From an uncultured Methanobrevibacter sp. (GTDB lineage Archaea; Methanobacteriota; Methanobacteria; Methanobacteriales; Methanobacteriaceae), in NCBI GenBank assembly GCA_904501935.1, contig CAJGDA010000001.1, positions 1 to 32,875 of the forward strand: a DNA stretch of 32,875 bases, in the 5' to 3' direction. Positions 1 to 32,875 of this stretch are shown here, piece after piece. The notes under the pieces were generated by a model. The model ran no database searches, was not told the DNA's origin, and saw only the letters and a list, made by a program, of their open reading frames with translations. A program made the position numbers and the translations under genes. Each line of letters opens with the position of its first letter. Positions within the stretch are counted from its first letter, which is position 1.

Positions 1-410
1 CGAGGCCCAATTGACGGCAGCAATACGATTTCACCATCAAAGACAACATCATCAGCTATGGACAAGTAATGTTCATCTGGATAGTTTCCATCTGGACATC
101 TAGGATCAACTTCTAAAGGTTCAAGGCCTAACAATTGAGGTATATCAATGTTTGTGTGAATACCTGGAGCCAAAAATACAGGAAGCGCAATTATTTTATC
201 TAAATCTTCAACTTCTACCTTCAATATTTCAACAGCACCGGCAATAGTAGGTTCTGAAACCTTCATGTAACCTATTTCAGCAGCAATACCAGACTTGTTG
301 ATGAATTTTTCCTTAATTTCTTCGAATACTTCTTCTGCATAAGGCAAGGTACTTCCATGACTTACCAAAATTACAGCGGAACTATTTGATGACTTTGAAT
401 TTGTATCCAT
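1..410 (-). CDS. Sirohydrochlorin chelatase, CbiX(S)/CfbA family; runs off the window start
   Basis: Not in the ORF track. Hand translation from ATG at 410: MDTNSKSSNSSAVILVSHGSTLPYAEEVF...EIGYMKVSEPTI...LPVFLAPGIHTNIDIP. Has the HGS, GY(M)-x-x-x-EP and PxFLAxGxH motifs of CbiX/CfbA. Overlaps the upstream ORF by 29 nt. Confidence 0.85.
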   Translation of the reverse strand, partial: MDTNSKSSNSSAVILVSHGSTLPYAEEVFEEIKEKFINKSGIAAEIGYMKVSEPTIAGAVEILKVEVEDLDKIIALPVFLAPGIHTNIDIPQLLGLEPLEVDPRCPDGNYPDEHYLSIADDVVFDGEIVLLPSIGP

Positions 411-780
411 ATGAAATAACTCCGTCTTCTCCATCTTCTCTTACTCTTCTGAATACCATCTCTACATCGTCACCGATTTCGAGAGCATCAACATCACAAT
501 CAACGAGTTGTGTGGTCAATTTTGCACCTTCTTCAAGCTCAATTACAGCAACAGCGTATGGAGCTGATTTTTTAAAATCATCGGGTGCTGATCTAATTAC
601 TGAAAAAGTATGAATTTTTCCTTTTCCTGAAAATCGGAAAGGTTCAAGGTCTCCTTTTCTTCTACAATTAGGACAAACTACACGGGATGGAAAAAACAAT
701 TCACCACAAGTGTTACATTTTGAACCTATAAGATTATATCTTTGTTGTATATGACGCCATGTTCTTACAGTATCTGACAT
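382..780 (-). CDS. DUF35-family Zn-ribbon + OB-fold protein (partner of archaeal thiolase/HMG-CoA synthase)
   Basis: CxxC...CPxC zinc ribbon followed by an OB-fold (GKIHTFSVI...PYAVAVIELEEG...IGDDVEMVFR); RBS GGAGG upstream. Confidence 0.85.
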   Translation of the reverse strand: MSDTVRTWRHIQQRYNLIGSKCNTCGELFFPSRVVCPNCRRKGDLEPFRFSGKGKIHTFSVIRSAPDDFKKSAPYAVAVIELEEGAKLTTQLVDCDVDALEIGDDVEMVFRRVREDGEDGVISYGYKFKVIK

Positions 781-952
781 GTGAATCCTCCATATATTTT
801 CTAATAAGTATAATTTATCTAAAATAATATAAATAACTATTTTTTTTATTACTATTTTAGCTGAAATTCAAAAAAAATATTACATAATTTCACAAAATCA
901 TACAGTCGCACTTCAACAATCAACTTATAAAATCATCCCTAAATTTTTAAAA

Positions 953-1879
953 ATGAAAATCGACTCAAAAGGAAATATGATTGTAGGTACAACTGCCATT
1001 TTAATTGTAGCATTGCTATTTATTTGCATTTTTGTTGTAAGTTCAATAAATATGATTGAAAACAAAAATACTGATTTTAAAGCAAATGACAATTTCAAAT
1101 ATATAATTGATGACTATAGCGCCAACTTGGAAGTTCACGGACGAAGTGCAATAGATAAAGCTACCTCAAAAGTTTATAATGGTTTGCCTATCTTAAACAG
1201 CAGAAATCAAATCAAAAACAACTTGAATGACATTTTAGATGAAAAAAACGAAGAATATAACAAAAAATACGGAGTAAAAATAACATCTGAAACACTTTCA
1301 GTCGAAAATACAGAATCGCCTTGGAAAATCCTATTTAAAGTTAGATTAAATGTTGAAAAAGATGGTGAAAATTTTTCTAAAATCATTGAAAAAAACACAT
1401 CGATTGAAGGTTTGCGAGACCCATTGCCAATTGCAAAACTAACTGTATTGTCTGGAATCTTAACATATGATAATCAAATCCACTATAAAACTGCATTATC
1501 AGCTTACATGGTTTTGCATAATTTAAAATCTCCTGAATCATACATAGAAGCAACAGCTCCCCTCATTATACGAAAATGTCCATATGATCCATACATTCAC
1601 CATGGCGATGAGGGAGTATTGGATGATTGTCTTAAAAATGGATACTTTCATGAAAGTGCTGACGGAAGCTGCTATTTATGCAGACTGGAAGGTAAAGGAA
1701 AGTGTCCGCATTATGGGTTTGAAGTATTCATTCAAACACACACACCACTTAAAAATGAGTCATTATCTTGTTCTGACCATGTAGTTTTTGCTGACCATTA
1801 TAATGGTGAAAAGATTGACTCTGATGATATGAATAGCTTAATTTTAGATTCTTCTCATAGAAAAAAATACGGGTTGTGA
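953..1879 (+). CDS. Class III signal-peptide (pilin-like) protein with a Cys/His-rich C-terminal domain
   Basis: N-terminus MKIDSKG/NMIVGTTAILIVALLFICIFVV (charged leader, KG, hydrophobic helix). C-terminal cluster CPYDPYIHH..C..H..CYLC..CPHY..CSDH..H. Confidence 0.6.
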   Translation: MKIDSKGNMIVGTTAILIVALLFICIFVVSSINMIENKNTDFKANDNFKYIIDDYSANLEVHGRSAIDKATSKVYNGLPILNSRNQIKNNLNDILDEKNEEYNKKYGVKITSETLSVENTESPWKILFKVRLNVEKDGENFSKIIEKNTSIEGLRDPLPIAKLTVLSGILTYDNQIHYKTALSAYMVLHNLKSPESYIEATAPLIIRKCPYDPYIHHGDEGVLDDCLKNGYFHESADGSCYLCRLEGKGKCPHYGFEVFIQTHTPLKNESLSCSDHVVFADHYNGEKIDSDDMNSLILDSSHRKKYGL

Positions 1880-2730
1880 AAATGGACAATAGAGGAAGCA
1901 GTACAATAGAAATTGGAATTGTCTTAATAATAATTTTGTTGATAATCGGAGTATCATTAACATCATTTGAAAATACAACCAATAAAATTGTTGATTTACA
2001 GGAAAAAGAAAATATGGAGATACAGGCTTCAGAATTTGTTGACAATTTGATAAACAATCCTGGAGTGCCTAAAAGCTGGCATGAATCAGGCAGGGGAACG
2101 CCGGGATTGGCCATAATTAATGAAGGTGGGGAAATTATACCTAACAGTGTTTCATACTCAAAATTTATCGCTCTTGGTAAAAACTATAAAAAGCTTGTCG
2201 ATGAAAAATCATTCAATTCAAAAATTAAAACGTCGATGGAAATAATACCACAAAATAGTACTATTTCAAGTGTAAAAATTGGTTCAAGTGACTATGTAAA
2301 TAATGTATTTGTTGTGAATAGATTAATAAAATGCGACTTCTACAAAAAATATGTAATGAAAGATTTTGAAAATGAAGGAAAATGCAATCGTGAGCATGAC
2401 CAAGGTTCACATTCCTGCAATTACTTTAAGGTCTTTAAAGAAAACGTTGAACAGTCAGATTACTATCTGCTTGTTGATGATAATGCTAAATACCTCGTTG
2501 ATACGACAATTTTTAAAGGAAAACATTGGCAAAAATCATCTGATGCAATTTATTTAAATGATAAAATTGATTTCTACAACAACACAAGTGCTATCGTGTT
2601 CATTCACTTCGATAAACCACACGCAAAGGCTCTATTGGTTAGCGTTCCTAAAAATTTTGACAAAAACAAGATAGAATATGATTTCTTCAGAACAAATGAA
2701 TGTAAATTGATAGTAAAATCTTGGCACTAA
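1876..2730 (+). CDS. Class III signal-peptide (type IV pilin-like) protein
   Basis: MKMDNRG/SSTIEIGIVLIIILLIIGVSL: RG cleavage site, Glu at +5, hydrophobic helix. Start overlaps the upstream stop (GTGA). Confidence 0.7.
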   Translation: MKMDNRGSSTIEIGIVLIIILLIIGVSLTSFENTTNKIVDLQEKENMEIQASEFVDNLINNPGVPKSWHESGRGTPGLAIINEGGEIIPNSVSYSKFIALGKNYKKLVDEKSFNSKIKTSMEIIPQNSTISSVKIGSSDYVNNVFVVNRLIKCDFYKKYVMKDFENEGKCNREHDQGSHSCNYFKVFKENVEQSDYYLLVDDNAKYLVDTTIFKGKHWQKSSDAIYLNDKIDFYNNTSAIVFIHFDKPHAKALLVSVPKNFDKNKIEYDFFRTNECKLIVKSWH

Positions 2731-3998
2731 AACAAAGTACCTAATATAAGCAGGGATACTGAAATTAAAATCAGACTGGAAATTGAATCTGTTACGCTTG
2801 TTGAAATTGGAATAACAATATTATCTGGGTCAAAATTATGATTATAGGAAGTTGTTGAAATATAATAGACAACAAATGCCATTATTGTAACCAAAATTAA
2901 TCCTGATAATGTACTAATAGGAATAATCCTATCAAATCCAACACCAACTGTATCAAATGCTATAGATGACACCTCTGCAAGTATACCAATAAACGGATAA
3001 ACTATAATAGCTAAAATAAAGCAGATTACAAAATTATGAAGTGCTTCACCTTCCGGTTTGGCTAATGGTTCCACTAACCCTGAATGCAATCCTGATGATA
3101 GTCTTGCTCCTAAAATACTAATCAAACTTCCGCTTTCACCTGAAAATAGTGGAACTAATGTCAATAAACTAGGATTTGTCAGTAATGTTTCAACTGAACT
3201 GTTTAAAATTCCACCTGCTGAACCTCCTAAAAAGGAACATAAAAGCAAAATCGGTGTAGATTGCTTTAAAATAGTTCTTGTCTCATCTGACAAGCGATAA
3301 CAATGAATAAAACTTATCAATACTCCAACTACAATAACAACTAGCACAATATATTTTACAATGATATTTACATCTAATAAATTCAATATAAAAGTTGATG
3401 CAATAATAGCGGGCAATGTAAACAAGTCTCCAAAAGCTGCAATAATTGGGCTTGTGATATTATCCGGATCCCAACCATGCTCAAAACTTTTAAATGAAAC
3501 AAACATTGTTATAGGGAGCATTATTAAGTTAGAAATAATGCCTGCTATTGTACAAATCAATACAAAATCAATTACAGACATTGATGGTGAATTTAACAAT
3601 ATACAGAATATTTTAGCCACTATTCCTAAAAATATTGATAAAACAAGAGTTAAAACAAATGATGAAAATATATTGTTGTTTAAATCATCTGAAAATCCAA
3701 ATTCTGGAGATATTAAACCAATATGTAAACTAGAGGATAGCCTTGATGCAAATGATCCAAAAATATTTCCTCTCATGCCAATAGCTCCAGGAATAACTAC
3801 TAGAAGCCCCGGGAATGTTTCGAGGAAAAATGTCATTTTACCTAAGATAATACCAGCTATCAAATCTCCAATTGCACAAATTAAAAGAGCAATTAATCCC
3901 TCTTTGATAATATAGCTGCGTTCAGCGTAAAACTCTGAGAACGCTTGAGTAGATAGTGAACTGCGAATCTTCTTCTGTTTGTCTTTCACACATATCAC
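2727..3998 (-). CDS. MgtE/SLC41-type divalent cation transporter (two membrane repeats)
   Basis: Highly hydrophobic. Duplicated motifs GNIFGSFASRLSS / GSLISILGARLSS and GWDPDNITSP / NFDPDNIVIP. Confidence 0.85.
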   Translation of the reverse strand: MICVKDKQKKIRSSLSTQAFSEFYAERSYIIKEGLIALLICAIGDLIAGIILGKMTFFLETFPGLLVVIPGAIGMRGNIFGSFASRLSSSLHIGLISPEFGFSDDLNNNIFSSFVLTLVLSIFLGIVAKIFCILLNSPSMSVIDFVLICTIAGIISNLIMLPITMFVSFKSFEHGWDPDNITSPIIAAFGDLFTLPAIIASTFILNLLDVNIIVKYIVLVVIVVGVLISFIHCYRLSDETRTILKQSTPILLLCSFLGGSAGGILNSSVETLLTNPSLLTLVPLFSGESGSLISILGARLSSGLHSGLVEPLAKPEGEALHNFVICFILAIIVYPFIGILAEVSSIAFDTVGVGFDRIIPISTLSGLILVTIMAFVVYYISTTSYNHNFDPDNIVIPISTSVTDSISSLILISVSLLILGTLF

Positions 3999-4023
3999 TA
4001 CCCATAATCATTTTTTTCACAAC

Positions 4024-4623
4024 CTAATCTTCGTCTTCTAATTCTTCTGGAATATCATCTAATGAACAAGCTCCGGATGCCAATTTTTCAAGTAAATCTG
4101 CACCTTCATCTGTTCCTTTTAAAATTAATGTATCACCAGGCAAAAGTGTAGTGTTCTTATCAGGCCCATAAATCCAGGATGAACCTCTTCTTATTGAAAT
4201 TACTCTCATACCTGTACGGTTTACTAAAAGTAAATCTCCTAATGTATTGTTAGCAAGTTCTGATGATTCATCAACAATCACTCTAGCAATACTTTTATCT
4301 GATTCTTCCATCACCATTTTAAATACAGGATGTGGTTTAAAACCAGTTATAACTAAATCAGCCAAATCTTTTGCTGCATTAGCCATACTTTCAGTTGCTT
4401 CTGCAATCTCAAGCAAAGCAGTTAATTTTTCAGCATCTTCATATGACCTAGCCGCTACTAATGATTCCTTTTTGATTTCATAATTCATTGCATTAACTTC
4501 ATTTTCTAATGTAAGCACTTCTTCTGCAGCAGTTTTACTATTAAATAACACAGCAGAGTATGCTAAATCAACCATCAGTTCCGACATGTTTTTCATTTCT
4601 ATTAAAAGATTTTTAATTGACAA
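4024..4623 (-). CDS. PhoU-like + TrkA-C (RCK_C) domain protein
   Basis: N-terminal helical [17 protein letters not shown]-terminal TrkA-C ([11 protein letters not shown]...P...[10 protein letters not shown]). TTG start with GAGGT RBS. Confidence 0.8.
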
Positions 4624-4633
4624 TTAAATTACC

Positions 4634-5707
4634 TCATAAGTCATTTGGATTAACATGCAATAAACATGCTTTTCTAAGTTTCAATAATGTTTTTTTCTTT
4701 GATTTTAAATCGTCGACCTCTTCTAAAATGTTTTCTAAAGGTTCTCTTAAACACTCAACTGCCTCTTTTGAATGCAGCCACATGCATTCTTTGCAGTTCC
4801 AAACATTCTTGCCTTTAATCCAAGATCCACCAGTTGTTGAATCTCCACAAGGATAAAACGGACAATAGCAGAAATCACAATATTGTCCATCATAATGACA
4901 AGGATAAAATTCGCATTCACGGTTCGGACCATGGCCCACTTCACCGTTCAAGAATTTTTCATAATGATTTCGTGATAATTCATGGATATCTGACCTTATA
5001 ACATATCCTCTCGGTGTTACAAGCTTATCATCCTGAACGTAAGTCAGATCGTTTCCAACAATCAATGTGCAAGACATGTTGACAATGTCTTCAGTCAAGT
5101 CCTTAATCTTTACGATTGTAGTTTTAGGCGGTTCATATGTACTATCAACAATACCTATTAAAGCATCTTCACCTTTAATATCTAAAACTGCTTGTTTAAA
5201 TCTTCTAAATGGTTCTTTACGGGTTTTACTAATAGGATTATATATTGCAACGATTAAATTAGCTTCAAGTGCATATCTTAATTTTTTCTCAATTTCGGAT
5301 AATGGAGTCAAAATATTGCTTAGGCTGATAGCTGCAAAATCATGCAAAGGAGCTCCTAAATGAGCTGATGCATAATTCAATGCAGAAACTCCAGGATAAA
5401 CTTTAACTTCAACACCGTCATATTTACTTACGATTTGATATAATACATTAGCCATTCCAAAGACACCCGGGTCACCTGAACTGATTAATGAAACGGTTTT
5501 GCCTTCAAGGCTTTTTTGAATAGCAAATTCTGCCCTAGCTATTTCATCACCCATGCCCTTTTTAACAATTTCCTTATCGGAAATCAAATCCTCAATTTGG
5601 TTAATATACTTTTTATAACCTATTATGACATCAGACTCTTCAATAGCTTTTAAAGCACCTAAAGTCATATTTTCTCTATTTTGACCTATTCCTATTACAT
5701 TAATCAT
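4634..5707 (-). CDS. cbiH: Precorrin-3B C17-methyltransferase (CbiH/CobJ) with a C-terminal cysteine-rich small domain
   Basis: VIGIG, IIGYKKY, ISSGDPGVFGMA, YPGVSA, GAPLHDFAAISLS, YNP, TPRGY motifs. C-terminal CEFYPCH..CDFCYCPFYPC..WNCKEC. Confidence 0.9.
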   Translation of the reverse strand: MINVIGIGQNRENMTLGALKAIEESDVIIGYKKYINQIEDLISDKEIVKKGMGDEIARAEFAIQKSLEGKTVSLISSGDPGVFGMANVLYQIVSKYDGVEVKVYPGVSALNYASAHLGAPLHDFAAISLSNILTPLSEIEKKLRYALEANLIVAIYNPISKTRKEPFRRFKQAVLDIKGEDALIGIVDSTYEPPKTTIVKIKDLTEDIVNMSCTLIVGNDLTYVQDDKLVTPRGYVIRSDIHELSRNHYEKFLNGEVGHGPNRECEFYPCHYDGQYCDFCYCPFYPCGDSTTGGSWIKGKNVWNCKECMWLHSKEAVECLREPLENILEEVDDLKSKKKTLLKLRKACLLHVNPNDL

Positions 5708-5711
5708 ATTA

Positions 5712-6212
5712 TCACTGGTATAATTTTAAAACTGAAGTTATAGTAATTGAATTAAGATTTACCCTTAATCCGCTTCCTTTAAAAGTGGCATCGCCTGCTG
5801 CAATAATCTTATAGGAAGGATCTTGACTAATAACAATTTGTCCAGAAGTTGAATTTGGTGAAGCGTAACCTAAAGCTTCAATAGAAACTGTTATGTTCTC
5901 ATTACCTGTGTCATCGCGAGTGGTAACATTCATAGACTCAACATTAACACCATCAACCTTCGATAGATTCTCCAGCTGCATCGCAACATCTTTCTTATTG
6001 CTTATGGTAACCGGAGTTGGATCTTTAATTAAAGCGTCATTAACTTTTTCAGGGTTAAAAAAGTTAGTGATTTTATCTATCTGCATATCTATTAGCCCCT
6101 GAACATTCGGAGCTTCAGCGGTAACAATTGTATATGAACTAAAGAGTCCTACTTCAAAAAATACAACAAATAATATTATAATTAAAATAATTCTAATATA
6201 TTTATTCGCCAT
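5712..6212 (-). CDS. Hypothetical membrane-anchored protein
   Basis: 166-aa ORF with an N-terminal TM helix; heads the minus-strand run containing cbiH. Confidence 0.7.
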   Translation of the reverse strand: MANKYIRIILIIILFVVFFEVGLFSSYTIVTAEAPNVQGLIDMQIDKITNFFNPEKVNDALIKDPTPVTISNKKDVAMQLENLSKVDGVNVESMNVTTRDDTGNENITVSIEALGYASPNSTSGQIVISQDPSYKIIAAGDATFKGSGLRVNLNSITITSVLKLYQ

Positions 6213-6351
6213 GTTATCACAATCATTATCTTATAATATGATAATTTCTATTGTTAATATATAATAAAGATAACTAAATTTCAAACAAAAATCAATTTTA
6301 AAAAATAAAATTCTCAAAGTTTATTAACGTAGAAAATAAAAAAATTAATTA

Positions 6352-7983
6352 ATGTCAACTAGTAAAATTCTATTGAAATTTGCAAAAAAAGGAATCAACC
6401 TATCACCTGAAGCTTATAATAGGGTTATTAATGCTGAAAATCCAATTGATTTTGCATCTTCACTAATAGTTAAACTAAAAAGTGATAAATTCACTTCGAA
6501 GGATTTAGTTTCCGTTAGCGGTGAAATGGTTGATGAAATTACAGGTACTAAAAAAGAAAAGACAGACGACATAAAAGTTACACCCGATGAAACACCACTA
6601 ACCGAATTAGAAGATCCAAAAAAGGAAGTATCCCCAATTGAAGAATTGAAAAAAGATAGTGACAAGCAGGAAAAACATGTAAATGAAGAAATATTAAAAG
6701 CTTCTGAAACTGTTGAGGATACTAAAATTAAATTCAAAAGAAATGAAAAGAAGACCAACGTCAAATATGACTTTAAAATCCTGCAGGACACTTCCAAAAA
6801 ATCATACACAAGCGGGGAACTTGAAAACCTCATCGCTTATTTCAAAAGCAGATATGAAAAGCTTGCCAATATACTACAAAAAAGACCTGAGCTCAGGAAT
6901 TTCACAAAAATAGCTGATATTGACGATTCACAAGAAAACTTAACCCTAATTTTAATGGTCCGTGAAATCAGAACAAGTAAAAACGGTCATAAAATCGTTG
7001 AATTTGAAGATGATACCGGAAGCATTTCAATATTATTCACAAACAAAAACGAAGAATTATTTGCTGATGCTGAAAAACTCGTGAAGGATGAGGTTGTCGG
7101 CGTCATTGCAAACAAAAGTAACGATTCAAACTTTGCATTCGGTCAGCAAATTATCTATCCAGGCGTTTTAAGAATTCCTGAAAAGGAAATGGACTTTGGA
7201 ATTGTATTTTTATCAGACGTTCACATTGGAAGCTTGACATTTCTAGAAGATGCATTCCAAAGATTTATTGATTGGATCAACTGTGAATATGGTTCAGAAG
7301 ATCAAAGAAGAGTAGCCGAAGATGTCAAATATCTCATCATAGGCGGGGATATAGTAGACGGAATAGGCGTATATCCAAATCAGGAAAAAGAACTGGCAAT
7401 TAAAGACATAACACAACAATACAATGAAGCTGCCAAATTTTTAGGAAATATCAGAAGCGATATCAAAATTATCATTGCTCCTGGAAACCACGACGCATCT
7501 AGGGTGGCTGAACCACAACCGGCGGTGCCTCAAGAATATGCAAAAGCATTGTATGAACTCGACAATGTCGAATTTATTTCAAATCCGGGTGTCGTATCTC
7601 TTGATGGAATAAACGTTTTAATTTACCACGGCCGTAGTTTTGACGATCTTGTAATGGCTATTAAAGAATTTTCACATGAAAGAAACGACTTATTAATGGA
7701 AGAATTACTTAAAAAAAGACATTTAGCTCCAATTTATGGTGAAAGAACTCCTCTTGCATCAGAACTTGAAGATTATCTGGTGATTGAAGATATTCCTGAC
7801 GTCTTCCACACCGGCCATGTCCACATTAATACATACAGGAAATTCAAAGGAATTCATTTAATCAACTCAGGTACTTTTCAGACACAGACAGAATTCCAAA
7901 AGATTTACAACATTGAACCGACACCTGCTGAAGTTCCTGTTCTTCATAAAGGAAAATATAAACATTTCAAATTTATTGAATGA
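6352..7983 (+). CDS. polB: DNA polymerase D small (exonuclease) subunit DP1
   Basis: OB-fold (EFEDDTG) plus calcineurin-like phosphoesterase motifs SDVHIGS, GDIVDG, PGNHD, YHG, HTGHVH, NSGTFQ. Confidence 0.95.
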
Positions 7984-7994
7984 GGTCTTTTTAC

Positions 7995-8576
7995 ATGAAA
8001 AAAAATATTGCTGAAATAATTAATATATCAAATGAAATCTATGATAATGGATTAGTATCAGGTAAAGCGGGAAACATCAGTAAACGAATAAAAGGCAGCA
8101 CTGGAGACATTGTTGCAATAACACCAACATTAAAGTCACTGTCAAATCTAAGCCAAGAAGATATCGTTTTAGTTGATATGGATGGAAATGCACTAACTAA
8201 AGGAAACCCATCATCAGAAGTGAATATGCATTTGGAAATCTATAAAAAAAGACCCGATGTAAATGCAATTGTACATACTCACTCAACTTATGCAACAGGT
8301 TTTGCCTTTTCCGATAAAAAGATTAAAAGACTGGAAGGATTCGGTCAAATCAAAAAACCATATTTATCAGAAATCAAGTATGAAAAGCCTGGAAGCGATG
8401 AACTTGCAAAAAGTGCTAGTGAAAGCATTGGCGATGAAGATGTGTTGATTCTAAAAAATCATGGTGTGATTTGCGTTAGTGACAATTTAAAAGAAGCTAA
8501 ATTACTTGCAGTTTTTGTAGAGGAAACTGCCAAAACCCAATTCATTACTCATTTACTAAACTCATTTGAAGAATGA
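7995..8576 (+). CDS. fucA: Class II aldolase/adducin family (L-fuculose-1-phosphate aldolase-like)
   Basis: GNIS, ITPT, PSSE..MH..IY, HTHS, LKNHG motifs. Start placed at ATG 7995 after the GAGGT RBS (ORF track begins at 7980). Confidence 0.8.
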   Translation: MKKNIAEIINISNEIYDNGLVSGKAGNISKRIKGSTGDIVAITPTLKSLSNLSQEDIVLVDMDGNALTKGNPSSEVNMHLEIYKKRPDVNAIVHTHSTYATGFAFSDKKIKRLEGFGQIKKPYLSEIKYEKPGSDELAKSASESIGDEDVLILKNHGVICVSDNLKEAKLLAVFVEETAKTQFITHLLNSFEE

Positions 8577-8577
8577 T

Positions 8578-8745
8578 TTATTCTTCATCTGAAATAAAAT
8601 CGGCTTTATTTCTTTTTATCATTCCTTCTTCAATCATTTTAATGATTAATCCAGATAATGAAGTATCTTCATCAATTGCAATTTTCTTTAATTCTTTTTT
8701 TAGGTCCACTGGTAAATTTATTGTAGTTTTGCTTATATCTGACAT
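8578..8745 (-). CDS. Small ribbon-helix-helix DNA-binding protein (55 aa)
   Basis: Hand translation MSDISKTTINLPVDLKKELKKIAIDEDTSLSGLIIKMIEEGMIKRNKADFISDEE*. Beta-strand KTTINLP, helix, S-L-S-x-L-I helix is an RHH/CopG pattern. Below the ORF-track length cutoff. Confidence 0.75.
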   Translation of the reverse strand: MSDISKTTINLPVDLKKELKKIAIDEDTSLSGLIIKMIEEGMIKRNKADFISDEE

Positions 8746-8883
8746 ATTATATAATTACATTTTATATAAATATAAATTTTTCTACAATAGTATATTTACC
8801 AAAAACTATTTAAAGAATATAATAACATAAATATATTTTAATAGTTTTTAACTTATTTTTATAATTTATTTTGGAGGGGTATT

Positions 8884-9129
8884 ATGAGCAGTCAAATTGA
8901 TGAAGTATGCGAAATACTTGACTATATTGCAGATAATAACACTGTACCTCGTAATATTAGAGAGGCAGCTGGTGATTCCAGTAACTTATTAAAAGATGAA
9001 GAACAAGATCAATCAATCAAAATAAGTACCGTTTTAGGTAAATTAGATGAAATTAGTAACGATCCAAATATTCCTGTTCACGCTAGAACATTAATTTGGG
9101 AAGTTTTATCTAAATTAGAATCTATCTAA
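8884..9129 (+). CDS. UPF0147 family protein
   Basis: NTVPRNIR...LDEISNDPNIPVHARTLIW signature; GGAGGGG RBS. Confidence 0.9.
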   Translation: MSSQIDEVCEILDYIADNNTVPRNIREAAGDSSNLLKDEEQDQSIKISTVLGKLDEISNDPNIPVHARTLIWEVLSKLESI

Positions 9130-9149
9130 TTCTTTTTCTTTTTTTTATA
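9130..9149 (+). terminator. Oligo-T archaeal terminator
   Basis: T-rich run (ttctttttctttttttt) immediately after the UPF0147 stop, between convergent genes. Confidence 0.5.
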
Positions 9150-10163
9150 TTATTTTTCTACAGCGACAGCTATTGTAACGCCATCATAAGATGTTTTTTT
9201 ATAAATTAATTTTGAATCGAAACCTGCCATAATTAAGGCTGAAGGTTCACAAACACCATATATTCCGAATTTTGATTTTACAAACTCTGATTTTTGCACA
9301 TCATTGGATTCAAATAATTTCAATCTATCCAAATCAACGAAATTTACAGGAATATCTAATTTATCAGACAAATCAAGAATGCCTTGTTCATCCTTCTTAA
9401 TTTCTGCTGATGCTAACATGTTGATTCTTGATTTATGTATTTTCAAATCATTTATTGATTTAATTAATCCTTTATAAATTTTAATGCATTCCTTTCCACG
9501 TCTGCAGCCTATTCCAACAACTATTTTTCTTTCCTTTAAAATCAGCTTGTGACTGTCAAATTGAACATTAATTTCATCTTCACAAACATCTTTTGAATAA
9601 TGAATTGAAACATCTATTTCAAGTGTAACTTCATTCAAATATTCAAACAAATATTCAAAATTTTTATTGGGATTAAGTGTGAATGAAATTTCTTTCCCAT
9701 CAAGTATTGCCTTGTTGAAGAACAAAATTTCCTTTGGATTGTCAATTGACAAATAGAGGTCCTTTGCAATTACATCTATTCCCAATCTGTTATTGACATC
9801 TGTAGAAGTTGTAATGACTGGTATTGCATCAAGAAGACCAGCCACTTTTTGAGTTAATTTATTTGCACCACCCAAATGGCCTGATAATGTTGAAATGACA
9901 AAATTAGCATTATCATCAATGTTTAATATAGCAGGATCACTGACTTTTGATTCAATCAGTGGTGCAATAGATCTAATCAAAATTCCGGAAGCCATTATTG
10001 CAATAATCGCATCATATTCATAAAACAATATAGGGAAATATTTTTTAACATTCTTATGGTATAAATCCACTTTAATTATAGTTGAATCATTATCCAATTT
10101 TTCCTTTAAACTTAAAGCTAATTTTTGACCCTTGTCTGAAACGGAAATTATTGCAATTCTCAT
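9150..10163 (-). CDS. cbiG: Cobalt-precorrin-5A hydrolase CbiG
   Basis: MASGILIR, DPA, LSGHLGGAN, VITTSTD, VGIGCRRG, GVCEPSAL motifs. Confidence 0.93.
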   Translation of the reverse strand: MRIAIISVSDKGQKLALSLKEKLDNDSTIIKVDLYHKNVKKYFPILFYEYDAIIAIMASGILIRSIAPLIESKVSDPAILNIDDNANFVISTLSGHLGGANKLTQKVAGLLDAIPVITTSTDVNNRLGIDVIAKDLYLSIDNPKEILFFNKAILDGKEISFTLNPNKNFEYLFEYLNEVTLEIDVSIHYSKDVCEDEINVQFDSHKLILKERKIVVGIGCRRGKECIKIYKGLIKSINDLKIHKSRINMLASAEIKKDEQGILDLSDKLDIPVNFVDLDRLKLFESNDVQKSEFVKSKFGIYGVCEPSALIMAGFDSKLIYKKTSYDGVTIAVAVEK

Positions 10164-11197
10164 AATATCACATAAATTAATGTAAATAAAACAATGACAG
10201 TTATTGTAAATAAAATAATTGATAATTTTGATAACTTTACTGCTTTTGAAATATCATCTGCTATGATTTCTTTATTATCATCACCTAAAATATAGGTATC
10301 CTTTTTTATAAGCTGAATATTCAGTGCCCCTGCAGTTGATGCCATTGTATAGCCTGAGTTTGGAGAAGGACATTTTCGGGCATCTCTCATCATGACATTA
10401 AAACTGTTTTTACCGTCAAATTTCAACAGATATGCTGAAATAACAACATAGATTCCAGCAATTCTTGAAGGAACATAATTCAAGATATCGTCAATTTTTG
10501 CTGCAAAAAATCCAATATCCTTTAATTCATCAGTTTTATATCCAACCATTGCATCAAGCGTATTGAAAAGCCTGTAAAGCATTGGAATTAGCAGCAAGAA
10601 ATACAAATGATAATTAAATGGTTTATATAAAATAATCACACCAAAAATAAAATAATAAAATATCGGAGCCACATATGAATCAGTTATATTTTCAGTCAAG
10701 CTTTCAATTACAGCTGAAACAATAAAGCTTTCTGTCAATTCTTCAGTGTTTCTGCTTACAAGGTATGAAACAGATCTTCTGGCTTTATCAATGCTTTCAT
10801 TCAAATCGTTTTTCACATCTATTGCCGTTTGCAAAAGCATATTTACAGAATAAAAAGATGATAAAAGGATAGAAAACACAATAAATAACAATATGACATT
10901 AACTGAACATATTATATAGATAAATAACAATATCAGGCTTGAGGCTGCAGCACAACAAATTACAAGCAGTAAACCAGATATTTTGCTTTTTATATCAATG
11001 AACAATTTTTTAAAGAAATTAATTATTGAACCCATTATCACAACAGGATGGATTCTTCCTGGCATTTCACCGAAAATGACATCGATTGCAAGTGAAAACA
11101 GTAATGCCAATATGATAAATATGAATAATTTAAATGAAACTATATTATTAACATTTGTAAAAATAATTTCATTGATAAATTCATTATATTCAATCAT
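10160..11197 (-). CDS. cbiB: Adenosylcobinamide-phosphate synthase CbiB/CobD
   Basis: HPVVIMG, LVSRNT, ESLTENITD, NTLDAMVGY, DDILNYVPSR, SPNSG motifs; membrane protein. Confidence 0.92.
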   Translation of the reverse strand: MIEYNEFINEIIFTNVNNIVSFKLFIFIILALLFSLAIDVIFGEMPGRIHPVVIMGSIINFFKKLFIDIKSKISGLLLVICCAAASSLILLFIYIICSVNVILLFIVFSILLSSFYSVNMLLQTAIDVKNDLNESIDKARRSVSYLVSRNTEELTESFIVSAVIESLTENITDSYVAPIFYYFIFGVIILYKPFNYHLYFLLLIPMLYRLFNTLDAMVGYKTDELKDIGFFAAKIDDILNYVPSRIAGIYVVISAYLLKFDGKNSFNVMMRDARKCPSPNSGYTMASTAGALNIQLIKKDTYILGDDNKEIIADDISKAVKLSKLSIILFTITVIVLFTLIYVIL

Positions 11198-11261
11198 AGT
11201 TTATAATATATATAATAAAAAAATAAATAATTTATTATAAATTTTAATCGATGATGATATA

Positions 11262-11744
11262 ATGATTTTACAAGATACAATTGAAAAATGGTTACTAGAC
11301 GAAGACATGTTGCGTGAGATGAAATATGATGAAAATGCTGATTTTCATTTCATTGTTGAATTTCCAAAAGATAACATTATGGATGTTGTAAAACCAAAAG
11401 GAAAAGATTGTATAGTTATAGCTTGTGCAACTATGGTTTCACCTGAACATAAGAATTTGATGATTCCAGCAGATTCAAGCGTTAAGAAAGATTTCATATT
11501 GGATTTGAATTTTGGATTGAATAGCTTTTTAATTGATTATGAGCTTAAGATTAATCAGGAAATTTTGCAGCAGTTCGTTATTTCTGATCAGATATTTGAA
11601 GACGGATTAACTAAAGATGCATTTATCAAAACATTGAAGAGGGTGTTTAAGTCTAAATTGCATTGCATCTGGTTAATTGATAAGAAGTTTGGTCGCCTCC
11701 ATTCTAATGTCAATGCTTCTAATGAGAATGACATGTTCATCTAG
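11262..11744 (+). CDS. Conserved archaeal protein, probably DUF2299 family
   Basis: 160 aa; IEKWLLDE...DENADFHF.VEFP...IFEDGLTKD pattern. Family recognised from memory. Confidence 0.6.
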   Translation: MILQDTIEKWLLDEDMLREMKYDENADFHFIVEFPKDNIMDVVKPKGKDCIVIACATMVSPEHKNLMIPADSSVKKDFILDLNFGLNSFLIDYELKINQEILQQFVISDQIFEDGLTKDAFIKTLKRVFKSKLHCIWLIDKKFGRLHSNVNASNENDMFI

Positions 11745-11750
11745 AGAGGG

Positions 11751-12308
11751 AGAGGTGCATTTCAAGTATAACACTTTGCGAAGGTATATTAAGAATGAAG
11801 GGATATATTTCAACTGTAACACTTGAAATTTATCTCTGCTATTTTTTCTTTATTTTTTATTTAAATGAATTTTAGCTTGTTTTCCACTTTTTACACTTGA
11901 AGTCCATCCCTTCATTTTCGGATTTTGGATGAAAATATTTACACTTGAAACACATGTCTCTCTCTTTGTTTAGAACCATGATAAATTTTTCAAAATTATG
12001 TAATTCAAGCCATTTGAGGCCGTATTTTTAATGTTTTACCTTATAATTTACACTTGAAATTATTATTTTATATTTGAAATAGTACAATTTCATATTTAAA
12101 ATTATATTGGATATAACTTAATATTTTTTAAATTATCAATATTTTTGAAGTTATTATCAATAAATAATAATTGTTATTTATTTTTACTTGATTAAAACGA
12201 TTTTAATCTATTTATTTTTTTACACTTTAGTCAATTTTATTAACTTTTTTCAAAATTGTAATAAAAACCTTTATTTATGATAGGATTTATAATAATAACA
12301 CTGGAAAC
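11751..12308. other. Probable chromosomal replication origin (oriC) with a mini-ORB cluster
   Basis: ~600-bp AT-rich intergenic region before orc1/cdc6 with repeats of TTACACTTGAAAT or near variants: 11759-11771(-), 11807-11819(-), 11817-11829(+), 11891-11903(+), 11939-11951(+), 12048-12060(+), 12068-12080(+, degenerate), 12296-12308(+, degenerate). This is the Methanobacteriales origin-box type. Confidence 0.88.
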
Positions 12309-12346
12309 TATACTTATAATTTTCATTAAATTTTTAAGGTGGACAA

Positions 12347-13510
12347 ATGTCAAATATTTTTGAAGAATTGGAAAGTGAGGAATCAATTGCTCCAACTATA
12401 TTTAAGGATAAGCGTCCTTTAGATCATAGATGGTTGCCTGACAAGTTGGTTCACAGAGAAGACCAAATAAGGCAAATAGCCAAATATTGGGTTGATGTCT
12501 TAGGCGGTGTCACTCCGTCTAATGTTACCCTATATGGTAAAACCGGAACCGGAAAAACAGCCGCATCAAAATTTGCTCGTGAACAGCTTATCGATATTGC
12601 TCGTAAAAAGAATGTTTTTGTGAAAGTTGAATATGTCAGATGCACTGATTATACAACTGAATATCAGGTTATTGCCGAATTGTGTAACAGATTAGGACGT
12701 GATGTTCCAAATCGTGGTTGGACAAAAGGGGAAGTTGTTAATGCATTTAGAGAAATTTTCAGACCTGACGTTTTTGGTAGAAAATTGCATTTGATTGTTA
12801 TCCTAGATGAAATTGACATATTGCTCAATAAAGACGGCGATGGAATATTGTATACCCTTACAAGAACTGGCAATGTTTCTGTTTTATGTATCAGTAATTA
12901 TTTAGACTTTAAAAATTTAATTGATTCCAGAGTTAACAGTAGTTTAAACGATAAAGAAATAGTATTTCCACCTTATGGAGCAAATCAATTGTCTGATATA
13001 TTATCCGAGAGAGCAGAAGTATCATTTAATGAAAATGTATTGGAAGATGATGTTATTCCATTATGTTCAGCAATGGCTGCAAAAGAAGAAGGTGATGCAA
13101 GATATGCTCTTGATTTGCTTAAGAATGCCGGTGAATTAGCTTTTGATGAGGATTCAGATGTTGTTACAATTGATCATGTAAGAAGAGCAAAAGACAAAAT
13201 TGAACATAACAAGATTATTGAAATCATATCCACTTTGCCTCTCCAGCAGCAAAGGGTTTTAGAAGCCATCTTATATTTAACAAAACAAAAAGAAGAGATA
13301 TCTTCAGGTAAACTGTACGATGCCTATACGGATATATCAAAAAAAGACGCTGTTACCTATAGAAGAATTTTTGACTTTATTGGTGAGCTTGAAATGTTGG
13401 GAATCATATCTACAAACACAATTTCCCGTGGACGTGCTAAGGGAAGAACTAACATTATTAAGCTTCAATGTGATGAAACATTACTTGAAACAACTCTTTT
13501 CACTATTTAG
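12347..13510 (+). CDS. cdc6: Orc1/Cdc6 replication initiator
   Basis: Walker A GKTGTGKT, Walker [18 protein letters not shown]-terminal winged helix ([17 protein letters not shown]); RBS AGGTGG. Confidence 0.96.
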
Positions 13511-14438
13511 GGTTGTTTTTTATCAATGTTTTTAAAATAGCCATTCTCACAGGAACTGCATTAGCTGCTTGTGTGAAATATTTATTGTATATTGTGTTGT
13601 CAACATCGGCATCGATTTCATCGATTCTTGGCAATGGGTGCATGACAATTAAGTCTTTGCCCTCAAGCATTTTTTTGTTGATGATATATGCTCCTTTTAT
13701 TTTTTGATAGTCTTCAATATCAGCGAAACGCTCTTTTTGGATTCTGGTTACATATAATACATCAACATCATCTATAACCTCTTCAATACTGTTGACTTCT
13801 TCATATTCAACATTTGTTTTTGATATGTCGTGAAGTACTTCTTGAGGCATTCTGAGCTCTGGAGGAGATACCAGATAGATTTTGACATTATCAAACAATC
13901 CTAATGCGTTTGATAATGAGTGTACTGTACGACCGAATTTCAAGTCTCCAATCAATGCGATTTTCAGATTATCGATAGAACCTATCTCATTTTTAATGGT
14001 ATATAAATCGAGCAGTGTTTGTGTTGGGTGCTGTCCTGCACCATCTCCAGCATTGATAACAGGAACATCCACGATATCAGATATGAATTTAGATACTCCT
14101 TCAAGTTCATGTCTGATGACCAGTGCATCACTGTATCCTTCAAACATTTTTGCAGTATCTGCGATGCTTTCACCTTTGGATACTGAACTTGATCCGCTGT
14201 TTTCAAATCCAATACATTCTCCGCCCAGACGTTTCATTGCTGTTTCAAAAGAGATTTTTGTTCTTGTTGACGGTTCAAAAAACATCAATCCTAAAAGCTT
14301 TCCTTTCAATTCTTCGGACACTTCTTTGGATTTTGCAATGTTTTCTAATTTTGATGCTTCTTCTAAGAGATACTCGATGTCTTCTCTTTTAAAATCTTTT
14401 ATTGAAATTATGTCTTTTAACCTAAAAATTCTAATCAA
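13503..14438 (-). CDS. pyrB: Aspartate carbamoyltransferase catalytic subunit
   Basis: [42 protein letters not shown] motifs. Start uncertain and non-ATG (TTG at 14438, or 14450). Confidence 0.95.
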
Positions 14439-14937
14439 CCCTTTTTTCAATCATATTGTTAATGTATTCGGCAAATTTATCTATTTCATCAATGTTTAAA
14501 ACTGGTAGACTTTTACCATCTTTTTTGTATTCCTTAATCAAATTGTTTGTTTTTCTTTTTTCAATAAAATTTCCCTCGTCAGGATTTAGTTCATATCCAA
14601 AATTTGAGTTAAAGTTTGATTTATTGACCAGCTCTTCTGTAAATGTTTTGTTCAGTCTGTCTCTTGTATCGATACCCTCTTCACAGTTCATAACCAAAGC
14701 AATAGGCTTTTCTTTGAGTGTTTTCATGTTTCTTGAAATATATTGCTTTAGTGCATTTTGAACTTTACCGTTATATGCAGATCCAGCCAATATAATGAAA
14801 TTATATTTTAAAAGACATGCTGTTTTAGCTTTTTCTATAGGTATCAATTTAACATTGGCTTTAATTTTGTTGGATAACAATTTGCAAGCCTTTTTTGTTG
14901 ATTTACTTGAAGTGGAATATATTATTGCGATTTTCAT
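14431..14937 (-). CDS. Flavodoxin-domain protein (HemG-like fold)
   Basis: [16 protein letters not shown] flavodoxin-like first strand and loop; IILAGSAY.G. Confidence 0.65.
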
Positions 14938-15794
14938 ATAATTCTTTCTATCGGTACGACTAGAATGTCTTTTGCACCTGCATTTCTTAGGTCATTTACA
15001 AGTTCAAATACTTGCTTTTCATCAATCACCGCTTGAACGGCAACAGTCTTTTCATCAGATAATACTTCGGATATTGTCAGTCCGCCCATTGATGGCATTA
15101 CCAATTTCACCTTATCCAAATCACTATCTTTAACGTTCATCATAATTAATTTCTTTCTTTCAGCATCAAGAACTCCTTTTATGCTTGTACTGACAGCTTC
15201 AATTAATTCTCTTTTTTCTTTTAAACTTTCATTGTTTGCAATAAGCTTGATTGAACTTTCCAAAATTGTATCTATGATTTTCAGATGATTCATTTTCAAT
15301 GTTGTTCCGGTACTTGTCAGGTCTGTTATCAAATCTGCCAATCCTATGAATGGAGCAGCTTCAGTTGATCCGCTCAATTTGACGATTTTTAAATTCAGGC
15401 CATGCTCCTCGAGGTATTTTCTTGTTAACACAGGAAACTCGGTTGCAACTTTCATTTCATCTGTGATGTCATCTATTGAATTGATGTCTGATTCTTCCGG
15501 TGCTGCAAAGACCAGTTTTGTCTGTCCGAATTTTAGGTCCAACAGTTCAGTCACATCAGCTTCATTTTCATTAATTAAATCGACACCAGTTATTCCCATA
15601 TCTGCAACTCCATCATTAACGAATTCCGGAATGTCTGATGCTCTTGCAAACATAATTTCTATATTATCGTAAAAAGTCTTTGAAATTAATTTGCGGTTGT
15701 TTTTGTCGATTAAACCTAATCCCGCTTTTTCCAATATGTTTATTGATGGTTCACTTATTCTTCCTTTGGAAGGAACAGCAATTTTTATTTTCAT
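14934..15794 (-). CDS. hisG: ATP phosphoribosyltransferase (long form)
   Basis: IAVPSKGR, RASDIP, ADMGITGVD, VATEFP, GSTEAAP..ITDLTSTGTTL, C-terminal regulatory domain. ATG at 15794 preferred over TTG at 15806. Confidence 0.95.
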   Translation of the reverse strand: MKIKIAVPSKGRISEPSINILEKAGLGLIDKNNRKLISKTFYDNIEIMFARASDIPEFVNDGVADMGITGVDLINENEADVTELLDLKFGQTKLVFAAPEESDINSIDDITDEMKVATEFPVLTRKYLEEHGLNLKIVKLSGSTEAAPFIGLADLITDLTSTGTTLKMNHLKIIDTILESSIKLIANNESLKEKRELIEAVSTSIKGVLDAERKKLIMMNVKDSDLDKVKLVMPSMGGLTISEVLSDEKTVAVQAVIDEKQVFELVNDLRNAGAKDILVVPIERII

Positions 15795-15956
15795 CTTATC
15801 TCTCAATTTTTTTATCTAAATATTATATTATTAATCATGTATTAAATACTTTTGATAATTTAATTTTTATTTATTTAATTTATTTAATATTATTTTTGAA
15901 TTATGAGCATTATTTTGCACAATATTTAAATATTAAGTTATCTTATATTGTTATTT

Positions 15957-15988
15957 AACTTATGATTTTTGGCTGTAAATCATAAGTT
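15957..15988. repeat. Perfect 12-bp inverted repeat upstream of the histone gene
   Basis: AACTTATGATTT (15957-15968), 8-nt spacer, AAATCATAAGTT (15977-15988). Confidence 0.75.
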
Positions 15989-16015
15989 TTAATAAACTAT
16001 TGTGAGGTGAAAAGC

Positions 16016-16222
16016 ATGTCTGATATACCAAAAGCTCCTATCGCAAGAATTATTAAAGAATCTGGTGCAGAAAGAGTTAGCGAAGATGCAAAAGCTGAAT
16101 TAGCAGCATACTTAGAAGAAGTTGCTCGTGATGTAGCAAAAGAAGCAAATGCTGTTGCAAAAATCGCAAAACGTAAAACTGTTAAAGCAGAAGATATTAA
16201 ATTAGCTATCAAAAACTTATAA
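16016..16222 (+). CDS. Archaeal histone (HMf family), 68 aa
   Basis: P.APIARIIK..GAERVS.DA...RKTVKAEDI.LA histone fold; GAGGTGA RBS before ATG 16016. Confidence 0.95.
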   Translation: MSDIPKAPIARIIKESGAERVSEDAKAELAAYLEEVARDVAKEANAVAKIAKRKTVKAEDIKLAIKNL

Positions 16223-16258
16223 ATAGTTTTTTAGCTTTCTTTTTTTATTTTTTTTTTT
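16223..16258 (+). terminator. Oligo-T terminator after the histone gene
   Basis: Long T tracts directly after the stop codon. Confidence 0.55.
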
Positions 16259-16268
16259 AGGTGTTATT

Positions 16269-17573
16269 ATGACAGATAATACTATTTTAATTAAAAATGC
16301 AGTGATTTTAAGTCCAAATATAAATTTTGAAGGTAAACAATCTCTTTTAATCAAAGATGATATAATTGCTGAAATTTCTCCTGAAATTGATGAAAGCAAT
16401 GTTGATAAGATAATTGATGCAACTGATAAAATTCTACTTCCAGGATTAATTAATTCTCATACCCATTTATCAATGACATTATTTAGAGGATTAGCGGATG
16501 ATTTGAGTTTAGACAGTTGGTTAAACGACCATATATGGCCGATGGAAGCAAATCTAAATGGTGATTATTGTTATATTGGAGCTCTTTTAGGGGCTGTTGA
16601 ACTCATTAAGTCAGGAACTACAACATTTTCTGATATGTACTTTTACATGGAAGATGTTGCTCGTGCAGTTGATGAGGCAGGAATTAGAGCTGTTTTATCA
16701 TACGGAATGATTGATTTTGGAGATGAAGAGAAAAGAAAAAATGAAATCAATGAAAATTTAGCTTTATTTGAAGCCTGTAATGGAATGGCTGATGGAAGGA
16801 TCAAAGTTTTCTTTGGACCGCATTCTCCTTATACGGCTTCTAAGGAATTGTTGATTAAAGTCCGTGAATTGGCTGATGAATATGGTATGGGCATTCATAT
16901 ACATGTATCTGAAACAGAAAAGGAAATCAATGACAGTCTTGATGAAAAAGGATTAAGACCTTTTGAATACTTGGATGAAATTGGTCTTTTAGGTCCTGAT
17001 GTTGTTGCAGCTCATTGTGTATGGTTAAGCGACAGTGAAATTGAAATCATTAAGAGAAACAATGTTAAGATATCTCACAATCCATGCAGCAATATGAAAT
17101 TGGCATCAGGTATTGCTCCAGTCTCCAAATTGATTGAAAATGACATTTGTGTTTCTATTGGAACTGATGGTGCTTCTTCAAACAATAATTTGGATTTGTT
17201 TGAAGAGATGAAAACTGCTAGCTTGCTTCAAAAAGTTTCCACATTGGATCCTAAGGTTTTGGATTCAGATGAATCAATAGCTATGGGTACCATTAAAGGT
17301 GCTGAAGCTTTGGGTCTTGACTCTGAAATTGGTTCTATCGAAGTTGGAAAAAAAGCTGATATTATTTTGATTGACACCAATTCAGCTAATATGGTTCCGG
17401 ATAGTTCATCCTTAAGTTCAAACGTTATTTATTCTGCAAACGGTTCTAATGTAGATACTACCATCTGCAATGGAAAGGTTTTGATGGAAAATAAAAAATT
17501 AGTTGTTTTGGATGAGCAGGAAATTTATGATAAAGCTAGACAGGCAATAAAAGAATTAAAAGAAGCTATCTAG
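16269..17573 (+). CDS. Amidohydrolase, 5'-deoxyadenosine / MTA-SAH deaminase (DadD/MtaD family)
   Basis: PGLINSHTH, GPHSPYT, HIHVSET, AAHCV, HNPCSNMKLASG, GTDGASSNN motifs. Confidence 0.85.
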   Translation: MTDNTILIKNAVILSPNINFEGKQSLLIKDDIIAEISPEIDESNVDKIIDATDKILLPGLINSHTHLSMTLFRGLADDLSLDSWLNDHIWPMEANLNGDYCYIGALLGAVELIKSGTTTFSDMYFYMEDVARAVDEAGIRAVLSYGMIDFGDEEKRKNEINENLALFEACNGMADGRIKVFFGPHSPYTASKELLIKVRELADEYGMGIHIHVSETEKEINDSLDEKGLRPFEYLDEIGLLGPDVVAAHCVWLSDSEIEIIKRNNVKISHNPCSNMKLASGIAPVSKLIENDICVSIGTDGASSNNNLDLFEEMKTASLLQKVSTLDPKVLDSDESIAMGTIKGAEALGLDSEIGSIEVGKKADIILIDTNSANMVPDSSSLSSNVIYSANGSNVDTTICNGKVLMENKKLVVLDEQEIYDKARQAIKELKEAI

Positions 17574-19209
17574 CTTCAAATTCTATTTTATTTTTACCCA
17601 TTATAATACTCTTTTTCCATTCATCTTTAGTTTCTGGGAAATCGGATCTGAAGTGAGCTCCTCTACTTTCTCTGCGCAATATCGCTGATTTCACGGTTAG
17701 AATGCAGATTTCAACCATATTTATTACTTCAAGGGCAGTGACCAAATCCGCATTGTATTGATTTTTATCACTGACGTCAAGGTTTTCAAGGTCCTTTTGC
17801 ATCTCCTGAAGTTGGCCTAAAGCCTCATTCAAGGTTTTTTCTTCTCTAACGATAGCTACCTTTTCCCACATTAGGTTTTTAATTTTGTTCTTAAATTCCT
17901 GCGGTTTTATTGTGCCTTTTTTGATTAGGCCTTCAATTCTTGAAGCTTCTTTATTTACCTGTTCTTCATCGGTTTTGAGTTCTGTTGTTTTTGCCGCTTC
18001 TGAAGCACTTACGCCAGCGATTTTACCGAATACCTGTGTGTCTGCCAGTGCATTGCCCCCCAAACGGTTTGCACCATGAACTCCTCCGCAAACTTCACCA
18101 GCACCAAAGAGATTTTTCAGTGAAGTGGAAGCGTCAGTATTTATTTTTAAACCTCCCATGAAGTGGTGGGCAGTTGGTGCCACTTCAATTGGGCCATGCT
18201 TGATGTCTACTCCTACATTTTCAAATTGCAGAACCATGGTTTCAAGCTTTTCATCAATGTAATCGTCATCCAAATGTGAGATGTCAAGGTAAACTCCGCC
18301 GCTTTCTGTTCCTCTGCCTTCAATTATTTCTTGGTAGATTGAACGTGCAACGACGTCACGAGTAGCCAATTCCATTTTTTCAGGAGAATATTTGCTCATG
18401 AATCTTTCACCATCTTTATTTATGAGCTTTCCACCTTCTGCTCTTACGGCTTCTGTTACAAGCACACCCTTTTTGGATTCAGGCGCTACCATTCCTGTTG
18501 GGTGGAATTGAATCTGTTCCATATCAACAAGATTTGCTCCAGCTCTGTAAGCTATTGCATATCCGTCTCCGTTTTTTTGGAATGTGTTTGATGTTACAGG
18601 GTATAATTGACCTGCGCCTCCGCTTGCTAGAATAACGGATTTTGCTTTGAAGTATATTAGACTGGAATCCTTAAGGTTCAATCCAGTTGCTCCAATCACT
18701 TGGTCATCTTGGGTAATCAATGAGGTAATCATTACTTCTTCTATGCATTCAATATCTCTTCTGATGATTTCTTCCTTAAGCGCATTCAATAATTCCGCTC
18801 CGGTTCTGTCACCTTGATAACAGGTTCTTCTGTAGGTTTGTCCACCAAAAGGCCTTTGGTCTATTTCACCTGATTCCTGGCGGTCAAACAAAGCCCCGAA
18901 ATTTTCCAAATCAATTAGTCTTTTTGGTGATTCGTTAACGAGTATTTCCACTAGCCTTTTGTCATTGAGGTAGCTTCCTCCCTTAAGTGTGTCATTGAAG
19001 TGAGCGTCAATTGAATCGTCTTTGTCAACTGTTTTGAATACTGCGTTGTATCCTCCTTCTGCCATTCCAGTACAGCCAGAACGGAATGATAATCCTTTGG
19101 ATACAATAATAGCTTTCAGTCCAGCATCATCAACTTCAATAGCTGCTCTTGAACCTGCTCCGCCGGATCCGATTATTAGTACATCTGTTGAGATAGTTTT
19201 TATTTCCAT
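17566..19209 (-). CDS. tfrA: Thiol:fumarate reductase (CoM/CoB) flavoprotein subunit A
   Basis: GSGGAG FAD motif, QFHPT, EAVRAEGG, RDVVAR, HHFMGG, HGANRLGGN, ESRGAH. Lacks the covalent-FAD His (SGCTGMAEGG), as expected for TfrA. Confidence 0.88.
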   Translation of the reverse strand: MEIKTISTDVLIIGSGGAGSRAAIEVDDAGLKAIIVSKGLSFRSGCTGMAEGGYNAVFKTVDKDDSIDAHFNDTLKGGSYLNDKRLVEILVNESPKRLIDLENFGALFDRQESGEIDQRPFGGQTYRRTCYQGDRTGAELLNALKEEIIRRDIECIEEVMITSLITQDDQVIGATGLNLKDSSLIYFKAKSVILASGGAGQLYPVTSNTFQKNGDGYAIAYRAGANLVDMEQIQFHPTGMVAPESKKGVLVTEAVRAEGGKLINKDGERFMSKYSPEKMELATRDVVARSIYQEIIEGRGTESGGVYLDISHLDDDYIDEKLETMVLQFENVGVDIKHGPIEVAPTAHHFMGGLKINTDASTSLKNLFGAGEVCGGVHGANRLGGNALADTQVFGKIAGVSASEAAKTTELKTDEEQVNKEASRIEGLIKKGTIKPQEFKNKIKNLMWEKVAIVREEKTLNEALGQLQEMQKDLENLDVSDKNQYNADLVTALEVINMVEICILTVKSAILRRESRGAHFRSDFPETKDEWKKSIIMGKNKIEFEAR

Positions 19210-19440
19210 TTCAATTACCCTGTAAAATTCGTTATAGTAATACTTTGTTTTTCAGTTATTATATAAATTTCTTAAAAATCTGAAAAATATATTAATCAAA
19301 ATGATTCAATTAATAGTATTGAATCTATATTTTACAGATTAAATTTTAACATTATTTCAGATAATCCTGTTAAATTAAAAATATGGATTAAATTTTTAAC
19401 ATTAATTATTCTACAATATACTTTAATTAGAGGTTCTTTC

Positions 19441-19815
19441 ATGAAAATCGATGGTGAAGTTACAACTGGTTTGGGAAAAGCAGCGTATTTCCTGTCACAG
19501 GAATTCTACACAAATGAGTTTAAGAAAAATTTAGGTTTTGTTCCGTTTCCAGGAACATTAAATGTTGTTGTAAGTGATGACTATTTGGATGGAATCAATG
19601 AAATCAAAAATACCTGTGAAAATTTAATCAAGCCAGATGAAGGCTTTGGTGCCGTAAAATATATTGAAGCAAAATTGAATGGTGTAATTGAAGGTGCCAT
19701 TGTATTTCCAGCAAAAACCACCCATGAAGAAAATTATTTGGAATTTATTGCTGAATGTAAATTAAGGGAAGAATTGAATCTCAAGGATGGGGATGTAGTT
19801 TCTCTTGAATTTTAA
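19441..19815 (+). CDS. ribK: CTP-dependent riboflavin kinase (stand-alone, no HTH domain)
   Basis: G.VTTGLGKA.YF, LGFVPFPGTLNV, P..T.H, LEFIA..KLREELNLKDGD; GAGG RBS. Confidence 0.9.
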   Translation: MKIDGEVTTGLGKAAYFLSQEFYTNEFKKNLGFVPFPGTLNVVVSDDYLDGINEIKNTCENLIKPDEGFGAVKYIEAKLNGVIEGAIVFPAKTTHEENYLEFIAECKLREELNLKDGDVVSLEF

Positions 19816-20015
19816 TTTTCATTTCTAATTTTTTCTACATCTTCAAGTGTTAGTTCTGTTTCTTTTTGTATTTCTTCGTTTGTTTTTCCTTCTTTTATCA
19901 TATATTTTGCCATTTTTTTCTTTCCTTCTTTAATACCTTCTTTAATACCTTCTTTTATTCCTTCTTTTATTCCTTCATCCTTTTGTCTTTGACCGTAATC
20001 GTATATAGCACTCAT
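19812..20015 (-). CDS. Putative in-frame intragenic small protein (67 aa, Rpn-small-like)
   Basis: Internal TAGGTGGAAAAATG on the minus strand (RBS 20020-20025, ATG 20015), in frame with the full gene. Product MSAIYDYGQRQKDEGIKEGIKE...KIRNEN. Confidence 0.55.
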   Translation of the reverse strand: MSAIYDYGQRQKDEGIKEGIKEGIKEGIKEGKKKMAKYMIKEGKTNEEIQKETELTLEDVEKIRNEN

Positions 20016-20675
20016 TTTTCCACCTAATGCATCACATATAGCTGTTTTTTTATCTCCATCTTCTAAAAATTTATCTGCTAATAAATAAGCAATACTTTTT
20101 ACAAGATTATTTACCTTATATTTTTCTAAATCAATAGATAATATTAAATTAACGGATTTTTCAATTTGATGTTCTTGTGTATTTTTACTACCCATAATTG
20201 GCACTAATGATAAATCAATTAATTCATAGTCACTGATTTCTTTATTATTTTTAATTTTAGTTTCAATATTATTTATAATGATATCTCCGTCTTCATCCAT
20301 AAAAGAATAGACATCAAATTTGAATTTAATTGAATCGCCAATAATGTGAATAATCTTTTTTGCTACTTCAGCAGTGCTAATTACTGCTAATTTAACTTCT
20401 TTTTTTGTTTTCTTTTTAAAGTTTACCATTGAAAAGTATGCTAAAAATCTGTTTTTATCATTTATATCTATAGATGTACTTTGAAATTCAATTATATAAA
20501 TTACATCATCTAATTCAATTATTATATCTGCAATTAGTACTGATGCATTTATAAAACGTATTTCTGATGGATTTAACTTTTTCTTTTTTGATTCTATGTT
20601 AATTCGCTTTAAAAGTACTTCTACCTCTTCTTCGCTCACATCTTTAAAAAGTAGGTCTTCGTGTTTGCTAACCAT
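19812..20675 (-). CDS. Rpn/YhgA-like PD-(D/E)XK nuclease (putative transposase) family protein
   Basis: HEDLLFK N-terminus, catalytic-like AD...IIEFQS (D..ExQ), DKNRF..Y, C-terminal (EGIK)n repeats and MAKYM...EEIQKET.LT..DV tail. Visibly lower GC than its neighbours. Confidence 0.7.
   Translation of the reverse strand: MVSKHEDLLFKDVSEEEVEVLLKRINIESKKKKLNPSEIRFINASVLIADIIIELDDVIYIIEFQSTSIDINDKNRFLAYFSMVNFKKKTKKEVKLAVISTAEVAKKIIHIIGDSIKFKFDVYSFMDEDGDIIINNIETKIKNNKEISDYELIDLSLVPIMGSKNTQEHQIEKSVNLILSIDLEKYKVNNLVKSIAYLLADKFLEDGDKKTAICDALGGKMSAIYDYGQRQKDEGIKEGIKEGIKEGIKEGKKKMAKYMIKEGKTNEEIQKETELTLEDVEKIRNEN
19924..19976. repeat. 12-bp tandem repeat encoding (EGIK)x4
   Basis: ccttctttaata x2, ccttcttttatt x2, then partial ccttc. 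Confidence 0.9.
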
Positions 20676-20814
20676 AAAATCACTTTTTTTAGATTATGTG
20701 TTCTTATTTTATTTATAATATTATTTAAATTGCTCAGTTATTAATAATAACAATTTTACATTCTTTAAACAATTTTTTAAGCTCAAAACAATTTATACAC
20801 GAAAACAATCATAA

Positions 20815-20834
20815 CCACAAAGTATTTTATATAT
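20815..20834 (+). promoter_or_regulatory. Archaeal BRE/TATA promoter of the riboswitch-ribB transcript
   Basis: cacaaagta-TTTTATATAT (20825-20834), about 20-25 nt upstream of the aptamer 5' end. Confidence 0.55.
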
Positions 20835-20851
20835 GATTAATATAACTGTTA

Positions 20852-20982
20852 ATATTTACTCGGGGCGGGGTGCAATTCCCCACCGGTGGTGATTTTGTAA
20901 AAATAAGTCCACGAGCACGATTAAGTGTTGATTTGGTGAGAATCCAAAACCGACGGTGATAGTCCGGATGGAAGAGAAATAT
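20852..20982 (+). ncRNA. FMN riboswitch (RFN element) aptamer
   Basis: Conserved RFN blocks in order: CTCGGGGCGGGGTGCAATTCCCCACCGGTGGT...AAGTCCACGAGC...GTTGATTTGGTGAGAATCCAAAACCGACGGT..TAGTCCGGATGGAAGAG. P1 = 20852-20861 with 20974-20982. Directly upstream of ribB. Confidence 0.93.
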
Positions 20983-21032
20983 GTAATTAGTTATTTTTAG
21001 CCCTGGTTCTAGTAAATATAGGAGATATTACT

Positions 21033-21716
21033 ATGAATCAAGAAACAAATTTAGATAAGGCTCTAGAAGCTATTAGAAACGGCGAGTTTGTACTCGTTTT
21101 TGATGATGATGACAGGGAAGGCGAAGTCGATATGATTATCGCTTCCGAATTTGTAACCCCTAAATCCGTTGCAACCATGAGAAATGATGCAGGCGGATTA
21201 ATCTGCAACTGTTTGCATTCTGATTTTTGTGATGCAATTCATTTACCTTTCATGGTAGACATCATGAAGGCAGCAACAGAAAAGTATCCGGAACTTGCTA
21301 AATTGGCACCGACCGATATTCCATATGATGAGAGGTCATCATTTTCCATATGGACCAACCACAGAAAATCATTCACTGGCGTAACCGACCATGACAGAGC
21401 AATGACCATTAGTGAAATGGCATTAATGATGAAAGAAGAAAGATTTGATGAATTCGGGGCTACTTTTAGATCACCTGGTCACGTATGTCTTTTAAGAGGG
21501 GCAGATGGCCTTGTGAAAAATAGAAGAGGACACACAGAAATAGGTCTTGCTTTGTGTGAAATGGCTGGCGTTACTCCTGTTTGTGTAGTTTGTGAAATGA
21601 TGGACGGTGAAACCGGACAAGCTACATCAGTTGCTGATGCTCGCAAATATGCAGAAGAAAATAATTTGGTCTTGCTTAAAGGCGAAGACATCATCAATAA
21701 ATACATAGAGGAATAA
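21033..21716 (+). CDS. ribB: 3,4-dihydroxy-2-butanone-4-phosphate synthase
   Basis: FDDDDREGEVD, DAGGLIC, PYDERSSFS (archaeal-type insert), TGVTDHDRA, FRSPGHV, RRGHTE, CEMM motifs. Confidence 0.95.
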   Translation: MNQETNLDKALEAIRNGEFVLVFDDDDREGEVDMIIASEFVTPKSVATMRNDAGGLICNCLHSDFCDAIHLPFMVDIMKAATEKYPELAKLAPTDIPYDERSSFSIWTNHRKSFTGVTDHDRAMTISEMALMMKEERFDEFGATFRSPGHVCLLRGADGLVKNRRGHTEIGLALCEMAGVTPVCVVCEMMDGETGQATSVADARKYAEENNLVLLKGEDIINKYIEE

Positions 21717-21717
21717 A

Positions 21718-22131
21718 TCAATTCCTCTCATTGCATTTATTTGCAATGTAATCTGCAATTAATTGGGTATTTTGCTTTATTTTATATGAATTATAAATTC
21801 CAAAAGCAACATATTTCCCATCTTTCATTTTAATTTTCAAACCATCTTTAATTTCATTTGACTTATGTATTGAAGCTATTTTTTGCCATTGAATTCTTAA
21901 CGTTTTACTTCCCAACGCTTTTTCAATATGAATTCCATCATCCAAAATTTTCACTATTTTGACGATGCGGCGATTTTTATCCAGTCCGATTTGAATGTCG
22001 CCGTTTTCATCGAAAACATAATCAGGGACCAAACAGGTTGCTTTCCAACCCTGCTTCATCTTTTTTAAAACATGGGCTCTGTCCTTTTTTGTAAGTTTAA
22101 CGCCTGGTTCTGGACTTAAATTGAGTGCCAT
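21718..22131 (-). CDS. Hypothetical protein (basic; possible PH-like beta domain)
   Basis: 137-aa ORF translationally coupled to the upstream gene (stop/start overlap at 22131). Confidence 0.6.
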   Translation of the reverse strand: MALNLSPEPGVKLTKKDRAHVLKKMKQGWKATCLVPDYVFDENGDIQIGLDKNRRIVKIVKILDDGIHIEKALGSKTLRIQWQKIASIHKSNEIKDGLKIKMKDGKYVAFGIYNSYKIKQNTQLIADYIANKCNERN

Positions 22132-23633
22132 TATATCACTTTTCCTTTAATTTCTTCGAATGTGTAGATTTTACCGAATTCCACTTCGCGGGCCATGCTG
22201 ATTATTTCGTCAACATTTAAATTATTTTCAATTAAATCCATTGCATGGCCTGTAAACAGCTCATATCTGATTTCAACTTCCGGAATGAATCCTCTCATAT
22301 CTGCTGATTTCAATTTAGGAAGTTTCAACACTTTATCGACATTGGTATTATTCTTGATGTATGGAACCACTTGGTCGAATATATCATCATTGTATACCTT
22401 GTTGAGCAGTATTGCTTCTACCGGAACTCCAAATTTGTCAAGCATATTTGCATGTGAAACCAAATCAATTGCGGCTGATTCTATTCCGCCCTTATTTACA
22501 CCTGAAGCCAGTATCATCGGGATTTTTGATGACATTGCAATTTCAGCTGCTGAAAAAGGTACTTTTTCATTTAAAAGACCTGTAAATACGCTCATCACTC
22601 CTTCTATTAGTACAATGTCATAATCTGATGAATTAAGTTTGGATATTGTAGATTCTATGTCTGCCCAACCCAAATGTCCGATTTTTACAGAAGCAAAGTC
22701 TTCCATCTTACCTTTTGTCAAATATAATCCTGGTATAATATCACGCACATCAGGACCGACTTTGAGAAGTGCAACCTTATATCCTCTTTTTCTTATTGCA
22801 CCTGCAAGGCCCGTCATGATAAATGTTTTCCCAGAATCTGATCCGTTGCTTCCAATCATCAGGTATTTTGGCTTTTGAGGCTTGTTTTCCATTTTTGGAA
22901 CCTTGATGCCTGTGTTGATTCCAACTTCGCTTTGTAGGAATTCCTTTACTTTGAGGTTTCTATTGTAAATGTCATCGATGTCTGTTGCATCTATCTGTTC
23001 AAATAGGTTTTCTACAAGAATCGGATTTTCATCTAATATACCGTGAATCATGGTACCGATAACGTTTCCGTCGTCGTTGCATGCTCCGGAGAAAATGTTA
23101 TATTCGGCTTCCTTGTTGACATCACCGTAATTCATTCTTTGGACTTGTGAATAGAACAGTGGCTTTGCATCCCCTTCGACCTTTCCGTAGGTGTGTGTAT
23201 GAAAACCGTCAACGTCTTCGATCTGGTTTTTTACTAAAAATGAGTTGTCAAACACCTTTGCCTTTACGCGGTCGCTTGTAATCAATGGTGAGAAATTCAC
23301 GTCTATTATACCTAGACCATCTTTTACAATAGGCACTGGAGATTTTCTACCTATATCTATTTGATTTGACAGTAGCTGAAATCCGGCACATATTCCGATG
23401 ATAGGCTTTCCGTCACGAGCCATCTTTTTGATTTCAGTGTTCAAATCCATGTCAATGTCATTTGACTCAATCAATGTTCCGCCAGGGATAATCAATGCAT
23501 CCAGTTCTTTTGATGCTTTTAAACCATCAACAAGCCCGTTTTCTTTAACAATATCTGTCGGAAGGTTCCCAAAATCTTCAAATCCCGGGACAGCTCCACT
23601 GACATAAGCAAGTCCAATTCTTGTCATAAACAT
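22131..23633 (-). CDS. CobB/CobQ-related protein: N-terminal class I glutamine amidotransferase + C-terminal CbiA-type P-loop domain
   Basis: LIIPGG, IGICAGFQLL (catalytic Cys), GTMIHG; then GSDSGKT, KVGPD, VLIEGVM, ILLNKV. Confidence 0.75.
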   Translation of the reverse strand: MFMTRIGLAYVSGAVPGFEDFGNLPTDIVKENGLVDGLKASKELDALIIPGGTLIESNDIDMDLNTEIKKMARDGKPIIGICAGFQLLSNQIDIGRKSPVPIVKDGLGIIDVNFSPLITSDRVKAKVFDNSFLVKNQIEDVDGFHTHTYGKVEGDAKPLFYSQVQRMNYGDVNKEAEYNIFSGACNDDGNVIGTMIHGILDENPILVENLFEQIDATDIDDIYNRNLKVKEFLQSEVGINTGIKVPKMENKPQKPKYLMIGSNGSDSGKTFIMTGLAGAIRKRGYKVALLKVGPDVRDIIPGLYLTKGKMEDFASVKIGHLGWADIESTISKLNSSDYDIVLIEGVMSVFTGLLNEKVPFSAAEIAMSSKIPMILASGVNKGGIESAAIDLVSHANMLDKFGVPVEAILLNKVYNDDIFDQVVPYIKNNTNVDKVLKLPKLKSADMRGFIPEVEIRYELFTGHAMDLIENNLNVDEIISMAREVEFGKIYTFEEIKGKVI

Positions 23634-23701
23634 AACCTCTTGTATAATCTATTGTATTTAATTTATATTAAATTTTAGAGGTGTATTTCAAGTGTAAATT
23701 T

Positions 23702-24247
23702 TTAGAAGTCTAACTGTTCTGCAATGCACATTTTGCAAACTGCATTTGGAGAATCAATATTTGCATCTTTTACAGGACAATAATAGATGCCAGCATGTTC
23801 TTCAACTTCCAAAGATCCTGGAAATGGAGTTCCCACAGGATGTATTGGTTCTTCAAGAATAAAAGTAGTATATAATGATATAATTGCATAGATTAAAGGA
23901 AATTTAGTTTTTGTGCTTATAGTTTCATTTTCATTATATGATTTCAATGTAGCTAATGCGTCAATGAATTCTTCCTTGTCAATGCTCTTTTCGTAGTGAT
24001 TTTCATCACTTGAAACATATTTTAAACGGCCTAAGAAATTCTTTGCATAGATTCCCTTGCTTTTTTCACGGTAAGATTTCTGAATATATTTTGACTCTTC
24101 ATTCATTTCAGCGGAAACCTGCATTAAATCAAAAACAGAAATTGTGCTTGAATGTTTCTTTAAAATATTTAAAACAGCATGTTTTGATATTGTTGATTCG
24201 CTGCTTACAACATCTTTAAAATCATTATAAAAGTCATTGTATTTCAT
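23702..24247 (-). CDS. UPF0305 / DUF2115 family methanogen protein
   Basis: YTTFILEEPIHPVGTPFPG...YYCPVKD...AVCKMCIA signature. Confidence 0.85.
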   Translation of the reverse strand: MKYNDFYNDFKDVVSSESTISKHAVLNILKKHSSTISVFDLMQVSAEMNEESKYIQKSYREKSKGIYAKNFLGRLKYVSSDENHYEKSIDKEEFIDALATLKSYNENETISTKTKFPLIYAIISLYTTFILEEPIHPVGTPFPGSLEVEEHAGIYYCPVKDANIDSPNAVCKMCIAEQLDF

Positions 24248-24259
24248 AAATAAAAAAAA

Positions 24260-25630
24260 TTATTGAGTGTTTTCAAAGACACTCATAGCTTTAATAATTT
24301 TTTCGTCATCCAATGGTTTTGCCTGTATTTGCAATCCTACTGGAATGCCGTCGACTTCACCGGCTGGAATGCTTGCTGCAGGAATACCTGCAAGGTTAGC
24401 TATTACGGTTAATATATCGTAGGCATACATTTCCATAGGTTCTAACTCAGCGCCAATTTCGTGAGGAAGTTTAGGCACGGTTGGCCCTACAATCAAGTCC
24501 ACATTTTCAAGCATTGAGGTAATCTCTGCTCTGATTACTGATCTTGCTTTCAATGCTTGCTTGTAGTATTTACCACTGAATTCTGCTTCTGCAATGTGGG
24601 AACCTATTTTGATTCTTCTAAGTACTTCATCACCGCATACTTCTTCGATTCTTGAACCGTAGTCCCTTCCATCATATTTTCTGGTTGCGGAGAAGAATTC
24701 TACATAGTTAATTAAGTAGTAGGTTGGCAAACATAAATCGATATAATCAAAGCTTACTTCAACAAGCTCAGCGCCTGCATCAACTAATTTATTGATAGCT
24801 TTATTGACGGTCTTGTTGATTTCTTCATCGGTAACTTCGATGAACTCTTTACACACTGCTATTTTCATACCTTCTAGGGATGTTTCATCTAATAATTCAG
24901 TAAAGTCAGGTTTATCCCAGTCCAAGGTAGTACATTCGGTTTCATCATAATTTGCAATTGCGTTTAATGCTAAAGCTATTCCGCTCACGTCGTTTGCTAG
25001 AGGTCCGATTTGGTCAAGACTCATTGACAAGTCCAAAAGTCCTTGTCTTGAAACAGCACCGTAGGTTGGCTTGAATCCGACTACTCCACAATGTGAAGCC
25101 GGATTTCTGATAGACCCGCCGGTGTCGGATCCGATTGCAATGTCACACATTTCAGCCGCTACAGCCGCAGCACATCCACCTGATGAACCTCCAGGAATTC
25201 TGCCCATTGCCTTAGGGTTTTGGGTTGGTCCATAGTATGATGTTTCAGTTGAACTTCCTGCTGCAAATTCATCCATATTTAAAATACCGATGATTACGCC
25301 GTCTTCAGCTAGAATTTCATCAACGACAGTTGCATTGTAGCTTCCAATATAGTCTTCTAGGGTTTTGGAAGCTGCTGAAATGATTAAGTCTTCAACATTA
25401 ATGTTTGCTTTAATACCAAATACTAATCCAGCTAAAGCACCTACGTCTTCACCTTTAGCTATTTTTTCATCAATAGCTTCCGCTTGCTTTAATGCATTTT
25501 CATAGTTTAACTCAATGAATGCATTAATTTTTTCGTTATTTTCATCAATAACTTTAATGAAGCTTTCTACATTTTCTTTAGCTGTCATTTCTCCACTTTT
25601 AATGGAGTTTAACTTTTCAATAACGTTCAT
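24260..25630 (-). CDS. gatA: Asp/Glu-tRNA amidotransferase subunit A
   Basis: Amidase signature [42 protein letters not shown]. Confidence 0.95.
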
Positions 25631-25958
25631 TAAAACACCTAAATAATCGTAATTTATAATAATAATATTTTATTTTTCAAGGTTTATAAAGTTGTTTTTT
25701 TTCATAGGTACTCATTGCTTTAAAGCTTTTAAATTACTTTAAATTCTTATTTAACTGTTTATATATTTTAATTTTTTAATATAACTTATGGAATATGATT
25801 TTAGCTATTGCATATGTTGTAAAAGATTATAAAAATAGTTTTAACAATAATACAAATTATATAGTGTGCAATAATAATTATATTAGGTTTAAAGAACAAA
25901 GATTAAATTAGTTATAGCATGTTTAATTATATTATCTATATTATGAAGGGGTGATAAT

Positions 25959-26753
25959 ATGAAAAAGGCGGTAGTGTTTGATAACTCAGGAACATTGATA
26001 GAAAGGTTTAGAGTTATAAAGGATGTTATAAACGGCAATATATTCACTGACATTAATTCACTGGATTTGATTGAAGCAGCTGATTCTCTGGCTTTGGTGG
26101 TTTTGCAGTTCAATACAAACAAGCTTCAAAAATTGGATTCTGATACCTTGATTTCAGATGTCATTAAGCAATACAATATTGATTTTGATATAAGCTTTTC
26201 AACCAGACAGGTTTCAAAAGCTGAAGTTAAAGACATTCTTGATGTCGAAAGTCATACTAAAGTCTCAGACATCACCGACGGTTTTGATATTTTGAGAGAA
26301 AAGATTCCGCACATGGAGCTGTGCAACGGATCCGCCCTGATTGTTGATATGGATTTGGGCGTTGTTGCATACACCATCACTTCAGCAGGTAAATTTTTCC
26401 CTAAGGTGTTTGAAACCGTTGAAATATTGAAATCACGAGGAATTGAAATATTCATCGCATCAGGTGACAGAAAAGGAGCCATCAACAGATTGGCAAACAT
26501 GCTTGACGTTCCCGAAGACAATGCCTATGGAACAGTTTCAACAAGAGGCAAATGTGAAGTTGTTTCTATACTAAAAGATGGCGGGTATAAGGTCATGATG
26601 GTCGGTGACGGTCTTAATGACATATTGGCATTTAAAAAGGCCGATGTAAGTGTCTTGACAATCGAACAGCAGGAGGAAGTGTCCCCTAAGATGATGGACA
26701 AGACTGATTACATAATCGAAGACATCTTTGAAGTCACCCAAATTGACTTCTGA
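25959..26753 (+). CDS. HAD-superfamily hydrolase, soluble P-type ATPase-like
   Basis: VFDNSGTL (DxxGT), IASGD, K, MVGDGLND motifs; no TM segments. Confidence 0.8.
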   Translation: MKKAVVFDNSGTLIERFRVIKDVINGNIFTDINSLDLIEAADSLALVVLQFNTNKLQKLDSDTLISDVIKQYNIDFDISFSTRQVSKAEVKDILDVESHTKVSDITDGFDILREKIPHMELCNGSALIVDMDLGVVAYTITSAGKFFPKVFETVEILKSRGIEIFIASGDRKGAINRLANMLDVPEDNAYGTVSTRGKCEVVSILKDGGYKVMMVGDGLNDILAFKKADVSVLTIEQQEEVSPKMMDKTDYIIEDIFEVTQIDF

Positions 26754-26770
26754 ATTATTTTTTTATAAGA

Positions 26771-26788
26771 TATAACTTATAAGTTATA
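26771..26788. repeat. Perfect 18-bp palindrome between convergent genes
   Basis: TATAACTTATAAGTTATA is its own reverse complement. Confidence 0.7.
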
Positions 26789-26815
26789 ACTGATAACGTT
26801 AAAAAAAATAATAAG

Positions 26816-27529
26816 TTATAAATTATCAATAACCTCTTTGCTCTTTAATATGTTATCGAAGTTGTTTAACTCTATGATTGCGGTATCAATTTTCTTTAAT
26901 AAGTTTAAATCAAGAGTTCCTTCGCCTAAGGTGATGTGCTGGTCTTTGACGCCGTCATTGTCATTCAGATGGCAATAGCTGATGTTTTTCAGGTTCAGCA
27001 TTTCCTCCAGGTTTCCGCAGGTGTTTCCATGTCCGGTGTCGATGGTCAAGCTGCAGCCTGTTGCCTCCTGAATCATCTCGATTTCCTCAACGGTATTTCC
27101 CAGGAATTTGCCTCTAACCGGCATATTTTCAACAGAGATTTCAACATTTGTATTGTCAATTATATGGCCAACGCTTTCGATTGCATATTCCAATGCCCAT
27201 TTTCTGAGGTGTGGCTCGTTTCGGCCAATGATTCCGGGATGAACCGTAATCGTGTTGGCATTTATTGTTTCGGCATACTGCCCACATTGAATCATTTGGC
27301 GAACGCTTTCTTCACGTATGCCTTTGTTTAAGCTTGCAATGTTGATGTCCACTGTTGCCGCATGGATTCTCATGTCAAGGCCGCAGTCTCTGTATTCCAT
27401 GTTTTCTCTTTCAAAGAACGGGCCTTCCCCTAGGATTTCAATTATCTCAAAGTCATGTTTTTTTGCCAAATCAATTATCTTGTCGTTTTCTTCCATAAAT
27501 AATGCAAGAGTTGTAAAACCTAACTTCAT
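26816..27529 (-). CDS. Sugar-phosphate isomerase/epimerase (xylose-isomerase-like TIM barrel)
   Basis: IHA, TVHPG, VENMP, DTGH, HLNDN...DQH...G.G metal-binding motifs. Confidence 0.85.
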   Translation of the reverse strand: MKLGFTTLALFMEENDKIIDLAKKHDFEIIEILGEGPFFERENMEYRDCGLDMRIHAATVDINIASLNKGIREESVRQMIQCGQYAETINANTITVHPGIIGRNEPHLRKWALEYAIESVGHIIDNTNVEISVENMPVRGKFLGNTVEEIEMIQEATGCSLTIDTGHGNTCGNLEEMLNLKNISYCHLNDNDGVKDQHITLGEGTLDLNLLKKIDTAIIELNNFDNILKSKEVIDNL

Positions 27530-27596
27530 ATTTATATATTGGTTTTGATTATATAATAAATGTTAACATATATCAAATTTTTACATATGGTGAAAT

Positions 27597-28013
27597 ATGA
27601 CAGGTAATGAAAATTTTGATGATAGTCAATCAAAGCTAATAAAACATTTTTCAAATGGAATAACCCGTAATTTAATACTTTGGATTATTTCAAAAGAAAA
27701 AATTCATGGTTACGGTATTATGAAGAAATTAGATGAATTTTTTAGTTTTGATGATGTTAATTGCGATATTAAGAATTCCTCAAGCAAAGTCTATCCGATC
27801 TTAAACAGGATGGAAAGTAACGGACTGATTGAAGGGGAATGGGATATCAATGAGAATAATAAGCGAGTCAAATATTATTCCATCACTGATGACGGTCTAT
27901 TGATTTTAGATAATGTCAGTAACATCTTAACATCATTTTCAAAAAATCCATCTTGGATAGAATTTTATGAAGATATGACTGGAGTGGAGATTAACAATGA
28001 AAAACGCAATTGA
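27597..28013 (+). CDS. PadR-family transcriptional regulator
   Basis: HGYGIMK..., VYPILNRME..GLI.G.W, KRVKYYSITDDG. Confidence 0.9.
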   Translation: MTGNENFDDSQSKLIKHFSNGITRNLILWIISKEKIHGYGIMKKLDEFFSFDDVNCDIKNSSSKVYPILNRMESNGLIEGEWDINENNKRVKYYSITDDGLLILDNVSNILTSFSKNPSWIEFYEDMTGVEINNEKRN

Positions 28014-29043
28014 AACTACAAACCTAACAAAAGTTTACGGAAATTTCACGGCTGTTAATTCTCTTAACCTAGAGATTCCGGATAAGAGTATTTTTGGAAT
28101 GCTGGGTCCAAATGGGGCTGGTAAGACAACAACTATAAAAATGCTCACTTGTTTAATTCAACCGACTTCAGGCCAAGCTACCGTTGGGGGATATGATGTT
28201 CAAAAAAATCCTGATGAAGTTAGAAGGCTTTTGGGAATGGTTCCTCAGCAGGTCAGTTTGTACAAGGACTTGACTGTAATGGAAAATTCGCAGATGTGTG
28301 CCGATTATTATGGAGTTCCTGTTGATGAGAGGGATTCCCGTATTGAAGATTTAATGGAATTGGTGGATATTAAATATGCAAAGGACAAGCGAGTAGGCAA
28401 ATTATCCGGCGGTCAAAAGCAAAAGGCTTCACTTGTTGCAAGCCTGGTTCACAGGCCGGACATTCTGTTTTTGGATGAGCCTACAATTGGCCTTGATCCA
28501 ACAACAAAGCGTACCTTATGGGATCTGATTCGTGAATTAAATGACAATGGCCATACTATTATATTATGTTCTCATGACATGCATGAAGTTGATATGCTTT
28601 GTGATAATGTTGGAATCATTAATACAGGCAATTTGGTAGCTTATGATACTCCACAGGGTCTTAAAGATGCTCTTTTGGAAAGCAATAAGAAAGAGATTGC
28701 TGAAGCTTTGGGAAAGATTTCCGACGAGAGTGAAGTGTCTCATTCTACTAAGGAGGATATTCAGAATTTGAGTTTAAGAAAGATGTCTATACTTCTCAAG
28801 GATCAGAATGATGAAATTATTGAAGCTATTAAAAAATTGAAGGATGTAAAAAGTATAGAAATTGCCCGCAATGGCCGTATTAATTTAAGAATCGATAGTT
28901 TTGATGACATGGCTGTTCAAAATGTGTTGAATGACATTAGCTCTTCAGGCGGTATTATTAAGTCAATCTATACTGAAGAGCCATCGCTGGAAGACGTGTT
29001 TATCAAATCAACATCAGAGGTGAATGAAGATGATAGAGCCTAA
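27997..29043 (+). CDS. ABC-2 (DrrA-like) exporter ATP-binding protein
   Basis: GPNGAGKTT, LSGGQ, FLDEPT.GLDP, SH; C-terminal PSLEDVF. Confidence 0.93.
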   Translation: MKNAIETTNLTKVYGNFTAVNSLNLEIPDKSIFGMLGPNGAGKTTTIKMLTCLIQPTSGQATVGGYDVQKNPDEVRRLLGMVPQQVSLYKDLTVMENSQMCADYYGVPVDERDSRIEDLMELVDIKYAKDKRVGKLSGGQKQKASLVASLVHRPDILFLDEPTIGLDPTTKRTLWDLIRELNDNGHTIILCSHDMHEVDMLCDNVGIINTGNLVAYDTPQGLKDALLESNKKEIAEALGKISDESEVSHSTKEDIQNLSLRKMSILLKDQNDEIIEAIKKLKDVKSIEIARNGRINLRIDSFDDMAVQNVLNDISSSGGIIKSIYTEEPSLEDVFIKSTSEVNEDDRA

Positions 29044-30184
29044 TAAGTTTTGGTGGATGATTAAAAAGGAATTGATTACGCTTAAAAGGCACCCCGCTAG
29101 ACTGGTTTCCATTCTTGCATTTCCGATAATCATGATTTTGCTTTTTGGCTATGGAATGGGCGGTGAAATGACAGACTTGCCGATTGTTGTCGTTTCCCAA
29201 AGCCATGGGGATTTGACCGATTTGACACTTGATACCATTAAAACAACAGAGACTTACCATGTTGTTGAAGTCTTGGACAGTCTGAGTGAAGGCAAAGAGC
29301 GTGTTGATTCGGGAGAAATGAAAGCGGCCATAATACTGCCGCCTGATTATGATGAAAACACGACCCAACAAAAGGGCGTAACGCTTTATATTGACTCATC
29401 AGATCAGATGGCTTCACAGATTCTTGAATCGTCAACCCAAGGCATTTTTTACAGATTGTCAAACATGGTCGCTGCACAAACCAGCGTTTCAACTCAAAAT
29501 GCAAGCATCGAACCGTCAATTTCTCATTCGTTGGATAATTTCAAGGATGACATTAGCCTGCATATCAATAGAATCTATGGAAATATCAAATATATTGACT
29601 TTTTAGTTCCTGCGATTTTGGGAATGACAATAATGATGAGTTGTATGATGGGAATGGGTTCAGCCATTGCAGGTGAACGTGAAACAGGCGAGCTTGCAAG
29701 ACTGTTCATGACACCTACATCAGTTTCAACTGTTATCGGAGGTAAAATTGCTGCAAAGCTTTTAATAGAATTGGTCAGAGCTTTAATATTAATATTCATG
29801 GCAGTATTGTTGTTTAATGTAAGTATTAAGGGTGGTTTTTTAAGGACATTTATCGTTTTAGTGATTGGTGCCCTTTGTTTTGTTGGATTTGGTATCATGC
29901 TGTCTGCAAGAACATCCACTCAGGAAGATTATGCTCAAATTTCACTTCCGTTTTCAATGCCTATGATGTTTGTCTCTGGAGTATTCTATCCAATTGAGAC
30001 AATGCCATGGATTTTACAGAAATTGGCATATATTTTCCCATTGACATATTTGAATGATGCAATGAGAGGGGTAATGCTTAAGGGCCAATCATTAGGTGAT
30101 GTGTGGTTAGATTTAGTGGTTTTATTAGGATTTACTCTTTTATTCTTTATAATAGGGGTAAAAAGATTTAATAGAGATGTATAG
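29024..30184 (+). CDS. ABC-2 type exporter permease
   Basis: N-terminal TM, extracellular domain, ERETGEL..L..TP, SGVFYPIE.MP..LQ..A..FPLTY. Start may be ATG 29030. Confidence 0.9.
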   Translation: MKMIEPNKFWWMIKKELITLKRHPARLVSILAFPIIMILLFGYGMGGEMTDLPIVVVSQSHGDLTDLTLDTIKTTETYHVVEVLDSLSEGKERVDSGEMKAAIILPPDYDENTTQQKGVTLYIDSSDQMASQILESSTQGIFYRLSNMVAAQTSVSTQNASIEPSISHSLDNFKDDISLHINRIYGNIKYIDFLVPAILGMTIMMSCMMGMGSAIAGERETGELARLFMTPTSVSTVIGGKIAAKLLIELVRALILIFMAVLLFNVSIKGGFLRTFIVLVIGALCFVGFGIMLSARTSTQEDYAQISLPFSMPMMFVSGVFYPIETMPWILQKLAYIFPLTYLNDAMRGVMLKGQSLGDVWLDLVVLLGFTLLFFIIGVKRFNRDV

Positions 30185-30194
30185 GAGGTTTAAA

Positions 30195-31400
30195 ATGTAT
30201 AAAAAATTATTTATTGCTTTAATCATTTGTATTTTGTGCTTATCTCCAATTGCTGCTGAAAATTGGAATTCATTTGCAGGCGATGTGACTCACTCAGGCT
30301 ATAGGGATGATAGTTCAGATTTTGTGACTAACTTATGGACTTTTAACATGGAATCTCCAGTGCATTCATCTCCAGCAATATATAAGGACTATGTTTATTT
30401 TGTTTCATCACAAGGAATATTGAAAGCTATTGATATGGAAACCGGAGAAGAGGAATGGGATTTTGATTTGAAGGCAAAGACTAATTCTTCACCTATAATA
30501 AATTCCAATGTATTATATATCGGATGTGAAGATGGCCTTAAGGCTATCGATATCAACAGCCATGAAGTCGTATGGAAATATGACTGCGGCAACGTCGAGT
30601 CAACACCTTTCTTCTATAAGGATGCAGTTTACTTCGGATGTGATGACGGGCATTTATACGGTTTGAATAAAAGTAATGGTAAGGAGATTTTTAATAAAAA
30701 ATTGGACGGCGAGCTAAAATCTTCACCGATTGTAGTTGACGATGACATTTATATCGGTTCTACAAATGGAAAATTATACTCTATAGGAACAGATAAAAAC
30801 AAAAATTGGGATTTCACAACAGGAGATGAAATCCTCTCCTCACCTGGGTTTGTTAATAAAAGTGTCATTTTTGGCTCCAGCGACGGCGATTTATATTGCG
30901 TAAATAAATCAAATGGAGACTTGATTTGGAAAGTTGACTTGAACAACAAGGTTTTGTCTTCTCCAACAATAGATGAACATGACAACAGCATATACATAGG
31001 TTCTGATGAGGGAAATTTAACCTGTCTTGATATTCGTGACGGTACAGTGAAATGGAGTTTTAAAACAGGCGATAAGGTTCAGACAACACCTGCATTAAAG
31101 GACAATTTAATTGCATTCGGATCCAACAATGGTAATTTCTATGTTTTAAACAAGTATACCGGCAAAGAGGAATTCACTTATAATCCGGGCACAATACTGT
31201 TCAATTCACCTATTACCTCTTCAGCCGTAATCAATGGAAACAGTTTGATATTTGGCGATGATTCAGGAAATGCCTATTCATTGAACATCAATAAATATGA
31301 AGTTCCGGGCTCACCGCAGCTGTTCTATTCAATCGCTGCTTTAATAATCGCTATTATAGTAGCTATTGTTGTAATTCGAAAGATTAGGAGTAGAAAGTAA
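30195..31400 (+). CDS. Secreted, membrane-anchored PQQ-type beta-propeller repeat protein
   Basis: Signal peptide (MYKKLFIALII...AA), repeated SSP...YxGSxDGxLY...G...W units, C-terminal TM plus basic tail. GGAGG RBS favours ATG 30195 (ORF track 30177). Confidence 0.85.
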   Translation: MYKKLFIALIICILCLSPIAAENWNSFAGDVTHSGYRDDSSDFVTNLWTFNMESPVHSSPAIYKDYVYFVSSQGILKAIDMETGEEEWDFDLKAKTNSSPIINSNVLYIGCEDGLKAIDINSHEVVWKYDCGNVESTPFFYKDAVYFGCDDGHLYGLNKSNGKEIFNKKLDGELKSSPIVVDDDIYIGSTNGKLYSIGTDKNKNWDFTTGDEILSSPGFVNKSVIFGSSDGDLYCVNKSNGDLIWKVDLNNKVLSSPTIDEHDNSIYIGSDEGNLTCLDIRDGTVKWSFKTGDKVQTTPALKDNLIAFGSNNGNFYVLNKYTGKEEFTYNPGTILFNSPITSSAVINGNSLIFGDDSGNAYSLNINKYEVPGSPQLFYSIAALIIAIIVAIVVIRKIRSRK

Positions 31401-31454
31401 TTTCGACCTTTAAAGTTATTAAGTTTAATTTTTAAATGTTAAATAGGTGGCAAG

Positions 31455-32875
31455 ATGCAAGATATAGAGACAATTAAAAATGAAAATATGAATCTTGCAG
31501 ATAAGATTTATATTTTCGATACTACATTAAGGGATGGTGAGCAGACACCTGGTGTTGCTCTGACTGTTGATGAAAAAATCCAAATTGCCCAAAAGCTTAA
31601 TAATTTGGGCGTAGACAAGATTGAAGTTGGCTTTCCAGCTTCATCCAAAGGAGAAATAGAATCCGCTAAAAGAATTAAGTCACTTGATTTGGAATCTACT
31701 CTTGTCGGTTTGGCACGTTCCCTAAAAGGCGATATAGATGCTGTCCTTGATGCTGACTTGGAGTATATCCATACTTTCATCGGCACTTCCCCGTTGCATC
31801 GCGAATATAAGCTTAAGAAATCCAAGGAAGAAATTGTTCAGGGTGCTGTAGAATCTGTTGAATATGCAAAAGACCATGGTTTGACTGTTGAATTTTCTGC
31901 TGAAGATGCAACCAGGACAGAAAGGGATTATTTGTTTGAAATATTTAATGAGGTTGTTGATGCGGGCGTTGACTTTTTGGATGTTCCGGATACAGTCGGC
32001 ATTTTAACACCAATCATGGCACATGAACTTATAACAGATATTAAAAATAACTTTAAAACTCCTATTAGTGTTCATTTCCACAATGATTTCGGACTTGCTA
32101 CAGCAAATACATTGACAGCTATTGAATGCGGTGCCGATCAGGCCCACGTCACTGTCAATGGTCTAGGTGAAAGGACAGGCAACTGTTCTCTTGAAGAATT
32201 GGTAATGACACTTAAGACAGCTTATAATGTGGATTTGGGTCTGGATACTACAAGGCTATACAGTTTATCCAACCTTGTAGGCCGTCTCACCGGGGTAAAA
32301 ATGCCGGTTAATAAGCCAATTGTTGGGGATAATGCATTTGCCCATGAATCAGGCATTCATGTTCATGGAATTTTAAACAATTCCTCAACTTATGAGCCAA
32401 TATCCCCTGAAATGGTAGGTCACTCTCGCCGTATTGTCTTAGGAAAGCACACAGGAGCCAATGCCTTAAAGTCCAAGCTTAAGGATTATCACATTGATTT
32501 GAATGAAGAGCAATTCTGTAAGGTTTTTGATGAGATTAAATCTTTAGGCGACAGCGGCAAGTGCGTTACTGATGATGATCTGGTGGCAATTGCAATCACC
32601 GAACTTGCTTCAGCCCGTGAAACTCCTATTGAAATTAAGGGCATGAGCATTTCCATGGGAGCTAACGTTTCGCCTACAGCTACTGTAAAGCTGGAGATTG
32701 ACGGCGTTGAAAAGGAAACTGCAAGCACTGGTGTTGGGCCTGTTGATGCAGCTTTAAAAGCTATCGGCACATTGATTCAAGATACACTTAATATTGAGCT
32801 TGAAGAATATAATTTAGAAGCTATCAACGGTGGTACCGATGCTTTGGCAGATGTGTTTGTAATTTGTTCCGACCC
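31455..32875 (+). CDS. leuA: 2-isopropylmalate synthase (LeuA/CimA family), truncated by the window end
   Basis: Not in the ORF track. ATG 31455 after AGGTGG; IYIFDTTLRDGEQTPG, TSPLHREYKLKKSKEEI, EFSAEDATRT, HFHND.G, GERTGN, AFAHESGIH, GKHTG, then the regulatory domain (G.GPVDA). Confidence 0.85.
   Translation, partial: MQDIETIKNENMNLADKIYIFDTTLRDGEQTPGVALTVDEKIQIAQKLNNLGVDKIEVGFPASSKGEIESAKRIKSLDLESTLVGLARSLKGDIDAVLDADLEYIHTFIGTSPLHREYKLKKSKEEIVQGAVESVEYAKDHGLTVEFSAEDATRTERDYLFEIFNEVVDAGVDFLDVPDTVGILTPIMAHELITDIKNNFKTPISVHFHNDFGLATANTLTAIECGADQAHVTVNGLGERTGNCSLEELVMTLKTAYNVDLGLDTTRLYSLSNLVGRLTGVKMPVNKPIVGDNAFAHESGIHVHGILNNSSTYEPISPEMVGHSRRIVLGKHTGANALKSKLKDYHIDLNEEQFCKVFDEIKSLGDSGKCVTDDDLVAIAITELASARETPIEIKGMSISMGANVSPTATVKLEIDGVEKETASTGVGPVDAALKAIGTLIQDTLNIELEEYNLEAINGGTDALADVFVICSD

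Follow-up and report, generated by a model that had tools for sequence, protein, structure and literature searches.

What is an FMN riboswitch doing in front of a riboflavin gene of an archaeon, how did it come to be there, and is it likely to work? The locus that raises these questions lies on a contig from an uncultured Methanobrevibacter, and the whole stretch of DNA that was analyzed, 32,875 nucleotides, is called the window here; all the features described below are on its forward (+) strand. Our answer, which we hold to be likely, is that a functional FMN riboswitch feedback-represses the archaeal gene ribB, and that a bacterial leader has been fused to the native gene.

A statement in Rodionova et al. 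2017 (PMC5397151) has FMN riboswitches restricted to Bacteria, a passage of McCown et al. 2017 (PMC5473149) calls FMN examples "occasionally present" in Archaea, and a sentence in Born et al. 2021 (PMC8241225) names the fluoride riboswitch as the only natural archaeal riboswitch tested experimentally. An earlier note on this DNA, made from the sequence without database searches, described archaeal FMN riboswitches as computational only, in agreement with those statements of McCown and of Born. We find no account of an FMN riboswitch in Methanobrevibacter or other methanogens in the full texts searched, where supplementary lists may name such hits, and none of the origin, platform, or fusion of an archaeal ribB riboswitch in the searched literature. 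FMN riboswitches in archaea are already in print, and the present one is known as a kind, because its sequence puts it squarely in the FMN class and its platform is that of an enterobacterial-type ribB leader. What we add is retention across a clade under selection, a predicted archaeal promoter at P1, and what appears to be a leader swap with a six-codon scar.

The aptamer and its promoter

When all 4227 Rfam families are run over the window with cmscan at the gathering threshold, there is one match, the FMN riboswitch aptamer or RFN element with stems P1 to P6 (RF00050), at 20852..20983. The match runs over model positions 1-138 of 138 and is untruncated. The earlier note had placed an intact aptamer at 20852-20982, one base off, and had proposed an Infernal search with RF00050 as a check; the aptamer scores 112.5 bits (E = 1.1e-25) where the cut-off is 66.2 bits. 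There is one copy in the source genome, and among 14 control genomes the RF00050 search is positive in 7, every one of them bacterial. The element belongs to the 5' leader of ribB, a riboflavin synthesis gene on the same strand whose product opens the DHBP branch of the pathway. RNAfold of the isolated aptamer gives six stems at -34.8 kcal/mol and closes P1 with one bulged A, so the P1 that had been called formable does form in the computation. It is a weak P1, having an A in place of the U of its relatives and needing the bulge, and in the register of the Rfam model the window copy has three mismatches there.

No open reading frame of at least 60 aa overlaps 20676-21032 on either strand. Within that interval there is an archaeal-type promoter at 20817..20833, made of an A-rich BRE-like stretch (20817-20824) and a perfect TATA box TTTATATA (20826-20833), the latter inside the TATA-like box that had been noticed at 20825-20834. 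The upstream block is conserved across relatives. Most loci of the genus have, after an A-rich stretch, a sequence that agrees with TTTATATA in at least 7 of 8 bases and whose end is 23-26 nt from the P1 core, the distance being exactly 23 nt in 18 loci. In the window the 3' end of the box is also 23 nt before the P1 core (20857), which puts the predicted transcription start at 20854..20858, the first bases of the P1 5' strand. The usual spacing from an archaeal TATA box to the transcription start fits such a position, and the candidate promoter has both the TATA box about 23-27 nt upstream of the predicted start and the A-rich BRE. A start at the first bases of P1 would also fit with P1 being short.

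Metatranscriptome contigs that are 88-99% alike to the window, and so come from relatives, span the aptamer and ribB, and contigs of two studies (X3 record 17 and X5 record 24) bridge the aptamer 3' half to the ribB start. This is a weak hint of co-transcription, weak because the contigs are those of relatives and may include DNA; assembled contigs from RNA libraries show neither transcript starts nor 3' ends. Positions 20600-20845 are covered by no contig from four RNA runs, a gap that we rejected as start-site evidence since the upstream DNA differs among relatives and contigs do not show starts.

The expression platform

From the end of the aptamer to the ribB ATG there are 49 nt, the earlier note having counted 50. 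Loci of the genus contain, in order, a short variable spacer, a T-run, a block GCCCUGGUUCUAGUA, AGGAG, and the start region UUACU AUG AAU CA, and the T-run, block, and start elements recur in all the other carrier genera at any linker length. In the window, these are the U-tract T5 at 20994..20998, the platform block GCCCUGGUUCUAGUAA at 21000..21015, the Shine-Dalgarno sequence AGGAG at 21020..21024, and the strand UUACUA-U-GAAUCA at 21028..21040, which covers the start codon and codons 2-3. The 3' part of the block (21004-21015) and that last strand are predicted to be the 5' and 3' strands of a sequestor hairpin. The GCCCUG of the block does not vary among all 69 bacterial leaders and 68 of the 70 archaeal ones; in 2 of the 70 archaeal loci no block was found.

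RNAfold of the platform alone does give this hairpin, at -9.4 to -10.4 kcal/mol, with the AUG buried and the Shine-Dalgarno sequence in a 12-nt loop. It is the minimum-free-energy fold in 25/28 genus loci and in 50/68 archaeal loci. The usable leaders (131 of 139) provide 51 distinct sequestor strand pairs, of which 43 keep at least 10 of the 12 pairs in a fixed register. One position covaries in a manner that tracks lineage, being A-U in the window's group, G-C in 69/69 bacteria and in the genera g22, g29, and g30, and U-A in four loci of g15. Three loci of the genus (L016, L020, and L024) keep the aptamer and have lost both ATG AAT CA and the predicted hairpin, so the hairpin is not indispensable. 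As to whether hiding a Shine-Dalgarno sequence would matter in this host, SD-like 4-mers are found at -16 to -4 of 12/31 window ORFs versus 0/31 at the control position; with SD-led initiation common in the window, occlusion of the SD and AUG is a plausible lever.

The block also has a possible partner inside the aptamer. GCCCUG complements CNGGGC, a sequence that is invariant among the aptamers and runs from the last part of P1 into J1/2; in the window the anti-aptamer strand is CGGGGC (20861..20866), the last P1 base plus J1/2, facing GCCCUG at 21000-21005. Since the aptamer strand is invariant, covariation is uninformative about this helix, which has only 6 bp in the window copy. RNAfold of successive leader prefixes passes from the aptamer fold at -34.8 kcal/mol to the GCCCUG/CGGGGC pairing at -41.7 kcal/mol once the block is included. 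The anti-aptamer helix and the sequestor hairpin overlap by about three bases. With the block free and with GCCCUGR engaged, respectively, the hairpin scores -9.4 and -4.0 kcal/mol for the window, -8.6 and -3.2 kcal/mol for a relative, and -16.7 and -6.8 kcal/mol for E. coli, the control.

A point against a working switch is the equilibrium folding of the ligand-free leader, in which the AUG stays paired (the A and the G have an unpaired probability of about 0.05) and the minimum-free-energy fold has the anti-aptamer helix and the hairpin coexisting. The switch is therefore seen in the computation as a weakening by about 5 kcal/mol and not as a release, and kinetics may matter. The E. coli control leader likewise keeps its AUG paired at equilibrium, so the folding computation may be blind to the switch. 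The leader-prefix folds also contained an anti-sequestor pairing of AUAUUUAC (20852-20859) with GUAAAUAU (21012-21019), dropped as a general mechanism because it is unconserved in relatives and part of it is probably upstream of the transcription start.

A probable translational switch and its transcriptional alternative

The most likely working model, drawn from these folds, is an FMN-dependent translational OFF switch that is possibly assisted by the U-tract. The BRE/TATA promoter would start the transcript at, or a few bases from, the P1 5' strand. With FMN bound, the aptamer would retain its own 5' side (P1 and J1/2) and leave the GCCCUG block free, and the full hairpin GGUUCUAGUAA / UUACUA-U-GAAUC could form, a step to which folding, conservation, and covariation all point. 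The AUG and the next four bases would then be buried and the Shine-Dalgarno sequence confined to the loop, so that initiation would drop. When FMN is absent, the block would pair with the aptamer CNGGGC and break the aptamer, and the hairpin, stripped of its G-C-rich base, would be weak enough to allow ribosome entry. The conserved U-tract ahead of the block may add premature termination.

The alternative that survives best, unlikely in our estimation, is that control is mainly transcriptional, with the FMN-bound state making RNA polymerase stop at the U-tract. It could do so by either of two routes, intrinsic oligo-U termination or an archaeal termination factor acting after the translation block, and would mirror the Rho-dependent arm of E. 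coli ribB. Oligo-T tracts terminate archaeal transcription, and 63 of 68 archaeal leaders have a T-run of 5-8 immediately ahead of the block (counting at least 5 T no more than 14 nt upstream of the block). The run is retained inside spacers that are otherwise variable and is missing from 66 Enterobacterales leaders, and one Shewanella leader has a T-run after a hairpin in the manner of an intrinsic terminator. Control of E. coli ribB through Rho, in a published statement, is a further point in favor. What counts against it is, first, the geometry, since the 3-21 nt from P1 to the T-run in the genus leave no terminator hairpin, and no antiterminator is visible. Further, T5 is short, T-runs accumulate by drift in AT-rich genomes, and the T-run may just as well lengthen the anti-aptamer helix, by G·U and A-U pairs with the P2 5' strand. 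Contigs of the RNA libraries also pass the T-run into ribB, though contigs cannot show 3' ends. The U-tract may be an inherited terminator remnant that the archaeal polymerase can read, or it may be the wobble extension just mentioned. A search of 401 gammaproteobacterial genomes with the T-run pattern TTTTTGCCCTGRTTCT gave 4 matches, only one of them in a ribB leader, that of the genome on which the search was centred, and no further ribB leader with the run. We keep the translational switch as the preferred reading, and termination either as its rival or as an arm added to it.

Ligand and retention

Alignment of 69 distinct archaeal aptamers, with the Rfam structure projected from the window's row to give 28 pairs, finds that 93.5% of the cells pair, and pairing in P2-P6 is 95-100%. 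Both-sided, compensatory changes occur in 10/28 pairs, with at least one such pair in each helix; the cells with both-sided changes number 85 versus 35.8±4.6 in shuffles (a level that 0/500 shuffles reach), and pairing falls to 30-55% when the partners are shifted by 1-3 columns. In P1, only the inner five pairs are conserved, as UUCUC/GAGAA in most archaeal copies, and the outer three model pairs are unpaired in most. The 54 columns that are invariant over the 69 copies are mostly in junctions and agree with the family consensus.

These columns bear on a second alternative, that the ligand has changed to another flavin or deazaflavin such as the intermediate Fo or to riboflavin itself, which we regard as very improbable. 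The metabolic setting alone suggests it: the deazaflavin F420 is made from a pyrimidine precursor shared with the riboflavin pathway. Against it are an RF00050 score matching that of bacterial members, the invariant columns that agree with the consensus, and the place of ribB in the riboflavin-specific branch. From what is known of the pathway, control of ribB alone would suit F420 makers that share the precursor.

RF00050 is found in 35/36 other genomes of the genus and in 0/24 of those sampled from outside the family. An even draw within the family gives 57/151 genomes, representing 10/27 genera, with some carrier genera having it in a minority of their genomes only. A draw of the phylum gives 62/151 genomes, all within the family, and 0/15 genomes in the three other families of the phylum. 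The one miss in the genus (G008) has a contig that begins 85 nt before ribB, and the miss in the phylum draw, G620, is 95% complete and gives no ribB match with the query used. The aptamer-to-ribB spacing is 39-53 nt in 29/30 loci of the genus. The riboswitch is clade-wide and under selection in archaea, and its acquisition is old and not recent.

The proposal that a transferred bacterial leader is simply decaying here, now without a regulatory role, is disfavored on present evidence, and we give it even less credence than a change of ligand. The imperfect P1 of the window copy and the loss of the sequestor in three relatives are what one would cite for decay. Opposed to them are retention in nearly the whole genus and across 10 genera, helices that all show compensatory changes, fixed spacing both to the TATA box and to ribB, and a platform that is conserved though it is non-coding DNA.

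The contig and its genome

The source assembly is 1.53 Mb in 181 contigs and is 82% complete, with a contamination estimate of 0.71%. Neither an archaeal 16S rRNA (RF01959) nor mcrA (PF02249) was found in it, so its archaeal identity rests on other genes and on relatives. The contig with the ribB leader encodes the small subunit of DNA polymerase II (PolD; NF003120, 780 bits), Orc1/Cdc6 (TIGR02928, 399 bits), a DUF2115 protein, and a CTP-dependent riboflavin kinase, and it is archaeal. The kinase gene, ribK, is at 19441..19815 and encodes 124 aa (PF01982, E = 4e-35); the product is the monofunctional kinase alone, without a wHTH domain, and scores 112 bits against NF040694, under the cut-off of 168 of that model. 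Synteny across genomes refutes the idea, raised by a fragmented, incomplete assembly that lacks 16S rRNA and mcrA, that the riboswitch match is a bacterial contaminant contig or a chimeric assembly, because closed single-contig genomes of the genus (G018, G124, and G182) have the same ribB locus with the riboswitch, the arrangement is repeated in 29 other species, the contig also carries archaeal replication genes and archaeal-type ribK and ribB, and the contamination estimate is low.

The ribB gene and its first six codons

The gene under the leader, ribB, is at 21033..21716 and encodes a 3,4-dihydroxy-2-butanone-4-phosphate synthase (DHBP synthase) of 227 aa (PF00926, E = 1.4e-58; TIGR00506, 258 bits versus a cut-off of 177). 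That it is of the archaeal type, as the earlier note had it, is borne out by the best solved structures, 1pvw/1pvy/1snn (227 aa, E = 5e-87), versus E = 8e-21 for 1g57; we take the former to be the M. jannaschii enzyme and the latter the E. coli enzyme. The whole gene is not of one kind. Native archaeal ribB genes begin M-L/I-D/N/K-K-A-L, and the window gene aligns with them from codon 7 on. It reads ATG AAT CAA GAA ACA AAT and then TTA GAT AAG GCT CTA GAA, and codons 7 on are colinear with codon 2 on of a native gene (ATG TTA GAT AAA GCT TTA GAA). The six-codon addition, encoding M N Q E T N at 21033..21050, is absent from native archaeal ribB genes. The 5' ends of bacterial-type ribB genes in sister genera, ATG AAT CA(A/T) GAA, match the first six codons of the window gene. 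With its first six codons bacterial-like and the remainder native, the window ribB looks to be a chimera, and the six codons to be a graft scar of bacterial-cassette origin. The bacterial-derived leader would thus include the codons that form the sequestor 3' strand.

The surroundings of the gene give the same indication. In other genera, ribK is upstream on the same strand in 16/16 native ribB loci, and in the genus it is so in 26/30. The ancestral order is ribK, ribB, and then a convergent cobQ-like gene; this order persists in the genus, where the promoter and riboswitch have been inserted after ribK and ahead of ribB.

Comparison with known systems

The closest likeness is to the enterobacterial ribB FMN riboswitch. 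In the annotated E. coli genome, the ribB leader has the block GCCCUGAUUCUGGUAAC and the start UUACC AUG AAU CAG, and a block and start region of this kind are common to E. coli and 68 other bacterial ribB leaders. Like the window, the enterobacterial system has the same aptamer class, a block GCCCUG(R)UUCU(R)GUAA whose pairing partner across the start codon is UUAC(Y)AUGAAUC, and ATG AAT CA as its opening codons, and it controls ribB alone. The differences begin with the BRE/TATA promoter of the window and its predicted start at P1. The linker in the window is 16 nt with a T5 run, whereas that of E. coli is about 50 nt with a ACUCCUAAG segment. In the hairpin, a G-C pair of the bacteria is replaced by A-U in the window, and the window hairpin is the weaker one, at -9.4 versus -16.7 kcal/mol in E. 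coli. The coding body in the window is archaeal-type RibB, and the enterobacterial leader controls a bacterial-type protein of about 217 aa. Enterobacterial ribB is monocistronic, with translational control and Rho-dependent termination. Rho itself is not known from Archaea.

The cassettes of sister genera (g15, g17, g25, and g28; also g20, g22, g29, and g30) share with the window the T-run, the block, and the start region. They differ in having bacterial-type RibB and linkers of 16-151 nt, and in g17 and g28 the cassettes are divergent from ribK and native ribB was not found there.

RbkR, the archaeal riboflavin kinase/regulator, resembles the window in being FMN-responsive control of archaeal riboflavin genes. 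RbkR is a protein with a wHTH domain, while the window has the 124-aa RibK kinase alone and an RNA sensor adjacent to it. A statement in Rodionova et al. 2017 (PMC5397151) is that Methanobacteriales lost the DNA-binding wHTH domain of RbkR. The locus fills this regulatory gap with an RNA sensor in the place of the lost protein sensor. The fluoride riboswitch of Thermococcus kodakarensis is likewise a natural riboswitch in an archaeon, and it differs in being of another class, with another ligand, and widespread in archaea. It is not known to be a graft of recent date from another domain.

Natural variants of the locus, namely the cassettes, the fused genes, the loci without a sequestor, and the genomes with both ribB genes, make a comparative series for a bacterial platform in archaeal machinery. 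FMN riboswitches are targets of antibacterial drugs of the roseoflavin class, and one that is conserved in methanogens of the gut and rumen could offer a way to act on their growth.

Sister genera and the origin of the leader

The earlier note had proposed that a bacterial regulatory RNA was acquired, plausibly in a gut or rumen setting, and grafted onto a native archaeal gene. The bacterial origin stands, as the aptamer, platform, and ATG AAT CA match the enterobacterial ribB leader. The graft stands as well, with sister genera bearing the leader on bacterial-type RibB while the window has the archaeal type at the ribK-ribB locus and the six-codon addition. The part that falls is acquisition of a bare RNA, for in eight genera (g15, g17, g20, g22, g25, g28, g29, and g30) the leader precedes bacterial-type RibB of 207-220 aa, which indicates a riboswitch-ribB cassette instead. 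Archaeal-type RibB follows the leader in the window's genus and in g31. Nor is the setting borne out, given nearest bacterial RibBs that are 60-71% identical and genera with minority carriers.

One sister-genus RibB has best solved structures at E = 1e-91 to 4e-89, versus 4e-23 for 1pvw, and the bacterial-type RibBs of sister genera are 60-71% identical to the proteobacterial RibBs found, with no closer bacterial donor of RibB among them. A search of the 151 family genomes with the window RibB yields the archaeal type in all riboswitch-less genera (53-72% identity, aligning to the window RibB from residue 6-7 on), whereas g25, g28, and g17 yield nothing but the bacterial type. Riboswitch-bearing genomes of g22, g29, and g30, and some of g15, have the two types together.

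From these comparisons, the riboswitch, platform, and first codons most likely came from a bacterial, proteobacteria-like ribB locus together with the bacterial ribB. In the lineage of the genus, the leader and six codons then appear to have become joined to the archaeon's own ribB in its original place beside ribK. The order of these events is our reconstruction from homology, distribution, synteny, and the junction, which are themselves observed. A fuller version would be domestication across domains in every part, with the TATA box at P1, the AUG-sequestering hairpin, and the U-tract coupling blocked translation to archaeal termination. We think this doubtful; if it were true, the Rho-dependent second arm of E. 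coli would have been rebuilt from archaeal parts, and the six-codon scar would be the record of a natural leader swap in which control moved from the foreign to the native gene.

The number of transfers is not fixed by the RibB tree, which fits one transfer or two alike: the 51 bacterial-type proteins fall into three groups that meet at one node, of which two are archaeal (100/99 and 100/98) and the third holds the bacteria (83/0). By the sequences of P3 and P5, the window aptamer groups with those of g15, g17, g25, and g28.

Natural variants of the platform

The expression platform of the FMN riboswitch includes the block, a conserved segment with GCCCUG as its 5' part, whose 3' part is the 5' strand of the predicted sequestor hairpin covering the ribB AUG. 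Three riboswitch-ribB loci from the window's genus (L016, L020, and L024) retain both aptamer and block. Their ribB genes begin ATG AGT, and no AUG-sequestering hairpin is predicted in them. These loci are natural platform variants that could reveal if the AUG-sequestering hairpin is necessary.

A second kind of variation is found at L053-L070, from sister genera g25 and g28, where the same leader precedes a bacterial-type RibB and the linkers run from 44 to 151 nt. There, an additional local hairpin (AUUCUAG ... CUAGAAU) directly 3' of the block vies with the start region for the 5' strand of the sequestor, and prevails in the minimum-free-energy fold at 6 of 11 g25 loci.

Genomes with two ribB genes or none

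Two ribB genes each are carried by G069, G076, G129, G141, G171, G192, G199, G088, and G122, the first copy being bacterial-type and under the riboswitch, and the second being the native archaeal-type gene, which belongs to the ribK operon and lacks a riboswitch. The two-ribB state is a possible intermediate preceding loss or fusion. In G620, a 95% complete genome of the window's genus, no riboswitch was detected, and querying with the window's protein turned up no RibB; the organism may be auxotrophic for riboflavin, or the assembly may have a gap.

Neighboring genes

Between ribK and the riboswitch promoter, a 287-aa ORF is encoded on the minus strand (19812-20675). It has no Pfam match, and its C-terminus is weakly similar to the Rpn-family recombination-promoting nuclease/transposase (TIGR01784, E = 1e-7, under the cut-off). 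Because it is found only in the window and L012 among 30 loci of the genus, with 82% identity between the two, it looks like a mobile insertion. On the other side, between ribB and the cobQ-like gene, a 137-aa minus-strand ORF (21718-22131) has no family match; it is kept across the genus at 55-87% identity, and at 47-49% in g18, the nearest riboswitch-less genus as judged by RibB identity.

Elsewhere in the window, an Orc1/Cdc6 gene (12347-13510) is preceded by a 600-nt intergenic region, the two together spanning 11745-13510. With the gene for the PolD small subunit at 6352-7983, this may be a replication-origin neighborhood. Cobamide genes, namely cbiH, cbiG, cbiB, and the cobQ-like gene, are dispersed across the window.

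Follow-up and report, generated by a model that had tools for sequence, protein, structure and literature searches.

The leader of ribB in this uncultured Methanobrevibacter is likely an archaeal copy of the proteobacterial ribB-type FMN riboswitch, predicted to act as an FMN-dependent OFF switch on translation initiation. We regard the switch as real and probably functional, and the copy was probably acquired by horizontal transfer. Sequences, conservation and covariation, homology to E. coli and model energetics are the direct results, and from them we infer a response to the ligand, occlusion of the ribosome and function in an archaeon. The mechanism is already known; its spread and re-wiring in archaea are what is noteworthy.

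When FMN is bound, the aptamer would lock P1 (20852-61 with 20974-82) together with J1/2, leaving 21004-21019, 3′ of a U tract, free to pair with 21025-21040. The resulting hairpin b would bury the ribB start codon and codons 2 and 3, with the Shine-Dalgarno sequence in its loop. Without FMN, the platform would invade the aptamer from both ends: GCCCUGG (21000-06) would pair with UC plus J1/2 (20860-66) as the anti-P1 core c2, AGUAAAUAU (21011-19) would in the window species additionally pair with the P1 5′ strand (c1), and the purine-rich P1 3′ strand would pair with the U-rich 20992-98 in an anti*-P1-like helix. These pairings would take away the base of hairpin b, in the window species also most of its 5′ arm, and ribosome access would become cheaper. 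The E. coli ribB switch has matching on and off stems, which makes the mechanism a familiar one.

The aptamer, its gene and its promoter

Within the window (the whole stretch of 32,875 nucleotides analysed here; all features below lie on its forward strand), cmscan places an FMN aptamer of family RF00050, with helices P1-P6, at 20852-20983. It scores 112.5 bits against a gathering score of 66.2 (E = 1.1e-25) and covers model positions 1-138 of 138; in the alignment, P2-P6 and the junctions match the six-helix architecture with its conserved junction nucleotides. P1 (pairing a) joins the 5′ strand ATATTTACTC (20852-20861; from sequence, cmscan and folding), also the 5′ strand of the species-specific c1, to the 3′ strand GAGAAATAT (20974-20982; from sequence). 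It has nine base pairs with A20858 bulged, and the ungapped cmscan register contains three non-canonical pairs. Three positions of the window's 5′ strand depart from the genus consensus (A)ATACGTTCTC.

Of 100 other genomes of the genus, 95 keep the aptamer, and a family sample has it in 42 of 120 other genomes from 10 of 27 genera; scores span 103-134 bits across the 10 genera. In the genomes sampled, no family of the phylum other than Methanobacteriaceae was found to have the FMN switch. Our comparative set holds 127 leaders from 10 genera of this one archaeal family, 95 of them from Methanobrevibacter. Judged by sequence, a complete bacterial-type FMN switch, aptamer and platform, appears fixed in about 95% of sampled Methanobrevibacter and in nine other genera of the family.

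The gene behind the aptamer is ribB (21033-21716, start codon ATG at 21033-21035), an open reading frame for an archaeal-type 3,4-dihydroxy-2-butanone-4-phosphate synthase of 227 aa (PF00926, 198 bits). The switch is present as one copy per genome with ribB always the gene behind, located 3′ of the aptamer in 127 of 128 leaders. The RibB proteins linked to the riboswitch in eight other genera share 62-70% identity with E. coli RibB; that of the window shares 29.6%. In Methanobrevibacter the leader and about the first four codons are attached to an archaeal-type ribB, not a bacterial-type one. The host's own genome carries an archaeal RNase P RNA (212.6 bits).

Upstream sequences aligned on P1 as anchor reveal a putative archaeal TATA box, TTTATATA (20826-20833), within a promoter block conserved throughout the genus (..AAAGTATTTTATA..). 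Archaeal promoters follow a spacing rule from TATA box to start, and together with the promoter geometry it implies a transcript start at about 20854-20858. The two outermost bases of helices a and c may then lie 5′ of the start, and P1 and c1 could be shortened in the window. Each of 24 RNA-library runs holds a small share of the stretch (0.04-0.09), mostly from relatives, and contigs from four of the runs were uninformative on starts, ends or expression level. One X9 RNA-library contig skips 20979-21018.

Hairpin b and helix c

A sequence-only reading of this DNA had proposed the three pairings a, b and c, and all three are present where it placed them. Besides the two P1 strands, the strings that it named are TAGTAAATAT (21010-21019), AGGAG (21020-21024) and ATATTACTA (21025-21033) in hairpin b, and CGGGGC (20861-20866) and GCCCTG (21000-21005) in helix c. 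Hairpin b is the minimum-free-energy fold of 20984-21045 and extends outward to U21004-A21040. Its 5′ arm is UGGUUCUAGUAAAUAU (21004-21019), of which 21011-21019 doubles as the c1 3′ strand, and its 3′ arm is AUAUUACUAUGAAUCA (21025-21040), which includes the start codon and codons 2 and 3; both arms were defined by folding and conservation. In the start codon, A21033 and G21035 pair and U21034 bulges out; the Shine-Dalgarno sequence AGGAG, placed by folding, is the 5-nt loop.

Of the 127 leaders, 115 retain hairpin b, among them 90 of the 95 from the genus; the other 12 have the aptamer but no hairpin b. In alignment A1, which comprises 54 of the 89 distinct platforms, 90.6% of its cells are paired versus 26-52% in slid controls. 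Five of its 12 pairs have changed on both sides, in 17 cells, a number reached by none of 500 shuffles; UAGUA:UACUA of the genus, for instance, becomes UGGUA:UACCA in g17 and CAUG:CAUG in g18. RNAalifold returned no consensus structure for A1, probably due to the long gapped loop, and explicit pair counts were used instead. The loop is 5 nt in the window versus 11-14 nt in most relatives, so the tight loop of the earlier reading does not hold as a general feature. TTCTAG..CTAGAA palindromes in g13 and g16 were considered as a DNA operator for a protein. This was rejected because their spacing varies (3, 6 and 9 nt), which fits an RNA hairpin.

The core of helix c is c2, in which UCGGGGC (20860-20866), the last two P1 bases plus J1/2, pairs with GCCCUGG (21000-21006; from sequence and conservation). 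U21004, G21005 and G21006 of the latter strand also form the base of hairpin b. Across the 127 leaders 868 of 889 c2 cells (GCCCUG:J1/2) are paired, versus 20-56% when the strands are slid. The helix has nearly no true compensatory change (one U-A cell), and its terminal pair is broken in nine leaders by a joint C->G and G->A. Another candidate, the P1 3′ strand as a classical anti-sequester of the hairpin 5′ arm, offers 4-5 bp (AGAA(U):(A)UUCU) and was rejected on inspection, since alongside c2 it would require a pseudoknot with a zero-length loop.

The outer part, c1, behaves differently. The 9-mer AGTAAATAT has three matches on both strands of the 32.9-kb window versus 0.74 expected, and as two of these are the arms themselves, our own scaling puts chance within a platform of about 50 nt at ~6e-4. 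The exact 9-bp c1 is specific to the window's species (1 of 95 genus leaders), and most relatives in the genus have just 3 bp. Mean duplex energies are -2.3 kcal/mol for cognate, -1.9 for non-cognate and -2.3 for shuffled strands; with these about equal, c1 was rejected as a general helix. Comparable helices occur in g17 (3 of 3 leaders, -8.6 to -9.0 kcal/mol, p_shuffle <= 0.01) and in g18 (-8.6 kcal/mol). Compared with L080, whose platform is identical, the three substitutions in the window's P1 5′ strand each convert a mismatch against AGUAAAUAU into a Watson-Crick pair.

The core of the earlier switch logic, in which FMN favors P1 and hairpin b (OFF) and the 5′ side of the aptamer otherwise pairs with the platform (ON), is supported by hairpin b covariation, c2 conservation, the opening costs below and homology to E. 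coli ribB. Its exact 9-bp c1 does not generalize. The covariation that it had proposed to look for exists as compensatory change in b, while c2 is conserved with nearly no compensation and c1 is not conserved.

Energetics, the U tract and alternative explanations

Fold stability by itself is unremarkable: 20984-21045 folds with z = -1.04 (27 of 200 shuffles at least as stable) and 20852-21045 with z = -1.23 (21 of 200). Nearest-neighbour energies of the competing states are nearly isoenergetic, at -47.1 kcal/mol unconstrained, -46.5 with c1+c2 forced and -45.2 with P1 forced, in a model that omits aptamer tertiary structure and ligand energy. Opening the ribosome site of the window costs 9.7 kcal/mol with P1 forced versus 3.3 with P1 penalised, the modelled "apo" state being a soft penalty of 8 kcal/mol per P1 pair. 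Forcing P1 raises the cost by more than 1 kcal/mol in 117 of 127 leaders and by more than 2 kcal/mol in 104; the window's difference of 6.4 kcal/mol is among the largest of the 127, with a genus mean of 3.9. In the model, the c2 fold is better than the P1 fold by 5-13 kcal/mol once GCCCUGR is transcribed (in all nine leaders tested of the 127). In the window this gap shrinks to -0.8 kcal/mol when hairpin b is able to form, showing an energetic coupling of hairpin b to the competition of P1 with c2. The mean unpaired probability of the start codon in the genus is 0.14 in the ligand-free ensemble versus 0.06 with P1 forced. As the codon is mainly paired even without ligand, the modelled switch would be a change in opening cost and no clean melt.

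Directly 5′ of GCCCUG lies the U-rich UAUUUUU (20992-20998, from sequence; T5 at 20994-20998), a candidate archaeal oligo-U terminator. The tract is U5-8 in most archaeal copies. A run of at least five U within 10 nt 5′ of (G)CCCUG occurs in 118 of 127 archaeal leaders versus none of 77 bacterial loci with the platform, against a background of 8% of 10-nt windows in upstream non-coding DNA; it is missing in leader L024 and falls below five U in eight further leaders. This conservation in archaeal copies and absence from bacterial ones lends some weight to the earlier suggestion that the T run acts as an archaeal terminator. The accompanying remark that a bacterial hairpin-plus-U terminator is absent was borne out, with no terminator-like site in 20600-21200. 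In minimum-free-energy structures UAUUUUU pairs with AGAAAUA (20975-20981) as helix d, a low-complexity A/U pairing. Four of the five tract bases are 0.91-0.95 unpaired in the model with P1 forced, and about 0.05-0.1 unconstrained.

Archaeal transcription terminates at U tracts with the help of aCPSF1, and Rho is not known from archaea. The main or an extra output of the switch could be attenuation at the transcript level at 20994-20998, where the U tract would be exposed with FMN, masked by the P1 3′ strand without it, and would replace the Rho-dependent arm of the ancestral bacterial switch; the accessible text of PMC5499598 and PMC11571811 describes Rho-dependent termination in the E. coli ribB leader. 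The near-universal archaeal U run and its modelled exposure under P1 favor this reading, which we nonetheless consider unlikely. Intrinsic termination occurs with the U tract still in the RNA:DNA hybrid, so that RNA pairing would be no mask at that moment, and some leaders lack the full run. Pairing with the purine-rich P1 3′ strand would be a simple explanation of the tract as well, and attenuation leaves the conserved hairpin b unexplained. Contigs from two RNA-library runs of relatives bridge the tract into ribB (20869-21125 and 20953-21125), which means that read-through molecules exist, barring DNA carry-over. We give somewhat less credence still to a fuller, speculative history. The U5-8 tract and, in Methanobrevibacter, the leader on an archaeal-type ribB look archaeal. 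The Rho-dependent attenuator of an acquired ribB riboswitch might have been rebuilt as an FMN-gated oligo-U termination or cleavage signal, possibly aCPSF1/FttA-assisted, hidden by the P1 3′ strand at low FMN and exposed with FMN, alongside the inherited translational block; the leader and about four codons would then have moved onto the native archaeal ribB in Methanobrevibacter. If true, control of archaeal transcription termination by a natural riboswitch would have its first example in this FMN-gated U tract; no description of riboswitch gating of an oligo-U terminator (aCPSF1/FttA-assisted) was found in the literature searched.

A different question is whether the full 15-bp helix c (c1+c2) is a working anti-sequester in the window species, giving it a sharper switch than its relatives. 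With c1+c2 forced, the fold is merely 0.6 kcal/mol above the minimum free energy, and the large opening-cost difference of the window, the three lineage-specific substitutions that each create a c1 pair and the c1-like helices in g17 and g18 all point that way. P1 is weakened by these substitutions and left with 3 bp, a bulge and six A-U pairs, the predicted start at ~20854-20858 would cut c1 to 3-7 bp, and the c1 duplex (-5.4 kcal/mol) reaches at best p_shuffle = 0.035 in AU-rich sequence. Full c1 is also found in a single genus leader. We view this reading as doubtful, if less so than attenuation. Far less probable than any of these is a horizontally acquired relic, whose aptamer may bind FMN and whose platform has no regulatory role in the archaeal cell. 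The accessible text of Rodionova et al. (2017) would favor it, stating that riboflavin synthesis in Archaea is not controlled by FMN riboswitches (PMC5397151). Against it stand the high aptamer scores in all 10 genera, a platform conserved with compensatory changes, and the single copy per genome 5′ of ribB. The retention of leader and first codons on a different, archaeal-type ribB in Methanobrevibacter is difficult to account for unless selection acted. An FMN-dependent OFF switch on translation initiation remains our preferred reading.

Comparison with known systems

Natural archaeal riboswitch mechanisms are almost unstudied, a single one (fluoride) having been tested by experiment according to the accessible text of PMC8241225. 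The leader described here offers a concrete candidate regulator of riboflavin synthesis for the biology of gut and rumen methanogens. It may also serve as a natural experiment in which an RNA switch moved between domains: the part acting on translation was retained as far as the first codons, a U tract stands in place of the Rho-dependent part, and in Methanobrevibacter the leader was re-attached to an archaeal-type ribB. The novelty implied by the earlier reading was overstated, as FMN riboswitches in archaea had been noted before (PMC5473149, in its accessible text) and E. coli ribB has the same mechanism. Homology of the platform to E. coli ribB is decisive here; the earlier reading had re-derived a known mechanism in an archaeal copy.

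The RF00050 aptamer family also includes Bacillus subtilis ribD, and B. subtilis was among the matching control genomes. There, according to the accessible text of PMC11571811, control relies on an antiterminator and on an intrinsic terminator hairpin with a U tract behind it. The window has no such G+C-rich hairpin with U tract in 20600-21200. As in archaeal oligo-U terminators (aCPSF1/FttA-assisted), it has a run of at least five U, here at one conserved leader position. The fluoride riboswitch of Thermococcus kodakarensis, of another ligand and aptamer class, is an ON switch for export genes, and no bacterial-homologous platform is known for it. It is presumed to be translational, and the accessible text of PMC8241225 names it as the sole natural archaeal riboswitch tested experimentally.

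E. coli ribB (sroG) and its proteobacterial relatives have the same aptamer class as the window, and the E. coli leader has the same platform (GCCCUGAUUCUGGUAA...UUACCAUGAAUCA). The consensus common to the E. coli ribB group and the window is GCCCUG-RUUCU-RGUA ... UAC(C/U)AUGAAUCA, where the search pattern itself required AUGAAUCA, so that E. coli and the 77 bacterial loci contain it by design. Platform identity to E. coli is 36 of 52 columns for the window and 41 of 57 for genus g17. The motif was found in Enterobacterales, Vibrionaceae, Pasteurellaceae, Shewanella, Burkholderiales, Desulfovibrio-type and other bacteria and in Methanobrevibacter; Supplemental Fig. S3 of PMC11571811, to judge from the accessible text, compares platforms among species and may already show part of this conservation.

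The two systems differ in several respects. Between aptamer and GCCCUG E. coli has ~60 nt with ..CACUCCUAAGACU and Rho sites, whereas the window has 16 nt ending in U5 and no Rho-type leader termination region (rut) like that of E. coli ribB. The Shine-Dalgarno sequence is in the loop in the window but paired with an upstream CUCCU in E. coli. Unlike the E. coli system, the host is an archaeon with an archaeal-type RibB.

The switching stems can be mapped one-to-one onto those probed experimentally in E. coli ribB. There, the accessible text of PMC11571811 assigns P1 and the sequestering stem to the OFF state and anti-P1 and anti*-P1 to the ON state, and reports nucleotides 218-227 as FMN-protected in RNase H probing. 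By our own mapping these would be AUUCUGGUAA, the counterpart of 21006-21015. From the same text we infer that the anti-P1 stem described there involves the 5′ extremity of the E. coli leader, which shares with the window the 7-bp c2 (GCCCUGR with UC plus J1/2). In both leaders the P1 3′ strand could pair alternatively with a downstream UUAUUUU-type segment; anti*-P1 of E. coli (AAUAACG:CGUUAUU by sequence, at 141-149 and 175-183 in the accessible text of PMC11571811) would be the counterpart of helix d, again low-complexity A/U. The E. coli counterpart of hairpin b is likewise a start-codon hairpin (-16.7 kcal/mol), and opening costs in that leader are 14.3 and 9.7 kcal/mol.

Aptamer, gene and host

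The FMN aptamer (RF00050) occupies 20852-20983 on the forward strand as a full-length match, with 112.5 bits against a gathering score of 66.2, and is the single Rfam match above gathering score within the window. The next open reading frame, ribB (21033-21716, forward strand), encodes a DHBP synthase of 227 aa (PF00926, 198 bits). The host is an archaeon: its genome carries an archaeal RNase P RNA (212.6 bits), an archaeal riboflavin kinase (PF01982) is present, and Methanobrevibacter records have the same expression platform between aptamer and ribB start. The CTP-dependent kinase gene, ribK (19441-19815, forward strand, 120.8 bits), sits 1.2 kb 5′ of the riboswitch and shares its strand, with one divergent gene between them, so the two riboflavin genes are neighbors and the switch is on ribB only. 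The intervening 287-aa open reading frame (19812-20675, reverse strand) matches no Pfam family and has a short tandem EGIK repeat (EGIKEGIKEGIKEGIKEGKKK) close to its C-terminus.

Of 100 other genomes sampled from the genus, 95 contain RF00050, and in 94 the match exceeds the gathering score. A sample of the family Methanobacteriaceae gave 42 of 120 other genomes, representing 10 of 27 genera (designated by g-numbers here), and in a phylum sample the aptamer was confined to this family (61 of 135 genomes; three other families, 0 of 15). One Methanobrevibacter genome, G006, has two matches, one at the extreme end of a contig (C108:8-141); the other genomes have one each. Our leader set held 128 leaders, the window and 127 other loci, and the ribB start could be placed in 127; L128 was left out since its ribB start lies beyond the retrieved stretch.

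Predicted start-codon sequestration and the competing helices

The sequence-only reading had proposed three mutually exclusive pairings: the aptamer stem P1 (20852-20861 with 20974-20982), a sequestering hairpin b (21010-21019 with 21025-21033, AGGAG loop 21020-21024), and an anti-sequestering helix c. Direct reading of the sequence bore out every string it quoted. When 20984-21045 is folded, hairpin b is the minimum-free-energy structure; it is longer than first seen, starting at U21004-A21040 and going inward. In this fold two of the three AUG bases, A and G, are paired, and the loop is the 5-nt AGGAG; the fold energy by itself is unremarkable (z = -1.0 and -1.2). With each platform folded alone, the start-codon A or G pairs with the arm 3′ of a GCCCUG motif in 115/127 leaders, and in 90/95 within the genus. 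The 12 leaders without hairpin b comprise one clade of four genus members, L071, L035, L039, and five of the seven g13 leaders, in which the arm after GCCCUG has a nearer partner.

Hairpin b is conserved and covaries. Its lower stem is invariant (UGRUUC with GAAUCA); in the upper stem both strands vary, the genus having UAGUA:UACUA, g17 UGGUA:UACCA, g18 CAUG:CAUG and g3 an AU-alternating stem. The alignment used for counting pairs held 54 of the 89 distinct platforms; it omitted those with more than 75 nt from GCCCUG to AUG and genus members past the first 28 distinct ones. Hairpin b cells were paired in 90.6% of cases, compared with 26-52% when the partner was slid, and double changes occurred in 5 of 12 pairs (17 cells, a count reached by 0 of 500 shuffles). 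RNAalifold returned no consensus structure on the same alignment. The fold, its recurrence across leaders and these compensatory changes favor the proposed sequestration of the start. The tight Shine-Dalgarno loop does not hold as a general feature, as the three inner pairs that tighten it in the window are not conserved and loops are 11-14 nt in most relatives.

Two groups of leaders have their own arrangement here. The clade L016, L049, L056 and L090 keeps the aptamer, the U tract and GCCCUG and has lost hairpin b; its ribB begins AUGAGU / AUGAGUAAA (MSK..), and in folds a UUUCU 3′ of GCCCUG pairs weakly with the Shine-Dalgarno sequence instead. At g13 and g16 loci (such as L041 and L122) and in L071, the arm GAUUCUAG after GCCCUG has a second close partner, CUAGAAYC, which is like the start region CUAUGAAUC with one U removed and forms a local hairpin rivalling start-codon sequestration.

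The two halves of helix c fared differently. The c2 half, in which UC and J1/2 pair with GCCCUGR, is paired in 868/889 cells versus 20-56% when slid. Its variation is nearly all one-sided and compatible (A/G opposite U, C/U opposite G), with one double change, U-A. About nine genus leaders (e.g. L007, L063, L067, L078) have AGGGG for AGGGC in J1/2 and ACCCUG for GCCCUG in the platform; this correlated C-to-G and G-to-A change breaks the last c2 pair and restores none. The exact 9-bp c1 half (20852-20860 with 21011-21019) occurs in the window only, among 95 genus leaders. The 9-mer complement occurs 3 times in the window, where 0.74 occurrences are expected; two of the 3 are the arms themselves, and such a match is unlikely to have arisen by chance. 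The window 5′ strand differs from the genus consensus at three bases, each of which mends a mismatch against AGUAAAUAU; L080 has a platform identical to that of the window and the consensus 5′ strand. Most genus leaders have the 5′ strand (A)AUACGUUCUC and form UAC:GUA only (3 bp, -1.1 kcal/mol). Mean c1 duplex energies are nearly equal for cognate (-2.3), non-cognate (-1.9) and shuffled (-2.3) arms, and c1 thus gave no general signal. Helices like c1 with other sequences do occur in g17 (3/3, -8.6 to -9.0 kcal/mol, p_shuffle ≤ 0.01) and g18 (-8.6 kcal/mol), and weaker ones in a few genus members (L004, L077, L086).

A promoter block common to the genus (..AAAGTATTTTATA..) includes a putative TATA box at 20826-20833 on the forward strand. 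Archaeal TATA boxes are usually centered about 26-27 nt upstream of the transcript start, which would place the start near 20854-20858 in the window and on the G of ACGUUCUC in relatives. If so, the RNA would begin directly with P1 and would lack the outermost two to six pairs of P1 and helix c.

In the nearest-neighbor model, which leaves out tertiary structure and ligand energy, little energy separates the three states: -47.1 kcal/mol unconstrained, -46.5 with c1 and c2 forced, and -45.2 with P1 forced. Coupling was modeled in 9 of the 127 leaders (the window, three others of the genus, g18, two of g17, g8 and g16). Once GCCCUGR is transcribed, the c2-containing ensemble lies 5-13 kcal/mol below the P1-containing ensemble in 9/9. 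Adding the hairpin 3′ arm shrinks this gap to -0.8 kcal/mol in the window and to about -1 to -2 kcal/mol in the three other genus leaders, so the value of hairpin b would be about 9.8 kcal/mol when P1 is formed and 1.6 when c2 is formed. Such a state-dependent value is, in the model, what a coupled switch is expected to look like. Folding with and without P1 also favored the proposed switch: opening -14 to +13 around the window AUG costs 9.7 kcal/mol with P1 forced (a proxy for the ligand-bound state) and 3.3 with P1 penalized (ligand-free), and the difference exceeds 1 kcal/mol in 117/127 leaders and 2 kcal/mol in 104/127. The AUG is mostly paired even in ligand-free ensembles, with a genus mean unpaired probability of 0.14 versus 0.06 with P1 forced.

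RibB type and a proposed transfer of the leader

Two types of RibB stand behind these leaders (window 21033-21716; L032-L057, L134, L135). The 13 riboswitch-linked RibB proteins compared from g3, g5, g8, g10, g13, g16, g17 and g18 are of bacterial type and share 62-70% identity with E. coli RibB; the 5 from the genus and g19, that of the window included, are of archaeal type and share 26-32%. Genera g17 and g18 hold a second ribB elsewhere; it is of archaeal type (57% and 56% identity to that of the window), has no riboswitch and begins MIND/MIDE... Only the bacterial type is present in g8, g16 and g5, and none was found in the window's own genome (82% complete). The window RibB carries an extra MNQETN.. 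ahead of the shared ..DKALEAIRNGE, and this MNQE.. matches the bacterial-type genes of g13 and g16. On the simplest reading, riboswitch and ribB seem to have been acquired horizontally, after which, in the genus, the leader and about four first codons (MNQE) moved onto the native gene. Such a transfer, codons included, would point to selection on the 3′ arm of hairpin b.

The U tract and the E. coli ribB switch

A pattern scan with one genome per species gave at least 120 stretches. Among the 80 matches listed, 77 are bacterial, including Enterobacterales, Vibrionaceae, Pasteurellaceae, Shewanella, Burkholderiales, Desulfovibrio-type and others, and 3 are Methanobrevibacter. A run of at least five U within 10 nt 5′ of (G)CCCUG (20994-20998 in the window) is found in 118/127 archaeal leaders, against a background of 8% of 10-nt windows in archaeal upstream DNA, and in 0/77 bacterial leaders among the matches listed, which mostly read ..CUCCUAAGACUG there. 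The U tract may be there only to pair with the purine-rich P1 3′ strand; the folds do pair 20975-81 with 20992-98. It may instead be an archaeal termination signal, replacing the Rho-dependent arm that a passage of PMC5499598 gives the bacterial ribB switch. No hairpin-type terminator was found in the window leader region, in keeping with the sequence-only reading. The RNA-library contigs, mostly from relatives, do not show transcript ends; two of them, from two runs, span the U tract into ribB. One contig of run X9 joins 20978 to 21019 and so omits 40 bases: the spacer, the U tract, GCCCUG and the greater part of the hairpin 5′ arm. A relative's sequence or an assembly artefact may explain this.

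Published accounts touch on this element from several sides. Portions of the literature describe FMN riboswitches as 'occasionally present' in Archaea (PMC5473149), cite an Infernal annotation of Methanobrevibacter ruminantium (PMC5780412), and state, in part of PMC5397151, that archaeal riboflavin synthesis is not under FMN riboswitches and that Methanobacteriales lost the DNA-binding domain of RbkR. In the full-text literature searched we found no description of an archaeal FMN riboswitch expression platform, its E. coli ribB homology, or the U tract.

An annotated FMN riboswitch precedes ribB in 5425/5426 E. coli genomes in a distant blastn search with the aptamer. The E. coli leader (one record) has the same platform, ..GCCCUGAUUCUGGUAA, a loop with GAGG, and UUACCAUGAAUCAG, with the same 7-bp c2, the same hairpin (-16.7 kcal/mol), and opening costs of 14.3 and 9.7 kcal/mol. 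Its platform columns are identical to the window in 36/52 and to g17 in 41/57. As outlined in sections of PMC11571811, the OFF state combines P1 with a sequestering stem over the Shine-Dalgarno sequence and AUG, and in the ON state anti-P1 and anti*-P1 (141-149 with 175-183) put both aptamer extremities into helices; residues 218-227 are protected in an FMN-dependent manner. By our own mapping these residues are AUUCUGGUAA, the counterpart of window 21006-21015, and anti*-P1 is AAUAACG:CGUUAUU, whose putative window counterpart is the pairing of the P1 3′ strand with the U-rich segment. Many of the Enterobacterales among the listed bacterial loci (L143-L221) also carry ..(A)CUCCU(A/C)AG.. just 5′ of GCCCUG. 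This segment complements the GAGG Shine-Dalgarno sequence and is absent from archaeal copies, so direct Shine-Dalgarno pairing may have been lost there.

Given this homology and the published E. coli stems, the three pairings of the sequence-only reading have named equivalents in a known switch: P1, the sequestering stem and anti-P1. The core of its interpretation was right; it was over-specific and claimed too much novelty. Judged by sequence comparison, the element belongs, as an archaeal example, to the known ribB type of translational FMN switch, with two archaeal twists worth attention, the U tract and the leader transfer.
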